Assembly: GCA_031291955.1 (NCBI GenBank)
Contig: JARLIA010000005.1
Location: 209,057-273,056, forward strand
Source: Minisyncoccota bacterium
Lineage (GTDB): Bacteria > Patescibacteriota > Minisyncoccia > Moranbacterales > UBA2206
Direction: 5' to 3'
Length of the DNA: 64,000 nt
In this document: in pieces, positions 1 through 64,000 of the stretch
Layout of the letters: each line of letters begins with the position of its first letter
Position numbering within the stretch: position 1 is the first letter of the stretch
Notes under the pieces: model-generated
Databases searched by the model: none
Told to the model about the DNA's origin: nothing
What the model saw: the letters and a program-made list of their open reading frames with translations, nothing else
Translations under genes and position numbers: made by a program

Positions 1-1
1 G

Positions 2-733
2 ACTATGACCTTTACTTTTTCTCTCCCCGAAAACGGAAATTCCGACCAGGGAAACAGTCTGACAGCTACCAATACCAAGCAGTACGCTTCGAGTCAGCCC
101 TTTACCGTGATCGGAGTGGTGGACAGCAGTGATAGTTCGATTTATATCAACACCAGGGCCATGAAGGATATTTCTATTTCTAATTTTGATGAAGCAAAAG
201 TGAAATGCGTAAATAGCGGCGTGATGGGTGCGGTCGATAGCCAGCTTACCCAGATGCATTTTTCAGTATCTTCTCTCTCTCAGACGGTTGACCAAGCCAA
301 CCAGGTTTTCCGTATTATCCGCATGGTGCTGATGCTTTTCGGCGTGATTGCTCTGGTAGTCAGCGCTATCGGCATGTTTAACACCATGACCATCACTCTT
401 CTGGAACGGACGGAAGAGATTGGGATTATGAAGTCGATCGGCGCCTCAGATCAGATGATTTCAATGATGTTTGTCATGGAAGCGACCATTATGGGTCTTC
501 TTGGCGGCTTAGTCGGTATCGCTATTGGATATTTGGAGGGAAAGATTTTCAATTTAGTCATCAATCTCATCGCCTCTCATTTCGGCGGACAACAGGTCAA
601 TTTGTTTTCCAGTCCGCTCTGGTTTGTGAGTTCCGTGATTGCCTTTTCGGCTGTGGTCGGTTTCATTACCGGCGTCATTCCGGCCCGCCGGGCTTCGAAG
701 ATCGACCCGCTGGACGCGCTGCGGTATAAGTAA
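2..733 (+). CDS. ABC transporter permease, FtsX/MacB-like C-terminal part; 5' end lies outside the window
   Basis: ORF frame is open to window start; four C-terminal TM segments and an FtsX-like motif layout (…GIMKSIGASDQMI…); ends 733. Confidence 0.55.
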   Translation, partial: TMTFTFSLPENGNSDQGNSLTATNTKQYASSQPFTVIGVVDSSDSSIYINTRAMKDISISNFDEAKVKCVNSGVMGAVDSQLTQMHFSVSSLSQTVDQANQVFRIIRMVLMLFGVIALVVSAIGMFNTMTITLLERTEEIGIMKSIGASDQMISMMFVMEATIMGLLGGLVGIAIGYLEGKIFNLVINLIASHFGGQQVNLFSSPLWFVSSVIAFSAVVGFITGVIPARRASKIDPLDALRYK

Positions 734-736
734 AAA

Positions 737-775
737 ATTACGCAATTAGTTACGTAATTTTTATTTTTGTGCCTT
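737..775 (+). terminator. rho-independent terminator-like hairpin after the permease gene
   Basis: aaaattacg...cgtaatttt inverted repeat followed by tatttttg. Confidence 0.4.
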
Positions 776-1136
776 AGGAGAGACTCGAACTCTCAAGGGA
801 TTGCTCCCACGCGATTTTGCCGCGCCCGCTTCGCCTTGCGTTCTTTTGTTTTATCTGTGCCCAAGGTGGGACTCGAACCCACACGGTCTTGCGACCACAC
901 GATTTTGAGTCGTGCGCGTAAACCAATTCCGCCACTTGGGCTTGTGTGTAATAAAGAACTAACAAGAAAAATTACGGGCGAAGCAAGGCGGGCGGGAGTC
1001 GCGCGCGTATACCCCGCCTGCCTTGCAATGCTACTCGCGAATTAGTACTTCTTCGGTTAATTTCATTGTAGCAGTAAAATGTCGCTTTCTAATTTTATAG
1101 CAAGGCATTGCGGGCAGGCAATTCCGCCACTAAGGC
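770..1136 (-). other. split tRNA-like gene: 5' half (acceptor+D-arm, ~1100-1136) and 3' half (variable arm+T-arm+acceptor, 770-~845) separated by ~290 nt that contain the tRNA-Leu above
   Basis: 5' piece GCCTTAGTGGCGGAATTGCCTGCCCGC (D-stem GCGG/CCGC), 3' piece GGGAGCAATCCC-GAGAGTTCGAGTCTCTC-CTAAGGCA; acceptor strands GCCTTAG/CTAAGGC are perfectly complementary. Confidence 0.3.
858..941 (-). tRNA. tRNA-Leu(CAA)
   Basis: Minus-strand cloverleaf by eye: acceptor GCCCAAG/CTTGGGC, D-arm GCGGAATTGG, anticodon loop CUCAAAA (CAA), long variable arm, T-loop GGGTTCGAGTCCCAC. Confidence 0.8.
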
Positions 1137-1188
1137 TTGTTTTGAGTTTGTTAGATTTTATAGTACAATATATCTATACTTATTGATT

Positions 1189-1980
1189 ATGGCAAAAATA
1201 ATTTCACTCGTCAACCAAAAGGGCGGCGTGGGCAAGACTACTTCGGCCATCAACCTGGCGACTTACTTGGCGGCGGCCGGAAAGTTCGTTTTGTTAGTGG
1301 ATCTTGATCCGCAGGGAAATGCTTCCTCGGGGCTGGGTTTGGATGTTCGAAACATTGAAAAAAGCCTCTATCACGCCATGATTGGTGGAGAACATCCGGG
1401 AAATGTCATTATGCGGACCGAAACATTCGGCCATGATCTCATTCCAGCTTCGCAAGACTTGGCCGGGGCAGGCATTGAGCTGGTGCATTTGGATAACCGG
1501 GAATTTCGGCTGTATAATGTCCTCCGAGAAATTCGGACCAACTATGATTACATCATCATCGATTCGCCGCCGAGCCTCGGACTTTTGACGATCAATGGTC
1601 TCGTGGCCAGCGACGAGATCCTTATTCCAGTGCAAACCGAATATTTCGCCTTGGAAGGCTTGAGCCAACTCTTGAACACAATCGATTTGGTGCGGGAAAA
1701 CCTCCAGCCGGAATTGAAAATTATGGGGGCGGTTCTCACAATGTATGACAAGCGGAACCGCTTGGCCCGCCAAGTGGTGAAAGAAATGCATGATCATTTT
1801 CCGGGCCACGTTTTTGATTCGGTCATTCCGCGCTCGGTGCGTCTCGCCGAAGCGCCGGGCTTTGGCAAATCAATCCTCAGTTTCGACGGCCTGTCCAAAG
1901 GGGCGCGGGCCTACAAAAATCTGGCAAGGGAGATTATTGAACTGGAAAAACAGGATAATAAAAAAGGATTTAGCGTTTAA
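1189..1980 (+). CDS. parA: chromosome partitioning ATPase ParA/Soj
   Basis: MAKIISLVNQKGGVGKTT deviant Walker A; ORF-track start at 1108 is less likely than the ATG at 1189. Confidence 0.9.
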   Translation: MAKIISLVNQKGGVGKTTSAINLATYLAAAGKFVLLVDLDPQGNASSGLGLDVRNIEKSLYHAMIGGEHPGNVIMRTETFGHDLIPASQDLAGAGIELVHLDNREFRLYNVLREIRTNYDYIIIDSPPSLGLLTINGLVASDEILIPVQTEYFALEGLSQLLNTIDLVRENLQPELKIMGAVLTMYDKRNRLARQVVKEMHDHFPGHVFDSVIPRSVRLAEAPGFGKSILSFDGLSKGARAYKNLAREIIELEKQDNKKGFSV

Positions 1981-1989
1981 AAAAATAAT

Positions 1990-2082
1990 CAGAACCACTG
2001 ATTATCACTGATTTACACATGATTTCACGTGATTTTAAATTCAGTGCAATCAGGATAATCAGTGCAAATCAGTGGTTCAGAC
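1990..2082. repeat. ~90-bp intergenic element with 12-bp terminal inverted repeats (GAACCACTGATT/AATCAGTGGTTC) and a parS-like core TTTCACGTGA; copy 1, between parA and parB
   Basis: Near-identical copy at 13493-13575; core matches the centre of the canonical parS tGTTTCACGTGAAACa. Confidence 0.55.
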
Positions 2083-2085
2083 ATT

Positions 2086-3057
2086 ATGTCTCAAAATTAT
2101 GGCCTGGGCCGAGGTTTGTCCTCTCTTATTCCGCAAAAAAGAAAAACAGCTTCGGAGGCGGAACAGCAAACCGTTTCCCAGCCTCAGACGGATTTTAACT
2201 ATTTCGGAGCGGGGAAGGTTGTTCCGGCGCGCGCCGATGAAAAAAACGAGCCGGCCGTTTCCACCCCGACAAGTGTCGGGGCGGGGAAAGACGGCCAGGG
2301 TTTGGAAATTCCGCTGGCTGATATTTCCAAAAATCCCTTCCAGCCGCGCTTGAAATTTGACGAAGCCAAATTGACCGAACTGGCCGATTCAATCAAAGAA
2401 CATGGCGTTCTTCAGCCGCTGGTGGTGACGCAAAAAGGGGATAAATATGAAATCATTGCTGGAGAGCGGCGTTTTCAAGCGGCTAAATTGGCCGGACTCT
2501 TGAAAGTCCCGGTGATTGTGAGGGTGGCTGATAGCCAAAAAAAGCTGGAATTGGCTATTGTGGAAAACGTCCAGCGCCATGATTTGAGTCCGATCGAAGA
2601 AGCTAAATCTTTTCGCCAACTGGCCGATGAGTTTGGCTTGACTCAGGAAGAGATCGCGAAAAAATTGGGCAAAAATCGTTCGTCTGTGGCCAATAAGATC
2701 CGCCTTTTGGATTTGCCGGTGGAAATCCAAAAAGCTTTGGCCGAAGGAAAAATCAGCGAAGGTCACGCCAAGCTGCTTTTGGCTATTCCGAATTCGGAAA
2801 AGCAACGGGCTTTTTTTGAGCTGATCATTAAGAATAATCTGACTGTCCGGCAGACGGAAGACAAGACCAAAGAAATCACTGTTCGCCACCACAAACGGAA
2901 CGTGATTGTCGATCCGGAAACAAAAGAAATCGAAAATAATCTCTCGAGCACGCTCGGCACCAAAGTGAAACTCAAAAAAACCGGCGACACCGGGCGTATC
3001 GTCATTGAATATTATTCCCGGGAAGAATTGGAGAATATTTTGGGGAAGATAAAATAA
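2086..3057 (+). CDS. parB: chromosome partitioning protein ParB (parS-binding)
   Basis: MSQNYGLGRGLSSLIP N-terminus, ParB box GERRFQAAKLAGL, HTH region; directly downstream of parA. Confidence 0.9.
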   Translation: MSQNYGLGRGLSSLIPQKRKTASEAEQQTVSQPQTDFNYFGAGKVVPARADEKNEPAVSTPTSVGAGKDGQGLEIPLADISKNPFQPRLKFDEAKLTELADSIKEHGVLQPLVVTQKGDKYEIIAGERRFQAAKLAGLLKVPVIVRVADSQKKLELAIVENVQRHDLSPIEEAKSFRQLADEFGLTQEEIAKKLGKNRSSVANKIRLLDLPVEIQKALAEGKISEGHAKLLLAIPNSEKQRAFFELIIKNNLTVRQTEDKTKEITVRHHKRNVIVDPETKEIENNLSSTLGTKVKLKKTGDTGRIVIEYYSREELENILGKIK

Positions 3058-3073
3058 AAAAATATACGAAAAT

Positions 3074-3271
3074 ATGAGCGGGAGATATCTTATTAAAAAA
3101 TGGTGGTTTTGGCTGGTTATTATTTTAATATTGATTATACTATTTTTTCCAATATTCAATTGCCAAAATACTAGTGTTTTTTCGGATGCTAATGGAGGTA
3201 TTCGTTCACATGGCGCAATCTGCCAATCCTTGACTGATTTGATGCTACACGGAAAACAGTTTTTTCAATAG
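3074..3271 (+). CDS. small hypothetical membrane protein
   Basis: 65-aa ORF with one hydrophobic helix; weak support. Confidence 0.25.
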   Translation: MSGRYLIKKWWFWLVIILILIILFFPIFNCQNTSVFSDANGGIRSHGAICQSLTDLMLHGKQFFQ

Positions 3272-3344
3272 TTATTTTTTTTGGAAAGAGTTGGATAATA
3301 TTTTAGGGAAGATAAAATAAATTAACAATATAAAAAACAGACTG

Positions 3345-3686
3345 ATGAAAATAATAACGGACAAAATAACAATCGCGGAGCTTGAAGAGATGTCTCAAAA
3401 GATGTTCGGAAACCTGGTGAAAGTCGTTGTCGACATCGAAAAAGAAATTATGGCGGTGGACGCGGATCTTCATGCCGATGAGGAGAGTCTGCTTTTGGAG
3501 AAAGGATCAGCGCAAAAAAATCTTTGGGGCATAAATCTTTATCCCGAAATGTCGGGAGATGATTTTGTCGAATTTGATTCGATGATAAATCTGCGTCCGT
3601 CACAGGGAAATCGTAGCCGCGGTGTGGATAATGAAAATATCCGGAAAAGAATAATTCAGATCGTCAATAAACTTGTGGAAAAATAA
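3345..3686 (+). CDS. hypothetical protein
   Basis: 113-aa ORF; no family recognised by eye. Confidence 0.45.
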   Translation: MKIITDKITIAELEEMSQKMFGNLVKVVVDIEKEIMAVDADLHADEESLLLEKGSAQKNLWGINLYPEMSGDDFVEFDSMINLRPSQGNRSRGVDNENIRKRIIQIVNKLVEK

Positions 3687-3689
3687 ACC

Positions 3690-4022
3690 ATGGAATACCA
3701 GCATAAAAATTTGGCGGGAGAAAGATGGAACGCGCTGACTTTTTTCGAACAGATGGCCAATGTCGGCAGCGAAGTTGAAAGAAGTCTCAAGTGGAAAGAA
3801 AAGGGCAATTCGGAATACAGCCGATTGGCCTTCGAGCGGGCGCTGGAACTTTTGGATTTCACGATCGTTGATCCGAAGAACAAAAAAAGATTGCGGGAGT
3901 TAGTGCGTGTACGCGAGGCCTTGGCGGATTATTTCGCTTTTGAAAATGAATATCATTCGAGCAAAGAATCTTGGCAAAAATATTTCTACGCTTTCAACTG
4001 GGCGGCTCGAGTAGTATTGTAG
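3690..4022 (+). CDS. hypothetical protein
   Basis: 110-aa ORF, directly follows the previous ORF. Confidence 0.45.
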   Translation: MEYQHKNLAGERWNALTFFEQMANVGSEVERSLKWKEKGNSEYSRLAFERALELLDFTIVDPKNKKRLRELVRVREALADYFAFENEYHSSKESWQKYFYAFNWAARVVL

Positions 4023-4048
4023 TTAATTAATTTTTTTAAAATAAACTT

Positions 4049-4828
4049 ATGGACATTGTTGTGTCTTTTCTGCCATTTATTCTGATTCTGGTGGTGTTTT
4101 TCTTGTACAGGGCCCTGAAGATTGTCAAAGAATACGATCGGGGAGTGGTTTTCTTTTTGGGGAAAGTGACCGGCGTTCGAGGACCAGGGCTCATCATTCT
4201 AATTCCGATTTTTGAAGTCATGACCAAAGTGTCGCTCCGTACTATCACGATGAATATTCCTTCACAGAAGATCATTACTAGGGATAACGTTTCAATCGAT
4301 ATCGCGGCCGTGGCCTATTTTCACATCGTTGATCCGCAAAAATCGGTGGTGGCCATTGAAAACGTTTCCGATGCGGTCAACCAAATCAGTCAGACAACTG
4401 TCCGGAACGTGGTCGGGCAATTTGCTCTTGATCAATTGCTTTCCCAGACCGGCGAGATTAACAACAAGATAAAAGATGTCATCGATACGCACACTGAACC
4501 GTGGGGCGTGCAAGTGACGGCGGTCGAAATCAAAGACATCACTCTGCCGGACAATATGCAACGAGCCATGGCCAAGGAAGCGGAAGCCGAACGGGAAAAA
4601 CGGGCCAAAATCATCGCGGCCGACGGCGAATTCCAAGCGGCGGTAAAACTCGGCGAAGCGGCCGATATCATCTCGGCTCACCCGGTCGCCCTCCAGCTCC
4701 GGACGCTCCAAACCATGACCGAAATTTCCGTCGAAAAGAACTCTACTATTATTTTCCCGGCCCAGTTCATGTCCACCGTCCAGGAAGCGATAAAAGTCAT
4801 CAGAGACGACGTCGGCAATAAGGCTTAA
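4049..4828 (+). CDS. SPFH/band-7 (stomatin/prohibitin-like) membrane protein
   Basis: N-terminal TM then SPFH core (…[16 protein letters not shown]…[21 protein letters not shown]…) and a coiled-coil tail ([15 protein letters not shown]). Confidence 0.85.
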
Positions 4829-4831
4829 AAA

Positions 4832-4872
4832 TTATCAAAAAATCCTCTGCCCAAATAGAGGATTTTTTTATG
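4832..4872. terminator. bidirectional rho-independent terminator between the SPFH gene (+) and rel (-)
   Basis: atcctctgcccaaatagaggat hairpin followed by ttttttta. Confidence 0.6.
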
Positions 4873-4906
4873 CGCGAATAATTCAACGATTGACGACGCA
4901 AGATGA

Positions 4907-6394
4907 CTATATCATTCCATCCCGTTTCATGAATTTTCGAATGTGGGTTTTGGCGGCGGAAGTCTTGACAAATCTGATCCAGTCGCGGCTTGGATTCTTG
5001 TGTTCGCGCGAGGTGATGATTTCAATCACTTCGCCGTTTTGGACTCGATAGTCAAGCGGCACCATCTTGCCGTTGGCCTTGGCGCCGATAGCTCGGTCGC
5101 CGATATCGCTGTGGACTTTGTAGGCGAAATCGATCGGAGTGGCTTCTTCCGGAAGATTGATGATGTCGCCCATGGGAGTGAAAGCGAAAATGTGATTTTT
5201 GAAAAAGTCGATTCGGAGACCTTCCATAAATTCCTGATTATCCTTTCCCAGCTCGGTCTGCCATTCGCGCAGCTGTTTCACCCAAACAAGATCCTGTTCC
5301 GGTACGACAGATTTTTTTCGGAAGAAATTGCGAAAACTGCGCCTGTTTTCGGCATATATCCAGTGGGCAGCGATTCCGAATTCGGCCTCATCGTCCATTT
5401 TTTTGGTGCGGATCTGGATTTCCAAGAATTTGCCCTTGGGTCCGAAGATGGTTGTGTGGATGGATTGGTAGCCATTGGGTTTGGGGAGGGAGATGTAATC
5501 TTTGATGCGTCCGACCAAGGGGCGATACATTTTGTGGACAACTCCGAGTGTTTCATAACAATTGACCACTTCAGCTACGATAATGCGAATGCCGGCCAAA
5601 TCATAGACTTTGTTGATATCCATATCATGCCGCTTCAGTTTTTGAAAGAGACTGTAAGGGTGTTTACTTCGCCCGTAAATGTCTTCCACTCGGATGCCGT
5701 CTTTCTGGAGTTGCTTTTTTAGCTCTGAGATTATTTGGCGGATGTGTATTTTTCTTTGGGCTTGCTGTTCCTCGGAAATTTTGGAAACATAGGCGAATTT
5801 TTCCGGATCAAGATGTTGGAAGGCCAGGTCCTCAAGTCGATCCTTTATCTCGCCGATTCCCAAACGGTTGGCGATCGGCGCGAAAATATCCAGTGTTTCT
5901 CGGGCGATGCGCTCGCGTTTTTCCGGCGGCAAAGCTTCGAGAGTTTCCATGTTGTGCAGCCGATCCGCCAGTTTGATGAGCACCACTCGGATGTCGGCCG
6001 CCATAGCCAAAAACATCTTCCTCAAATTTTCCAGGTACATTTCCTCTTTGGTGCCGCGGAGTTTGATGCGTCCCAATTTGGTCACGCCGTCTACCATGGC
6101 GGCGACTTCTTTTCCGAATTTTTTTTCTACCTCTTCAAGGGTTACTTGGGTGTCTTCCGGAACATCATGAAGAAGTCCTGCGGAAATCGTGCGCGGTCCC
6201 AGTCCGATTTTGGCCAGGTTGAGGGCGGTGTGAAGGGGGTGTTGGATGTAATCTTCGCCGGCTTTCCGTTTTTGTCCCCGGTGGGCGACTTCGGCCATTT
6301 CATAGGCGCTTCGAATCAAGGCCTCGCCTTTGGCATCCCGCTGGAACTTCATATTTTTCAAGACATCTTCAATTGTCAGCTGGGTGTAAGGCAT
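4907..6394 (-). CDS. rel: bifunctional (p)ppGpp synthetase/hydrolase, RelA/SpoT family, short form (HD + synthetase + TGS; no ACT/RRM tail)
   Basis: HD motif (HRGQKRKAGEDYIQHP), synthetase motif (YRPLVGRIKDYISLPKPNGYQSIHTTI), TGS (VFTPMGDIINLPEEATPIDFAYKVH…); 495 aa. Confidence 0.9.
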   Translation of the reverse strand: MPYTQLTIEDVLKNMKFQRDAKGEALIRSAYEMAEVAHRGQKRKAGEDYIQHPLHTALNLAKIGLGPRTISAGLLHDVPEDTQVTLEEVEKKFGKEVAAMVDGVTKLGRIKLRGTKEEMYLENLRKMFLAMAADIRVVLIKLADRLHNMETLEALPPEKRERIARETLDIFAPIANRLGIGEIKDRLEDLAFQHLDPEKFAYVSKISEEQQAQRKIHIRQIISELKKQLQKDGIRVEDIYGRSKHPYSLFQKLKRHDMDINKVYDLAGIRIIVAEVVNCYETLGVVHKMYRPLVGRIKDYISLPKPNGYQSIHTTIFGPKGKFLEIQIRTKKMDDEAEFGIAAHWIYAENRRSFRNFFRKKSVVPEQDLVWVKQLREWQTELGKDNQEFMEGLRIDFFKNHIFAFTPMGDIINLPEEATPIDFAYKVHSDIGDRAIGAKANGKMVPLDYRVQNGEVIEIITSREHKNPSRDWIRFVKTSAAKTHIRKFMKRDGMI

Positions 6395-6403
6395 GGTTGA
6401 AAA

Positions 6404-8647
6404 TTATTTCTCAAACTTACATTCCTTATTTGAACATTTGACTTTTCCTTTGGCGGCAAAAGTCAGGAGACTGCCACACTCTGGGCATTTTTCTCCGGTC
6501 GGCTTGGTCCAGAGGGCAAATTTGCAATTGGGGTAGTTGTTGCAGCCGTAAAAGACCCGACCCCGCTTGGATTTTCGTTCGACAATTTCTCCGACGCCGC
6601 ACGTGGGGCATTTGACGCCGGTCTTGGTTTCGATTTTTTTGATGTTTTTGCAATTGGGATAATTGGAGCAACCGAGAAACATGCCGTATTTTCCGCGTTT
6701 GATCACCATTGGGGCGCCGCAGAGTTCGCACTTTTCCGTGCCGGTCTCTTTTTCGATTTTTTCCTGCAGTTCTTTTTCCGCGGCCGTTTTTTCAGTATAG
6801 CGGCACTCCGGATAGTTGGAGCAAGCGATGAATTTTCCAAACCGCCCGAATTTGACGATCAGGTCACCGCCGCAATCGGGACACTGGCGATCCAGTTTTT
6901 CCTGGTAGTCTTCCTTCTTGACTGTCTTGGCTTTGCTTTCGATATTTTTGTGAAAAGGTTTGTAGAATTCGGCAATGACTGGCACCCAATCTTTCTTGCC
7001 TTCGGCGATTTTGTCAAAGTCTTCTTCGATGCCGGCCGTAAAGCCAGTGTCGACGATGTCAGGAAAGTGTTCAACTAGAATGTCATTTACCAGCAGGCCG
7101 ATTTCCAAAGGGATTAGCCGCTTCTCATCGTTACGCTCGACATATTTCCGGTCAATGATAGTGGAAATTGTCGGGGCGTAGGTGGATGGCCGTCCGATCC
7201 CGTTTTCTTCCAGGACTTTCACGAGACTGGCTTCGGAATAGCGAGGCGGAGGCGTTGTTGATTTTTCTTCTTTGTCAATTTTCGCGATTTCCAGCTCGTC
7301 AGTTTTCTCTATCGGCGGCAAAAGGTTTTCGGCCGTTTTTTTGCCGGAAAAAACTCTAAGGAAACCGTCGAATTTGATGGTTGAGCCGCTGGCGCGGAGG
7401 AGATAAACATTTTTATTCTTCGCGCTGTCGGCTTTAGCTTCCATTTTTACGGAATTGAAAACCGCCGGCGCCATCTGGGTGGCGATCATCCGTTCCCAGA
7501 TGAGTTTGTAGAGCCGGGCTTGCTCGGGCGGCAATTTGCCCTTCAATTCTTCTGGGGTCGTTTCGGGATTGGCCGGCCGGATGGCTTCGTGAGCTTCTTG
7601 CGCGCCCTTGGATCTGGTCTTGAAAAAGCGGGGACTCTCCAACGCGTAGTTTGCCCCAAATTTTTTCTTGATGACTTTTTGGGCGGAAATCATCGACTCG
7701 AGCGAAAGATTGACCGAGTCGGTCCGCATGTAGGTGATGTGGCCGCCTTCATAAAGCTTTTGGGCGGCAATCATCGTTTTCTTGGCCGAATAGCCCAAGG
7801 TGTTGATGGCGGCTTGCTGGAGCGTGGAGGTGGTGAAGGGAGGGCTTGGATGACGCTGTGTTTCTTTCTGTGCCACGTCGGTCACTTCAATGCGGGAATT
7901 TTTGAGGTCGGCAATAATTTCATTGGCCGAATTTTCATCGGTGATGATGGTCTTTTTGGTTTTGTAGTCTCCGGCAAAAAGTTTCAGCGTTACGACCTGC
8001 TCGATTTTATCGCCGTTTTTTTCAATCAGGTCGGTCGCGAAAGTTTCGTCCGCGCCGATTTTCTTGAGTTCCAAGGGAACGGTCCAATAATTTTCGCTTT
8101 TGAATTTTTCTATTTCTCGTTCGCGTTCGGAGATGAGGCGGAGTGCCACAGACTGGACGCGCCCGGCCGAAAGCCCGCGCCGGACTTTTTTCCACAAGAA
8201 AGGCGACAGTTCATATCCGACCAAACGGTCGAGCACCCGCCGGGCCTGCTGGGCATCCACCAGATTAAGATCGATTTCTCGGGGACTGCCCAAAGCTTTC
8301 TCGATAGCCGATTTGGTAATTTCATGAAAAACGATGCGGGGAGTATTGCCCTTAAGATCCAGCGCGGAAACCAGGTGCCACGAAATCGCTTCTCCCTCGC
8401 GGTCTTCGTCAGTCGCGAGAATCACTTCGTCAGCTTTTTTAGCCAGTTTTTTGAGTTCGCCGACTCGGTCGATGGCTTCCTTGGGGATGACGTATTCGGG
8501 CGTGAAATTATGTTCGATATCGATACCCATATCCTTTTTGGGGAGATCGCGGATGTGGCCATAGGAAGACTTTACGGTAAAAGACTTTCCCAGGAATTTG
8601 GAAATGGTCTTGGCTTTGGTGGGGGATTCGACGATAACTAGTTTCAT
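6404..8647 (-). CDS. topA: DNA topoisomerase I with C-terminal Zn-ribbon repeats
   Basis: MKLVIVESPTKAKTISKFLG Toprim start; Cys4 repeats in the C-terminus; ATG at 8647 preferred over the TTG at 8662. Confidence 0.9.
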   Translation of the reverse strand: MKLVIVESPTKAKTISKFLGKSFTVKSSYGHIRDLPKKDMGIDIEHNFTPEYVIPKEAIDRVGELKKLAKKADEVILATDEDREGEAISWHLVSALDLKGNTPRIVFHEITKSAIEKALGSPREIDLNLVDAQQARRVLDRLVGYELSPFLWKKVRRGLSAGRVQSVALRLISEREREIEKFKSENYWTVPLELKKIGADETFATDLIEKNGDKIEQVVTLKLFAGDYKTKKTIITDENSANEIIADLKNSRIEVTDVAQKETQRHPSPPFTTSTLQQAAINTLGYSAKKTMIAAQKLYEGGHITYMRTDSVNLSLESMISAQKVIKKKFGANYALESPRFFKTRSKGAQEAHEAIRPANPETTPEELKGKLPPEQARLYKLIWERMIATQMAPAVFNSVKMEAKADSAKNKNVYLLRASGSTIKFDGFLRVFSGKKTAENLLPPIEKTDELEIAKIDKEEKSTTPPPRYSEASLVKVLEENGIGRPSTYAPTISTIIDRKYVERNDEKRLIPLEIGLLVNDILVEHFPDIVDTGFTAGIEEDFDKIAEGKKDWVPVIAEFYKPFHKNIESKAKTVKKEDYQEKLDRQCPDCGGDLIVKFGRFGKFIACSNYPECRYTEKTAAEKELQEKIEKETGTEKCELCGAPMVIKRGKYGMFLGCSNYPNCKNIKKIETKTGVKCPTCGVGEIVERKSKRGRVFYGCNNYPNCKFALWTKPTGEKCPECGSLLTFAAKGKVKCSNKECKFEK

Positions 8648-8649
8648 GA

Positions 8650-8807
8650 TAAAAATTTTCAATTTTCAATTTTCAATTTTTCTGGCTGCGCCAGATCTCG
8701 CATAGCGAGACAAACAATTCAATAATTTTTTAATTTATCAAACGTTAGAAAATTTAGTTATTGGAAAATTCGAAATTGTTTAGAAATTAGAAATTGAAAA
8801 TTAGAAA
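8650..8807 (-). repeat. upstream element copy 1: heptad arms (GAAAATT/AATTTCT)n around a ~100-bp conserved core with two small hairpins (TCTCGCTATGCGAGA, CTGGCGCAGCCAG), ending a few nt upstream of the topA start
   Basis: >90% identical by eye to 23055-23213 and 25912-26069 in reverse orientation; heptad arms form imperfect terminal inverted repeats. Confidence 0.6.
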
Positions 8808-15909: not shown

Positions 15910-17277
15910 ATGGCAAAATCTCAAAGTAAGACTGTAAAAAAAACCAGAACTAAATCTAAGATTGAAAGAGCGCCCGTTGAACCATTGGTTCTTCAGCCCC
16001 TTCGCGGGATGAAGGATATTTTGCCGACGGATCAGCCATATTGGGACCAGGCGAGGAGGGTGACGGAACGCCTGGCAAGAGATTATGGATTTTCACGGAT
16101 CGATATCCCTTTGGTAGAATATGCTAATCTTTTCGAAAGGAGCATCGGAGAGGGAACGGATATCGTGGAAAAAGAGATGTATGCCTTTACTACAAAAGGT
16201 AATGACAAGGTAGTACTGCGGCCGGAGTTCACGGCTGGAATTTGCCGCAGCTACATCCAGCATGGTATGAGTGTTTTGGCTAAGCCGGTGAAACTTTTTT
16301 CTTTTGGACCGCTTTATCGTTATGACCGTCCGCAGGAAGGCCGACAGCGGGAATTCTATCAAGCCGATTTTGAATCTTTCGGGGAAATTGATCCGATTTT
16401 GGATGCCCAGATGATCCAGATCGCGAGCCGGATCGTCCAATCGCTGGGGATCAAATCTGTTCAGATCCAAGTCAATTCGATCGGATGTCCGGTCTGTCGC
16501 AAAGATTATCGGGCGCTTTTGGTGAGCTATTTGGAATCAAAGAAAAACAAACTTTGTCAGGATTGCAAACGGCGGATGTATGTCAACCCGCTCCGGGTTT
16601 TGGATTGCAAGGAAGATAAGTGCGCCCAAGTGGCGGCGGCTGCCCCGCAATCCGTCGATCATTTGTGCGATGACTGTCGGAACCACTTTAAGACTCTTTT
16701 GGAATATTTGGACGAACTTGATTTGCCATATATCATCAATCCGCGCTTGGTGCGTGGTTTGGATTATTATACCAAGACGGTTTTTGAAATTTGGTCCGGC
16801 TCGGAAGATGGACGGAAGTCGTCACTGGGCGGCGGCGGACGTTATGACAAACTGATCAAGACGATGGGGGGCGAAGATACGCCGGCCATCGGTTTTGCTT
16901 TGGGAATCGAGCGGTTGATTTTGGAAATGAAACGGGTTCAGGCCAAACCGTACAAGGCGCCCAAGCCGAAAGTTTTTCTGGCGCAACTCGGGGCTCTTGC
17001 CAAGAAAAAGAGTCTCCGGCTTTTTTCCGAGATGGAAAGGAATGGAATTTTGGTGGCGGAAAGTTTTGGCCGCGGATCGCTCAAGTCCCAACTCAAAGTG
17101 GCCAACAGGTTGGGCGTGGAGATTACTTTGATCTTGGGGCAGAAGGAAACACTAGATGGAACAGTAATTGTCAAGAACATGAGCACCGGCGTCCAGGAAA
17201 CGGTCAGTACAGACAAGATGGTTGATCTCATTAAGAAGAAACTGAAGGCGGATAACGTCGTAGTCTACCACAGCTAA
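15910..17277 (+). CDS. hisS: histidine--tRNA ligase
   Basis: Class II aaRS motifs (LRGMKDILP…, FERSIGEGTDIVEKEMY, GGGRYD); ATG at 15910 preferred over the TTG at 15901. Confidence 0.9.
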   Translation: MAKSQSKTVKKTRTKSKIERAPVEPLVLQPLRGMKDILPTDQPYWDQARRVTERLARDYGFSRIDIPLVEYANLFERSIGEGTDIVEKEMYAFTTKGNDKVVLRPEFTAGICRSYIQHGMSVLAKPVKLFSFGPLYRYDRPQEGRQREFYQADFESFGEIDPILDAQMIQIASRIVQSLGIKSVQIQVNSIGCPVCRKDYRALLVSYLESKKNKLCQDCKRRMYVNPLRVLDCKEDKCAQVAAAAPQSVDHLCDDCRNHFKTLLEYLDELDLPYIINPRLVRGLDYYTKTVFEIWSGSEDGRKSSLGGGGRYDKLIKTMGGEDTPAIGFALGIERLILEMKRVQAKPYKAPKPKVFLAQLGALAKKKSLRLFSEMERNGILVAESFGRGSLKSQLKVANRLGVEITLILGQKETLDGTVIVKNMSTGVQETVSTDKMVDLIKKKLKADNVVVYHS

Positions 17278-17343
17278 TCATATTAACATTTCAACAATGC
17301 TTGCGCGAAGGGAGTGCTAATATTAAAATGTTAAAATGCTAAT

Positions 17344-17691
17344 ATGAGCTGCATTTTTTGCAAAATTATCGCTAAAGAAATTCCGGCGGAGATAATTTAC
17401 GAAGATGAAGATATTTTGGCTTTCAGGGATATCAATCCTTTGGCGCCGGTGCACGTTTTGGTCGTTCCCAAGCGGCACGTGGAAAGCATAAACGACCTGA
17501 AGGAGAAGGACGCGGAATTGGTTGGAAAAATGATCATTATTGCGAAAAAAATAGCAACGGATTTGCAAACTTCTCAAAATGGGTATAAGCTATTGTTTCG
17601 GACGGGGGAATGGGGCGGTCAGGAAGTGCCGCATATTCATCTGCACCTGATCGGCGGCGCGAGGCTGGCTGAAGAAATACATCCAGCTTAA
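17344..17691 (+). CDS. HIT-family (histidine triad) nucleotide hydrolase
   Basis: MSCIFCKII…, HVLVVPKRH, HIHLHLIGG triad. Confidence 0.85.
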   Translation: MSCIFCKIIAKEIPAEIIYEDEDILAFRDINPLAPVHVLVVPKRHVESINDLKEKDAELVGKMIIIAKKIATDLQTSQNGYKLLFRTGEWGGQEVPHIHLHLIGGARLAEEIHPA

Positions 17692-17699
17692 AAATCCGA

Positions 17700-17835
17700 A
17701 GCCCGAAACCCGAAACCCGAAATCCGAAACAAATTTGAAATCAGAATGATTAAATCCAAAACCGTTTTGAATTTATGATTTTGATATTGTTTCGAATTTC
17801 GCACTTCGAATTTCGAATTTATTTTAGAGAGGAGG
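17700..17835. repeat. inverted blocks of CGAAA-type heptad repeats (cccgaaa)n … (ttcgaat)n
   Basis: cgaagcccgaaacccgaaacccgaaatccgaaac … gtttcgaatttcgcacttcgaatttcgaattt. Confidence 0.4.
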
Positions 17836-17842
17836 TTTCACT

Positions 17843-18097
17843 ATGATTGAAGTCAAAAAGAAAGATCGTGAATCGTCAGAATCTTTGATCCGGCGTTTTT
17901 CTCGGCGCGTCCAACAGTCCGGCGTTTTGCCGCAGGCGCGGAAATCGCGTTTCCGGATAGAAAAGAAAACCCGGCGCGAAGTGCGCCAAGGCGCCATGTA
18001 TAAAGAAAAAGTCAGGAAAGTTGTGAGCAAGCTCAAAAAAATGGGCAAGTTTGACGATCAGAATTTCAAGAATGTTAAAAAAAAGTTAGTAAAATAA
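17843..18097 (+). CDS. rpsU: 30S ribosomal protein S21 with C-terminal basic extension
   Basis: MIEVKKKDRESSESLIRRFSRRVQQSGVL…; AGAGGAGG RBS upstream. Confidence 0.8.
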   Translation: MIEVKKKDRESSESLIRRFSRRVQQSGVLPQARKSRFRIEKKTRREVRQGAMYKEKVRKVVSKLKKMGKFDDQNFKNVKKKLVK

Positions 18098-18100
18098 CCG

Positions 18101-18190
18101 ATGCGAAACTACGAAACGCGCGCGAATCTACGAACAAAAACGTTGATTCGCAAGTTCGTAGATTCGCATTTAATTCGTAGGTTCGAATCG
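18101..18190. repeat. CGAAA-type heptad palindromic block; the ORF track merges it into the following gene
   Basis: cgaaactacgaaacgcgcgcgaatctacgaac … ttcgcaagttcgtagattcgcatttaattcgtaggttcgaatc. Confidence 0.4.
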
Positions 18191-18193
18191 GGT

Positions 18194-18643
18194 ATGTTAA
18201 AACAAAAAATAGCCGAGGATCTCAAAGCGGCCATGAAGGCCGGCGATGCGGCCAAGCGCGATACGCTCCGGATGCTGGATTCGATGGTGAAAAACGTCGA
18301 GATTGAAAAGAAGAAACGCGAAGAGGGACTCTCTGACGCTGAAGTTCAGGAAGTGGCGGCGCGGGCGGTGAAACTTAGGAACGATGCCATTGTCCAATAT
18401 GAGAACGGCGGCCGGCCGGAACTGGCAGAAAAAGAGAAAAGGGAAGTGGAGATACTTTCGACTTATCTGCCGGAGCAAATGGACGAATCGGAGACGAGGG
18501 CGCAAGTGAAAGAAATCATTTCTTCGCTCGGCGCAACGTCCAAATCTGAAATGGGAAAGGTGATGGGCGCGGCCATGGGAAAACTCAAAGGCCAAGCTGA
18601 CGGAAACTTGGTTAAAAAGATTGTGGAGGAAGAATTGAAATAG
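18194..18643 (+). CDS. GatB/YqeY domain protein
   Basis: MLKQKIAEDLKAAMKAGDAAKRDTLRML typical YqeY N-terminus; ATG at 18194. Confidence 0.8.
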   Translation: MLKQKIAEDLKAAMKAGDAAKRDTLRMLDSMVKNVEIEKKKREEGLSDAEVQEVAARAVKLRNDAIVQYENGGRPELAEKEKREVEILSTYLPEQMDESETRAQVKEIISSLGATSKSEMGKVMGAAMGKLKGQADGNLVKKIVEEELK

Positions 18644-18721
18644 CCGAATCGCGGGAGCACCCAAAAGGTGCTTTTTGCGTGCTGGGATAAATTTGTCCGA
18701 GACCGTTGTGCAATATTTTTT

Positions 18722-19183
18722 ATGAAATTGATTCTCGAATTAAACGACCGCGTCGGAAGCGGAATCAAAAGATCTTTTATTTCTAAAATAATAAAAGAAA
18801 CTTTGGCGCGGGCGGGAAAAGAAAGTTTAGAAAAGAAAAACATAACGATCAGCATGGCGGTTATTTCCGAGGATGAAATCCGGGAACTTAATCGGACTTA
18901 TCGAAAAAAAAACAAGCCGACCGATGTTTTGTCGTTTGCCGAACATGAAAACCGCCGGGAGTTGGAAGAGGCGCTGGCGGGGATCGAGGATGTCTTTCTT
19001 GGCGAGTTGGTTTTGTGCTATAATGACATGGTGAAATATTGCGCCCAAAACAAAGTGGCTATTCAAGAAGAAACAGCGCGAGTTATTTCCCACGGCACGC
19101 TCCATCTTTTGGGTTTTTCCCATGGCAAAAAAATGTTTGAGATTCAAGATGAAGTCGCAATAAATAACAATATAAAAATTTGA
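18722..19183 (+). CDS. ybeY: rRNA maturation RNase YbeY
   Basis: HGTLHLLGFSHG metal-binding motif; ATG at 18722. Confidence 0.8.
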   Translation: MKLILELNDRVGSGIKRSFISKIIKETLARAGKESLEKKNITISMAVISEDEIRELNRTYRKKNKPTDVLSFAEHENRRELEEALAGIEDVFLGELVLCYNDMVKYCAQNKVAIQEETARVISHGTLHLLGFSHGKKMFEIQDEVAINNNIKI

Positions 19184-19202
19184 CAGTCTAACGATTTAAT
19201 TT

Positions 19203-19565
19203 ATGCATCGGCTCAAAGAGTTTGCTAAAAGTTTAAGCTTTGCCTGGCGTGGATTAAAATACGCGATCCAAAACGAAAGGAATTTCCAAAATGAAATGGC
19301 AACCGGTGTTATTGTTCTGGCGGCCATGGTCTATTTTCGCGTTTCCCGGGGAGAATCAATCGTCCTAGTTCTCGTTATCATGGGCGTTCTGATTATGGAA
19401 ATGTTGAATACTATCATGGAAAGAGTGGTGGATATCCTGAAACCGCGCGTTCATCCATACGCCCGTCTCATCAAAGATCTGATGGCAGCCAGCGTTTTGA
19501 TGGCTTCCATCATGGCTATTGTTATCGGACTTATTATTTTCATTCCATATATTTTGAAAAAGTGA
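19203..19565 (+). CDS. dgkA: diacylglycerol/undecaprenol kinase family protein (DgkA-like)
   Basis: 120 aa, three TM segments, DAGK_prokar-like (…AWRGLKYAIQNERNFQNE…). Confidence 0.75.
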   Translation: MHRLKEFAKSLSFAWRGLKYAIQNERNFQNEMATGVIVLAAMVYFRVSRGESIVLVLVIMGVLIMEMLNTIMERVVDILKPRVHPYARLIKDLMAASVLMASIMAIVIGLIIFIPYILKK

Positions 19566-19651
19566 ATTTTGGCAGGCGGGGCGTTTGTGAACCGCCGCGT
19601 TTTGTTGTATAATTAGCCAAGAAATCTTCTAACTATTTTTTGATTGAACCA

Positions 19652-20911
19652 ATGGCCAAACGCGACATAATTTGCGGCATCGACGTCGGATCTTCCAGTA
19701 TCCGGACTATCATCGCCCAGCTGGTGAGTACCGAAGAAAAACCGCGGATCATCGGCGTAGGCATTGCCGACTCGTCCGGAGTGCGAAAGGGCGTGATTGT
19801 CGATATCGAGGAAACTCTTCGCTCAATTGCTGATTCAGTGGAAAAAGCGGAAAGGTCGGCCGGCGTGACGGTTGAACGGGCAGTGGTCAGTATCGGCGGC
19901 AGCCATATTTCTTCTCAAAATTCCAAGGGTGTTATCGCGGTCGGCCGGGCGGACGGCGAGGTGACCGCTGATGACATCGAAAGGGTTATTTCGGCGGCCC
20001 AGGCTATTTCCATTCCAGCTAACAAGGAGATCATTCACATTATTCCTCGCGACTACGCCCTGGATGACCAGCGCAATATCAAGGATCCGCTTGGCATGAA
20101 TGGAGTGCGGCTGGAAGTAGATGCTTTTATTATCGAAGGTTCGACGCCTTACATTAAAAATCTTTCTAAGTGTTTCGAGCAAGCTAAAATCGATATTAGT
20201 AGTTTCGTGCTGGCGCCTCTGGCGGCGGCCCGTTCGGTGTTGACTAAGCGGCAGAAAGAATTGGGGGTGGTCTTGGTGGATATCGGCGGAGGCACTACTT
20301 CGATTGCTATTTTTGAAGAGGATGAACTTTTGAAAAGTGCCGTAATTCCGGTCGGTGGTATGCACATTACCAACGATATCGCCATCGGTCTTCGAACATC
20401 CATCGACGTGGCTGAAAGGGTAAAAATGGAATATGGCAACGCTCGGCCATCTGAAATAAGCAAGAAGGAAGATATTAATCTGTCCGAAATCGATTCGAGC
20501 GAGGAAGGAATTGTTTCGCGCTATCATGTTTCCGAAATAATCGAAGCCCGTTTGGAAGAAATTTTCAGTTTGGTCAATAAGGAATTAAAAGCTATCGGCA
20601 AAGACAAGCTTTTGCCGGCCGGAGTGATTCTTGTCGGTGGAACCTCGAAACTGCCCGGGTCCGTTGATCTGGCCAAGGATGTTTTGGGTCTTCCGGCTCA
20701 AGCGGGGTTTCCGATTCCGCTCGGGGGACTAGTGGACAAGGTGGACGAGCCGTCGTTTGCGACCGGGGTAGGACTTTTGATCTGGGCCATGGAAAATGAA
20801 CAACGTCCCAGCATGAAGATGTCCGCCGGTCGTTTTATGGGTGGAATACCCGGAAATGTCGGTGAAAAGGTGAGCGGGGTCAAGAAATGGTTTGAGAAAT
20901 TTTTGCCATAA
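19652..20911 (+). CDS. ftsA: cell division protein FtsA
   Basis: MAKRDIICGIDVGSSSIRTIIAQ actin-like ATPase; immediately upstream of ftsZ. Confidence 0.9.
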   Translation: MAKRDIICGIDVGSSSIRTIIAQLVSTEEKPRIIGVGIADSSGVRKGVIVDIEETLRSIADSVEKAERSAGVTVERAVVSIGGSHISSQNSKGVIAVGRADGEVTADDIERVISAAQAISIPANKEIIHIIPRDYALDDQRNIKDPLGMNGVRLEVDAFIIEGSTPYIKNLSKCFEQAKIDISSFVLAPLAAARSVLTKRQKELGVVLVDIGGGTTSIAIFEEDELLKSAVIPVGGMHITNDIAIGLRTSIDVAERVKMEYGNARPSEISKKEDINLSEIDSSEEGIVSRYHVSEIIEARLEEIFSLVNKELKAIGKDKLLPAGVILVGGTSKLPGSVDLAKDVLGLPAQAGFPIPLGGLVDKVDEPSFATGVGLLIWAMENEQRPSMKMSAGRFMGGIPGNVGEKVSGVKKWFEKFLP

Positions 20912-21163
20912 TATAGCAAAAATATCCCTCGAATTGAAATTTGACACATGGCTGGCGGATGTGATAGATTTAAGTACCAAGAGCCTGTTTTCGAAAGGAA
21001 AAGAGAAATCAATATAAAATCCAAAAACGGAAACTCGAGCTTGCTGCAGTGACTTAGCTCCGAATTTTAGTATTTGGATTTTTTGTTTAAAAATTGTAAA
21101 TTGTTTAATTATTCTTGATCACTGGTCTTTGATCATTGGTCAGCGTTTTATAAGAAAAACTGT

Positions 21164-22375
21164 ATGGCGGAAATAAAACCTCCAGTAGAAACCTTTGCCA
21201 GGATCAAAGTTGTCGGTGTGGGCGGTTCCGGCAATAACGCTTTGGAACGCATGATTGACGCGAAATTGAAAGGCGTGGAGTTTGTGGCAATCAATACTGA
21301 CGCGCAGGCTCTCCATCATAACAAGGCCGGCGAAAAAGTTCACATTGGAAAAAATTTAACCAAGGGCTTGGGGGCGGGCATGAATCCGGATGTGGGGCGG
21401 CAAGCGGCTGAAGAAAACCGCGACGAAATCCAAGAGGTCCTAAAAGGCGCCGACATGGTTTTTGTGACCTGCGGCTTGGGCGGCGGAACCGGTACGGGCG
21501 CGGCGCCGATTGTGGCGGAAACCGCCAAGGAATTGGGAGCGCTCACGGTGGCGGTTGTTACCAAACCTTTCAGTTTTGAAGGCGCTCAGCGGCGGGCGAT
21601 TGCTGAAGAAGGTCTGGAGAACCTGCGCGAGCGGGTGGATACGCTTATTACCATTCCTAATGACAAGCTGCTCCAAATCATCGACAAAAAAACCACCCTC
21701 ATCAACTCTTTTAAAATCGTAGATGACGTTTTGCGACAGGGCGTGCAGGGAATTTCGGATCTCATCACTAAGCCGGGAATAGTCAACGTGGACTTTGCCG
21801 ATGTGAAAGCTATCATGTCGGACAGTGGTTCGGCTCTTATGGGAATCGGTATCGGCGTGGGAGAAAACCGGGCGATGGATGCCGCCAAGGCCGCGATCAA
21901 CAGTCCGCTTCTCGAACTCTCTATTGACGGTGCCCGAGGCGTGCTTTTCAATGTTAGCGGCTCGACGGACCTCACTATGCTTGAAATCAACGAAGCGGCC
22001 AATGTCATTACCGAAACGATCGATCCGAACGCCAAGGTGATTTTCGGAGCAGTCGTAGATGAAACTATAAAGAAGGGCGAGTTGCAGATTACGGTGGTGG
22101 CAACCGGCTTTGACGACGAAAGAGTCGATGAGACCCCGGTTCATCGGATGTCTCGCTTGACTCTCGAGGATCAAGCCAAGAAAGAACCGGAAACGTCCAG
22201 GTTGGAACCGGAAATAACCTTCCCGGAAAAATTTGAATCCAGAATGATCATCGAAGAAAAAGTTCCGCCGAAACCCAAAAAAAACCTGCTGACCACCCAA
22301 AAAGAAAAAGCGCTGGAAGATGATGATGACGAACTGGAAATCCCGGCTTTCATCCGACGGAAAATGGGAAAATGA
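21164..22375 (+). CDS. ftsZ: cell division GTPase FtsZ
   Basis: [14 protein letters not shown] tubulin signature; [17 protein letters not shown]. Confidence 0.95.
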
Positions 22376-22417
22376 AATCCAGTTAAAAAGTAAAAGTTAA
22401 AAGTGTTTGTATAAAAA

Positions 22418-22446
22418 AGAGAACGCCTCCGCGTTCTCTTTTGTCT
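22418..22446 (+). terminator. rho-independent terminator after ftsZ
   Basis: agagaacgc-ctcc-gcgttctct followed by TTTTG. Confidence 0.6.
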
Positions 22447-22604
22447 TTGTTAGGTTCTGTTAAAAAGTTATCCACAGCCAAGAATTTTCAATAAAAATCG
22501 GAGATTTCTGAGGACTTGGCAGATTTTCTGGTTGTGGTATAATTGGTTTGCGATACACAATATATTGAGTAAAATCAGATTTTATCGCATATTTCTGAAA
22601 TAAT

Positions 22605-23054
22605 ATGATCTGTCCATTCTGCAATTACAATGAAACCAAAGTCGTCGATTCGCGCGACACCAACGATGGCAAAACCACCCGCCGCCGCCGCGAGTGTCTG
22701 AAATGCCATGTCCGATTCTCGACTTACGAAGAAGTAGAACTTCTGCATCTTACCGTTTTGAAAAGAGATGGGCGGAAAGTCGATTATGATAAAAATAAAA
22801 TTGAATCGGGAATTCGGAAAGCCCTCGAAAAACGTCCGGTGTCGGAAGATAAGTTTGCCAAGCTCCTGGGGGACGTGGAATATTGCTTGCAATCATTGGA
22901 GAAATCGGAGGTGAGCACCAAGGAAATCGGGAAATTAGTTTTGAAAAAGTTGCGGGAGTTGGATGAAGTGGCCTACGTGCGGTTCGCGAGCGTCTATAAA
23001 TCGTTCGGGAGCATTGAAAGCTTCAAGAAGGAGTTGGATACGTTTGATAAATAA
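22605..23054 (+). CDS. nrdR: transcriptional repressor NrdR (Zn-ribbon + ATP-cone)
   Basis: MICPFCNYNETKVVDSRDT…RRRECLKCHVRFSTYE…. Confidence 0.9.
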   Translation: MICPFCNYNETKVVDSRDTNDGKTTRRRRECLKCHVRFSTYEEVELLHLTVLKRDGRKVDYDKNKIESGIRKALEKRPVSEDKFAKLLGDVEYCLQSLEKSEVSTKEIGKLVLKKLRELDEVAYVRFASVYKSFGSIESFKKELDTFDK

Positions 23055-23213
23055 TTTCTAATTTTCAATTTCTAATTTCTAAACAATTTCCAATGCTTCA
23101 ATGACTAAATTTTCAAACGTTTAATAACTTGAAAAATTATTGAATTGTTTGTCTTGCTATGCGAGATCTGGCGCAGCCAGAAAAATTGAAAATTGAAAAT
23201 TGAAAATTTAGTT
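23055..23213 (+). repeat. upstream element copy 2 (heptad arms + conserved core), directly ahead of the nrdD start
   Basis: >90% identical to the 8650-8807 (reverse complement) and 25912-26069 cores; ends …gaaaattgaaaattgaaaatttagttgactATG. Confidence 0.6.
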
Positions 23214-23217
23214 GACT

Positions 23218-25455
23218 ATGGGAGGTGAAAACAAAAAGGGGAAAAACAAAAAGCTTGCCCGCAACGCTACGCGTAGCGTTGCAGGCGGGGGGGTCAAGGT
23301 CGAAAAAGGAAAAACGAAAAAAGAGCCGGAAAACAGGGTGACTAAAGTTGTGAAAAGAAGCGGGCAAGTAGTGGCTTTTGATCCGGGGAAAATAGCCAAG
23401 GCGGTCAAGAAGGCTTTTTTGGAAACCAAGGAAGGAACGGCCGAAGACGCCAAACAGGTGGCAGAGAAAGTGGCTAAGCTTCTCAATAAGAATTACAAAA
23501 AAGGCTACATTCCGGAAATCGAAGAGCTCCAGGATATGGTGGAACGGGTACTCATGATTTTAGATTTCGACCAGACGGCCAAAGCTTACATCCTCTATCG
23601 CGAACAGCACCGGAAGATCCGCGAGACGGAAGAATCACTGAAAGAAGCGGTTGATTTGGTGGACAAGTATATTCAGGAGATCGACTGGAAAGTGAAAGAG
23701 AACGCCAACATGGCCTATTCACTCCAGGGACTCAACAACTATGTTTCTTCGATTGTTACTTCCAAATATTGGATGAACCGGGTTTACACCAAAGACATCC
23801 GCGAAGCCCACGAGGGCGGAGATTTTCACATTCATGATCTTCAGCTTTTGGCGGCTTATTGCTGCGGCTGGGACCTGCAGGATCTCTTGCGGCGGGGGTT
23901 TACCGGTGTATCTGGCAAAGTGGCCTGCAAACCGGCCAAACATTTGGGCTCGATTCTCGGCCAGATGGTGAACTTCACCTACACTACCCAGGGTGAAGTA
24001 GCTGGTGCCCAGGCTTTTTCCAACTTTGATACGCTCCTGGCGCCGTTCGTTCGAAGCGACAAATTGACTTATGAGGAAGTGAAGCAGCAGATCCAGTCTT
24101 ATGTCTTCAATATGAATGTGTCTACCCGGGTCGGTTTCCAGACGCCTTTTTCCAACATCACGATGGATATTACTTGTCCCAAAAATTTGAAAGATGAAGC
24201 GGTGATTGTTGGCGGCGTGCCGCAAAAAGAAAAATACGGCGAGTTTCAGGAGGAAATGAATATGATCAATCGAGCCTTTGCCGAAGTGATGACGGAAGGC
24301 GACGCCAATGGCCGGATCTTCACTTTTCCCATTCCGACCTACAACATCGGCAAGGATTTCGATTGGGGCGACAAAAAATTTGATCCGATCTGGGAAATGA
24401 CGGCCAAATATGGCATCCCGTATTTTGCCAACTTCATCAATTCAGACATGGATCCGGACGACGCCCGCTCAATGTGCTGCCGGTTGCGGTTGGACAATCG
24501 CGAACTTCACAAGCGCGGCGGCGGACTGTTTGGCGCTAATCCTTTGACTGGATCGGTCGGCGTGGTGACGATCAATCTGCCGCGCATTGGATATTTCTCA
24601 AAAAATAAAAAAGAGTTCTATCAAAAACTGGATCGCCTGATGGATATTGCCAAAAACAGCCTGGAAACGAAAAGGAAGATGGTTGAAGGATTGACCGAGA
24701 ACGGTCTGTATCCTTATACGAAATTTTATCTGGCTCCCATCAAAATGCGCCGCGGGGAATACTGGGCCAACCATTTTTCTACCATCGGACTCATCGGCAT
24801 GAACGAGGCCTTGCTCAACCTGACCGGGAAAGACATTGCTTCGAAAGCGGGGCAAAAGTTGGCCGAAGAAATTTTGGTCCACATGCGCGATCGGATCATT
24901 GGCTACCAGAAAGAAACCGGCAATCTCTATAACCTGGAAGCGACGCCGGGCGAAGGCACATCCCATCGCTTGGCCGGAATCGACCGCAAGAAATATCCCG
25001 AGATGGTCTTTGCCAACGACAAAGCAGTGAGAAACCAAGATGCGACCCCGTATTATACCAATTCCTCACAACTCCCGGTCTCCTTAACGGAAGATATTTT
25101 CAGTGCTTTGGATCTTCAAGACAATCTTCAGACCAAATATACCGGCGGCACAGTCCTGCATGGATTTTTAGGTGAACGGCTTTGGGACATCGAGACAACC
25201 AAAAAACTGGTCCGGAAAATTGCCGAAAATTACGCCCTGCCGTATTTCACGCTCACTCCGACCTTTTCCATCTGTCCGGTGCACGGCTATATTTCCGGCG
25301 AACACACTACGTGTCCCAAGTGCGTCATCGAACAGAAGTGCGAAGTTTATTCGCGAGTGGTTGGCTACATTCGCCCAGTTGAGCAATGGAACGGCGCCAA
25401 ACAGGCGGAATTTTCCGATCGAAAAGAGTTTGTAGTGACGGGTAAGAAAAAGTAA
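23218..25455 (+). CDS. nrdD: anaerobic ribonucleoside-triphosphate reductase (class III RNR) with ATP-cone and C-terminal glycyl-radical/Zn-ribbon
   Basis: ATP-cone (VTKVVKRSGQVVAFDPGKIAKAVKKAF), C-terminal CPVHGY…CPKC… and RVVGYIRP glycyl-radical motif; start ambiguous (ATG 23218 with a K-rich leader, or in-frame GTG 23338). Confidence 0.9.
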   Translation: MGGENKKGKNKKLARNATRSVAGGGVKVEKGKTKKEPENRVTKVVKRSGQVVAFDPGKIAKAVKKAFLETKEGTAEDAKQVAEKVAKLLNKNYKKGYIPEIEELQDMVERVLMILDFDQTAKAYILYREQHRKIRETEESLKEAVDLVDKYIQEIDWKVKENANMAYSLQGLNNYVSSIVTSKYWMNRVYTKDIREAHEGGDFHIHDLQLLAAYCCGWDLQDLLRRGFTGVSGKVACKPAKHLGSILGQMVNFTYTTQGEVAGAQAFSNFDTLLAPFVRSDKLTYEEVKQQIQSYVFNMNVSTRVGFQTPFSNITMDITCPKNLKDEAVIVGGVPQKEKYGEFQEEMNMINRAFAEVMTEGDANGRIFTFPIPTYNIGKDFDWGDKKFDPIWEMTAKYGIPYFANFINSDMDPDDARSMCCRLRLDNRELHKRGGGLFGANPLTGSVGVVTINLPRIGYFSKNKKEFYQKLDRLMDIAKNSLETKRKMVEGLTENGLYPYTKFYLAPIKMRRGEYWANHFSTIGLIGMNEALLNLTGKDIASKAGQKLAEEILVHMRDRIIGYQKETGNLYNLEATPGEGTSHRLAGIDRKKYPEMVFANDKAVRNQDATPYYTNSSQLPVSLTEDIFSALDLQDNLQTKYTGGTVLHGFLGERLWDIETTKKLVRKIAENYALPYFTLTPTFSICPVHGYISGEHTTCPKCVIEQKCEVYSRVVGYIRPVEQWNGAKQAEFSDRKEFVVTGKKK

Positions 25456-25542
25456 AAAGTAATTATTTTCAATACGAAGTAATTATTAAGTAAATCGAGC
25501 GCAATGAGCGGATCCCCATTGCGTTTCGAAAAAAACAAAATT

Positions 25543-25803
25543 ATGGAAAAGACAATTTGCCATGATTGCGGGCGGGAATTGGCGCATAACGATGAATTTA
25601 TGCCGTACGAGGCGGCCGGACAGAAATTTGCCAAGTGTCGGGCTTGCCACGAGATTGATCCGGTGCTCCGAGATTTTCAGGAAACGGAGGTTTATTCCCG
25701 GGTGGTTGGCTATATCCGTCCGGTCAAGCAATGGAACGGCGCCAAGCAAACGGAATTTTCCGACCGGAAAGAATTTGTTCTCGCAGACAACGGGTGCTGT
25801 TAA
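25543..25803 (+). CDS. small Zn-ribbon + glycyl-radical-motif protein duplicating the NrdD C-terminus
   Basis: CHDCGRE…CRACHEID… then EVYSRVVGYIRPVKQWNGAKQTEFSDRKEF, ~90% aa identity to the NrdD tail with synonymous DNA divergence. Confidence 0.5.
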   Translation: MEKTICHDCGRELAHNDEFMPYEAAGQKFAKCRACHEIDPVLRDFQETEVYSRVVGYIRPVKQWNGAKQTEFSDRKEFVLADNGCC

Positions 25804-25824
25804 AAATTTAGAGGAAAAGATAGA

Positions 25825-25867
25825 GGGGCAATATCTGCCATAACAGGCAGATATTGCCCTTATTTTA
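25825..25867 (+). terminator. strong rho-independent terminator
   Basis: ggggcaatatctgcc-ataac-aggcagatattgccc + TTATTTT. Confidence 0.7.
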
Positions 25868-25911
25868 AGAAATCATAGGTTGTTGCTTAATTGATTTGAA
25901 TCGAGCTGCTC

Positions 25912-26069
25912 AAATTTCTAATTTTCAATTTCTAATTTCTAAACAAATCCCAATTTTTCAATGATTAAATTTTCAAACGTTTAATAACTTGAAAAATTAT
26001 TGAATTGTTTGTCTCGCTATGCGAGATCTGGCGCAGCCAGAAAAATTGAAAATTGTGAATTGAAAATTT
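25912..26069 (+). repeat. upstream element copy 3, directly ahead of nrdG
   Basis: Same core as copies 1 and 2; ends …gaaaattgtgaattgaaaatttATG. Confidence 0.6.
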
Positions 26070-26780
26070 ATGAATTTAGGTGGTTTTCAAAAACTGACGC
26101 TTATCGACTTTCCTGGCCATATCGCGGCCACGGTTTTTACTGTGGGCTGTTCTTTTCAGTGTCCATTCTGCCATAATCCTGAACTCGTGGAACGTGGAGC
26201 ATTGAACGTGGAACGCGGAATGGAAAAGGATTTTTTCGCGCACCTTGAGAATAGAAAGGGAAAGCTGGACGGAGTGTGCATTACCGGTGGTGAGCCGACT
26301 ATTCAGCCGGATCTCGTGGAATTTATCCAGAAAATCAAAGCGTTGGGCTATGACGTAAAACTGGATAGTAATGGCACCCGGCCGGACGTTTTGAAAAAAG
26401 TGATTGATGCCAGACTGGTGGACTATATCGCTATGGACATCAAAAACCAGCCCGCGCGGTACGCCGAGACGGTCGGTCTTCCCGACAAAAATTTCGGCGG
26501 CCTGCTGGACCGGGTGAAATTGTCGGTCGATTTGATCATGTACAGCCGGATTCCGTACGAATTCAGGACGACCGTCGTGCCAGGCATCCACACTGAAAAA
26601 GATTTTCCGGAAATCGCCAAATGGATTGCTGGCGCCCAGAATTATTATTTGCAGGAGTATCGCGAGATAAAAATCCTGGATGATAATCTCAAAAAGAAAA
26701 CCAAAGGCAAAAAGCCGGATCTGGAAAAAATAAAAAAAATGATCGAGAATAATTTTGGAAATATGGGGATCAGAAGTTAA
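26070..26780 (+). CDS. nrdG: anaerobic RNR activating protein (radical SAM)
   Basis: CSFQCPFCHN CxxxCxxC cluster motif; follows nrdD. Confidence 0.85.
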   Translation: MNLGGFQKLTLIDFPGHIAATVFTVGCSFQCPFCHNPELVERGALNVERGMEKDFFAHLENRKGKLDGVCITGGEPTIQPDLVEFIQKIKALGYDVKLDSNGTRPDVLKKVIDARLVDYIAMDIKNQPARYAETVGLPDKNFGGLLDRVKLSVDLIMYSRIPYEFRTTVVPGIHTEKDFPEIAKWIAGAQNYYLQEYREIKILDDNLKKKTKGKKPDLEKIKKMIENNFGNMGIRS

Positions 26781-26790
26781 ATATATTTTT

Positions 26791-27015
26791 ATGCGAATTT
26801 ACGTCAAAGTCACGCCCCGCTCTTCCAGAAACGAAGTGGTGAAAATTTCCGACGGGGAATATAAAGTCCGGCTGACCGCAGCGCCAGTGGACGGCGCGGC
26901 GAATGAGGCGCTCGTCAAATTGCTGGCGGAATATTTTGACGTGGCCAAATCGAACATAAAAATCGTCGGCGGGAAGAGCGCGCGGACCAAAGTGGTGGAT
27001 ATAGATGCCAAGTAG
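26791..27015 (+). CDS. DUF167/YggU family protein
   Basis: MRIYVKVTPRSSRNEV…AAPVDGAANEALVKLLAEYF. Confidence 0.7.
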   Translation: MRIYVKVTPRSSRNEVVKISDGEYKVRLTAAPVDGAANEALVKLLAEYFDVAKSNIKIVGGKSARTKVVDIDAK

Positions 27016-27127
27016 AAGCAGTGGCTTGTTGACGCAATAATTTTTGTAAATTCGAAATATTGTTTGATTGATTTTCCTAAAAATGATAGAATAATTATTA
27101 CTTTTATAATTATTTAACATCAAATAT

Positions 27128-27508
27128 TTGGACAAAATCAAAAAACATTTTGTGAGTTTTTTTGTATTCACACTCAATTTGATTTTGGTTGGTATTGGAT
27201 TTTTGTTCATCAAAAGCCGGGATGAAGCGAAGATGCAACAATTGATAAATAATAACGCGGATGTCGCAAGCCCTGATGCTGGCATATCTTCCACTGGTGC
27301 GAACTCCCTCTCTTCTGATTTGCCGGCCTCACCCAATGAAAAAACGGCCGGCAATCCGACGCCGGCTGTTCAGAGCCATGAAAGCCAGCCGTCCTCATCT
27401 GCGCCCTCAGTGGTGACTAACAATTCTCAAAATAATGTCTCTTCTGCGTCCAAATTGTCGCCTTCAAGCCCCAGCAAAAAATCGAGCGGTAAAACTAAAA
27501 CATCCTAA
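27128..27508 (+). CDS. membrane-anchored Ser/Pro-rich low-complexity protein
   Basis: N-terminal TM then S/P/N-rich tail. Confidence 0.4.
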   Translation: MDKIKKHFVSFFVFTLNLILVGIGFLFIKSRDEAKMQQLINNNADVASPDAGISSTGANSLSSDLPASPNEKTAGNPTPAVQSHESQPSSSAPSVVTNNSQNNVSSASKLSPSSPSKKSSGKTKTS

Positions 27509-27511
27509 GGC

Positions 27512-28453
27512 ATGGACCAGCCCAACGAGAAAATTCCAAGAGAGATCTGGAAAACAAGTTTTAAGGCCTTGGGAACTGATATCACTTTGCAGATAGTTTC
27601 CAAAACGGTTGAGGAGGGATTGGCGGAAAAAATCAAGGATTTTTATGCCGCTCAGAACAAAGTTTTCAGTCGCTTTGATCTGGATAGTGAAATTTTCCAA
27701 CTTAATCAAAATTTGGGTTTTTTCAATCCGGCTTCTTTTGATATGATAGAGATAGTCAAAAGAAGTTTGGAATATCATAAAAGAACAGGCCAATATTTTG
27801 ATCCGAGGATCCTTGAAGTTTTGGAGCGGGCCGGATATAAGAAAGATTTTAAATTAAGCCAATTTTTTGAGACGGGAGATGTTGTGGCGGTTGAAAAGTT
27901 GAGCGGTGATTTGGCGCGGGATTTAAAAATCAAAGACGGGAAAGTTTTTTTTGGGCGAAGGATGGATTTTTCCGGAATTGCCAAGGGTTTCATCACTGAT
28001 AAGGCGGCGGATTTTTTACGGAAGAAAGGATATGAAAATTTTTTGGTCGATTCTGGCGGGGATATGCGCGCGGCGGGAAAAAATGAGGAGGGGAGTGATT
28101 GGCTGATTTCTCTGGAGGGATTCAAGGATGAAGAAATACTCATCAAACTTGGCGAAGATTTTTCGGGCGTGGCTACGTCCGGAATCACGCGTCGCAAATG
28201 GCAAAATAAAAAAGGGCGCTTTCACCATTTGATTGATCCGAAAAACCCGGCTCGTTTCGCCTTTGATCTGAAATCGGTGACCGTGGTGTCCGGTGATTGC
28301 GAGGAGGCGGACATTTGGGCGAAAACCCTGTTTCTGCTGGGTCGAGAAAGGGGAATGTTTTTCAGTGAAAAAAGCGGAATGAAAAGTATCTTTGTGGATT
28401 ATAAGGGCAATGCGTATTTATCGTCTGGCATGAAGGAAGTTGTAATAAAATAA
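27512..28453 (+). CDS. apbE: FAD:protein FMN transferase (ApbE family)
   Basis: …GIAKGFITDKAADFLRKKGYENFLVDSGGDMRAAG… ApbE core. Confidence 0.8.
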   Translation: MDQPNEKIPREIWKTSFKALGTDITLQIVSKTVEEGLAEKIKDFYAAQNKVFSRFDLDSEIFQLNQNLGFFNPASFDMIEIVKRSLEYHKRTGQYFDPRILEVLERAGYKKDFKLSQFFETGDVVAVEKLSGDLARDLKIKDGKVFFGRRMDFSGIAKGFITDKAADFLRKKGYENFLVDSGGDMRAAGKNEEGSDWLISLEGFKDEEILIKLGEDFSGVATSGITRRKWQNKKGRFHHLIDPKNPARFAFDLKSVTVVSGDCEEADIWAKTLFLLGRERGMFFSEKSGMKSIFVDYKGNAYLSSGMKEVVIK

Positions 28454-28461
28454 AAAATGAA

Positions 28462-29058
28462 ATGACTGATAATTTTCCTTGGTATCTCTCCCGCGCGAGC
28501 GGATTGGTCGGATTTATTTTGCTCTATGTTTCCATCTTTTTAGGATTGGCAATCAGGACGCCGATTCTAAAAAGAATAATTAAGCCGGTTTATTCTTTTC
28601 GCGTTCATTGTTGGATTTCTTTTCAGGCGCTTCTGTTTGCTTTTTTCCACGGCGCGATACTGCTTTTGGATAAATTCATCGGGTTTTCCTGGCAAAATAT
28701 TTTCATTCCTTTTTATCCGACCAGCTATTCCAAGGCGGTAGATGGTGATTTTTTGGCGTTGGGAATCATCGGGTTTTATCTCATGCTTCTTCTGGTGGCG
28801 ACTTCCTATGGCCGGAAATATTTTTCACTCCGGCTTTGGCGTTCTGTGCATTCGATGAATGTCGCGCTCTATGTTGTTTCTCTCATTCACGCGCTTTATT
28901 TAGGTACGGATCTCAGAGAGGGAGCATTGAGAAGTGTTTTTATTTACGCCAACATCTTCTTGGTTGTCCTGTTCTTGCTTAACCTGTGTATCAAGCTGTT
29001 TCTCATGCTATACAAGACTGACAATTTTTTTCAAGGCGATTCTGCGATTGAAGAATGA
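28462..29058 (+). CDS. polytopic membrane protein, ferric-reductase-like/MsrQ-like heme-binding TM domain (tentative)
   Basis: Six hydrophobic helices with conserved His; adjacent to apbE. Confidence 0.4.
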   Translation: MTDNFPWYLSRASGLVGFILLYVSIFLGLAIRTPILKRIIKPVYSFRVHCWISFQALLFAFFHGAILLLDKFIGFSWQNIFIPFYPTSYSKAVDGDFLALGIIGFYLMLLLVATSYGRKYFSLRLWRSVHSMNVALYVVSLIHALYLGTDLREGALRSVFIYANIFLVVLFLLNLCIKLFLMLYKTDNFFQGDSAIEE

Positions 29059-29094
29059 GGCGGCGCGGTCGCGGCTATTTCATAAATTTCTAAA

Positions 29095-30564
29095 ATGCCC
29101 GGATTGTCCAAATCAAAAGTTTTTACTATTCTTTCTTCGGCTTTCATTGCGGGTGTTTTTGGCGCTTCTTTTTATTATCCGGGAGTGATCGACCGGGAAT
29201 TTATTTATCTTTTATTCGTCGCGGCGATTATTGTGCTGGCGGTTTTTCAAGAGAGCAAGCGAGTCATTTTAATCGGAGCGGCTTTTTTGTTTTTCACATT
29301 GGGAATTTTTTTGACGTCAGCCAAACTCATTGCGATCAAAAATATAAATCAAGCCGGTCAAAATTTTTCCGGGCTGGCGGAAGTGGTTGATGACCCGGCC
29401 ATCCAGGGCCAAACGCAAAAAATGACGGTGGCGCCATTGGATTTGCCGGGCGAAAAATTTTCCCTGACGACCGGATACTATCCGGATTATCATTACGGCG
29501 ATGAACTGGCTGTCCAATGTAAATTAGAAATTCCCAAAAACTTCGACGGTTTTGATTATCAAATGTTCCTGGCCAAAGACGGCGTCTATTATCAATGTCA
29601 ATATCCCAAGATAAAAAGCACTGGGAAAAATATCGGCAACAAATTTTTCGTGGCCGTCATCGCCGTCAAAAATAATTTCAACGCGACCATTATGCGGCTC
29701 ATGCCCTCTCCGCAATCAGGGCTTTTGTCGGGACTGCTCATTGGCGGGTCGGGACTTATGAGTAAGACTTACCAGAATTATTTTTCTCTCACCGGCACGA
29801 CCCACATCGTGGCTGTCTCGGGTTATAACGTCACGATCGTGGCCGAATACCTGATGCTGCTCGGCATCTTCATCGGCCTTTGGCGGGGGCAAGCCTTTTG
29901 GTTCGCGGCCATCGGGATCGCGCTTTTTGTGATTCTCACTGGTCTGCCAGCGTCGGCCGTGCGCGCGGGCGTGATGGGAATCCTTCTCATTTGGGCGATG
30001 AAAAACGGAAGATTGGCCAACGCCCAGAATGCCATTCTGTTTGCGGCAGTGGTAATGTTACTAATCAATCCCTTGCTTCTGCGTTGGGACGTCGGTTTCC
30101 AATTGTCATTTTTGGCGACGCTCGGGATCGTTTTTGTTTATCCGGTGTTTAATGTTTTTGTCGTCAAAAAAATCGGCCGGAATTTGTCCGTTATCACCGA
30201 AACATTATTTTTAACTTTGTCGGCTCAGGCGTTCGTCTTGCCGATCCTGATGACCAATTTCGGAAAATTGTCGCTGGTTTCGCCGCTGGCTAATGTTCTG
30301 GTTTTGCCGATCATTCCCTTTACGATGCTCCTTGGCTTTGCCGCCATTCTTTTTTCTCTGGTAGTTCCACCCGTCGGCCAGATTATCGCCTGGCTGGCTT
30401 TCTTGCCCTTGAAATACGAAATGACCGCCATCCAATTTCTAGCCGGCCTTAAATACGCGGCGGTGGATATCAACAGTTTTCCGTGGTGGGGGATTGCGGG
30501 ATGGTATATAATGTTATTACTGGTGATATATAAGCTAAAAATAAAATGTCCGCCCGAAAAATAA
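29095..30564 (+). CDS. comEC: competence protein ComEC/Rec2, membrane channel domain only
   Basis: Polytopic; Competence-domain motif region (LLSGLLIGGSGLMSKTYQNYFSLTGTTHIVAVSGYNV). Confidence 0.8.
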   Translation: MPGLSKSKVFTILSSAFIAGVFGASFYYPGVIDREFIYLLFVAAIIVLAVFQESKRVILIGAAFLFFTLGIFLTSAKLIAIKNINQAGQNFSGLAEVVDDPAIQGQTQKMTVAPLDLPGEKFSLTTGYYPDYHYGDELAVQCKLEIPKNFDGFDYQMFLAKDGVYYQCQYPKIKSTGKNIGNKFFVAVIAVKNNFNATIMRLMPSPQSGLLSGLLIGGSGLMSKTYQNYFSLTGTTHIVAVSGYNVTIVAEYLMLLGIFIGLWRGQAFWFAAIGIALFVILTGLPASAVRAGVMGILLIWAMKNGRLANAQNAILFAAVVMLLINPLLLRWDVGFQLSFLATLGIVFVYPVFNVFVVKKIGRNLSVITETLFLTLSAQAFVLPILMTNFGKLSLVSPLANVLVLPIIPFTMLLGFAAILFSLVVPPVGQIIAWLAFLPLKYEMTAIQFLAGLKYAAVDINSFPWWGIAGWYIMLLLVIYKLKIKCPPEK

Positions 30565-31412
30565 CTTACACTATTCTTTTGTTATTAGCCGTTTTGGCGC
30601 TGGTGCCGGCTGGGATTATTCACAGCGCCGGGAATAAAGAATTAAAAATCGTTTTTCTCAATGTCGGACAAGGCGACGCCATTTTGATCGAGCAGGGGGA
30701 AAAGCAAATTCTCATCGATGGCGGGCCGGACGGGCAGGTTGAGCTGGAGGAGTTGGGGAAATATATTCCTTTTTGGGACCGGAACATTGAAGCGGTCATT
30801 GCCACTCATCCGGACGCCGATCACATCACGGGGCTCATTGATGTCATGAAAAATTATACGGTTGATAAGGTGATTTATACCGGCGTGAGTTCGAGTTCGC
30901 AGACTTACGCGAGTTTTGAAAATACGATCAAAAATAAAAATATAGCCGAGCTGGAAGGGAAAGTGGGAATGAAAATAAAACTAGACGGCGGGGAAATGGA
31001 TATTTTGTATCCGGACGGAACGGAAGACAAGAATAATCCCAAAGACACCAACCTTACCAGTGTTGTGGCGCGGCTGACTTTCGGCCGAAATTCTTTTTTG
31101 TTCACTGGCGATTTGCCGACGGACGGAGAAGCGGCGCTTCTCGCCAGCGGTCAGAATATTTCCGCCCAAATCTTGAAAGTGGCCCACCATGGGTCGAAAT
31201 ACGCCACTAGCGAAGCGTTTCTAGCGGCCGTAAAGCCGGAAGAAGCTGTTGTTTCGGTCGGCGCGAAAAACCGCTACGGCCATCCGGCGCCGGAAGTGAT
31301 GGAGAGGCTCGCGGCGGACAAAATGAAAATCTACCGCACTGATCAGCAAGGCGATATTGTTTACGATTGCCCCAGCCCGGGCCAGGCGTGTCAGGCAGAG
31401 ACGGAGATGTGA
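30546..31412 (+). CDS. metallo-beta-lactamase-fold protein, ComEC C-terminal-like domain as a separate overlapping ORF
   Basis: HPDADHITG metal motif, VAHHGSKYATS; overlaps comEC by 19 nt. Confidence 0.8.
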   Translation: MSARKITYTILLLLAVLALVPAGIIHSAGNKELKIVFLNVGQGDAILIEQGEKQILIDGGPDGQVELEELGKYIPFWDRNIEAVIATHPDADHITGLIDVMKNYTVDKVIYTGVSSSSQTYASFENTIKNKNIAELEGKVGMKIKLDGGEMDILYPDGTEDKNNPKDTNLTSVVARLTFGRNSFLFTGDLPTDGEAALLASGQNISAQILKVAHHGSKYATSEAFLAAVKPEEAVVSVGAKNRYGHPAPEVMERLAADKMKIYRTDQQGDIVYDCPSPGQACQAETEM

Positions 31413-31517
31413 GAAAAATTAGGTGAATTAGAAATTTATAAACTTCGTTGCTTGCAAAAACTGAAATTAAATGGTAAGTTATATTAGTGAAATATAACCA
31501 ACTTAACTAAAAACATT

Positions 31518-31724
31518 ATGCCAGTCGCCAGACAGCGTCATACTAAAGCCAGGAGAGACCGTGCGAGAAAAATGCTCGCGTTGAAACCCAAAAAACTTGT
31601 CAGTTGCCCTAATTGCAAAGCCAAAATCGAGCCGCATGTCGCGTGTTCGAAATGCGGATATTTCAAAGGCCGGGAAATTGTCGATACGATGAAAAAAGCG
31701 AATAAGAAAACTAAGAATAAATAG
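31518..31724 (+). CDS. rpmF: 50S ribosomal protein L32
   Basis: [18 protein letters not shown]…CPNC…C..CGYFKGRE. Confidence 0.7.
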
Positions 31725-31725
31725 C

Positions 31726-32226
31726 ATGGCGAACCGTCATCTATCACGTTCTATCGCGATGCAATGTCTGTATGAATGGGACTTCAACGGCAAGGGCGAA
31801 GACATCGAAAAAATAGTCGAAAGAAACACTAAAGAGTTCGGACCGGGCATGGACGACACTTCTTTTGTGCGCGCTCTGGTTGAGAATATCATCAAGAACA
31901 TTGGCCAGATTGATCCACTGATCGAAAAGTGCGCGCCGGAGTGGCCGATCGAACAGGTGACAATCGTCGATCGGAACATTTTGCGTCTCGGCATTTATGA
32001 GTTGCTTTTTGGCAATTACGAAGAAGTGCCGCCTAAAGTCGCCATCAATGAAGCCATCGAGTTGGCTAAATCATTCGGCGGCGAATCGTCCGGCCGATTT
32101 GTCAACGGCGTTCTCGGGACGATCTACCGGGAACTCGGCGAGCCGATGAAAGATGATACGTCTAAAAAAAATAAAGCTGATAAAAAAACGGAAGATTCTT
32201 CCGAAAAAGCAGGACAACTGTCTTAA
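31726..32226 (+). CDS. nusB: transcription antitermination factor NusB
   Basis: …[13 protein letters not shown]…, [11 protein letters not shown]. Confidence 0.85.
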
Positions 32227-32364
32227 GTAATTTTTTAAATTTCTAATTTCTAATTTCCAATTTCTAAACAATTTCAAATTTCAAATGACTGAATTCCTAA
32301 ATTGAAAATTGAGTCATTGATAATTGTTTGAAAATTGAAAATTGAGAATTGAAAATTCTCAATT
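32227..32364. repeat. heptad-repeat element (AATTTCT)n…(GAAAATT)n abutting the rnc start
   Basis: aatttctaatttctaatttccaatttctaaacaatttcaaatttcaaatgactgaattc…gaaaattgaaaattgagaattgaaaattctcaattATG. Confidence 0.5.
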
Positions 32365-33054
32365 ATGTTAGATGATCTTGCCAAGAAGTTGGGGGTAAAA
32401 TTCAATAACATCGAGCTTCTCCAGCAGGCGGTGACGCATCGGTCGTATCTGAACGAGCACCGGAGCTACAAGCTTGACCATAATGAGCGCCTGGAATTTC
32501 TGGGCGACGCGGTTTTGGAATTAGTGGTGACGGAATATCTTTACAAAAATTTCCCGAATCCTGAGGGTGAAATGACCAACTGGCGGGCGGCTTTGGTCAA
32601 CGGCGAGATGTTGGCGAAAATCGCCGGACGCATCGGGGTGGAAGAATATCTCATGATGAGCCGCGGCGAAGCCAAAGACACGGGCCGCGCGCGGCAATAT
32701 TTGCTGGCTAACGCCTTTGAAGCCATCACCGGCGCGCTTTATCTCGACCAGGGCGACAAAGGCTACGAAAAGTGCCGGGATTTCATCATGAAAAACGTCG
32801 TTTGCGAATTGCCGGACATTATCAAGAATAAATTATACATGGATCCTAAAAGCAGATTTCAGGAAGAAGCGCAGGACAAGGTCGGCGTTACGCCATCCTA
32901 CCGCGTGCTGTCCGAAATCGGTCCGGATCATGACAAGAAGTTTACAGTCGGTGTTTTTTTGGGTGACGAGATGATTGCCAAAGGTGAAGGATCATCCAAA
33001 CAAGAAGCGCAAAGGAATGCCGCGGAGAAGGGGTTGGAGGTCAAGGGCTGGTAG
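32365..33054 (+). CDS. rnc: ribonuclease III
   Basis: ERLEFLGDAVLELVVTEYLY signature; C-terminal dsRBD. Confidence 0.9.
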   Translation: MLDDLAKKLGVKFNNIELLQQAVTHRSYLNEHRSYKLDHNERLEFLGDAVLELVVTEYLYKNFPNPEGEMTNWRAALVNGEMLAKIAGRIGVEEYLMMSRGEAKDTGRARQYLLANAFEAITGALYLDQGDKGYEKCRDFIMKNVVCELPDIIKNKLYMDPKSRFQEEAQDKVGVTPSYRVLSEIGPDHDKKFTVGVFLGDEMIAKGEGSSKQEAQRNAAEKGLEVKGW

Positions 33055-33086
33055 TTTTTTAAAAACTTCCAAAGAGGGGAATCGGC

Positions 33087-33455
33087 ATGGAAATCTTCAA
33101 TGTGGATACAAAAGAGCTTAATCGCCATATCGGGATGGATGTGATCGTTCATTCTGTTAACAAGGATGGAGTTTTTACACATACAGCGGGAGTGCTTCGC
33201 GAAGTATCAGGTTCTGATTTTGTAAAATTGGAAACTACGCCGGGCAGTTTCCGAATTATAAGATTTGTTCATTTTGGGCGAGCTATAAAGGAAATAAGGC
33301 TGTTTCCGGGGAAAGGCAATCCTATCTTTGAAAACTCCGAAATTCAAACTGGCATGAAATGGAAGATGTTTCGAAAATGGATGATTGTCATTTGCTTGAT
33401 TTGCGGGAGAATATTAATACCGAAACCGAAAGAAACTCAAAAAGTCCTACATTGA
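33087..33455 (+). CDS. hypothetical protein
   Basis: 122-aa ORF; GGAATCGGC…ATG weak RBS. Confidence 0.4.
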   Translation: MEIFNVDTKELNRHIGMDVIVHSVNKDGVFTHTAGVLREVSGSDFVKLETTPGSFRIIRFVHFGRAIKEIRLFPGKGNPIFENSEIQTGMKWKMFRKWMIVICLICGRILIPKPKETQKVLH

Positions 33456-33486
33456 TTGATTTCGATTTGATCCAAACGGATTATTC

Positions 33487-33520
33487 GGGCGCGCACTTCG
33501 GCGCCCATTTTTTTTATTTT
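33487..33520 (+). terminator. rho-independent terminator
   Basis: gggcgcgc-acttcg-gcgccc followed by attttttttatttt. Confidence 0.5.
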
Positions 33521-33539
33521 AAAAATATAGTACAATAAG

Positions 33540-33567
33540 TATGTTGGCATATTAACATGCCAACATA
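33540..33567. promoter_or_regulatory. perfect 11-bp inverted repeat TATGTTGGCAT-N6-ATGCCAACATA upstream of smc; candidate operator
   Basis: Direct read of the sequence; ~40 bp upstream of the smc start. Confidence 0.3.
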
Positions 33568-33604
33568 TCTGCAAGACATAAAAATAAAATGTTAACATGT
33601 TTGT

Positions 33605-35920
33605 ATGTTTCTAAAACGCCTCGAAATTTCCGGTTTTAAATCTTTTGCCAACAAGACGGTGTTGGATTTTTTAATCGAGTCTGAAAACGGGAAAAACCAG
33701 GGGATAACGGCCATTGTCGGTCCGAATGGCAGCGGTAAATCCAACACGGCTGACGCGCTCCGCTGGGTGATGGGGGAGCAGTCGATGAAAAATCTCCGCG
33801 GGAAAAAATCGGAGGACATCATTTTTGCCGGCAGTGGGAAAAAAGCTCGCTTGGGATCGGCCCATGTGACGCTTATTCTCGACAATGCCGACAAACAATT
33901 GCCGCTCGAATTTTCCGAAGTGGCCATTACCCGGAAAATTTTCCGCTCCGGCGAATCGGAATATCTCATCAACGGTTCCCGAGTCCGGTTACAAGATATC
34001 ACAGACATGCTGGCTAAAGCTGGCGTCGGCAAGGAGTCTTATGCCATTGTCAATCAGGGCATGGCCGACCAGGTGCTCTCCGCCACGCCGGCGGAAAGGC
34101 GGATGGTCATTGAAGACGCGGCCGGGGTGAAGCAATATCAGATCAAAAAAGACCGCTCGCTCCGGAAGTTGGAATCGACCCGGACCAATCTCGAAAAAGT
34201 CCGAAGTCTCACGGAAGAAATCAAACCCCATCTCAAGATGTTGAAACGTCAGGCTGAACGGGCGTCGCAGAGCGAAGGGGTGGCGAGAGATTTAATCGAA
34301 AAACAAGCCCGGCTTTTTTCATATCTCTGGACCAATTTTCAGAATGAAAAGAATAAATTTAACGAAGAAAAAGAAGAGGTTGGCCGCCAGATGAACAACT
34401 GCCAGCGCGAAGTTGACAAGCTTGGCGACGAGATGCGCGCCGAAGCCAAAGTTGAAAAAGGCGAGAATCGGCAGGGCGAACTGGAAAATCAGGCGCGCGA
34501 AAAAAGGACGCGGTTCAATCAGTTGGAGCGTGATTTGATCGTTACCGAAGGCCGGATTGAACTGGAAAAGGAGAAGCAGAAGAATATCCAGATGATTGAA
34601 GAGATTAAGATAAAGAGTATCCCAGTTGATTTGAAATATGTCCGTGAGGGCTTGGATGAGATCCGGCGCGAGCAGGAAAAATTGATCGACCGAATCGAAC
34701 ATGCCGAAAGCATGGAAGATCTTCAGGACATTAAGGAGTTTGCCCGGGTCGTTCAGCAGAAACTCCATGATCTGAAGGCTGACGTTGAAAAGGGAAAGAA
34801 AGAAGAAAAAATCGACCCGACCCCGAAAAAAGCGGTTTTGCCGATCGATACCAAAGTCCTGGAAGAATTGCGAGTGAAAATCGCCGGCTTCCGGGAAGAA
34901 ATCAAAAAAGTCGAAGAGGAAATCCGTTCCATTGATCTGGAAATCCAAAAAGAACGGGCATTCGACCGCGAGCGGCGCCAGAAATTTTTCGAGGTGGAGC
35001 GGAAATTGCGGATGAAGCAAGAGGAATTGAATAAGTTGAAAGACAACTTCAATGAAGCCAAGATCGCTCTTGCCCGGGTGGAGGTGAGGGAAGACGATCT
35101 CCGAAACCAGGTCCGAATGGAACTGAAAAAAGAAGTGGAGACACTGGAACCTTTCTCCGGGCAGATCGACCGCTATGTCTTGGAGCAGGATATCTCCAAG
35201 CTCAAGCTCAAGATGGAGCAGATCGGCGGCATCGATCCGATGGTAATTGACGAATGCAACGAAACTTCCAAGAGGTATGATTTTTTGGTCAGTGAATCGG
35301 CTGACTTGGAAAAAGCGATTTTGTCTCTCAGGGAAATAATCAAAGAGATGGATGTTAAGATCGAAAAGGAATTCGCGGCCACTTATGAAGAGATCAACAA
35401 AGAATTCACCAAATATTTCCGCATCATCTTCGGTGGCGGCAACGCTCACCTTCTGAAAGTTAAAAGGGAAAAGGTAAAATGTAAAAGTAAAATCGAAGAA
35501 GGCGCAGAGGAAGTGCCGGATGATATCGAAGAAGAAAATAAGGAAGAGGATAATGAGATCGGAATCGATATCTCAGCTTGCCCGCCGGGCAAGAAAATTA
35601 GCCACCTTTCTATGCTGTCCGGCGGGGAGCGCTCGCTGACGTCGCTTGCTTTGCTTTTTGCCATCATTTCCCACAATCCGCCGCCGTTCGCAGTGCTTGA
35701 CGAAGTAGAAGCGGCGTTGGATGAGGCCAATTCCAAACGCTTCGGCCGGATCCTGCAAGAACTTTCCGGTAGCACCCAATTTGTTACCATTACCCACAAC
35801 CGTGAAACCATGCGCCAGGCTTCGCTTCTTTACGGCGTCACGATGGGCGAAGACGGGATCTCGAAATTATTATCCGTTCGGCTTGATCAAGTCGGCGCCG
35901 GTGGGAGGATTAAGGAATAA
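33605..35920 (+). CDS. smc: SMC-family chromosome segregation ATPase, short (771 aa)
   Basis: N-terminal Walker A GPNGSGKSN, long coiled coil, C-terminal LSGGERSLTSLALLFAI…AVLDEVEAALD; rnc-smc synteny. Confidence 0.8.
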   Translation: MFLKRLEISGFKSFANKTVLDFLIESENGKNQGITAIVGPNGSGKSNTADALRWVMGEQSMKNLRGKKSEDIIFAGSGKKARLGSAHVTLILDNADKQLPLEFSEVAITRKIFRSGESEYLINGSRVRLQDITDMLAKAGVGKESYAIVNQGMADQVLSATPAERRMVIEDAAGVKQYQIKKDRSLRKLESTRTNLEKVRSLTEEIKPHLKMLKRQAERASQSEGVARDLIEKQARLFSYLWTNFQNEKNKFNEEKEEVGRQMNNCQREVDKLGDEMRAEAKVEKGENRQGELENQAREKRTRFNQLERDLIVTEGRIELEKEKQKNIQMIEEIKIKSIPVDLKYVREGLDEIRREQEKLIDRIEHAESMEDLQDIKEFARVVQQKLHDLKADVEKGKKEEKIDPTPKKAVLPIDTKVLEELRVKIAGFREEIKKVEEEIRSIDLEIQKERAFDRERRQKFFEVERKLRMKQEELNKLKDNFNEAKIALARVEVREDDLRNQVRMELKKEVETLEPFSGQIDRYVLEQDISKLKLKMEQIGGIDPMVIDECNETSKRYDFLVSESADLEKAILSLREIIKEMDVKIEKEFAATYEEINKEFTKYFRIIFGGGNAHLLKVKREKVKCKSKIEEGAEEVPDDIEEENKEEDNEIGIDISACPPGKKISHLSMLSGGERSLTSLALLFAIISHNPPPFAVLDEVEAALDEANSKRFGRILQELSGSTQFVTITHNRETMRQASLLYGVTMGEDGISKLLSVRLDQVGAGGRIKE

Positions 35921-36011
35921 ATTTGACAAGGAACGGAAATTGATATATCCTCAATAAGTAACCAAACTGACTAATTATAAAGTATAAATCCTTTATACTC
36001 GTTTTATTGTT

Positions 36012-36458
36012 ATGTTAACCATCAGATTTGCCAGAGTGGGAAAAAAGAATAAGGCTCAGTTCAAGATAATGCTCCAGGAAAAGACAGCTGCCCCGGGCGG
36101 CCGGCACGTGGAAATTTTGGGCGCACATGACCCGCATCTCAAAAAGACAGTTTTGAAAGAAGATCGCATCAAATATTGGCTGGAAAAAGGCGCGCAGACT
36201 TCCGACACGGTGCATAATCTTCTGGTGGCCAAAGGCGTTATTTCTGACAAGAAGCGCGCGGTGAAATTGCCGGCCAAGAAAGTCGAAGAGGTGGTCGCTG
36301 AAACGACTGCTCCGGCAGAGAAGTCTGCTGAAATAGTCTCTGAAACTCCGAAAGAAGAATTGAAAACAGAAGAAGCCAAAGCCGAAGCGCCGAAAGAGGA
36401 AGTTAAGGAAGAAGTGAAAACCGAAGAGCCGAAAGTGGAAGAAACGAAAGCAGAATAA
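36012..36458 (+). CDS. rpsP: 30S ribosomal protein S16 with K/E-rich C-terminal extension
   Basis: MLTIRFARVGKKNKAQFKI…. Confidence 0.85.
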   Translation: MLTIRFARVGKKNKAQFKIMLQEKTAAPGGRHVEILGAHDPHLKKTVLKEDRIKYWLEKGAQTSDTVHNLLVAKGVISDKKRAVKLPAKKVEEVVAETTAPAEKSAEIVSETPKEELKTEEAKAEAPKEEVKEEVKTEEPKVEETKAE

Positions 36459-36594
36459 AAAAATTATTGTTAATATATTTTCCGCAGACAGCGAGCGTAA
36501 AAAGTAAGTCTCGCCGAGGAAGCGTTGCCCTTACGGGAATGACTTTTGGTGGGTCGACTGCGGAGAAATCCGTAGTTTTATTTTTGTCAAATTT

Positions 36595-37110
36595 ATGCAA
36601 ACAAGACAGCAAAAAGAACAGTTGGTTAAAGATCTGGCGGAAAAGATTAAAAGCTCGAAAGCGACCGTCTTTTCTGATTTCAAGGGCTTGACCGTGAAAA
36701 ATATGACCGCGCTCCGGCGAGAATTGGGAGAGAAGGGTATTGATTTTCAGGTTTTCAAAAAAACTCTGATCACAATTGCCTTAAAAGACGCGGGAATCGA
36801 AATGGACGCGAAAAAACTGGAAGGGCAGATTGCAGTGGCGGTTTCATCCGGCGACGAAGTCGAAGCGGCCAAGATTATCGCCAAAGCGGCCAAAGCCAAC
36901 GAGAATCTGAAGATTGTCGGCGGACTGCTGGGCAAAAGCGTGCTAACTGATCAGGAAGTGGTGGCGCTTTCCAAATTGCCAGGGAAAGATGAATTGCTGG
37001 CCAGATTGGTCGGCACCATCAATGCACCGGTTTCCGGGTTCGTCAATGTCCTGGCGGGAAACATTCGCGGTTTGGTGCAAGTGCTGAAGGCGGTAGGTGA
37101 AGTTAAATAA
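36595..37110 (+). CDS. rplJ: 50S ribosomal protein L10
   Basis: MQTRQQKEQLVKDLAEKIKSSKATVFSDFKGLTV…; precedes rplL. Confidence 0.85.
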   Translation: MQTRQQKEQLVKDLAEKIKSSKATVFSDFKGLTVKNMTALRRELGEKGIDFQVFKKTLITIALKDAGIEMDAKKLEGQIAVAVSSGDEVEAAKIIAKAAKANENLKIVGGLLGKSVLTDQEVVALSKLPGKDELLARLVGTINAPVSGFVNVLAGNIRGLVQVLKAVGEVK

Positions 37111-37172
37111 TAATTTTTCAAGATTGATCGGACCAATCGGACAGATCGGACCTATCAAGCTTATATGATTTT

Positions 37173-37586
37173 ATGACTGATGAAAAAAAGGAAATCGTAG
37201 AAGTGCCTGAGAAATTCAAGAAGCTCGTTGAAGAAATCGAAAAGATGAGCGTTTTGGATCTCTCCGAACTGGTGAAGGTGCTCGAAGATAAATTCGGCGT
37301 GTCCGCGGCCGCTCCTATGATGATGGGCGCCATGCCGGCGGCTGGAGCTGAAGCGGGCGCCGCAGTGGAAGAACAGAGCGAGTTTGACGTGGAAGTGACC
37401 GCTTGCGGCGCTTCGAAAATCAACGTTATTAAAGTGGTCCGCGAAGTGACGGGCTTGGGTTTGAAAGACGCCAAGGACCTGGTGGACGCCGCTCCGAAAG
37501 TGATCAAGGAAAAGATTTCCAAGGAAGAAGCCGAAGCCATGAAGAAGAAGCTGGAAGAGGCTGGCGCGACCGTAACTTTGAAATAA
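37173..37586 (+). CDS. rplL: 50S ribosomal protein L7/L12
   Basis: …[14 protein letters not shown]…[24 protein letters not shown]…. Confidence 0.9.
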
Positions 37587-37806
37587 GACTGAATGTTTCC
37601 GACAAGAAAGACGGAAGAGAAATCTCTCGTCTTTTTTGTTGGATAAATATTTTAGTTGTAATAAAACTATTCTGTTTTCGTATAAAAAATAGCAGTGTCC
37701 TTGCCCACGCGCAGAACCTTTCGCGATGGCCAGTCGGGGACAAGCAAAAAATAGCTTCTTAAAAGAGCCGTTTTTATTTGTCCGAAACCCAAAGTAGGAG
37801 GAATAA

Positions 37807-38343
37807 GTGGAAGTGATTGTGGTGATTGTGGGTATGATGGCGTCAGTTTTTCCGTCGGCAGTCGTAAACAGCGCGTATTGTATTAAATATGATGCGTCAT
37901 CTGTGGCACAACATCTTGTTGCCTTAAATGACACATCGCATGGCGCTTTGACGGGTTTTCCGTCGCGACGAAAAAAAATTGTCGTTGTCAGAAGAGTAAA
38001 AATGACAGTGACGGCTTATTACAAACCGCTGCCGGGCCAAAAAAAATATGCTACCGGGAGTTTTTGGCATGACAGGCGTTTGAATGGCGCCGGGGTGAAA
38101 ACCAGTTCGGGGAAAAAGCCTCGAGTAGGGACGATTGCGGCCGATTCGCGTGTTTTTACGCCCGGAACGTCTCTTTATGTTCCGGGCTATGGTCTTGGAA
38201 AAGTGGAAGACAGCGGCGGAGCCATAAAAGGTCGTCGTCTGGATGTTTTTATGGGTGCCGGCCAAAGCGCTTTAAAAAAAGCGCTGAACTGGAACCGGAG
38301 AAGGGTCGTTGTTTTCGTTTTGGGAACATCAATCCAAAATTAA
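37807..38343 (+). CDS. 3D (Asp-Asp-Asp) domain cell-wall-associated protein
   Basis: GTIAADSRVFTPGTSLYVPGYGLGKVEDSGGAIKGRRLDVFM resembles the 3D domain of MltA/YocH-like proteins; N-terminal signal-like segment. Confidence 0.55.
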   Translation: MEVIVVIVGMMASVFPSAVVNSAYCIKYDASSVAQHLVALNDTSHGALTGFPSRRKKIVVVRRVKMTVTAYYKPLPGQKKYATGSFWHDRRLNGAGVKTSSGKKPRVGTIAADSRVFTPGTSLYVPGYGLGKVEDSGGAIKGRRLDVFMGAGQSALKKALNWNRRRVVVFVLGTSIQN

Positions 38344-38424
38344 TGGCGAACAGCAACGCTGTTTGCTGTCAAAAAAGGGGCGATAATTTCGCCCCTTTCA
38401 TTATGCCTTATAAAATATAAATAA

Positions 38425-39018
38425 TCAGAAGTTCTTCTTGAGAATAAATTTCCAAACCAGATAGGTCAGTACGGCGCCGGAAAGGAGAAGGATCCATGAT
38501 TCGGCCGAGAACTGGTTGATGTAACTCCAGTTGGCGCCGAAAAAATATCCAGCGAGGCAGAAAAAACCGACTTCCGTGCACTCGCCCAAAAATTCAAAGG
38601 TGATATACCTTTTGAAAGGCAAGTGGGTAGTGCCAGAGATGACGTTTACCGCTGGAGCAATTCCGGTCATAAAACGGCTAAGGTAGATAATCAGAATCGG
38701 ATGGCGGTCGACTTCATCGTAGAGGCGGCCGTAACTTTTGGAAGTGACGACTTTTTTGAGACCGATGAAGTGCAAAAACCGGACGCCATAGCGGCGTGTT
38801 AGCCAATAACCGGAATTGTCGCCGGCCACGTTGCCCAAAAGGGCGGTGAGAAATACCAAGGGCACCGAGAGATAGCCTTGGGTGGCAAAAGCGGTCGAGG
38901 CCATGACCACTGTCCCGGACGGCAGAGGAAAAGCCAAAGCGCCGAGATAAGTGATGACGAAAATAGCCAGGTATTTATAGATCAGGACATAGGAAAGAAG
39001 GGGTCCGACGAGGTTCAT
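38425..39018 (-). CDS. DedA/SNARE-associated (VTT domain) membrane protein
   Basis: …AFPLPSGTVVMASTAFATQGYL… DedA core. Confidence 0.75.
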   Translation of the reverse strand: MNLVGPLLSYVLIYKYLAIFVITYLGALAFPLPSGTVVMASTAFATQGYLSVPLVFLTALLGNVAGDNSGYWLTRRYGVRFLHFIGLKKVVTSKSYGRLYDEVDRHPILIIYLSRFMTGIAPAVNVISGTTHLPFKRYITFEFLGECTEVGFFCLAGYFFGANWSYINQFSAESWILLLSGAVLTYLVWKFILKKNF

Positions 39019-39022
39019 AGGG

Positions 39023-39457
39023 TTATATTTTTTGAGAACTCGGACTTATTGACGGGCTGTTGTTTGGGCTGGTCTTTTGTCGGTTGCCGATCAAAAGCTT
39101 TGTTTCCTCCAATAGGTCGGCGGACTTAGCTCTAGATTCCTTGGCCCAACGGTCAAGCGTGATGTTGGGATATTTGTTGTCAGTGATTCCCAGAGTGTTT
39201 TTCAGGTATTCCGGCGGCAAATTGAAGGAGTGGTTTATAAAACCGAAAGTCATCCAACCTTCGATGTTGTCGACTGTCAATGGCCGGTGATGGAAGTTTT
39301 TTATGCCGAGCGCGCCGTTCGGGCTATGATGGCGAAAGCTTCGGTAGGTGAGGGTTAGAAAAAACAGACCAGCCAAAAACACCAGCGTAATAGTGAAGAT
39401 CAGAACGACTTGCCATTGATCCATATTTTTTCCAAGGAAGATAATTTTTTTGCCCAT
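39023..39457 (-). CDS. hypothetical membrane-anchored protein
   Basis: N-terminal TM helix; probably co-transcribed with dedA. Confidence 0.4.
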   Translation of the reverse strand: MGKKIIFLGKNMDQWQVVLIFTITLVFLAGLFFLTLTYRSFRHHSPNGALGIKNFHHRPLTVDNIEGWMTFGFINHSFNLPPEYLKNTLGITDNKYPNITLDRWAKESRAKSADLLEETKLLIGNRQKTSPNNSPSISPSSQKI

Positions 39458-39561
39458 ATTTTTTAAGTTTAAGCGACTGATTGCATTATATCACATCCAT
39501 CGGAATATATCGCCGAACGCGGAAGAAATAAAAAATAGCCGGTCGGAGTAATAACTTCCAG

Positions 39562-39858
39562 ATGGTCGATGTAATAAACCAATTAAAAAAATTTAAAAAT
39601 ATGCACAAAAGAGATTATGATTTTGACGAGGATGGCGGAGAAATGGGCGGCTGCGGCCATCATGGTTGCGGTTGTCATCGTGGCGGCATGGGCATGATGG
39701 GAATGGGCATGTATGGTTGGAGCGGCGAGTCGCACAAAGAATTCAAGTTGGCCATCCTCAAGAAAAAGGAACGCATGCTCCAGGCCAAGCTGGAATTTCT
39801 GCGGGACATGATGAAGATGGTGGAAAAAATGCCGATGGATGAGAAGAAGGAGATGTGA
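39562..39858 (+). CDS. small Gly/His/Cys/Met-rich protein (putative metal-binding) with coiled-coil tail
   Basis: GGCGHHGCGCHRGGMGMMGMGMYGW segment. Confidence 0.4.
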   Translation: MVDVINQLKKFKNMHKRDYDFDEDGGEMGGCGHHGCGCHRGGMGMMGMGMYGWSGESHKEFKLAILKKKERMLQAKLEFLRDMMKMVEKMPMDEKKEM

Positions 39859-39927
39859 TCCAACTTTCCCATCAAAAAACACTTCGGGAAGAAGTGTTTT
39901 TTGTATTTGTTGTAATTTAAAGTAAAA

Positions 39928-40215
39928 TCAGATCGCCCTTATTTCAATTCCCAGTTTTTCTTTTATGATCTGCTTCATCTGTTTGAATTCCTCTTTCATA
40001 ATAACAAAATCCTGCTTAAAATCTTCTTGCGCCTTGACATAACCATCAATCAGCGCTTGAACTCTGTTGACGTCAGTCTTTAAATCATCTAATCGATTGT
40101 TTACTTCTCCCAGGCGTTTTGTCAAAATCGAGTCCATAGCATCAAGAATGATCTGCGTTTGTTCCTCAAGGTCTTTCCTGGTTACGTATTCATTTTTATT
40201 GGTTTCTTTATTCAT
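39928..40215 (-). CDS. hypothetical coiled-coil protein
   Basis: 95-aa charged ORF; terminator-less tail-to-tail with the previous gene. Confidence 0.35.
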   Translation of the reverse strand: MNKETNKNEYVTRKDLEEQTQIILDAMDSILTKRLGEVNNRLDDLKTDVNRVQALIDGYVKAQEDFKQDFVIMKEEFKQMKQIIKEKLGIEIRAI

Positions 40216-40295
40216 TGTTTCATTTTAGGATAATTTGCCGTAAGTGTCAAAAATATAAATATAAAAAAGCTTGAGTAAGCCTAAATTCGTGTCTG

Positions 40296-40368
40296 TTGCC
40301 CGGGAGGGATTCGAACCCCCGAAATGCCAGGACCAAAACCTGGTGCCTTACCGCTTGGCTACCGGGCA
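40296..40368 (-). tRNA. tRNA-Gln(TTG)
   Basis: Minus strand: acceptor UGCCCGG/CCGGGCA, D-arm GCCAAGCGGUAAGGC (E. coli tRNA-Gln-like), anticodon loop UUUUGGU (UUG), T-loop GGGGGUUCGAAUCCCUC. Confidence 0.8.
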
Positions 40369-40386
40369 GACTATATTTTTTACAAC

Positions 40387-42144
40387 TCATTCTTCCACCA
40401 CTTTCCCACCCATAATCTCCAGCGCTGAATCAAGAAGGGATTCTTGTTCGCCGGGTTTTTCTTCGGCGGCGGCTGATTTTTGGGGTTGGATGGTCTTGTC
40501 GACCGCCACATTGAGAATCAGGCGGCATCCTAAAATCTTACCCAAAACTTCCTCAACTGTCAATTTATTCTTTGGGTCGCGGAGACGCTCGGCGTAAAAT
40601 TCATACGGCGTGGCGAGTGTTACTTTTCCATCTTGGGCATTCACCGGCTGGCAGTTGGAAAGGAGTGCCGAGAGGGAATGGTTGTGGGGGCGGATGTCGG
40701 TCAGCAGTTGCGACCAGTTGCTTTTCACGGTATATAAATCTATTTTGGAATTATTATTGTCTTCGGATGGCAGGGGATCGGTATGCTGTTCTATTATGAC
40801 AGGGTTATCATTATCGGAAATCCCTTCAGGAGTGCTTCGGTTCAGGTCAGGAGACGCCGAACCGACAGAAGGACTTTCTGTGGAAGCTTTGCTGGGAACA
40901 TATGATTCGGGCGATACGCCCGAACCTGCGTTCGCGGTATTCGCGTTATGCGTTATGCGTTGCGTGTTGTGCGAGGCTTCCGGAAATTTTTGCGTCGCTT
41001 TGATAATCGCGATCTCCAGCGGCAGCTGCGGCAGAATAAAAGAAGCGATTTTGTTTTGGGCTTCAAGCAGGAGATTAATAGTGGCGATAATTTTTCCGAG
41101 ATCCGCCTTTTCGGCCAATTCAACTATATCTTTCATTTGTTCTTCCGGCATCTCGTAGGTGAAATATCTTTTCAGTTCGGAACTGATTTTTATCAGCATC
41201 AGCTGGCGGAGATAGTTGATGAGTGATTTATTGAACACTTGCAAATCATAGCCGGATTCCAAGAGTTCGTTGATTTTGGCGATGGCGCCAGTAGAATCAT
41301 TTTCCGTTATCATCCGGGCTACGGCGGCCGCGGTCTTGCGGTCAGTCGTCCCCAGAATTTCTTCCGTGTCTTTAACAGTGATGTTTTTATCTTCCAGAGA
41401 AATGATCTGTCCCAGGAGCGACTCGGCGTCGCGCATCCCGCCTTCAGCCGCGATGGCGATGAGTTCCAAGGCTTCCGATTCAATTTTCACTTTCTCGGCG
41501 TCGGCGATCAGCTTTAGCTTTTTGACAATGTCGGTCATTGGCAATCTCGTGAAATCAAACCGCTGACAGCGAGAGAGGATGGTTTCGGGCACTTTGTGAA
41601 TTTCGGTGGTGGCCAGGATAAAAACAACGTGGGCTGGCGGCTCTTCCAACGTTTTCAAAAGCGCGTTGAAAGCGCCGGTTGAAAGCATGTGCACTTCGTC
41701 GATGATGTAGACTTTATATTTCAAAGACGCCGGAGCAAGCGCTACGGTTTCTCTGAGTTCCCGAATGTTATCCACGCCCGTGTTGGATGCGGCGTCGATC
41801 TCGATGATGTCAAGCGATTTTCCGGAGGCGATGATTTCGCAGGCCGAACATTTCTCGCATGGCAAAGCGTCCCCGCCTGCAACGCTATGCCCGCCAGCAT
41901 CGCTACGCGAAGCGTTTCGGTCTGGCGTAGCATTGCGGGCAGGTTTGATGTTTTCACAATTTATCGTCTTGGCTAGGATTCTGGCGATTGATGTCTTACC
42001 GGTGCCGCGCGGTCCAGTGAAAAGATAGGCGTGGCCAACATGGTCGTTTTTGACGGCATTGGTGAGCGTCCGGATGACGTGAGTCTGGCCGATGACTTCA
42101 GCGAAATTCTTGGGACGATATTTTCGATAGAGTGTGTTTGCCAT
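40387..42144 (-). CDS. dnaX: DNA polymerase III subunit gamma/tau
   Basis: MANTLYRKYRPKNFAEVIGQ…GPRGTGKTS Walker A, Cys4 Zn module (CEKCSACE). Confidence 0.9.
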   Translation of the reverse strand: MANTLYRKYRPKNFAEVIGQTHVIRTLTNAVKNDHVGHAYLFTGPRGTGKTSIARILAKTINCENIKPARNATPDRNASRSDAGGHSVAGGDALPCEKCSACEIIASGKSLDIIEIDAASNTGVDNIRELRETVALAPASLKYKVYIIDEVHMLSTGAFNALLKTLEEPPAHVVFILATTEIHKVPETILSRCQRFDFTRLPMTDIVKKLKLIADAEKVKIESEALELIAIAAEGGMRDAESLLGQIISLEDKNITVKDTEEILGTTDRKTAAAVARMITENDSTGAIAKINELLESGYDLQVFNKSLINYLRQLMLIKISSELKRYFTYEMPEEQMKDIVELAEKADLGKIIATINLLLEAQNKIASFILPQLPLEIAIIKATQKFPEASHNTQRITHNANTANAGSGVSPESYVPSKASTESPSVGSASPDLNRSTPEGISDNDNPVIIEQHTDPLPSEDNNNSKIDLYTVKSNWSQLLTDIRPHNHSLSALLSNCQPVNAQDGKVTLATPYEFYAERLRDPKNKLTVEEVLGKILGCRLILNVAVDKTIQPQKSAAAEEKPGEQESLLDSALEIMGGKVVEE

Positions 42145-42283
42145 GGGATTATTAAAAACGAGAGAGCATAGTCTTTTCTATGCCCCTTGTCGGCTTGAAT
42201 TATACCACTCCGGAGTCCGCTTGACAAATTTTGATCCAAGGAGTATTGTTAGATTATCTAACAATTAGACAATTTAATCAAAT

Positions 42284-42703
42284 ATGAAAAAAGACGATCA
42301 GATAAGCCAAATTATCACGCTGATGTCCACCATTCGGAACCTAATGCATGGGCGAGTGGCTGACAAAAAAGTGAACGGCATCTCTTTTTTGCAATTGGTT
42401 ACCCTTCGCTACATAAAAGAAGATAAGCCACTCATGAAAGATATCGCTGATTTTTTGACAATCACGCCGCCTTCGGCCACTTCTTTCGTGGAGACGCTCT
42501 GTCAGGCGGGTTTGGCCGCGCGTTTTGCCGATCCGGATGACCGGCGGGCGGTTCGGATCGCGATTACGAAAAAAGGCGAAGAAAATCTGGAAGCCGGCAT
42601 GGAGGCAATGACCATAAAAATGAGGAAAGAATTGGAAAAACTCAACCGGCAGGAACAAGAAAATTTGGTGAATATTTTGCAAAAGATGATCAGTAATCTA
42701 TAA
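42284..42703 (+). CDS. MarR-family transcriptional regulator
   Basis: Winged-helix core (LQLVTLRYIKEDKPLMKDIADFL…DRRAVRIAITKKGEE). Confidence 0.8.
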   Translation: MKKDDQISQIITLMSTIRNLMHGRVADKKVNGISFLQLVTLRYIKEDKPLMKDIADFLTITPPSATSFVETLCQAGLAARFADPDDRRAVRIAITKKGEENLEAGMEAMTIKMRKELEKLNRQEQENLVNILQKMISNL

Positions 42704-42786
42704 TTCAATTGTCATGTCCGATCAGCTGTCATTTAGACGGCGGTTGATTGTTTTTAGTTTAAAAATAATTTCAAAGTCAAACATTT

Positions 42787-43869
42787 ATGAGCAGAAAGTA
42801 TTTTGTGGCGTTAATCATCGCCCTTATTGTTATCGGAGTCGTAGTCGGCAGTTATGTTTGGTCCTCAACGTCTCAGCGGCCGGCATTTTCCCCGGTGATC
42901 GTTCAAAAAGGAAACATTGTCGAAACCGTGCGGATCAGCGGTTCTGTTCAGCCGGAAGTAACGGCCGGATTGGGTTTTGAAAAGGCTGGACGTATCACTG
43001 AAATTGACGCGGCGGTCGGTGATTCGGTGAAAGCCGGCCAAATTTTGGCTAAGATTGACGATATTGATACTCAAGCCCAGTACGCCCAAGCCAAAGCTCA
43101 GACTGCCCAAGCCCAAGCGGTGCTCGAGGAATATCAACAGAAAGTCAAAGCTGATAAATACACATTAGACAAAATCGAAAGGAATCGAACCGGCACTTAC
43201 ACCCATCAAGATACGGAGGCTCAGAAAAAGCAGATCGATGCTGATAGCGCTTTAGTATCCGCCCAGCAGGCGGCGGTCGAGGCGGCCCAGCAGAATGTTA
43301 CTTATAATCAAATCCAAGTTGAAAAAGGTGATATTATTGCGCCCTTTTCCGGCATTATTTCCGCCAAAAATAACGAGGTGGGGGATGTGGTGGCGAGCGC
43401 GGCGCCGGTCCTCGCTTTGATTACCGGTGATAGCTATAAAGTGGAGGCTTATGCTTCCGAAGTCGACGCGGGGAAAATCAAACCGGGCGACGCAGCCGAT
43501 CTTTCTTTGAAATCCGACGGCAATAGCCAGGCTGTTGCCAGCCAAGTCGTTTCTATTGATCCGGCCAGTGTTATGCAAAATGGCGTGCCGAGCTATAAAG
43601 TCACTTTGAAGTTTTCTGGCGGCGGCGCGGCGGTGAAAGCCGGCGACTCGGTGGACGTGACCGTGACGACCGCCCAGGCAAACGACGCGTTGATTGTTCC
43701 GAAGCAAGATGTAATTGAAAAAAACGGGAAAGATTATATCACCGTTTCCGGAATCGGTCTTCCGGAGCTTCGGGAGATTAAAACCGGCATTCATTCTGCT
43801 GACGGGAAGGTGGAAATAGTTTCCGGTCTTTCCGCCGGGGACAAGATCCTGAGCGTTACCAATAACTAA
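42787..43869 (+). CDS. HlyD-family membrane fusion protein (efflux adaptor)
   Basis: N-terminal TM, biotin-lipoyl-like segments, long coiled coil, C-terminal beta domain. Confidence 0.75.
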   Translation: MSRKYFVALIIALIVIGVVVGSYVWSSTSQRPAFSPVIVQKGNIVETVRISGSVQPEVTAGLGFEKAGRITEIDAAVGDSVKAGQILAKIDDIDTQAQYAQAKAQTAQAQAVLEEYQQKVKADKYTLDKIERNRTGTYTHQDTEAQKKQIDADSALVSAQQAAVEAAQQNVTYNQIQVEKGDIIAPFSGIISAKNNEVGDVVASAAPVLALITGDSYKVEAYASEVDAGKIKPGDAADLSLKSDGNSQAVASQVVSIDPASVMQNGVPSYKVTLKFSGGGAAVKAGDSVDVTVTTAQANDALIVPKQDVIEKNGKDYITVSGIGLPELREIKTGIHSADGKVEIVSGLSAGDKILSVTNN

Positions 43870-43906
43870 AATAAAAATAGCGATGTAATTTATTTTTAAA
43901 ACCACT

Positions 43907-44578
43907 ATGGAAAATAATAACGGAATGAAAAATAATATTTCAGAAAAGAACGGCAATGGGGAAAAAACGTTCGGTCGAAAAAGAATTATGCTTCTCCTTC
44001 TGGTGTTATTTTTGGTGGCCGGTGCGGTGATTTCGGTTTATCTTTATCAAGCGACCAAATGGATCTACACCGACACGGCCCAAATTGAAGCGCCGCCGAT
44101 CGACCTGTCCAGCGCTTCGGGCGGCGTGTTGGAGAAGATGTTTGTCAGCTCCGGCGACCAAGTGAGTCAGAACGAAGTGGTGGCCCAAGTGGGAAACGAC
44201 ATGGTTCAGGCCCGGGACGCGGGTTTAGTGATCGCAACTCAGAACGAAATCGGCAAATATTTTTCGCCGGGGACTGCGGTTGTGACGATGGTTCGGCCGG
44301 CTGATCTTCGTTTGGACGCACAGGTGGAAGAAGACAAAGGACTTGGAAGTGTGAAAGTCGGGCAAACTGTCAGCTTTACAATCGATGCTTTCGGTTCTCA
44401 AAAATTTTCGGGCGTGGTGGACGAAGTCAGTTCGACCGCCGCGGCGACCGATGTGGTCTTCAATATTTCCAATGCTCGGCAAGAACAAAACTTTGATATC
44501 AAGATCCGCTACGACGTGGCACAGTATCCGGAACTCAAAAACGGGATGAGCGCGCGCGTTTGGATCTATAAGAACTAG
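43907..44578 (+). CDS. second HlyD/EmrA-like membrane fusion protein (short)
   Basis: N-terminal TM plus lipoyl-like hairpin motifs. Confidence 0.55.
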   Translation: MENNNGMKNNISEKNGNGEKTFGRKRIMLLLLVLFLVAGAVISVYLYQATKWIYTDTAQIEAPPIDLSSASGGVLEKMFVSSGDQVSQNEVVAQVGNDMVQARDAGLVIATQNEIGKYFSPGTAVVTMVRPADLRLDAQVEEDKGLGSVKVGQTVSFTIDAFGSQKFSGVVDEVSSTAAATDVVFNISNARQEQNFDIKIRYDVAQYPELKNGMSARVWIYKN

Positions 44579-44596
44579 AAAATACCCTTTTAATTC

Positions 44597-46111
44597 ATGG
44601 ATAACAATAACGGCAACAGCAAGGGCAGTAATCTTCGCTGGTGGATCCTTTTGACGGTTATCATCGGAACTTTTTTGGGGCGGCTGGACCAGACGATTGT
44701 TAACCTGGCGCTTCCCAAAATCATGACCGATTTTGGCCTCACGGTCACGTCAGTCGCTTGGATCGCGACGATCTATATTCTGGCCAATGCCATTTTCGTG
44801 CCGATTTGGGGAAAATTGGGCGACCAGATCGGGCAAAAGAAAGTCTACATGCTCGGTTTTTCCATTTTTATTTTTGGCTCGCTCCTGGCGGGTTTAGCCT
44901 GGGATCTCAATTCCATGCTTTTTTTCCGCGTCATCCAGGCCATCGCTGCGTCGGCCGACTATCCGACCGCTATGGCCATTTTGGCCCTCACTTTCCGAGA
45001 CAATCGGGAACGGGCCCAAGCACTTGGGATCTGGTCGTCGTCATTTGCGGCGGCGGCGGTTTTCGGGCCTCTCATGGGCGGACCGCTCATTGATAATTTC
45101 GGTTGGCGTTCCATTTTTTATATCAACGTTCCAATCGGCATCATCGGGATGCTTATGGCGGCCACATTCATCGCCGAAACGCCGAAAAAAGTCCGGCACG
45201 AAAGTTTTGATTGGTGGGGAGCGATCACACTGGGCATTTCTCTGAGTTCTTTGGTGTTGGTTTTGGATCAGGGATTGACTTGGGGTTGGATGTCTGCTTC
45301 CTCCCTGGCGTGTTACTTTTTCTTTGTGGCGTTTCTGGCGATATTCGTCAAAATTGAATATCATCACAAGGATGCTATCGTCGATCTTAACTTTTTTAAA
45401 AATCCGGTTTTTGACAACGTGTTGGCCAACAGTTTTTTGGTTTTCATGGTTCTTATGGGTTCGATTTTTTTGATCCCGCTTTTTGCCGAAACCTATCTTG
45501 GCTTTACCGCCACTCAAACAGGCCTTTTGTTTATTCCAATGGCGGCCGCTCTCCCGCTATCGGCTGCCATCGGCGGGAGTCTGACTGGCAAGATTCAGGC
45601 TCGTTGGGTACTCATCGTTTCCGGCCTCATTGCTACTGTCGGACTGTTTATGTTTTCCTGGCTTGATCCGCGTTCGACGGCTTGGGCGATCATTATTCCG
45701 CTGACTATTATGGCTTTCGGAATGGGCCTCGGGATGCCGCACCGCACCAACATCATCGCCAGCGCCGTGCGGCCGGAAGAAATGGGCAGCGCTTCTTCCG
45801 TTTTAGCATTGGTCAGGAACATCGCCGGCGCTTTCGGGGTGGCGATTTTCGGGACGATCCTTCAAGACGCTGAAATCAGTAATATTTTGAATATTTCCCA
45901 CACTAGTTTTATCCATTCGCAAAATTCCCATGTGATGGCGCAATACATCGGCCTCATTATTCTCAAAGGACAGATCATGGCCTATGACCGGGTCTATGTG
46001 GTCGCCGCCATCGCTTCTCTCTTGGCTGGCTTGACGGCTTACTGGATCGTAGAAAAAAACGATGTTCAGCCGTTGAGTGAAGAAGCCAAAGCGATGGCGG
46101 AAATTGGATAA
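44597..46111 (+). CDS. MFS drug:H+ antiporter, DHA2 (EmrB/QacA, 14-TMS) family
   Basis: …GRLDQTIVNLALPKI… motif A region; ~14 hydrophobic segments; operon with MarR and the fusion proteins. Confidence 0.85.
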   Translation: MDNNNGNSKGSNLRWWILLTVIIGTFLGRLDQTIVNLALPKIMTDFGLTVTSVAWIATIYILANAIFVPIWGKLGDQIGQKKVYMLGFSIFIFGSLLAGLAWDLNSMLFFRVIQAIAASADYPTAMAILALTFRDNRERAQALGIWSSSFAAAAVFGPLMGGPLIDNFGWRSIFYINVPIGIIGMLMAATFIAETPKKVRHESFDWWGAITLGISLSSLVLVLDQGLTWGWMSASSLACYFFFVAFLAIFVKIEYHHKDAIVDLNFFKNPVFDNVLANSFLVFMVLMGSIFLIPLFAETYLGFTATQTGLLFIPMAAALPLSAAIGGSLTGKIQARWVLIVSGLIATVGLFMFSWLDPRSTAWAIIIPLTIMAFGMGLGMPHRTNIIASAVRPEEMGSASSVLALVRNIAGAFGVAIFGTILQDAEISNILNISHTSFIHSQNSHVMAQYIGLIILKGQIMAYDRVYVVAAIASLLAGLTAYWIVEKNDVQPLSEEAKAMAEIG

Positions 46112-46163
46112 ATAAAAACGAGGGTAACCTCGTTTTCATTTTGCGCTATATCAAAAAGTATTA

Positions 46164-46847
46164 TTATTCCTTAAAAACGATAAACTTGTATCCCAGAAAA
46201 TTCCAGGCGAGACCTGCAACTGATCCGGCTGCGGCGCCGATGAGCGCCCATTGGCCGGCAGTGAGAGCGGTATGACTGGAAAAGCCGTTGAAAACGAAGG
46301 AGGCCACCACGACGTTGACGATAAAACCGACAATACTGACGATGAAGAACTGGACAAATTCCGACTGGTTGTCTTTCCGTTTGTCAAATGTCCAATATTT
46401 ATTCCAGAAATAGCTGTTGATATTGGAAACGGTGAATGAGATAGCTTTGAAAAGAGAATAGAAGGTTATGACCAGTCCGAGATTCAAGAAAACGTCGGTT
46501 GATTTGATGTTAAAGTATTTTTCAAAAAGCATAATTTCGATGGCGAGCGTTCCGAAATCCACCAGCACGTTCAAAACGCCGGTGGCCACGAACTTGGCCA
46601 GTTGCCAGATAAGGACAATCTTTCGGGCGATAAAGCGGGCGACAACCAGACAGACCGGTACGGCAATCAGAAAAAAAGGAACAACCAACGGCCATAATTT
46701 TAAATACCAGTTAGCAGCAGCTGTTTTTAAGACGGGTAGAAACAGAAGGCCGATAAGGAGTCCGCAGATGGCTCCTAGCCAATAGTCGCGCTTTGTCATC
46801 GCGTCGCTTTCAATTGCGTTCGCGCTTGTTTTGGAATTTACTTCCAT
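46164..46847 (-). CDS. GtrA-family membrane protein
   Basis: FAKFVATGVLNVLVDFGTL… and …NSYFWNKYWTF GtrA signatures. Confidence 0.65.
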   Translation of the reverse strand: MEVNSKTSANAIESDAMTKRDYWLGAICGLLIGLLFLPVLKTAAANWYLKLWPLVVPFFLIAVPVCLVVARFIARKIVLIWQLAKFVATGVLNVLVDFGTLAIEIMLFEKYFNIKSTDVFLNLGLVITFYSLFKAISFTVSNINSYFWNKYWTFDKRKDNQSEFVQFFIVSIVGFIVNVVVASFVFNGFSSHTALTAGQWALIGAAAGSVAGLAWNFLGYKFIVFKE

Positions 46848-46966
46848 TGTTTTTTGTTAACAATTATTAAATATTAAATCAACATTTAGATTATACCATA
46901 AAAAACGCCCGGGACTCAATGTCCCGGGCGAACAAAACGCATAAAACTTAGATCGGATCAGCTTTA

Positions 46967-47734
46967 TCAATCTTCTTTTCTCTCTTTGTTGTTACTGTTG
47001 GTTTGGTTGAGTTCTCGTTTTAGCTCCTCGAGATCCGGCGCCCATTCATCCATAATGGAAGATGTGTTTTTTTCGGTTGAGTCGGTGTGGCTCTCATTTT
47101 CGTCTTCCGGATCAAAATCGGAACCAGATGGCGGGGGAGTGTAGTTGCCGTTACTGCCGCCTTTTTTCAAGACATTCTCAATTGATCCCCAGTCTGAATC
47201 CAGGTCGCGCGGGATGACCAAGGTTACTTCGTCGCCCGGCTCGACTTTGAAATAGGTGATGGAGGCCAGGAGAACTTTGTAGGCTTTGCCTTCGGCAGCG
47301 ATAAAATAGTTGCCGTCCATGTCTTGGTTGGCGATGCCGATGAGGCGCTTTCTTTCGGCCGGGCCGATTTGTTTATAGATGAAAGATCCGTCTGGCGTAA
47401 TGGTGAGTTTCAACATATCACCTTCCACCAGCTTGGATTTTGAAGCATAATTAGCGGGAACCGGATATTGGCGGGAATCGGTGCCGAGCATGACTTGTCC
47501 GTCAAAAGTGCCTTGGACGACGCGTCCTTCTTCGCCGTCTTCGTCCAATATTTTTTTCCGGCGGCCGACTTTTTTCTTGCCTTCGAGTTGCAAGAGCATA
47601 GCCTTGGCTCCTTGCAAGGTTTTCTCGGCATTATAGATCATTTCCCGGAGGGACTGTATCTTTTCGTTGTTTTTATTGTCTTTTTCCTGGTCCATTATTT
47701 TTTTTGTCGCGCTGACTTGTTGGTACGCTCTCAA
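46967..47734 (-). CDS. hypothetical protein (coiled-coil N-terminus, acidic tail)
   Basis: 255-aa ORF; no family recognised by eye. Confidence 0.45.
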   Translation of the reverse strand: MRAYQQVSATKKIMDQEKDNKNNEKIQSLREMIYNAEKTLQGAKAMLLQLEGKKKVGRRKKILDEDGEEGRVVQGTFDGQVMLGTDSRQYPVPANYASKSKLVEGDMLKLTITPDGSFIYKQIGPAERKRLIGIANQDMDGNYFIAAEGKAYKVLLASITYFKVEPGDEVTLVIPRDLDSDWGSIENVLKKGGSNGNYTPPPSGSDFDPEDENESHTDSTEKNTSSIMDEWAPDLEELKRELNQTNSNNKERKED

Positions 47735-47926
47735 TCGGCGATATATTTCATTCGGCTCAACAAACCAAGCGCCCCCTTTGTTTTTATATTTGTATTACAT
47801 TCCAATTATACAATTATATCAACTGGCGTGCAAGAGGCCAAATTGAGGGAGATGTATAAACAAGCGAAAGACGATTGATATTAGTTTGTAATAAAGCCAG
47901 AATATTAACCATTAACAAACAAAAAA

Positions 47927-48493
47927 ATGTACACTAAAAACGATTATGCGCATTTGAAAGGTATGCCGGGGTTTTCTGATCAGGCGCTAGATCTGCATTT
48001 TGGACTTTATGAAGGCTATGTCAATAATACCAATAAAATTTTGGAAAAATTGGAGACGACTGACAAAAGTTCGCCCGAATACGCGGAATTGAAAAGACGA
48101 TTGGGTTGGGAATTTGACGGCATGCGGCTCCACGAATATTATTTCGGCGCGCTGGGCGGCGATGGCCAGCTGAATGGAGAAAGCGGTTTAGTCAAGGCTT
48201 TGGAGAAATATTTCGGCAGTTTTGAAAAATGGAAAGAGGATTTCACGGCCACCGGCAAGATGCGCGGCATTGGTTGGGCGGCGCTTTATCAAGATGTCGA
48301 AGCGGGGCGGCTGATAAACTTTTGGATAAATGAACATAATGAGGGTCACCCGGCCGGTGCGAATCCTATTTTGGTGATGGACGTTTTCGAACACGCGTAT
48401 GTGCCGGACTATGGAACGAACAGAGGCGGATATATCGAAGCATTTATGAAAAATATTGACTGGAATATCATTGAGGGAAGGCTTAGGGCCTAG
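47927..48493 (+). CDS. Fe/Mn superoxide dismutase-like protein (N-terminal His motif partly degenerate)
   Basis: C-terminal DVFEHAYVPDY matches the SOD DVWEHAYY box; N-terminal LHFGLYEGYVNNTN versus the canonical H-x-GKHH-xxYV motif. Confidence 0.55.
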   Translation: MYTKNDYAHLKGMPGFSDQALDLHFGLYEGYVNNTNKILEKLETTDKSSPEYAELKRRLGWEFDGMRLHEYYFGALGGDGQLNGESGLVKALEKYFGSFEKWKEDFTATGKMRGIGWAALYQDVEAGRLINFWINEHNEGHPAGANPILVMDVFEHAYVPDYGTNRGGYIEAFMKNIDWNIIEGRLRA

Positions 48494-48749
48494 CGGCACT
48501 TCCGATTGACAGAGCGCTATTTTAGGAGTAATCTATCAGGGTGTATTGCTCGGTAATTATTTTTCTGCCGGAGTAGCGGCAGATTTTTCATTTGTCTTAG
48601 GACTTGCGCATTTGTCTCAAATCTCCTAATCACGACGGAATTTTTCTAAAAGAGTTTGGCAGGATTAATGCATTAAACTATTTTATGAAGTTTTTTGTGC
48701 GGAGCTTTTCGCCAAACGCGCAAGTCCTGATTTATATTGTATTACAATT

Positions 48750-50537
48750 ATGGAAATTCGAAACATCGCCATTATCGCTCACGTCGACCATGGCAAAACA
48801 ACAATCACAGACGCTCTTTTGCGTCAGACTGGTATGGTGACCGACGAGGCTGTCAGTATGGATTCTAACGCTCTGGAAAAAGAGCGGGGGATTACCATTT
48901 ACTCGAAAAACACCAGCCTCTTTTATAAAGACACCAAGATCAACATCGTTGACACGCCGGGACACGCCGACTTTGGGAGTGAAGTCGAGCGGGTTTTGCG
49001 ATCCATCGATTCAGTGATCCTGGTTGTAGACGCCCAGGAGGGGCCGATGCCGCAAACACGTTTCGTGCTCAAGAAATCTTTGGAGCTGGGACTGAAGCCG
49101 ATTGTGGTGCTGAATAAGATTGACAAGCCGGCCGCTGATCCGGATATGGCCCAGGAAAAAGTTTTTGAACTCTTTTTGGACTTGGGCGCGACCGATGAGC
49201 AGTTGGATTTTACGACTGTTTATGCCATTGGAAAGCAGGGCGTGGCCAAATTGCATATGGATGACGAGGCAAAAGACTTGTCGCCGCTTCTGGATACCAT
49301 ATTGGAAAAAGTTGCTCCGGCCACAGGCGATGCCAGCGCCAAACTTTTGGCTCAGCCCTTCAATTTGGGTTACGACAATTTTTTAGGGCGCTTGGCGGTG
49401 GCGCGGATTTATGACGGAACCATCAAGATGGGTCAGACTTTGACGATCAAAAAGAATGCCGGAACGGTTGAAACGGGACGCGTGACCAAACTATATACAT
49501 TTGAAGGCACGAACCGGAAAGAAGTGGACGAGGCGATGGCTGGAGACATTGTGATGATCGCAGGCTTTCCGAATATTGAGATCGGGGAAACGATCAGCGA
49601 AGACGCGTTGCAAGAGTCTTTGCCGGCGATTGCCATCGACGAGCCGACCATTACTCTCCGTTTTTTGGTTAATGATTCGCCGTTTGCCGGACGGGAAGGA
49701 AAATTTGTGACGGGTCAGCAGATTCGTGAAAGATTGGAAAAAGAATTGGAAGTGAACATGGGACTCAAAATCGATTTTTCCGCGTCGGAATATTTCAGCG
49801 TTTCCGGGCGGGGCGAACTCCATATCGCCATTTTGCTTGAAAATATGCGCCGCGAAGGTTATGAGATTCAGGTGTCCCAGCCGCAGGTGATCATCAAAGA
49901 CATTGACGGCGTGAAATCAGAGCCATTTGAAGAAGTGACAATCGACGTGCCCAGTATTCTCTCTGGCACAATCATCGAAACACTTGGAAAAAGAAAAGGC
50001 ACGATGGTCGATATGTCTCCGCACGGTTCGCAAACGCGGATGATTTTCGAACTTCCAACCCGCGGACTTCTCGGGTATCGCGGCCAATTTGTGGTGGATA
50101 CGAAAGGTGAAGGAATTTTGTGCTCGCGCGTGGTCGGGTTTCGACCTTTTGTCGGCGAGATCAGAAGGAAGGAAGTCGGTTCGATGGCTTCGATGGCCAG
50201 TGGCAAGGCTTTGGGATTTTCTCTGGCCAATTTACAAGAACGCGGAACGCTCTACATCGGTCCTGGCACGGAAGTCTATGAGGGCATGGTCATTGGCAAT
50301 GCCATAAAAGGCGACGATATGGCAGTGAATCCTACGAAAGGAAAGCAGATGAGCAATATGCGATCATCCGGCGCCGATGAAGCCATTCATCTTGTTCCGC
50401 CGTTTGTTCTTTCGATTGAACGCGGTCTTGAAATAATGAACGAAGACGAATATCTGGAAGTCACGCCTTTGTCGGTGCGACTCAGGAAACAATATCTCAC
50501 GGAGAACGACCGGGTGAAAGCGGCGCGGAGAAAATAA
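48750..50537 (+). CDS. typA: translational GTPase TypA/BipA
   Basis: [19 protein letters not shown]1 box, [12 protein letters not shown]. Confidence 0.9.
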
Positions 50538-50721
50538 TTTAAGCTTACCTATTTTTACAAAAAGGCGGTCTTCGGGTCGCCTTTTTTTGATTCAATTTGC
50601 TTTATTTTTCTTTCTGTGTTATTACGGAAACAATATAGGAGGGCGGTTCTTTGATAAGCTATTAAGGCTTTGTTTGGAGACGCCGTTTTTTTGGAAATTT
50701 TCGTTGAAAAGGGAGGAAATC

Positions 50722-52239
50722 ATGTCTGAGAATTTATCCTTCAATCCATTTGTGATTGACCCATTTACGTTTGGGTCAAAGTTGTTTAGGGCGTCCTTGG
50801 ACTGCGCTAAAGCAGCTCAGTATTATTCGATGGGGATTTGCAGTTATAATAACGCTTTCATGGAACCTGCAACTCAAGCTGCAAAGTCTTTCCGGGAAGC
50901 GGAAGAGGGCAAGGGTACTGGAGGGAATGAATATGTTCGATTGGAGGAAATTAATCGGGAGTTGTTCAACAAAGGTATGTGGAGTGGAATCTCCGCCATA
51001 GCCGAGTTTTATTGGAAAAAAGTATTCGGATTTCAGACCGCCCTGCTGGAAACCATGATTGATGGAAATGGAGCGTTGACAAAATTCGCGGAACGAGAGG
51101 CCGCAGTCGCCCGCATGATCGCCGAGGAATACCCAAAAGCAATTAGATATGTTGAGTCGGAATATGGACTACATCTCGATAACGGCGGATACATTAAGGT
51201 CGCGGAAACACCTCGCTTCGAGCTTTACCAGGTCTTGCCGACGAATGACGTTCAGGTTAGAGAGGGCGGAAAGCCGATTGTCATCATCCCGCCGTATGTA
51301 CTCGGACCGCACATCCTGGCCTTCTTGCCTGGTGAGCAAAAAAGTTATGTTCATGCTTTCGCGAATCAAGGAATTCCGACTTACATTCGGATTGTCAGAA
51401 ACATCAACACAACCCCTGACGTCCAAATCATGACCGGCGAGGATGATGCGACGGACACGCGATTTTTTTGTGACAAGGTTTCCCAAATCCATCACAAACC
51501 GATTACACTCAGCGGTTTTTGCCAGGGTGGATTTATTGCTACCTTGGATCTTCTTTCTGGTGAATTAGACGGGCTGGTTGACGCGCTCATTACTTGTGTT
51601 TCGCCGATGGATGGGACACGGAGCAAGGCAATTACTGACTATATAAATTGCTTGCCGTCGCGTTATCGCGAGTTGGACTACGCGGTGAAGACTTTGCCCA
51701 ACGGCAATCGGGTGGTGGATGGCGGGATAATGAGCTGGGTATTCAAACTCATGAGCATGGATTCTGAATCCCCAGTTGCGGCATTTCATCGTGATCTGGA
51801 GATGTTCTCTAAAAGTAACGGCAATGGAATCAGCAAGACCGCCGCCGCGCTTAACTACTGGATGAAATATGACCAGCGGGATCTTCCACTGGAAATTACC
51901 CGGTTGAGTCATCAGTCCTACACCGTTCCGGTGGCGCCGGACGGAGCTTTGCCAGTTCAGCTTTTCGGGCGTCCTCTTAATTTCAAAAGAATTAAAGAGG
52001 ATAACATTCGATGGCTGCTCTGCTATGCAGCCGGAGACAATCTTATTGATCCGCCGGCCGCTCTTGCACCGTTGGATTATATCAAGGTCGAGGTTACGAA
52101 ATATTCAAAAGGTCACGGCGCGATAGCGACCTCTCATTCCGATCCAAAAAGTAAAACGTCTCTCGATCATGTGTTTCCGGACGGTAGCCGCGGACCGGTT
52201 CGTTTCCAACTTGATCTTGACGCAGCTCTTGTTGCTTAA
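50722..52239 (+). CDS. alpha/beta-hydrolase, PHA synthase (PhaC)-like with Cys lipase box
   Basis: GFCQGG (G-x-C-x-G-G) box; GGGAGG RBS 7 nt upstream of the ATG at 50722. Confidence 0.45.
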   Translation: MSENLSFNPFVIDPFTFGSKLFRASLDCAKAAQYYSMGICSYNNAFMEPATQAAKSFREAEEGKGTGGNEYVRLEEINRELFNKGMWSGISAIAEFYWKKVFGFQTALLETMIDGNGALTKFAEREAAVARMIAEEYPKAIRYVESEYGLHLDNGGYIKVAETPRFELYQVLPTNDVQVREGGKPIVIIPPYVLGPHILAFLPGEQKSYVHAFANQGIPTYIRIVRNINTTPDVQIMTGEDDATDTRFFCDKVSQIHHKPITLSGFCQGGFIATLDLLSGELDGLVDALITCVSPMDGTRSKAITDYINCLPSRYRELDYAVKTLPNGNRVVDGGIMSWVFKLMSMDSESPVAAFHRDLEMFSKSNGNGISKTAAALNYWMKYDQRDLPLEITRLSHQSYTVPVAPDGALPVQLFGRPLNFKRIKEDNIRWLLCYAAGDNLIDPPAALAPLDYIKVEVTKYSKGHGAIATSHSDPKSKTSLDHVFPDGSRGPVRFQLDLDAALVA

Positions 52240-52556
52240 TCCACTTCCAATTCCAGGAGAATCTGCGGATGTTGAATTTCAATGGAATCTCGTCCTTGAA
52301 CCTCGCCGGAGTTTCTTTGTTCGCGCCACTACGCGACAAAGAACCTCCGGCTTTCTTTTTTTATTTTTATTTTCAAGAAAATTTATTTTTTAGCATCAAA
52401 AAATACTTTTGTGTAAAAACTGGGGATAACTTTTATAAAAATGGCTTTAAAAAGCTGTTTTTTGTTGTTTAAAATCCGGAATAAAAGTGTTGACGCTTGT
52501 AGTGTGGTGGAGTAAAATAGAGACACGTGGTTAAAAAGTGGTAAATTGTGGGGAAT

Positions 52557-52991
52557 ATGTTTATAGGTGAATACCAACATTCCATCGACCCGAAAAAAAG
52601 ACTGGCTGTGCCGTCGAAGTTTAGAAATGAATTGAAAAACAGAATCGTGGTGACGCGGGGCTTGGACAAATGTTTGTTCATCTATCCGATGAAGACCTGG
52701 CAGGAGATTGCCGGAAAGTTGGGAACCATGCCGGTCGGAGAAGCGGCCACTCGGAGTTTCGTGCGTTTGATGCTTGCCGGCGCCACCGATTGCGAAATTG
52801 ACAAGCAGGGCAGAATTCTGATTCCGGATTATTTGAAAGAATATGCCGGCCTTACTAAGGACGTGGTCATTGCCGGACTCTATAATCGTTTGGAAATCTG
52901 GGACGATAAGAAATGGAATGAATACAAAGTCAACGCGGAAAAGAATACCGATGAAATAGCGGAACAACTTGGAAAACTAGGGGTATATTAA
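52557..52991 (+). CDS. mraZ: transcriptional regulator MraZ
   Basis: MFIGEYQHSIDPKKRLAVP… duplicated MraZ fold; heads the division/cell-wall cluster. Confidence 0.85.
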   Translation: MFIGEYQHSIDPKKRLAVPSKFRNELKNRIVVTRGLDKCLFIYPMKTWQEIAGKLGTMPVGEAATRSFVRLMLAGATDCEIDKQGRILIPDYLKEYAGLTKDVVIAGLYNRLEIWDDKKWNEYKVNAEKNTDEIAEQLGKLGVY

Positions 52992-52992
52992 A

Positions 52993-53973
52993 ATGACTAT
53001 TCATAAACCAGTATTGCTGAAGGAGACTATTGAACTTTTAAATCTAAAAAAAGGAATGACTGTCGTGGACGCCACTCTGGGGGGAGGCGGACACGGGCGC
53101 GAAATTCTGGAGAGAGTTGGTGATGGCGGGCGATTAATTGCCTTTGATCTGGATATTCATGCTATCGAAAGTTTCGCGGAATTTTCAATTTTCAATTTTC
53201 AATTTTCAAACAATTATCAAATTCCAATTTACAAATTCCAAAACATAATTCTGGCTAATGCTAATTTTACAGATTTAGAGAAAGTGTTGGAAGTTTTGGA
53301 AATTGAAAAAGTCGACGCGGTAATGGCGGATCTGGGGTGGTCGAGCGACCAATTGACCGGGAAAGGAATGAGTTTTCAGGCGGATGAGAAATTGGACATG
53401 AGATTGGACGAGAGTCAGGAGCTGACGGCCAAGAAAATAGTCAATGAATATGCTGAAGAAGACTTGGGAAAAATATTAAGAGAATATGGGGAGGAGAAAT
53501 TTTGGCGAGTTATTACGCGAAGAATAACTGAATATAGAAAAAGCAAAGGAATAGAGACCACGCAAGAGCTGGCGGAAATCATAAAGAGTGCCGTGCCGCC
53601 GAAATACCGTTACGCTAAGATCCATCCGGCCACCAAGACGTTCCAGGCCATCCGCATCGAAGTCAATCAGGAGCTGTCTAATTTGAAAAAATTTATACCG
53701 CAGGCAATCGAAGTTTTGGTTTCTGGCGGAAGACTGGCCATTATCAGTTTTCATTCACTGGAAGATCGAATTGTCAAGCATATGTTCGCGGAAGATGCCA
53801 GGGGAAGCATCTCCACGGATCCGATAACTGGACAAAAAATAGTGGAGCGCGCGCCGGTGACAAAACTTATCACCAAAAAACCGGTCGCGCCGGCGGAGGA
53901 AGAGATTGGAGAAAATCCGCGCGCCCGAAGCGCGAAATTGAGAGTCTGCGAGAGGTTACGAAATACGAAATGA
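52993..53973 (+). CDS. rsmH: 16S rRNA (cytosine1402-N4)-methyltransferase RsmH, carrying an in-frame repeat-derived insertion
   Basis: MTIHKPVLLKETIELL…DATLGGGGH; SAM-dependent methyltransferase fold. Confidence 0.85.
   Translation: MTIHKPVLLKETIELLNLKKGMTVVDATLGGGGHGREILERVGDGGRLIAFDLDIHAIESFAEFSIFNFQFSNNYQIPIYKFQNIILANANFTDLEKVLEVLEIEKVDAVMADLGWSSDQLTGKGMSFQADEKLDMRLDESQELTAKKIVNEYAEEDLGKILREYGEEKFWRVITRRITEYRKSKGIETTQELAEIIKSAVPPKYRYAKIHPATKTFQAIRIEVNQELSNLKKFIPQAIEVLVSGGRLAIISFHSLEDRIVKHMFAEDARGSISTDPITGQKIVERAPVTKLITKKPVAPAEEEIGENPRARSAKLRVCERLRNTK
53160..53250 (+). repeat. (GAAAATT)-type heptad repeat block inserted in-frame inside rsmH
   Basis: gaattttcaattttcaattttcaaacaattatcaaattccaatttacaaattccaaaac encodes FAEFSIFNFQFSNNYQIPIYKFQN. 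Confidence 0.5.
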
Positions 53974-54094
53974 ACGAACTACGAAACGCTTATGTCATCC
54001 TTTTTCGTACTTTCGTATTTTGTATTAATTTCGTAGTTCGTAAATAAAAAAAACATAAACAAAAGCATTAATATTTCAGGGGGACTGAAGATTA
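53974..54094. repeat. ACGAAA-type heptad palindromic block
   Basis: cgaaatacgaaatgaacgaactacgaaacg … tttcgtactttcgtattttgtattaatttcgtagttcgtaaa. Confidence 0.4.
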
Positions 54095-54544
54095 ATGGCC
54101 ACAATTCTAACTGTTAACAAATCCGGGCTGGGAAATTTTCCGCGGGGCGCCAACTGCCAGCTCAAAAGAAGGTCAGACAAGAACCTTCGGGTTTTGTGTA
54201 TAAATAAACGGACCGTGGGACCAAGAGAAACATCCGTAGTGGCCAAGAAGCAGGGTAGTGCGGAGATTGGCCTCACTGGTGCCGTGGCCATTCTGGTTTC
54301 CGTTGTCGTTCTTTGCGGCGCTCTCTATCTTTATCAGGCCAACTCCCTGGTTTCCAAGGGTTACGCGGTTGGACGACTTGAATCCAAGATTGCCGATCTT
54401 CAAAAGGCCAATGAGAACGGCAATATCCAGGAAACGGAATTGCGTTCCATGTATAACATTGAAAAATCCACCCAAAATCTTGGCTTGGTCAGTTCCAGTG
54501 ACGCGACCTATTTGGAACTAAAAGGGCCAGTGGCCATGAAGTAA
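54095..54544 (+). CDS. FtsL-like cell division protein (single TM + coiled coil)
   Basis: Located between rsmH and ftsI, the usual ftsL position; AILVSVVVLCGALYLY TM followed by a coiled coil. Confidence 0.5.
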   Translation: MATILTVNKSGLGNFPRGANCQLKRRSDKNLRVLCINKRTVGPRETSVVAKKQGSAEIGLTGAVAILVSVVVLCGALYLYQANSLVSKGYAVGRLESKIADLQKANENGNIQETELRSMYNIEKSTQNLGLVSSSDATYLELKGPVAMK

Positions 54545-54584
54545 ACAATTTTACACGCGGCCTTGGGCGTTTTATCCGTTAACT

Positions 54585-56552
54585 TTGGCGATTATGAACG
54601 GGCCGAAAAACAACACCAAACTGAAGAGTGGCCGAATAAACAGCCGTCCTAAACCGGTCTCGCCTAAAAAAAACTCGGCGGATAATCGGATACGCGCGCT
54701 GTTTTTTTTGATAATCGCGGCGGCGCTGATAATCGCCGGGAAACTCTATTCTTTGCAAGTCTCGGCTCATGAATATTATAAGGACCTGGCTGAAAACGAA
54801 CATTCGATTTTTAGGGATCTGGTGCCGGTCCGGGGGCAGATCTATATTCGCGACGGCAATGGAACTTATCCGGTGGCAGTCGATAAATCAACTCAGATGG
54901 CCTACGCTGTTCCAAAAGAAATCAGCGATCCGGACGGAGAAGCGGGTGTCTTAGCTCCTATTCTAGGTCTTCCTGAGCGGGATTTGGCCGGACGCTTGGG
55001 AAAACCGAATGATATGTACGAAGTGCTGGCCCACCGTCTTTCAAGCGATCAGATAAACAAAATAAACGCGTTGAAGCTCGACGGTATTCATCTGGAGGAT
55101 GAGTCTTACCGTTACTATCCGGCCGACCAGCTGGCTTCCAACGTCTTGGGCTTTGTTGGCTGGCAAGGAAATAATTTTGGCGGTCGCTATGGCCTCGAAG
55201 CTTACTATGACTCCGAGCTGGCGGGGACGACCGGGCAGCTCCAACAAAATCGGGACTCCGGCGGCGGTTGGATCTTTACCGGCCAGAAAGAAATCACCGA
55301 CGCCGAGGACGGCGACAGCTTGGTACTCTCTATCGATCATAGTATCCAATATGAAGCGGAAAAAATCATAGAGAGTGCCATCAATAAATATCAAGCCGAC
55401 CAAGGGACGATTATCGTGATGCAACCTGACACCGGACGGGTCCTGGCGATGGCAAGTTTCCCCAACTTTGATCCTAATAATTATCAATCGGTGAACAATA
55501 TGCAGGCCTTCCGGAATCTGGCCGTTTCCGACACGTATGAGCCGGGCAGTATCTTTAAAACCATTACCATGGCGGCTGGCATCGACGCGGGGAAGATTAC
55601 GCCCGAGACCACCTATACCGACACTGGCGCGGTCAAGATTGCTGGCTATACCATTCGAAACGCGCTTCTCAAAGCCTACGGACTGCAAACGATGACGCAA
55701 GTTCTGGACATGTCGCTCAACACTGGAGCGATTTATGCCGAACAGCAGACGGGCAATCAGAATTTCGCGAACTATGTCCATAAGTTTGGTTTTGGTGTTC
55801 CAACCGGGATTGACTTGCCAGGCGAAGCGTCCGGCACTCTTGCCAATCTTGGCAATACAAATAGAGACATTCAATTCTATACGGCTTCTTTCGGGCAAGG
55901 TATCACGGTGACGCCGATCCAAATCGCGGCCGCCTATAACGCCATCGCCAATGGCGGCCTCTTGATGAAGCCGGAAATGGTCCAGCAGATGATCCGTCCT
56001 GACGGAAGCACGCAGGATGTCGCTCCGCAGGATGAGCGGCGGGTGGTGTCGCAAAACACGGCCAATGAAGTGGGACAGATGCTGCGCGACGTGGTGGTGA
56101 ACGGAGAGGGCAAGATGGCCGGCGTGCCCGGATATCTCGTGGTTGGAAAGACCGGCACAGCCCAGGTGGCTAGTCGCGACACCAAGGGCTATGCCCAAGG
56201 AGAGGAAATTGGCTCATTTGCCGGATTTGCGCCGCTTAACAATCCGCAGTATACTCTTTTGGTGCGCATCGACAATCCGCGGACAGTCAGTTGGGCCGAA
56301 TCAAGCGCCGCTCCGACGTTCGGTGAGATGATGAAGTTTCTTTTGGATTATGGCAATATTCCGCCGACGGAAAAATACACCCAAAGCGATCTCGACGCAT
56401 TCGCCAAGACCCACACCTTGAGTCAGGACTTTTTGAATAACGGCTGCAGTAATAATAACGGCAATAATGGCAGCGGGTGTGACAATAACAACAGTGGCAA
56501 TAATAATGGCAATGGTAACAATAACGCTGATACTGGAAATAAAAAAGATTAA
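54585..56552 (+). CDS. ftsI: penicillin-binding protein 2/FtsI (transpeptidase) with N/G-rich tail
   Basis: SIFK (SxxK), SLN, KTGTA boxes; N-terminal TM. Confidence 0.85.
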   Translation: MAIMNGPKNNTKLKSGRINSRPKPVSPKKNSADNRIRALFFLIIAAALIIAGKLYSLQVSAHEYYKDLAENEHSIFRDLVPVRGQIYIRDGNGTYPVAVDKSTQMAYAVPKEISDPDGEAGVLAPILGLPERDLAGRLGKPNDMYEVLAHRLSSDQINKINALKLDGIHLEDESYRYYPADQLASNVLGFVGWQGNNFGGRYGLEAYYDSELAGTTGQLQQNRDSGGGWIFTGQKEITDAEDGDSLVLSIDHSIQYEAEKIIESAINKYQADQGTIIVMQPDTGRVLAMASFPNFDPNNYQSVNNMQAFRNLAVSDTYEPGSIFKTITMAAGIDAGKITPETTYTDTGAVKIAGYTIRNALLKAYGLQTMTQVLDMSLNTGAIYAEQQTGNQNFANYVHKFGFGVPTGIDLPGEASGTLANLGNTNRDIQFYTASFGQGITVTPIQIAAAYNAIANGGLLMKPEMVQQMIRPDGSTQDVAPQDERRVVSQNTANEVGQMLRDVVVNGEGKMAGVPGYLVVGKTGTAQVASRDTKGYAQGEEIGSFAGFAPLNNPQYTLLVRIDNPRTVSWAESSAAPTFGEMMKFLLDYGNIPPTEKYTQSDLDAFAKTHTLSQDFLNNGCSNNNGNNGSGCDNNNSGNNNGNGNNNADTGNKKD

Positions 56553-56576
56553 TTTTCAATAATCAATTGTAACTAC

Positions 56577-57914
56577 ATGGCTCCTGTTAAACCCAAAAAA
56601 CTCCGAATTCTTGAGAGACTCCTTCGTTTCTTGGCTGTTTTGATTTTGAAAAAATATAATCCTCGGATCATCGGGATTACCGGTTCGGTTGGGAAGACTT
56701 CCGCGAAAGACGCGGTCTATACTGTTTTGGCCGCCCGCTTCCGCGTCCGGAAAAACGAGAAGAACTATAACAATGAGATCGGCTTGCCGCTCACCATTAT
56801 CGGGGTGGAAGGCGGCGAAAGTTCGCTTTGGAAATGGGCTGGTGTTTTTGCCAAAGCCGCGGGCGTCATTATTTTTCCAGTCGAATATCCGGAAGTTTTG
56901 GTTTTGGAAATGGGTGCCGATCGGCCAGGCGATATCAAATATCTGACAAGCTTCATCAAATGCGAGCTGGCTATCATCACCGACATCTCCGGTAGCCACC
57001 TGGAATTTTTCGGAAGTATAGACAAAGTGGCGGAAGAAAAATGGACATTGGTGGAAAGCCTCGGAGAAAACGGAACGGCCATTGTTAACATTGACAACGC
57101 CCGGATCGCCAAACTGCGGAGTTTAAAAAAACATGAAAAAATAAATTTCCTGACGTTCGGTTTTTCTGATATGGCGGACATCCGGGCGGATGACATTTTC
57201 TATAACTATACCGGGGAAGGGAATGGTGAAGAAAAAGAGATCAAAGGAATCGGTTTCAAACTGAGCTGGAAGGGCACAAATCTGCCAGTGCGGCTCAATG
57301 GCGTTCTGGCCCGGCACGGAGTTTATGCCGCGCTCTCGGGTGTCGGCGTGGGTCTGGCGTTCAAATTCAATCTGGTGGAAATTGCCGGGGCGCTTGAAAA
57401 CTTTTCCATGTCGCCCGGAAGGCTAAATCTCATTCCCGGTGTCCGAGGTTCCATGCTGATCGACGACACTTACAATTCTTCGCCTGTTTCGGCCGAAGCG
57501 GCGCTGGAGGTTCTCAAAAATATCAAGGCCGAGCGTCGGATTGCCGTTTTAGGCGATATGCTGGAACTCGGAACTGACACTGAAGCCGGCCACCGGGCAG
57601 TCGCCCGAAAATTTCTGGAAATAAAGAAAGGAAATATTTTTTTCGCCGTCGGACCGCGGATGAAATTTGCGGCTGAGGAACTGCAAAAGTACAATATTTC
57701 TCCCGAACAGTTGTTTGTTTTTGATGATCCGATGTCCGCTGGGAAAAAATTGAAAGAAATAATCCAAAAGGGCGACCTGGTTTTAGTCAAAGGCTCGCAA
57801 GGCATGCGGATGGAAAAGGTGGTCGAAGAAGTGATGGAGCAGCCGGAAAAAGCGGTCGCTTATCTTTGCCGCCAGAACAAGACCTGGCGCGAAAAACCCT
57901 GGCGGGCTGTATAA
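56577..57914 (+). CDS. murF: UDP-MurNAc-tripeptide--D-Ala-D-Ala ligase
   Basis: GITGSVGKTSAKD Mur-ligase P-loop. Confidence 0.85.
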   Translation: MAPVKPKKLRILERLLRFLAVLILKKYNPRIIGITGSVGKTSAKDAVYTVLAARFRVRKNEKNYNNEIGLPLTIIGVEGGESSLWKWAGVFAKAAGVIIFPVEYPEVLVLEMGADRPGDIKYLTSFIKCELAIITDISGSHLEFFGSIDKVAEEKWTLVESLGENGTAIVNIDNARIAKLRSLKKHEKINFLTFGFSDMADIRADDIFYNYTGEGNGEEKEIKGIGFKLSWKGTNLPVRLNGVLARHGVYAALSGVGVGLAFKFNLVEIAGALENFSMSPGRLNLIPGVRGSMLIDDTYNSSPVSAEAALEVLKNIKAERRIAVLGDMLELGTDTEAGHRAVARKFLEIKKGNIFFAVGPRMKFAAEELQKYNISPEQLFVFDDPMSAGKKLKEIIQKGDLVLVKGSQGMRMEKVVEEVMEQPEKAVAYLCRQNKTWREKPWRAV

Positions 57915-58000
57915 TATTGACAACCGCGGCCAAATCCGCTATATTACTTGAGTAACTGGAAACCGCTTGGAAGGCGGTTTTAATCGATAAATTTACTTTT

Positions 58001-58312
58001 ATGTTGGCGATTATCAAAACAGGCGGAAAACAGTATAAAGTTTCCGAGGGGGACAAAATCAAGGTGGAAAAATTGGAAGGCGAAGAAGGAGCCAAAGTGG
58101 AATTTTCTGAAGTGCTCTTTTTGGGCGATGAAAAAGACGTGAAAGTCGGCGCGCCGCTTGTAACTGGTGCCAAAGTCGAAGGCAAGATCCTGAAAACCGC
58201 TCAAGGCAAGAAAGTGACCGGCATCAAATTCAAAGCCAAGAAGCGTTACAAGGTCAAGTTTGGCCACCGGCAGACACTTACTGAAGTAGAAATTACTAAG
58301 GTTGGAAAATAA
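58001..58312 (+). CDS. rplU: 50S ribosomal protein L21
   Basis: MLAIIKTGGKQYKVSEGDKIKVEKL. Confidence 0.85.
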   Translation: MLAIIKTGGKQYKVSEGDKIKVEKLEGEEGAKVEFSEVLFLGDEKDVKVGAPLVTGAKVEGKILKTAQGKKVTGIKFKAKKRYKVKFGHRQTLTEVEITKVGK

Positions 58313-58327
58313 CCTTCGATAGCAAAA

Positions 58328-58352
58328 AACGATCCGCGAGGGTCGTTTTTTT
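58328..58352. terminator. rho-independent terminator between rplU (+) and recR (-)
   Basis: aacgatcc-gcga-gggtcgtt followed by TTTTT. Confidence 0.5.
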
Positions 58353-58356
58353 AAAA

Positions 58357-58941
58357 TTATTTTCTATTCAAAATCGCGCTTCCCAGCGTCAGCTCATCCG
58401 CGTATTCGATGTCGCCGCCAGTTGAAAGTCCGCGCGCCAATTTAGTCACTTTGACGCCGAGCGGGTGCAAAGTTTTGGCGACATAGAGAGATGTCGCGTC
58501 GCCAACGGTTGTCGGGTTCATGGCCAGAATAACTTCTTCTGTTTTTTCGTCTCGCACTCTTTTTTCCAGCTCCGCGATCTTTAGATTATCGGTAGCGGTT
58601 TTGCCAATGCCGAGCGTTCCACCCAGAACGTGATAGAGACCGGCGTATTTTTTTGTTTTTTCGATGGCAAAAATGTCGAGCGGCTCTTCTACTACGCAGA
58701 TCGTTTTCTGGTCGCGATGCGTATTTTTGCAAATATCGCAGAGTTCACCTTCGGCCAGGTGGCCGCAACGCCGGCAATGGCGCAGATTAGTTTTCAGTTT
58801 CGCGATTGTCTCTCCGAAATCGGAGAGCGTCTCGCTATTTTGCTTGAACAAATACAAAACCAACCGCTCGGCCATCTTGGGACCGACGGAAGGTAAAGCG
58901 GCGAAGTGATCGATGAGTTTTTTGAAGGATTTGGGATACAA
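58357..58941 (-). CDS. recR: recombination protein RecR
   Basis: C4 Zn finger (CRRCGH…CDIC) plus Toprim; TTG start. Confidence 0.9.
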   Translation of the reverse strand: MYPKSFKKLIDHFAALPSVGPKMAERLVLYLFKQNSETLSDFGETIAKLKTNLRHCRRCGHLAEGELCDICKNTHRDQKTICVVEEPLDIFAIEKTKKYAGLYHVLGGTLGIGKTATDNLKIAELEKRVRDEKTEEVILAMNPTTVGDATSLYVAKTLHPLGVKVTKLARGLSTGGDIEYADELTLGSAILNRK

Positions 58942-59079
58942 TCTATGAAAAAATTTTCAATTTACAATTTTCAATTTTCAATCAATTTTCAATTTATTAA
59001 TTTACAATGGCTAAGCAATGCAAATTGAAAATTGATACTTGAAAATTTATTGTAAACTGATAATTGAAAATTAATGCAA
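58942..59079. repeat. heptad-repeat (CAATTTT/GAAAATT) element between recR and dnaB
   Basis: aattttcaatttacaattttcaattttcaatcaattttc…caaattgaaaattgatacttgaaaatttattg…gaaaattaatg. Confidence 0.5.
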
Positions 59080-60450
59080 TTATTCAGCGTGTGCTCGCTC
59101 CAAGCTCTTGAATGTTGTTGAGTTTTCTTTGAAATAGAGTGAGATGCGGCCGACCGGACCGTTCCGGTGTTTGGCGATGTGGACTTCGACGATATTTTTG
59201 TTGGGCGTGTCCGGCTTTTCACGGTCTTCGCGGTAGAGGAACATCACTACATCAGCGTCCTGTTCGATTGATCCGGATTCGCGGAGGTCGGAAAGTTTCG
59301 GAATCTGAGGGCTGCGCGATTCGACGGCCCGAGACAACTGAGAAAGAGCGAGGACTGGAATATTCAACTCCCGGGCCAGTTGTTTTAAGGCGCGGGAAAT
59401 TTCCGAGATTTCGTTGACGCGGTTGTCGCCGCCGCCTTTCCGTCCTTCCATCAGCTGGAGATAGTCGATGATGATGAGTCCGACGTTGTGTTCCGACTGG
59501 AGCCGCCGAGCCATCGTGCGCATTTCCATGACGTTGGCCGAGCCCGCGTCGTCGATGAAAATCTGGGCTTCCGAAAGGACGCCCATGGCTTCGCCGATCT
59601 TTTGGAAATCGTTGTCTCCTTCGCCGGTTTTTAATCTTCCGGTTCGGAGTCGCCAAAGATCGACGTCCGATTCGGCGGCTAGCATTCTGTCAATTAGCTG
59701 ATCACTGGACATTTCCAAAGAGAAGATGCCTACTGGCACTTTTTGCCGGGTGGCAATCTGGCGGGCGAGATCGAGCGCCAGAGTGGTTTTTCCGATGGAC
59801 GGCCGGGCAGCCAGAATGACCAGATCTGATTTTTGGAAACCGGCCAGGATGTTGTCTAAATCCGGATATCCGGTCGGAATGCCGCGGAGCTGATGGTCGC
59901 CTTTATGCAGTTCGTCAATGCGATTGAAAGCCGCTTCCAAAATGGAGCGGATCGGCACGAAATCTTGCTTGACGAATTTTTGCGAAACAGCAAAAAGTTT
60001 CTGCTCGGCTTCATCCAACACTTTCTCCACGTCTTCGTCTTCCCGATATCCCAGTTCCAGAATTTCGCTGGCCGTCTCGATGAGTTTTCGCAGCGTTGAT
60101 TTTTTCTGGACAACTTTGGCGTAGTGAGTGATGTTGGCGCTGGACGGGATGGAATTGACAAGAGAAGTGAGATAGCTCGAGCCGCCGATCGCGTCAAGTT
60201 TTTTCTTTTCTTCCAGGCGGTTGGAAAGGCTTAGAACATCAATCGGTTCCCGATGTTCATAGAGCTCGATCATGGCCTCGTAGATCAGATTGTGGGCGTC
60301 TTTATAGAAATCGCCCATACGGATGAGGTTAGCCACTTTGATGATGGCGTCCTTGTCGAGCATTAAAGCGCCGAGGACCGATTGTTCGGCTTCGATGTTT
60401 TGCGGCGGGAGGCGCAGGTTGTCGTTGGAGTTGGAAGTTTTTGTGGCCAT
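59080..60450 (-). CDS. dnaB: replicative DNA helicase DnaB
   Basis: N-terminal domain (NIEAEQSVLGALML), Walker A GARPSIGKTT, RecA-like fold. Confidence 0.9.
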   Translation of the reverse strand: MATKTSNSNDNLRLPPQNIEAEQSVLGALMLDKDAIIKVANLIRMGDFYKDAHNLIYEAMIELYEHREPIDVLSLSNRLEEKKKLDAIGGSSYLTSLVNSIPSSANITHYAKVVQKKSTLRKLIETASEILELGYREDEDVEKVLDEAEQKLFAVSQKFVKQDFVPIRSILEAAFNRIDELHKGDHQLRGIPTGYPDLDNILAGFQKSDLVILAARPSIGKTTLALDLARQIATRQKVPVGIFSLEMSSDQLIDRMLAAESDVDLWRLRTGRLKTGEGDNDFQKIGEAMGVLSEAQIFIDDAGSANVMEMRTMARRLQSEHNVGLIIIDYLQLMEGRKGGGDNRVNEISEISRALKQLARELNIPVLALSQLSRAVESRSPQIPKLSDLRESGSIEQDADVVMFLYREDREKPDTPNKNIVEVHIAKHRNGPVGRISLYFKENSTTFKSLERAHAE

Positions 60451-60796
60451 AGTCTATCCATTATATCAACTCCGAACCAAAAATCAACCTTAAGTTTTTC
60501 CCCGCGTTGTGCGGAAGTTATGCCCATTCCGATCTGTGGATAAGTGGGCAAGGGAAAGTGTGATATAATGAAAATAACGCGGACGAAATCGCGTCTAAAA
60601 ATTACGCCAATTTTGAAAAATGAGAACTATCTGCCCGAGCTCGTTTTTCCATTCGTGGAATGTAATAATGTTTTCCGTTCAAATTCAGCGCCCGATTTGA
60701 AAAGCCTTTTGGAGTGGGCTTTTTTGTTTTTAATAATAATTAAATTAAACCCGACTTTTGCAAAATTAAAATTTTTACAAAGCAAGGGTAAAAAAT

Positions 60797-61078
60797 ATGT
60801 TCTCAGATATAAATCTGCCAAATGATTTATCCGTAATCATTTTCTTCGTAATCATTTTTTTTGGAATATCGCTTATTGTTCTTAAAAGGTCTAATAATGC
60901 CCTACTGTCAGTAACAGTTTTTTCTGTGCTATGTAATCTTATTGTTCTTTTTGTAATTTCATTAAAATCTTTAATCTTTTTTACTTACAATTTGGAATGG
61001 TTTCAATATTTCTCTCTTCTTATCTGGCCTCTTTTAAATATCTATTTAATCATTAAAAATTTTCAAACAAAAAAATGA
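60797..61078 (+). CDS. small hydrophobic protein (three TM segments) in an apparently AT-rich stretch
   Basis: 93-aa ORF; may be spurious in AT-rich DNA. Confidence 0.25.
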   Translation: MFSDINLPNDLSVIIFFVIIFFGISLIVLKRSNNALLSVTVFSVLCNLIVLFVISLKSLIFFTYNLEWFQYFSLLIWPLLNIYLIIKNFQTKK

Positions 61079-63546
61079 AGAAAAATAAAAAAGTAACGAT
61101 ATTTATGATAATTTTCGTTGCTTCCTTATTGCCCGTTTCTCCAAATAATATTTTTAACAAAATATTTTCCCAAGCTAAAGTCGACAAGGGCGGAAACATA
61201 ACCGGAACGGAAGTTTGGGATCAGGATAAAACCATAGACAAAGATTATACAGTGAAAGCCGGCGCGGAACTTATCATTAAAAAAGGAGTGACAATTGATT
61301 TTTCGCAGGGAGACATAATTGTTGATGGAAAATTGCTTATCGAAGGAACGCTTGACGAACCGGTCAAAATTGAAAAGTCGCTAGGCGGCCAAGGAGGATA
61401 TACTATTGCGGCGGTCAATGTAGGAGAAATAGATGTACGTAACGCCGATGTCAGTGGTGGCGGAAGGCAGGCCTGTTTAATGATGAATGATCCAATGGTC
61501 AACACTACTTATGCCTGTAACATAACCGGTGCGGTAAGCTCACAGTCCGGTACGGTGCGCGCGGAAAATGTTTCCTTCCATGATAACGTCGTGGCCGTAT
61601 CGGTGGCCGGCCAATATCCAACGGGTTCTTCTGGAAACGTCAAAGTGAACCGTTCGGAGTTTTTGAATAACTCCCTTTATGATGTGTCCGTTTCCGCCTT
61701 GAATTCCAATTCAGATTTTAAATATAACTGGTGGGGAGACGACAGCGGGCCATCTCAACAATGCGATATTGGTTACGATTCACAACAATATTGCTATTAT
61801 GACAAGACTAAAGGCGATTTTGATTTTTCCAACTGGCGTACGCAGGAAAAATTCCACGACCCGGTGATTATCGTGCCGGGAATTTTGGGGTCATGGAAAT
61901 GGACAGACAAGGGCGATTGGCAGATGGATCCGATTTTCAAAACTTATGATTCTTTGCAAAAAACTTTTGAAGAAAACGGATACCAAGAAGGCAAGGATCT
62001 TTTCACTCTCCCATATCAGTGGCGCGCCAGCAATGCGGATACTGCTAAATTGTTGCAAGAGAAAATCAGGGAAATTACACAAAATCATACTGTTTGGCCA
62101 AAGGTAGACATATTGGCTCATTCGATGGGCGGTTTGGTAGTGAGGCAGTACATTGAATCTGCTGATTATCAGGATGATATCGATCAAGTTGTTTTGCTTG
62201 GAACGCCCAATAAGGGAGCGCCGGAAGATTATTTGGTTTGGGAAAGCGGGGGACTTCCTCCTTCTAACTCAGCTATACTTGATTGGGCTCTTGGTCTGAT
62301 AGTTTCTCAAGAGGCTCACGAAGCCGGCTTTCAAAATACTTTTGACTATCTGCACAATGAGCCGATTGCGTCGGTTCAACAATTGCTTCCGGATTATGAT
62401 TATTTGCGCGATGCGTCTTCAAATAAATTGCGTTCATATTCCAATGGCGGAGCGTATCCACAAAACAGTTTTTTGGACAATCTAAATTCTCCCGGCAACA
62501 TTAGTAAATTGGACGCGGTTTCGATTACTAATATTGTCGGAAAGCAGGACAAGAATGAAACGATAAACGAAATAAAAGTGGGAAAACCATCGAGTGATGA
62601 AAATTCCGAGTGGGCTGACGGACAGCCGATTAACAAGGGTTTAATAAATGGAAAAGGAGATGGCACCGTGCCGCTAAGCTCGGCTGAAGCCGTTCCATCG
62701 GATGAGCAAATAGAAATAAACTCGCCGCATATGAACTTGCCGGGTCAAGCGCAAGACACTGTCTACAAAATCCTGACCGGCGATTCTCCTCAAACAAAAG
62801 TGTCATATACGCCAATCAATAACACCCTTTTCTTTTTTGTTATGTCTCCCATCGACATCCAAATCATCGCGCCCTCTGGAAAATGGATTGGAAAAAATAT
62901 CAACAATTTAAACGAAGGTGACCAGATTGGAGGCGCATATTATTCCGGCGCCGATCTATCGGACGGCAGTAAGAATCCGAATGAATTCGCAACCATTCCA
63001 AATCCGGAAGACGGCGATTACACGGTTGTGACCGAGGGGACGGGAAGTGGGAACTATACGGTGGAAGTGGCCAAGATTTCGGAAGATGAGAATAATCCCG
63101 GACAAGCGACGCAAGTGTCGGCCGATATCACTGGCACGGCCATTGACGGAGATGTTGAAACGGCATCGGCGATCGTCAGTGGCGACAGCGTGACGACCGG
63201 TAGCAATGACAATACGCCGCCGGAAATCACGGCCGACATCGATACTATGCTAGCCGAAATCAAGCATTATTTCCAACTTGGTTCCATTACCAGCCGCGGC
63301 ACGGAGATAACTCTTTTAGCGCGACTGAATGCGATCAAAGTTGAAATAAAGTTACTTGATATTTTCCGGAACAAGCAATTACCTGAAAAGATAAAAGATC
63401 TGCTGGTCAAAAATCTCAAAAAAACCATCAATTGCCAGATCGCCGATCTCGAATCTCAGCTTCAAAATAATAAAAACTTCCAAAAAACCATCGACGCGGA
63501 TGTCCGCGGACTGCTGGTTGAGGATTTGGAAAGTTTGAAGATTTGA
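61075..63546 (+). CDS. large secreted protein: signal peptide + right-handed beta-helix-like repeats + alpha/beta-hydrolase lipase/esterase domain
   Basis: N-terminal signal peptide (MKKNKKVTIFMIIFVASLLPVS), N-x-repeat region (NVSFHDNVVAVSVAG…), GHSMGG-type nucleophile elbow (ILAHSMGGLVVRQY). Confidence 0.6.
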   Translation: MKKNKKVTIFMIIFVASLLPVSPNNIFNKIFSQAKVDKGGNITGTEVWDQDKTIDKDYTVKAGAELIIKKGVTIDFSQGDIIVDGKLLIEGTLDEPVKIEKSLGGQGGYTIAAVNVGEIDVRNADVSGGGRQACLMMNDPMVNTTYACNITGAVSSQSGTVRAENVSFHDNVVAVSVAGQYPTGSSGNVKVNRSEFLNNSLYDVSVSALNSNSDFKYNWWGDDSGPSQQCDIGYDSQQYCYYDKTKGDFDFSNWRTQEKFHDPVIIVPGILGSWKWTDKGDWQMDPIFKTYDSLQKTFEENGYQEGKDLFTLPYQWRASNADTAKLLQEKIREITQNHTVWPKVDILAHSMGGLVVRQYIESADYQDDIDQVVLLGTPNKGAPEDYLVWESGGLPPSNSAILDWALGLIVSQEAHEAGFQNTFDYLHNEPIASVQQLLPDYDYLRDASSNKLRSYSNGGAYPQNSFLDNLNSPGNISKLDAVSITNIVGKQDKNETINEIKVGKPSSDENSEWADGQPINKGLINGKGDGTVPLSSAEAVPSDEQIEINSPHMNLPGQAQDTVYKILTGDSPQTKVSYTPINNTLFFFVMSPIDIQIIAPSGKWIGKNINNLNEGDQIGGAYYSGADLSDGSKNPNEFATIPNPEDGDYTVVTEGTGSGNYTVEVAKISEDENNPGQATQVSADITGTAIDGDVETASAIVSGDSVTTGSNDNTPPEITADIDTMLAEIKHYFQLGSITSRGTEITLLARLNAIKVEIKLLDIFRNKQLPEKIKDLLVKNLKKTINCQIADLESQLQNNKNFQKTIDADVRGLLVEDLESLKI

Positions 63547-63759
63547 TTTTAAGGTGAAATTTGAGTGGCCTGTCCATAACCCGTCCTATTTTTGCTCCCA
63601 TGTTGCAGTACATGGGAGCAGGGGGGGGATTTGCCAAGGAGGAAGTTTGGCGCTATAGTCGAAATATACATAGGGAGGGGAGCTCCCTCTTTTTTGGGAA
63701 AAAGGGCGGGGAGCATTGTTTTTTAAAAACGCAATAATTGTCACGGAAGGAGCTAAAGT

Positions 63760-64000
63760 ATGTCTAAAGCTCGCAAGACTTATGTGATGGATACTAATGG
63801 GTTATTGCACGACTTGAGGGCGATTTTTGCTTTCGAGGGTAATGACTTGGTGATTCCTTTTTCTGTTATCGAGGAGCTGGACAATCAGAAGAAAAGGCAG
63901 GACGAAATCGGAAGAACTGCTCGGGAAGTTTCCAGGATTCTTGATGGGATGCGTGTCAGAGAGCCAGGGCGGCTCTCCGAGAAAGTCGATCTTCCCGGAG
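63760..64000 (+). CDS. PhoH-like protein, N-terminal PIN domain; 3' end lies outside the window
   Basis: YVMDTNGLLHD…VIPFSVIEELDNQKK PIN signature; GGAAGGAG RBS; runs to window end. Confidence 0.6.
   Translation, partial: MSKARKTYVMDTNGLLHDLRAIFAFEGNDLVIPFSVIEELDNQKKRQDEIGRTAREVSRILDGMRVREPGRLSEKVDLPG

Follow-up and report, generated by a model that had tools for sequence, protein, structure and literature searches.

We suggest that the resident tRNA-Leu(CAA) gene of a Minisyncoccota bacterium has recently been cut by two copies of a mobile-element family resembling the Rickettsia palindromic elements (RPEs), one of which carried a second, complete tRNA-Leu(CAA) as a replacement, and we regard this as the probable history of the locus. 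The anatomy is plain: within the window, by which we mean the whole 64,000-nucleotide stretch of DNA that was analysed, the outer tRNA gene lies in three pieces, and relative to the gene of a close relative it has been interrupted with precision by two inserts. We refer to the pieces as E1, E2 and E3 and to the inserts as IVS1 and IVS2, the latter of which encloses the inner tRNA gene.

The interrupted tRNA gene and its uninterrupted relatives

The features of the locus, all on the minus strand, are as follows.

1167-1195, minus strand: promoter-like site upstream of E1, TTGCCA-17-TATATT, a consensus match only
1119-1136, minus strand: outer tRNA piece E1, GCCTTAGTGGCGGAATTG, with the acceptor 5' strand, U8/G9, the D-stem 5' strand and the start of the D-loop
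1013-1118, minus strand: IVS1, the D-loop insert, a palindromic element of 106 nt (5'-CCTGCCCGCAATGCCTTGC ... GCATTGCAAGGCAGGCGGG-3') that is AT-rich inside
997-1012, minus strand: outer tRNA piece E2, GTATACGCGCGCGACT, with the remainder of the D-loop, the D-stem 3' strand, the anticodon-stem 5' strand and C32/U33
820-996, minus strand: IVS2, a 177-nt element that separates U33 from C34 in the anticodon loop, the junction being ambiguous by one C
996-975, 974-942, 941-858, 857-841 and 840-820, minus strand: within IVS2, the 5' arm, a 33-nt flank, the cargo tRNA, a 17-nt flank and the 3' arm
858-941, minus strand: the inner tRNA-Leu(CAA), complete (ARAGORN; Rfam 61.3 bits)
770-819, minus strand: outer tRNA piece E3, with the anticodon CAA, the anticodon-stem 3' strand, the variable arm, the T-arm, the acceptor 3' strand and A73

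Joined, the three outer pieces make 84 nt, for which ARAGORN gives a perfect tRNA-Leu(CAA) cloverleaf. This joined tRNA and the inner one (GCCCAAGTGG...CTTGGGCA) are equal in length and differ at 16 positions, mostly in stems and largely as compensatory pairs. On the 5' side, likeness to the inner tRNA ends at GAATTG (1119), E3 begins at CAAAATCG (819), and a repeat finder independently recovered E1, E2 and E3 as direct-repeat matches to the inner tRNA, whose flanks likewise resemble, as direct repeats, those of the resident gene. A purpose-written scan for split tRNAs, which looked for a T-arm and 3' acceptor strand together with, at a distance, a matching 5' acceptor strand and its adjoining U8, gave three matches across the 64-kb window, namely two ordinary tRNAs and the outer gene, and hence the arrangement is not one of chance. 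The locus is also not an artefact of a single assembly, since an identical spacer of 456 nt recurs with no mismatches in four other contigs (three sequencing runs and the NCBI MAG GCA_031291895.1).

An earlier note on this DNA had described an intact tRNA-Leu(CAA) nested between the two halves of another tRNA-like gene. The nested gene (941-858) is indeed intact, the two acceptor strands, GCCTTAG at 1136-1130 and CTAAGGC at 777-771, complement each other without a mismatch, as it had claimed, and the GC-rich palindrome to which it drew attention is real, at 983-1026, as is the complementarity to the 5' part, which the repeat finder recovered. The halves, however, are three pieces, the middle exon (1012-997) sitting in the loop of that very palindrome, and they were drawn too wide: tRNA-like sequence is confined to 1136-1119 and 819-770, and the remainder consists of insert arms.

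The genes neighbouring the locus encode a MacB/FtsX permease, ParA, ParB, RelA/SpoT, TopA and DprA; all are bacterial, and their homologues are labelled Pacebacteria, Moranbacteria or Patescibacteria, which makes the host a CPR bacterium of Moranbacteria/Paceibacteria type. In the closest relative (L085, L091 and L092; permease 89% identical) a single uninterrupted tRNA-Leu(CAA), scoring 56.8 bits against Rfam, lies beside parA and is identical at 84 of 84 positions to E1, E2 and E3 combined. E1 corresponds to L085 5701-5684, E2 and E3 both match the same uninterrupted gene, and both inserts are missing from it. The spacer that holds the promoter-like site upstream of E1 is kept in the relative with 2 differences in 52 nt, and we consider the site a putative promoter. 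About ten other species-level relatives (L089, L097, L099/L102, L100, L101, L103, L104, L109, L113, L121, L005 and L007) as a rule likewise carry a single uninterrupted gene here, and an interruption of the IVS1/IVS2 type was absent from every other relative examined. A search of species genomes with ParA gave a best match of 63% and mostly non-CPR matches, and was uninformative about relatives because ParA is too conserved; a match to a split tRNA in L009 turned out to be an ordinary tRNA with a chance 7-mer.

The age of the insertions can be bounded from the same comparison. Compared with the L091 relative, the window species differs at 47% of four-fold degenerate sites (JC 0.745), and under neutrality since the split about 31 of the 84 nt of the outer exons would be expected to have changed. 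There are no substitutions at all, so that either the insertions are recent (covering less than some 10% of the branch) or selection still acts on the exons. The inner tRNA has a different provenance: its identity to the parA-linked tRNA-Leu(CAA) genes collected from the relatives does not exceed 81%, as against 92-100% within the clade for the outer gene, and on this ground we take it to be foreign. A 27-mer specific to it was not found in viral contigs or metagenome contigs, and a blastn comparison of the region with phage and plasmid records returned generic tRNA-Leu similarity only, with no match to the inserts.

A second nested arrangement was found in a single more distant relative.

L088, 7464-7954: nested layout beside parA in a more distant, 66% relative

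Reading from parA, this locus opens with the 5' fragment of a tRNA in which G10 is followed by a GC hairpin of 47 nt, a diverged form of the element family described below (CCCCGCC...GGCGGGG). After it comes a decayed GIY-YIG nuclease gene at 7624-7886 (Pfam 35.3 bits, cut-off 22.6), followed by a complete tRNA-Leu(CAA) at 7623-7539, and the last part comprises GAGTTCG, a 39-nt GC-rich insert and ACTCTCTCCTCGGGCA, and represents what is left of the 3' side of an L089-type tRNA whose T-loop has been split. A 31-nt duplication runs from the upstream flank into the tRNA's 5' part. From its sequence, the L088 locus looks like a later, decayed stage of the same nested layout, and the loci would then form a series: intact in L085 and others, newly interrupted in the window and decayed in L088.

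A dispersed family of palindromic elements

On sequence comparison both inserts belong to a dispersed mobile family, and the copies that lie in open reading frames are predicted to be translated along with them. IVS1 and IVS2 have the same orientation and share the termini CCYGCCCGC...GCRGGCGGG together with an inner arm pair, GCCTTGC/GCAAGGC. Their architecture is common too: 5-6 bp of outer helix are separated by a C/AA internal loop from an inner helix of 7-8 bp. IVS1 folds as a long hairpin and its first 14 nt are identical to those of two other copies, in the window's dnaX and in L127; the arms of IVS2 pair together and its termini, CCCGCCCGC...GCGGGCGCGG, match both the copy in L100 and the family motif. 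The remaining copies collected, whose ends likewise form an imperfect inverted repeat (a hairpin), are these.

Window 41872-41943, minus strand: dnaX copy, 72 nt or 24 codons, in frame, encoding PARNATPDRNASRSDAGGHSVAGG
Window 23254-23292, plus strand: nrdD copy, compact, about 39 nt, in the nrdR-nrdD spacer or an N-terminal extension of the nrdD ORF
L100 4375-4426: copy in frame in a radical-SAM gene
L113 3379-3483: copy in the parA-parB spacer
L127 233-304: copy in dnaX

Terminal motifs occur 9 times in the window, where 1.15 would be expected, and 4 of these sites are true hairpin copies. Further motif sites, at 18808, 19572 and 25568 in the window and in L088, L006 and L028, are in no case a hairpin element, and two matches to the termini pattern in viral contigs were chance hits in the coding DNA of contigs of 65-67% GC. 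None of the copies collected, other than IVS2, was found to hold a tRNA in its loop.

Filled and empty sites can be set against each other at three places. The tRNA is filled in the window and empty in L085 and L091. The parA-parB spacer of L113-L120 holds a homologue of IVS1, 105 nt long and with a single compensatory change in its arms; in the window, the site opposite the L113 copy is exactly empty (CCACTGA|TTTGCACT). In dnaX, the window and P0140 are filled, and P0141 (86%) and P0215 (81%), the closest homologues of the window's DnaX, are empty. No target-site duplication longer than 1 nt was found at IVS1, IVS2, the L113 copy or the dnaX copy, which likens the family to those that make none and not to MITEs of the Tc1/IS630 type.

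Residues 66-90 of the window's DnaX have no counterpart in solved DnaX chains, and the DnaX of P0140/L127 carries a 72-nt copy with the same termini and a different interior. In L100 the copy is 67% GC in a gene of 38% GC and the ORF reads through it; a clean insertion was ruled out in this case, as the orthologues have unrelated linkers of similar length. The ORF-internal copies thus keep the frame (dnaX in the window and in L127, the radical-SAM gene in L100), for which the support is moderate, there being three cases only. We would argue from them that the elements stay in the RNA, since a frame need not be kept by a sequence that is removed from the RNA. For nrdD an out-of-frame interruption was ruled out, the 747-aa ORF aligning to the end of solved NrdD chains.

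Several neighbouring observations may be recorded here. The linker of DnaX between the NC.. and PC..C..C motifs (alignment columns ~72-132, window residues 64-92) is a hot spot of insertion across CPR, with at least four different inserts (window/P0140; P0144/P0145; P0150; P0163) and none in most homologues; those of the other CPR lineages at the same spot are unrelated to the family copy. Just 3' of the complete nrdD (23212-25455) lies a separate gene, a 99-aa ORF at 25504-25803, whose match to the NRDD family (47.5 bits) is confined to the family's C-terminal end; it has no solved relative and may be a separate 'spare' piece of glycyl-radical type. The window also contains an IS110-family transposase at 10190-12530 in two ORFs, 10651-11325 (no Pfam match) and 11342-11947 (Transposase_20, 32.4 bits), bracketed by direct repeats of ~180 nt (~10190-10370 and ~12350-12530). 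It was discounted as mobiliser of the palindromic family, its flanks sharing nothing with the element termini. After its ORFs come four related hairpin units at 11980-12440 (...GGCGGACGAG..., ...GGCAGACGAA..., ...GACAGCGGACGAG...), which may be structured RNAs encoded by that element.

A probable insertion with a replacement, and the readings that compete with it

We posit that the resident gene beside parA would have been struck twice, at the DNA level, by GC-rich palindromic elements, and that IVS2 would have brought, in the loop of its hairpin, the complete foreign tRNA-Leu(CAA) with its own 33- and 17-nt flanks. The cargo-bearing copy probably came first, since only an insertion that brings a replacement would be harmless, and the second hit would then have been neutral. 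A transcript reading through from the old promoter, and perhaps also from within the inserts, would most likely be cut by RNase P and RNase Z to release the inner tRNA, which is probably the working gene and would supply the tRNA-Leu(CAA). The inserts would be retained in the outer precursor, where 106 nt in the D-loop and 177 nt in the anticodon loop should abolish function, and we infer that the outer gene is inactive, its three pieces being a very young pseudogene. Among the explanations offered by the earlier note, an insertion that carries a tRNA came closest to this; the insertions are two in number, and both are copies of the dispersed palindromic family. We note that IVS1 itself holds a promoter-like site (window 1092-1121, minus strand; an extended -10; TTGCCT, 18 nt, TGCTATAAAAT) from which, if it is active, E2, IVS2 and the inner tRNA could be transcribed.

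It is also conceivable that the outer gene still works, the inserts being removed by a hairpin-recognising endonuclease and an RNA ligase or by self-cleavage, so that one transcript would yield two tRNA-Leu(CAA) species. The perfect preservation of the outer exons against some 31 neutral changes would suit this reading, as would junctions so precise that the joined product is a flawless tRNA, and the helix architecture common to IVS1 and IVS2 with its compensatory arm change between IVS1 and the L113 homologue. The predicted fold of the precursor is likewise accommodating: with the cloverleaf enforced it reaches -136.5 kcal/mol, as compared with -140.0 kcal/mol unconstrained, a cost of 3.5 kcal/mol, and each insert then becomes a hairpin that brings its exon ends together. 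Against these points stands the behaviour of the family as a whole, whose copies occur in intergenic DNA and, in frame and in multiples of three, in the dnaX of two species and a radical-SAM gene. The interruption is, moreover, absent from every other relative examined, and the nested layout of L088 is decayed. Nor do the junctions look like those of a known type of intron. No bulge-helix-bulge was found at them in constrained and local folds, the 5' junction of IVS1 lying within a continuous helix and the junctions of IVS2 facing a 5x4 internal loop, and no pairing is seen between the 5' end of either insert and the start of its 3' exon. Rfam searched over 700-1200 with E up to 10 returned no intron or ribozyme family, group I and group II included, and the tRNA alone at the gathering threshold (a match to mir-1976 is merely the GC hairpin). 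No splicing endonuclease or RtcB-type ligase was seen among the ten unassigned window ORFs scanned against Pfam. The large intron that had been envisaged earlier, and for which a group I model had been the proposed check, finds no support in these results or in the in-frame elements of dnaX, and we consider a spliced outer gene unlikely. Were it nevertheless true, it would amount to a new, non-group-I pathway of tRNA splicing in bacteria, whose carrier is a mobile element also found in protein genes and from whose 'intron' a second tRNA is freed.

A route by way of a nuclease deserves consideration on account of L088. Here the inner tRNA would have arrived by 'intronless homing', in which an endonuclease cassette with a cleavage-resistant tRNA allele is copied into the cut gene, the nuclease gene is later lost and the palindromic arms are secondary. 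The decayed GIY-YIG gene of L088, between a tRNA 5' fragment and a complete tRNA, and the 31-nt duplication of upstream flank and tRNA 5' part agree with such a history, as do the flanks of the window's inner tRNA, which are like those of the resident gene. In the window, however, six-frame translation revealed no nuclease ORF or recognisable remnant in either insert, the inner tRNA and its flanks are exactly bracketed by arms of the palindromic family, and IVS1, which has neither tRNA nor nuclease, nonetheless has an intergenic homologue; we therefore judge homing quite improbable. Far more doubtful still is a chimeric assembly of two strains' tRNA genes or the scar of an integrase at an att site. 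The sequence is derived from a metagenome and tRNA genes are common sites of integration, but the 456-nt spacer recurs without mismatch in the four other contigs and no integrase adjoins the locus. The att duplication that had been proposed is contradicted by exon pieces that do not overlap and that sum exactly to the relative's gene, and a rearranged tRNA pair, also suggested before, fares no better, the relatives having one gene at the site and not two.

Insertion of a cargo-bearing element thus remains the reading that we prefer, and several consequences would follow from it. A disruption that arrives with its own replacement is a plausible route of horizontal tRNA replacement in small genomes with single-copy tRNAs. 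Standard tRNA finders see the inner gene only, and interrupted RNA genes of this kind in CPR bacteria would escape routine annotation. The family's inserts also add spurious-looking segments to essential proteins, DnaX among them.

Known systems and further observations at the parA-linked gene

The Rickettsia palindromic elements of R. felis number 728 copies, 85 of them within ORFs and 3 in RNA genes (PMC1166351). The present family is like them in consisting of small palindromic repeats found in ORFs, in spacers and in an RNA gene, with presence and absence between relatives here too. It differs in its host, which belongs to the Candidate Phyla Radiation, in its shorter copies (39-106 nt), GC-rich against their surroundings, and in that one copy has a complete tRNA gene in its loop; kinship of the sequences themselves is not to be expected. 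The RNA gene that was hit is, in addition, a tRNA, at D-loop and anticodon-loop positions intolerant of inserts. Judged by such features, the closest known kind is palindromic mobile DNA of the RPE type: the defining features that were tested are present, and the target duplications of MITEs are absent. For CPR bacteria, a literature search turned up neither elements of this sort nor nested tRNAs, and an RPE-like palindromic mobile family in this radiation appears to be undescribed. The CPR host, the tRNA cargo in the loop of an element and the insertion into a gene for the same tRNA all appear to be new in the searchable literature.

Other mobile sequences share part of this behaviour. The GC clusters and double-hairpin elements of fungal and algal mitochondria are mobile GC-rich hairpins in AT-richer genomes, which land in spacers and in rRNA and protein genes and nest within each other; they are organellar, whereas the present family is bacterial, and we know of none with a tRNA as cargo. 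Group I introns of bacteria interrupt the anticodon loops of tRNA genes, for example cyanobacterial tRNA-Leu(UAA), but the inserts described here match no such model and are too short, and one of them lies in the D-loop. Free-standing GIY-YIG homing endonucleases in tRNA clusters, such as SegB of phage T4, are mobile too, take tRNA genes as their targets and are passed on together with a tRNA allele; the window locus, in contrast, has no nuclease gene, and at this locus a GIY-YIG remnant is found in L088 only.

Archaeal multi-intron, split and tri-split tRNA genes offer a parallel of another sort, with several non-canonical interruptions, including ones in the D-loop and the anticodon loop, whose insert ends pair and so join the exons, and some of these introns behave as mobile elements (PMC4090602, PMC3978253, PMC10714607). 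As in those genes, removing IVS1 and IVS2 yields a canonical tRNA. Archaeal introns, however, depend on a bulge-helix-bulge and a splicing endonuclease, whereas here the motif is lacking, the host is bacterial and the elements occur in protein genes and spacers as well. A partial precedent may be seen in Lak megaphages, where a predicted tRNA lies inside the intervening sequence of another tRNA and presence and absence differ between variants (PMC6784885). That case concerns a phage genome and a single predicted intron, in tRNA-Thr, with no palindromic family described (PMC6784885).

The site itself shows some features of more general interest. The placing of tRNA-Leu(CAA) divergent from parA-parB is conserved across many genomes of Parcubacteria type (L005, L007 and L085-L126), and among the genes of this set the CCA end is encoded in L005 only. 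The spacer between parA and the tRNA holds an AT-rich palindromic insert of ~100 nt in L103 (~2255-2500; CCCGTACCAT...ATGGTACTGGG) that is absent from L104, and a different hairpin insert in L097 (~615-690). Related small ORFs of 92-95 aa (..EYVTR.DLEEQTQIIL.AMDS..) lie at 39928-40215 in the window and at 5293-5571 in L085; they adjoin a tRNA in each case, tRNA-Gln in the window and tRNA-Leu in L085/L091, and the ORF of L085 type is missing from the tRNA-Leu locus of the window.

Follow-up and report, generated by a model that had tools for sequence, protein, structure and literature searches.

The three closely similar sequences that lie upstream of topA, nrdD and nrdG in the analysed stretch of DNA (64 kb in length, referred to here as the window) are probably copies of a composite, non-coding, dispersed palindromic repeat of a MITE/REP-like kind, which would be co-transcribed within operons and fold into a long hairpin, with a putative role in RNase III processing or mRNA stability. 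Judged from sequence comparison, the three copies belong to a family of intergenic palindromes with AATTTYC heptad arms in a Moranbacteria/Pacebacteria-like lineage of the Patescibacteria. The survey covered the 64 kb of the source genome and approximately 150 kb from relatives; contigs other than the window are designated by L numbers.

The presence of three elements with more than 90% identity, reported in the first-pass annotation of this DNA, was borne out by MAFFT alignment and a repeat finder, with a pairwise identity of 92-95% over 157-159 nt. Their location upstream of topA, nrdD and nrdG was upheld with refined boundaries, and, as had been stated, each copy has the same orientation with respect to the gene that follows it. 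A 44-nt core pattern gave three matches, compared with 0.00 expected from 100 shuffles. Members of the family without a double hairpin are referred to as type A, and those with a nested 30-nt pair of GC hairpins as type B. The type-B copies and their hairpin pairs are as follows:

8653-8811, minus strand: copy 1, type B, filling the gap from the dprA stop codon (8808-8810) to the topA ATG (8647); nhmmer E = 1e-44.
23051-23209, plus strand: copy 2, type B, from the nrdR stop codon (23052-23054) to 8-10 nt short of the nrdD ATG (23218).
25913-26069, plus strand: copy 3, type B, with its end abutting the nrdG ATG (26070); 95% identity by the repeat finder.
8681-8710, minus strand: double GC hairpin of copy 1, 30 nt and nested, a clean 30-nt insertion relative to type-A members.
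23152-23181, plus strand: double GC hairpin of copy 2, with a stem change (C>T) that gives G.U on the gene-sense strand.
26012-26041, plus strand: double GC hairpin of copy 3, located by the hairpin-pattern search.

The internal organisation described earlier also holds: AATTTCT/AATTTTC heptads form the left arm and GAAAATT heptads the right, and between them lie the core and the two abutting hairpins. The paired hairpins, TCTCGC-TAT-GCGAGA and TCTGGC-GCA-GCCAGA, each comprise 6 bp with a 3-nt loop, and the corresponding pattern gave six matches against 0.62 expected. The arms of copy 1 (8646-8679 and 8784-8817) are 79% complementary over 34 nt, and represent terminal inverted repeats of the type seen in MITEs. 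The spacing between the final GAAAATT and the start codon had been given as 4-6 nt; it is actually about 0-10 nt, with 7 nt for topA, 8-10 nt for nrdD and 0-2 nt for nrdG. The proposal that the left arm supplies stop codons in all three frames was discarded, as the TAA triplets at offsets 0, 7, 21 and 28 fall in two frames only. TTG-extended open reading frames at 8662 and 15901 begin within arms, and these represent false start codons.

The three copies are not alone in the window. In the type-A base element, which is approximately 120 nt long, an inner palindrome (AAACAATT...CAATGAC...ATTGTTT) is preceded by a T-rich heptad arm and followed by an A-rich one. Seven elements from four genomes were aligned end to end and share the plan of heptad arm, AAAC, AATTTCC, AAT..TTCAATGAC, an inner right half ending in ATTGTTTG, and heptad arm; the double hairpin is a clean 30-nt insertion in four of the seven (the three copies and one in L019). 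A family profile was built from seven elements of four genomes and used in an nhmmer search. The additional members in the window are:

15843-15909, plus strand: short arms-only member, from the signal peptidase stop codon (15845-15847) to the hisS ATG (15910); z = -3.2.
32227-32364, plus strand: type-A member, from the nusB stop codon to the rnc ATG (32365); E = 5e-22, fold z = -2.8.
53177-53250, plus strand: left half of a member, in frame inside rsmH (52993-53973; MraW domain); E = 1e-5.
58949-59079, minus strand: diverged member, from the stop codon of the upstream gene (59080-59082) to the recR start (58941; RecR domains); z = -4.6.

Like the three copies, all of these members share one orientation relative to the genes, which counts against the dispersed-repeat reading. 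With a size of about 158 nt, and with three type-B and four related copies in 64 kb, the repeat is small, non-coding and multi-copy, as is expected of a MITE. The half element in rsmH lengthens a variable loop by approximately 12 residues when the protein is aligned to the MraW structure 1m6y. At the orthologous pre-hisS site of L013 (963-1083), a longer family member is present.

In the MAG GCA_031291895.1 (contig L011), the stretch from nrdR through the element to nrdD is identical to that around window copy 2. Family members were found in four other genomes, and the profile recovered them, together with the window members, before hisS and rpmF in L013, before rpmF in L017, and in L019 and L020. 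In L019, whose TopA is 89% identical, a full type-B copy (86% identity) follows topA in inverted orientation, and a short arms-only palindrome occupies the dprA-topA gap; L020 (TopA 83% identical) carries a type-A copy at the same post-topA place. Between topA and relA, L019 and L020 carry an element; the gap measures 9 nt in the window and 25 nt in L022, and is absent in L023. The nrd gaps differ among four genomes, with the relatives holding TACGAA-type, CAAAAAT-type or AATAxxC-type palindromes, or nothing. Empty sites were identified at nrdR-nrdD in L017, at nrdD-nrdG in L013 and in the pre-rpmF gap of the window. Orthologous sites at topA-relA and in the nrd gaps thus display the presence/absence differences that characterise MITEs. 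A TACGAA palindrome family also flanks nrdR in L013 and L016.

Scans of genome and metagenome collections with exact 21-mers returned chance matches and one real solitary double hairpin. The latter is located on an unrelated metagenome contig (L005), between a small gene and a terminator, and differs by one loop change; the 30-nt pair therefore behaves as an independent nested module. Exact-word scans undercount the family and its diverged copies, since L019 was missed for its differing loop. No double-hairpin match and no arm-plus-core pattern match was found among viral contigs, and a census extended through the proteins at the window edges returned only short contigs of the same organism. 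Short-read contigs break within the element (L008 and L009 start in the double hairpin, L010 and L012 end in the left arm, and the right arm opens L020 and L021), the behaviour to be expected of a repeat present in several copies.

The gene upstream of copy 1 encodes DprA, and that downstream encodes TopA, identified via the Toprim and Topoisom_bac domains of its homologues. The gene preceding copy 2 was correctly called as nrdR (Zn_ribbon_NrdR and ATP-cone domains), the identity of nrdD downstream was upheld, and NrdG downstream of copy 3 was recognised by Radical_SAM/Fer4_12. The homologues of NrdD and TopA are from Patescibacteria, with source names of Candidatus Pacebacteria, Moranbacteria and Parcubacteria. 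Copy 3 does not directly follow a gene, but lies about 50 nt past a hairpin that itself follows a small open reading frame (25504-25803):

25826-25859, plus strand: GC-rich hairpin/terminator upstream of copy 3, separating nrdG from nrdD and its mini-ORF; conserved in four genomes.

In the relatives, this hairpin is present at approximately 12200-12240 in L013, 9920-9965 in L016 and 7245-7290 in L017, and is preceded by an invariant AGATAG. The sequence of its inner stem differs among the four genomes while the pairing is kept. As nrdG of L013 starts 15 nt after the hairpin, its role may be attenuation and not full termination. Given this 15-nt distance and an nrdR-nrdD gap of 28 nt in L017, nrdR, nrdD and nrdG appear to be read from upstream promoters, which would make copies 2 and 3 intercistronic inserts. 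The three copies most likely lie inside the operons dprA-topA and nrdR-nrdD-nrdG and would therefore be transcribed in the gene sense. Of note within the same locus, the 99-aa open reading frame at 25504-25803, just after nrdD, duplicates the C-terminal glycyl-radical region of NrdD (Pfam NRDD, 1.5e-12), and the underlying DNA repeat (25342-25433 and 25687-25778) is 84% identical. L017 has a similar 113-aa open reading frame. The 99-aa product may supply the class III reductase with a spare-part glycyl radical domain. The N-terminus of nrdD (23218-23340) is a low-complexity, lysine/glycine-rich extension of about 40 residues before the ATP-cone; it holds a 13-bp GC-rich inverted repeat (hairpin 23257-23286), and an in-frame GTG at 23338 represents an alternative start. 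Most genes of the window have A/T-rich leaders. In several cases, such as those ahead of 52993 and 60450, a -10-like hexamer lies no more than about 10 nt from the start codon, a hint that the mRNAs are leaderless or have very short leaders. A missing Shine-Dalgarno sequence was dropped as a special feature of the element, as most window genes are without one.

The predicted fold of copy 2 on the gene strand had an energy of -36.5 kcal/mol (z = -2.8). The opposite strand folds about equally well, so folding energy does not distinguish RNA from DNA. In the consensus fold, the arm stem comprises 24 pairs with two 1x1 mismatches and closes a junction with the two GC hairpins; a stem of this length falls within the range of RNase III-type sites (approximately 20 bp or longer, double-stranded). 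The three copies differ mainly in the inner-left third, where 12 of the 15 variable columns fall within 45 of the 157 columns (P ~6e-5, for a region picked after looking); in the arms and the double hairpin there is almost no variation. Among the five known double hairpins, three of the five changes are in loops, and both stem changes result in G.U on the strand transcribed with the flanking genes, the inverted L019 copy included. The G.U-compatible changes and the clustered variation are a weak but consistent indication that the hairpin matters in the transcript. No compensatory pairs were observed in the three copies, a number of sequences too few for covariation analysis.

Under the preferred interpretation as a dispersed repeat, members occupy the stop-to-start gap of co-directional genes, usually from the stop codon itself. 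A type-B element would be transcribed with its operon, and its arms would pair as a stem of approximately 24 bp closing the double-GC-hairpin junction. The arm stem may act as an RNase III-type processing site or an mRNA-stability site separating the cistrons, and the palindromic shape would keep the stop and start codons close. REP elements, which stabilise upstream mRNA, and the T7 intergenic RNase III sites are known precedents. The proposed role in processing or stability is drawn by analogy with these and with the Correia elements (PMC10969869). An rnc gene is present in the organism, and is itself preceded by a heptad-armed hairpin.

The location of the palindromes raises the alternative that they are host-selected operon punctuation, namely old hairpins anchored at stop codons and acting as RNase III sites, 3' stabilisers or a means of stop-start coupling, with the three copies generated by gene conversion via the arms and not by transposition. 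In four of the six window members the upstream stop codon marks the start of the left arm, with one more within 10 nt; the same is true of approximately 10 of 12 palindromes of relatives whose junctions were read directly, whichever stop codon is used. When the window and relatives were combined, the left arm lay at a stop codon in approximately 14 of 18, and the distance to the next start ranged from 0 to about 65 nt. In the dprA-topA gap, a heptad-armed palindrome extends from the dprA stop codon in all four complete spacers (the window, L019, L022 and L023), with differing sequences, and the start of the L020 contig, truncated before topA, has the same right arm and junction. The pre-rnc gap contains a heptad-armed palindrome in each of the three genomes examined (the window, L013 and L017), and the pre-nrdG palindromes of the window and L017 share the left junction GCTGYTCA|AAT. 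Such conservation of position is less readily explained by random transposition than by long residence with replacement of the sequence, or by a host function. The alternative also accords with the significant folding of 14 of 15 other palindromes of the same class (z from -2.0 to -8.3), with stem changes that are G.U-compatible on the transcribed strand, and with the hairpin before rnc, which is reminiscent of the known autoregulation of E. coli rnc. However, the empty sites at nrdR-nrdD, nrdD-nrdG and before rpmF, together with the clean presence/absence difference at topA-relA, argue against it, the half element within the rsmH coding region looks selfish rather than designed, and compensatory double changes are lacking in the three copies. 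Host-selected punctuation was considered unlikely as the primary explanation. An extended version, in which stop-anchored punctuation hairpins are used by hosts across the lineage (for RNase III or stop-start adjacency) and carry exchangeable cargo, with the type-B double hairpin as a functional RNA- or protein-binding unit on topA, nrdD and nrdG, was judged unlikely.

For the preferred reading as a dispersed repeat, spread would occur by copy-and-paste, either through transposition in trans or through conversion of palindromes already resident. Conversion or replacement of resident palindromes via the shared arms is as plausible as transposition. No consistent target-site duplication was found across the flanks of the three copies, where AT-richness makes 2-nt matches meaningless. 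No transposase with matching ends was seen in the window, in which the arms occur only at short elements, and a tblastn search of the 64 kb with the Y1_Tnp protein of L013 gave no match to a RAYT-like Y1 transposase. The L013 gene (4768-5433) encodes a 221-aa Y1 (IS200/RAYT-like) transposase between a CDPS/SET gene and ybeY, and the syntenic place in the window is without it. The notion of a MITE, offered in the first-pass annotation as a fallback, is the better description with regard to the heptad inverted ends and the location near genes, but neither the target-site duplication nor a cognate transposase was found, so that strict membership of the MITE class is at most putative.

The reading that had been placed first, of a shared operator or promoter for a regulon of Nrd and DNA-topology genes, was not supported. 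Its specific form would be that the type-B core, with its two 15-bp palindromes (TCTSGC-N3-GCSAGA), is an operator/promoter at which a dimeric regulator co-controls topA, nrdD and nrdG. In its favour, each of the three type-B copies stands before a DNA-metabolism gene, which with n = 3 could be due to chance, and the orientation is the same each time. Variation is largely confined to the inner-left part, with the double hairpin and right half almost unchanged, and each hairpin is also a 15-bp palindrome, a size that would be typical of a dimeric helix-turn-helix operator. The type-B copy of L019 again adjoins topA, though this locus was found by a TopA search. Furthermore, NrdR controls topA in Pseudomonas aeruginosa (PMC4409342); nothing in the present data connects the element to NrdR. 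No NrdR box (acaCwAtATaTwGtgt, up to three mismatches) was identified in any copy, and the only box in the 64 kb, ACACAATATATTGAGT at 22555-22570 (one mismatch), lies outside the copies, 12 nt after the -10 of a near-consensus nrdR promoter:

22516-22570, plus strand: control region of the nrd operon upstream of nrdR, with the promoter TTGGCA-16-TATAAT at 22516-22543 and the NrdR box at 22555-22570.

A perfect DnaA box, TTATCCACA, is present upstream of this promoter at 22468-22476, and the promoter, NrdR box and upstream DnaA box are kept in the syntenic relatives L013, L016 and L017. On the evidence of these conserved motifs, the nrd operon is governed from the DnaA-box and NrdR-box promoter upstream of nrdR, which suggests joint control of nrdR-nrdD-nrdG by DnaA and NrdR. 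Any NrdR control of the operon would act at the conserved box on the nrdR promoter and not via the repeat.

Within the copies, no sigma-70 site scoring at least 9/12 (-35/-10 with 16-18 nt spacing) was detected on the gene strand. The best hand-found candidate in the element was TTCAAA-17-AATTAT (8/12), and a 10/12 sigma-70-like site is located upstream of copy 1, within dprA (8926-8899). The orthologous nrdR-nrdD and nrdD-nrdG gaps of three relatives, with NrdD 89-90% identical, are without the element. Moreover, the host element is a generic repeat that also precedes unrelated genes (hisS, rnc, recR and rpmF) and occurs inside rsmH, the L019 copy lies inverted after topA, and in L005 the double hairpin occupies a 3' region, with a small gene on one side and a terminator on the other. 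The copies at unrelated genes and the absence from orthologous sites in relatives are the outcome that the first-pass annotation had itself named as refuting a regulon and indicating a mobile repeat. The operator/promoter reading was considered very unlikely.

A multi-copy small RNA, in which the closing stem is cut and a core of about 100 nt with the two GC hairpins is released to act in trans, was considered highly improbable. In keeping with it would be the near-identity of the three copies, whose structured right half is conserved, the long flanking stem suited to excision, and the retention of the double hairpin in L019 and L005. Against it, Rfam gave no match, the element has neither a promoter nor a terminator to itself, and no target was identified; the sequence of the inner-left third is also free to vary, and the L019 element is antisense to its flanking genes. 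In the Rfam analysis, no family was found in the copies, gathering thresholds gave only two tRNAs across the window, and a permissive scan of copy 2 gave only chance-level matches (E >= 0.49); a riboswitch or other known RNA was set aside on these results. An intrinsic terminator was likewise discarded, as no terminator-like site was present in the copies and what comes after the double hairpin is an A-rich arm and not a U tract.

Other repeats were noted in the window. At 10302-10650 and 11948-12548 there are long non-coding arrays of tandem stem-loop units of approximately 70-80 nt with variable palindromic stems, the interiors of which carry CTGA and ATGATG, resembling box D and box C. The arrays flank two open reading frames (10651-11325 and 11342-11947), one of which matches an IS110 C-terminal domain (Transposase_20, 1.2e-7), and the locus (10302-12548) resembles a stem-loop-array TIGR-Tas locus (PMC12045711). 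A TIGR array was rejected as an explanation of the three copies, which are dispersed and not tandem. In L023, a 447-aa Transposase_20 gene adjoins dprA. A pair of palindromes at 1981-2061 (between parA- and parB-like genes) and 13501-13574 is 93% identical, with TGATTTN-type arms, and contains TTTCACGTGA, which resembles the core of a parS site. Additional intergenic palindrome families were identified at 17692-17842, 18090-18199, 37111-37160 and 53974-54056, with short-period arms (CCGAAAC heptads, CGAATCTACGAA and ATCGGAC).

Repeats of this small, dispersed and palindromic kind are familiar from proteobacteria, neisseriae, pneumococci and rickettsiae; for Patescibacteria, no description of such repeats was found in the searchable literature. 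The closest resemblance in form is to several of these. Like the REP/BIME-RAYT elements of enterobacteria and Pseudomonas, the present element includes short GC-rich extragenic hairpins in intercistronic or 3' positions, species-specific in sequence and conserved in kind; its 30-nt double hairpin acts as an independent unit (nested in type B, solitary in L005), and a RAYT-like Y1 gene is present in L013. It differs in that the window is without a RAYT gene, the two hairpins are direct neighbours and not an inverted REP doublet, and the AT-rich heptad arms dominate the element. The Correia elements of Neisseria (CREE/NEMIS) are similarly palindromic, non-coding and multi-copy, approximately 100-160 bp in size and situated near genes, with inverted ends that fold, and are co-transcribed with their neighbours, as the present element probably is. 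For Correia elements, cutting by RNase III at the inverted ends and effects on expression have been documented (PMC10969869, PMC2229807), whereas RNase III cleavage of the present element is a prediction. The ends of Correia elements are unique 26-bp inverted repeats with a TA duplication, whereas the present element has tandem heptads with no evident duplication and is anchored at a stop codon.

The modules with a variable number of short tandem sub-units recall the pneumococcal BOX element, and the piece of the family in frame within a protein gene, rsmH, recalls the Rickettsia palindromic elements (RPE) (PMC10969869, PMC3049150). There is no sequence relationship with either; the sub-units of BOX are 45 nt as opposed to 7 nt here, and the present family has one in-frame case. 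Inverted ends built of short tandem repeats are also a feature of the eukaryotic Foldback transposons. Foldback elements are kilobases in size and come with associated transposases, and the likeness to them is confined to architecture. With respect to an NrdR operator, the element adjoins nrdR and precedes the nrd genes and topA, but has no NrdR box. The tandem-heptad inverted ends, the stop-codon anchoring and the nested hairpin module are three unusual features of the element.

For annotation, the message is that the near-identical upstream sequences in this DNA do not make a regulon. In compact genomes with tiny intergenic gaps, a repeat that extends from stop to start breaks short-read assemblies and creates false start codons, and as a class such repeats could shape the expression of operons.

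Follow-up and report, generated by a model that had tools for sequence, protein, structure and literature searches.

An in-frame heptad-repeat insert in rsmH resembles one arm of a palindromic element dispersed in Patescibacteria

Organization of the rsmH locus

The window, the whole 64-kb stretch of DNA analyzed here, carries on its plus strand a 326-aa ORF that is assigned to RsmH, the 16S rRNA m4C1402 methyltransferase, by Pfam, by sequence matches to RsmH/MraW entries in the PDB, and by an AF2 model. The protein matches the Pfam family Methyltransf_5 (PF01795; E = 2.8e-103), with residues 3–321 covering profile positions 3–308 of 309, and both the Gly-rich SAM-binding loop (GGGGH, residues 30–34) and the DLGxSS motif (DLGWSS, residues 113–118) are invariant or nearly so. 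The gene sits in an mraZ-rsmH-ftsL-ftsI-murE cluster, an mraZ-rsmH-ftsL-PBP-Mur ligase order that is the same in all fetched relatives. An identical protein is annotated in a ‘Candidatus Pacebacteria’ MAG, and the closest relatives of the window protein carry Moranbacteria names. The features of the gene are as follows.

52993–53973, plus strand: rsmH, 326-aa ORF.
53176–53241, plus strand: repeat-derived in-frame insert AEFSIFNFQFSNNYQIPIYKFQ, codons 62–83, delimited by orthologue alignment, codon alignment, and loop-length survey.
53180–53207, plus strand: four perfect AATTTTC heptads, with the unit and copy number of the intergenic arms at 8654–8681 and 23181–23208.
53208–53241, plus strand: tail AAACAATTATCAAATTCCAATTTACAAATTCCAA beyond the heptads, matched in a DNA alignment to the inner portion of the 5′ arm of intergenic elements.
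53957–54040, no strand assigned: heptad palindrome of a second type, (TACGAAA)n...(TTTCGTA)n, RNA fold z = −3.65.

Extent of the insert and its place in the fold

Tandem Repeats Finder reports AATTTTC ×4.3 at 100% identity over 53180–53209, with degenerate 14/25-nt periodic rows that carry on to 53241. The 14-mer TTTTCAATTTTCAA, allowing up to two mismatches, is found 39 times in the window versus 4.65 expected (sd 2.2), a count reached by 0 of 100 shuffles. These results bear out a sequence-only reading of this DNA, which had placed a heptad repeat in frame inside rsmH and had given its translation correctly (FAEFSIFNFQFSNNYQIPIYKFQNIILANANF, residues 61–92 of the ORF). The length of ~90 nt proposed there was too large; the repeat-derived stretch is ~66 nt, of which ~30 nt are perfect heptads.

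The boundaries of the insert come from an alignment of 120 orthologues together with the Escherichia coli protein, a codon alignment of 14 genes, and a loop-length survey of 100 RsmH genes. By these measures, 22 codons stand in place of about six native loop codons, for a net gain of 13–16 residues. The spacing between the β2 Asp and the β3 ‘NF’ is 41 residues in the window RsmH, 28 in most bacterial RsmH proteins, and 25 in insert-free close relatives, in a survey drawn from metagenome loci that are almost all distant RsmH genes (38–46% identity). E. coli RsmH and the solved RsmH structures are without the segment. The insert therefore lies, as had been proposed, in a loop of variable length between conserved methyltransferase segments, with both the reading frame and the Pfam domain match retained.

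The AF2 model of the window RsmH (pLDDT 90.3, pTM 0.87; insert pLDDT ~80) superimposes on 1n2x, 1wg8, and 3tka with target-normalised TM scores of 0.91–0.93 and rmsd values of 2.0–2.4 Å. In the model, helix αB (residues 55–62) is followed by a short helix (66–69), a strand (79–82), and β3 (85–88), and the insert is predicted to fold as a Phe/Asn/Gln/Ile-rich excursion, comprising the short helix and a β-hairpin, at the edge of the Rossmann sheet. In the class I methyltransferase topology, the αB–β3 connection lies where an edge strand has its N-terminal end, away from the SAM site. The insert loop would, on the modeled fold, face away from both SAM and the rRNA site, and for this reason the enzyme would be expected still to work.

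Palindromic heptad elements in the window

Besides the copy in rsmH, the window holds six intergenic palindromic copies of the heptad family, three of which are near-identical over ~160 bp and occur in both orientations. None has an assigned strand.

8654–8810: full palindromic heptad element with a GC double-hairpin module, ~160 bp, filling an intergenic spacer.
15842–15909: short palindromic heptad element that ends at a start codon, RNA fold z = −2.3.
23052–23208: full palindromic heptad element with a GC module, near-identical to 8654–8810 in the opposite orientation, RNA fold z = −4.6.
25913–26068: full palindromic heptad element with a GC module, third near-identical copy.
32238–32357: palindromic heptad element that does not carry the GC module, RNA fold z = −3.0.
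58952–59072: palindromic heptad element between two minus-strand genes.

RNA folding covered three of the six (23052, 32238, and 15842). An Rfam scan of the whole window returned two tRNAs only and no family for the heptad block. Inspection by eye of the ends of the three long copies revealed no clear target-site duplication, and ‘mobile element’ is used for this family by analogy.

The 3′ arm, (GAAAATT)n, ends 0–12 nt before the next start codon (15909, 26068, 32357, 59072, and 8654 on the minus strand) with no Shine-Dalgarno sequence in between, and the 5′ arm begins close to, or at, the stop codon of the preceding gene, so that the elements take up entire intercistronic spacers. A shared orientation of the six elements relative to transcription was considered and dropped, as it is trivially true for any palindrome. 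The only asymmetric part is the GC module, which is in the 3′ arm in 3/3 copies, too few for a conclusion.

The GC module (window positions 8681–8712, 23143–23180, and 26003–26040) is 30 nt long and consists of two related 15-nt hairpins, TCTGGC-NNN-GCCAGA and TCTCGC-NNN-GCGAGA, placed at a TTTT^CAAA junction. The stems are kept and the loop bases vary, and the module looks like a site-specific nested mini-element.

The insert as a solo arm of the family

The rsmH insert aligns at the DNA level with the 5′ arm of the intergenic elements through the four heptads, then AAACAATT, then CAA..TTCCAAT..AAATTYCAAAC. From these alignments, the 5′ arm of the family reads as (AATTTYN)4 followed by AAACAATT and a tail, and the assignment of the rsmH segment to the heptad-repeat family of this genome, made earlier from sequence inspection, is upheld.

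The nested modules recur within rsmH as well. The orthologue L103 carries TCTGGCTATGCCAGATCTCGCGAAGCGAGA in its insert at a TTTT^CAAA junction (about 10219–10248). Both this two-hairpin module and the type of junction are those of the window intergenic copies; in L103, the module is translated as SGYARSREAR. Small GC palindromes of other sequence are nested in the array at the DNA level in L105, L001, and L022, and several more orthologue proteins have extra peptides at the spot where the nested modules lie.

On its plus strand, the insert is open in 3/3 frames, across which the heptad array encodes cyclic permutations of NFQFSIF, whereas the minus strand has stops in 3/3 frames. The complementary arm, which a whole palindrome would bring along, has stops in all frames, so that what can survive in a gene is one arm alone, and in this orientation. 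The rsmH copy is indeed a single arm rather than a hairpin-forming palindrome; it forms no significant hairpin (z = −1.16), in contrast to the full-length copies at 32238 and 23052 (z = −3.0 to −4.6). A candidate downstream partner arm, GGAAATTGAAAAAG at 53296–53309, was rejected, as its pairing with the array is no better than in shuffles (z = −1.16) and it encodes the conserved native LEIEK. The strand asymmetry fits the notion that the solo arm is the form of the element that survives in a gene.

Distribution of the insert among orthologues

The junctions TTC GCG/GAA TTT ... CAA/AAC (insert boundaries marked by slashes) are identical in nine independent assemblies of related Moranbacteria, taken from JGI, ENA, Logan, and NCBI, at 57–80% protein identity. 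A further sequence, L110, shares 100% identity with the window across 6981 nt and for that reason is unusable as an independent check. Of the 120 orthologues, 33 (about a third) share the peptide type of the window and 42 lack an evident insert; a further 46 carry different inserts, mostly low-complexity and heptad-like. The sequence-only reading had taken the presence of the segment as conserved protein in close relatives to speak against a repeat origin; relatives do carry it as conserved protein, but the DNA is still that of a repeat element, and the repeat origin stands.

Length and unit variants occur at the same site. In L112, the array is 21 nt shorter; L109 shares the left junction but has (AAATYCC)x7. 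The L111 orthologue is insert-free in appearance and retains TTCGCGGAATTT-CAAAA, which we read as a probable deletion scar, not a naive empty site. One codon in the tail of the insert is TAC in the window, L102, and L103, TAT in L001, and TTC or TTT in most more distant relatives, a pattern that fits vertical inheritance of the insert. In a single-protein NJ tree, too weak to count gains and losses, the insert has a patchy distribution, and many losses or several gains are therefore needed. Taken together, the sequence comparisons indicate that the insert is old and inherited and that it has gone from some lineages, where a scar is left behind.

Heptad arrays recur in the αB–β3 loop of RsmH, which is a hot spot for them. 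Four perfect TCAAAAG units, for instance, occupy it in L012 (about 10150–10190). In the insert-free L108, the native DNA of the loop is GAAAATTTCAAAAAAG, which resembles both types of unit, and native sequence of this kind may make the spot prone to such events. More broadly, RsmH genes of more distant Patescibacteria (L012, L078, and L076) have other heptad arrays in this loop, some of them with nested GC palindromes.

Nucleotide-level evolution of the insert

The nine genomes used to compare rates are related to one another; across them, the insert and the rest of the gene have the following values.

Codon identity at residues conserved between pairs: insert 84%; rest of gene 50% (61% expected, same amino acids).
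pS (Nei-Gojobori): insert 0.36; rest of gene 0.75.
pN (Nei-Gojobori): insert 0.12; rest of gene 0.22.
Invariant codons in columns where the residue is conserved in at least 8/9: insert 11/18; rest 10/149 (Fisher p = 1.4e-7).

In the pairwise codon comparisons, Pro is always CCA (67/67) and Ala is always GCG (28/28). The units also change in concert: all four are AATTTCC in L102 and L106, and all are AATTTTC in the window and L103. Informative sites divide 181:154:131 over how the window, L102, and L103 branch, and the number of concerted unit switches is therefore given as at least one. Judged from these substitution patterns, the insert still evolves like repeat DNA and not like ordinary coding sequence.

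The same element in other genes

The rsmH copy is the only in-frame copy within the window. An identical 36-mer is present in frame in the following genes of other Patescibacteria, with host families assigned by Pfam.

KsgA: L015 (Falkowbacteria) and L017.
TsaD, ValS, FemAB-like, and Mur ligase: L016 (Saccharibacteria).
Tgt: L019 (Moraniibacteriota).

The two KsgA/RsmA proteins are 53% identical overall, and the first 38 nt of their elements are 100% identical, with differing tails; the pattern seen in rsmH is therefore repeated in a second gene. Their elements (L015 10209–10297; L017 3557–3609) occupy the same site, after D-x-L-K-F and before K-I-V-A-N-L-P-Y. In L016, at least four housekeeping genes within 20 kb hold the element in frame (9766–11004, 11111–13363, 15028–16332 on the minus strand, and 18498–19442 on the minus strand; TsaD, ValS, Mur ligase, and FemAB-like), some of which have two inserts each, and this genome looks heavily colonised by the heptad element. 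A scan of viral contigs for the exact 36-mer gave zero matches, and a search of a large protein database with a 64-aa concatenate of the three frames gave no scored match, for which the low complexity of the query is the probable cause.

On the evidence of these sequences, the parent palindromic element appears to be widespread in Patescibacteria. Of the earlier proposal that the repeat family can colonise coding sequence neutrally, colonisation is thus borne out in other genes and other Patescibacteria, whereas ‘neutral’ is doubtful because the synonymous sites of the insert are far more conserved than those of the rest of the gene.

Origin and maintenance of the insert

We favor, with a probability of about 0.7, the explanation that the insert is an inherited and tolerated solo arm of a MITE/RPE-like element, with gene conversion or slippage holding it near the family consensus. 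The arm would have become fixed in frame in the αB–β3 loop of RsmH in an ancestor of a Moranbacteria clade, and would have been inherited since, with shortening or loss by slippage in some lineages. Its stop-free strand and its loop position would allow RsmH to tolerate it, and homogenisation against that consensus, through either of these two processes, would give rise to the synonymous conservation and the concerted units. The insert has several traits of repeat DNA (synonymous conservation, a concerted unit switch, 21-nt contractions, and a nested GC module in one relative), and a function of its own in rsmH would be unnecessary to explain this behavior. Two caveats apply: slippage in place could have contributed, the native loop DNA GAAAATTTCAAAAAAG being heptad-like, and the synonymous conservation could instead reflect a DNA or RNA function within rsmH.

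The second caveat, taken as a full explanation, would make the insert a DNA or RNA motif with a function of its own inside coding sequence, for example an array bound by a conserved Patescibacteria protein or an internal or antisense promoter, with selection acting on its nucleotides. We consider this unlikely. The strong conservation of synonymous sites would be accounted for, as would the finding that precisely four units plus AAACAATT recur in different genes and in distant classes; the intergenic 3′ arms that end 0–12 nt from start codons and three weak sigma-70-like matches on the minus strand inside the insert point the same way. However, these promoter matches are 9/12 and chance-prone in AT-rich repeats, the block is lost or shortened in many orthologues, its unit sequence varies between close relatives, the host genes and insertion sites are diverse, and no Rfam family was matched. 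A broader form of the idea, that (AATTTTC)4-AAACAATT is a conserved functional motif of Patescibacteria, such as the binding array of a lineage-wide protein or a regulatory RNA segment, seems to us doubtful. If it were true, genes of the translation apparatus (RsmH, KsgA, TsaD, Tgt, and ValS) and of cell-wall synthesis would share a control system, and the near-identity of the block at synonymous sites, despite hosts that have diverged to ~50% identity, would be explained.

It is improbable that slippage during replication of the native loop sequence produced the array in place, with the likeness to intergenic elements reflecting convergence in an AT-rich genome. Such an origin would suit the GAAAATTTCAAAAAAG of insert-free relatives and the TCAAAAG array of L012 in the same loop, but the intergenic similarity runs beyond the heptads into AAACAATT and the tail, the same GC module is nested in L103, and the 36-mer is identical in unrelated genes of other classes. 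A non-heptad tail and junctions common to family members across genomes, which would speak against this origin, are already seen in part.

A contingency locus, in which rsmH would be switched off or on by frameshifts each time a single 7-nt unit was gained or lost, affecting the downstream division genes, is very improbable. The array is a perfect tandem repeat in an ORF with a unit length that is not a multiple of three, as this would require; however, it has four units only, that number is the same in the perfect arrays of the window, L102, L103, and L106 and in the intergenic copies, and the only length variants seen (the 21-nt-shorter array and the near-complete loss) are in frame. No frameshifted allele was seen, in protein searches of a kind that would miss truncated genes. 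An assembly artefact or intein-like spacer, the suggestions of the sequence-only reading, has a negligible probability: beyond the repetitive nature of the sequence nothing favors it, nine relatives assembled independently carry the insert with identical junctions, its 22 codons (versus >130 aa for an intein) hold no intein motifs, with neither Cys/Ser at the start nor His-Asn at the end, and AF2 folds it as part of the domain.

Relation to known repeat systems

The closest analogue of the solo arm and its parent element is the set of Rickettsia palindromic elements (RPEs), in the sense that the heptad element seems to work like an RPE, not that it belongs to the RPE families. RPEs are palindromic repeats that occupy intergenic sites and also lie in frame within conserved housekeeping genes, where the open frame of the element adds a peptide to the host protein that is judged compatible with fold and function, and their insertions are common to related species (PMC10969869). 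The family represented in rsmH is likewise palindromic, both intergenic and in frame, and shared in its insertion by relatives. It belongs to another phylum, however, and homology is unlikely given the phylum and the composition of the units. Moreover, RPEs enter genes whole, at ~100–150 bp, whereas rsmH has one arm of ~66 nt, as the other arm has stops; the rsmH arm has four 7-nt tandem units that give the same cyclically permuted peptide in every frame; and the coding copy stays near the family consensus at synonymous sites.

Other systems share fewer traits. Bacterial MITEs and REP-like repeats (ERIC, Correia, BOX, and REP/BIME) are, like the heptad elements, short, non-autonomous, hairpin-forming fillers of intergenic spacers with several near-identical copies per genome in both orientations, but for the heptad family no terminal target duplications were identified, its arms are heptad arrays, and a 30-nt GC double-hairpin is nested at TTTT^CAAA. 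Phase-variable contingency loci also have a perfect tandem repeat in an ORF with a unit not divisible by three, but rsmH has four units only, with a copy number conserved across species and no out-of-frame alleles seen. Low-complexity insertions are familiar from AT-rich genomes, for example the Asn-rich inserts in Plasmodium proteins; these too are composition-driven extra peptides in a loop of a conserved enzyme, whereas the DNA in rsmH is a recognisable member of a dispersed family with defined junctions, which goes beyond local expansion. We found no description of this heptad element in the literature, in a search of incomplete coverage that does not prove novelty.

Repeat elements inside protein-coding genes are best documented in Rickettsia, and a similar process would now be seen in Patescibacteria, whose genomes are tiny and which form a very large but poorly understood group. 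A simple rule, that an arm free of stops in every frame is the piece that survives in genes, would account for odd Phe/Asn/Gln-rich segments in annotated CPR proteins, and such segments should be taken neither for lineage-specific functional motifs nor for assembly errors. Shared junctions, scars, and nested hairpins could serve as a marker for tracing relationships, and the conservation of the element across distant classes is unusual.

Further heptad palindromes and the mraZ upstream region

The last codons of rsmH (RNTK) and its stop codon come from the second-type palindrome at 53957–54040, (TACGAAA)n...(TTTCGTA)n. The RsmH of L002, which is 59% identical to that of the window, has the same C-terminus, LRNTK. 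A third palindrome family, (CCGAAAC)n ... (CGAATTT)n, is seen at 17692–17820, flanked by two genes of the plus strand and placed ahead of a GGAGG ribosome-binding site. Its arms pair well only when G-U pairs on the minus-strand transcript are counted. Immediately upstream of mraZ, at 52523–52552, GTGG repeats recur with 10-bp spacing (GTGGttaaaaaGTGGtaaattGTGGgg) and resemble MraZ operator boxes. In L105, a reverse-transcriptase (RVT_1) gene at 508–1446 is found directly upstream of mraZ.
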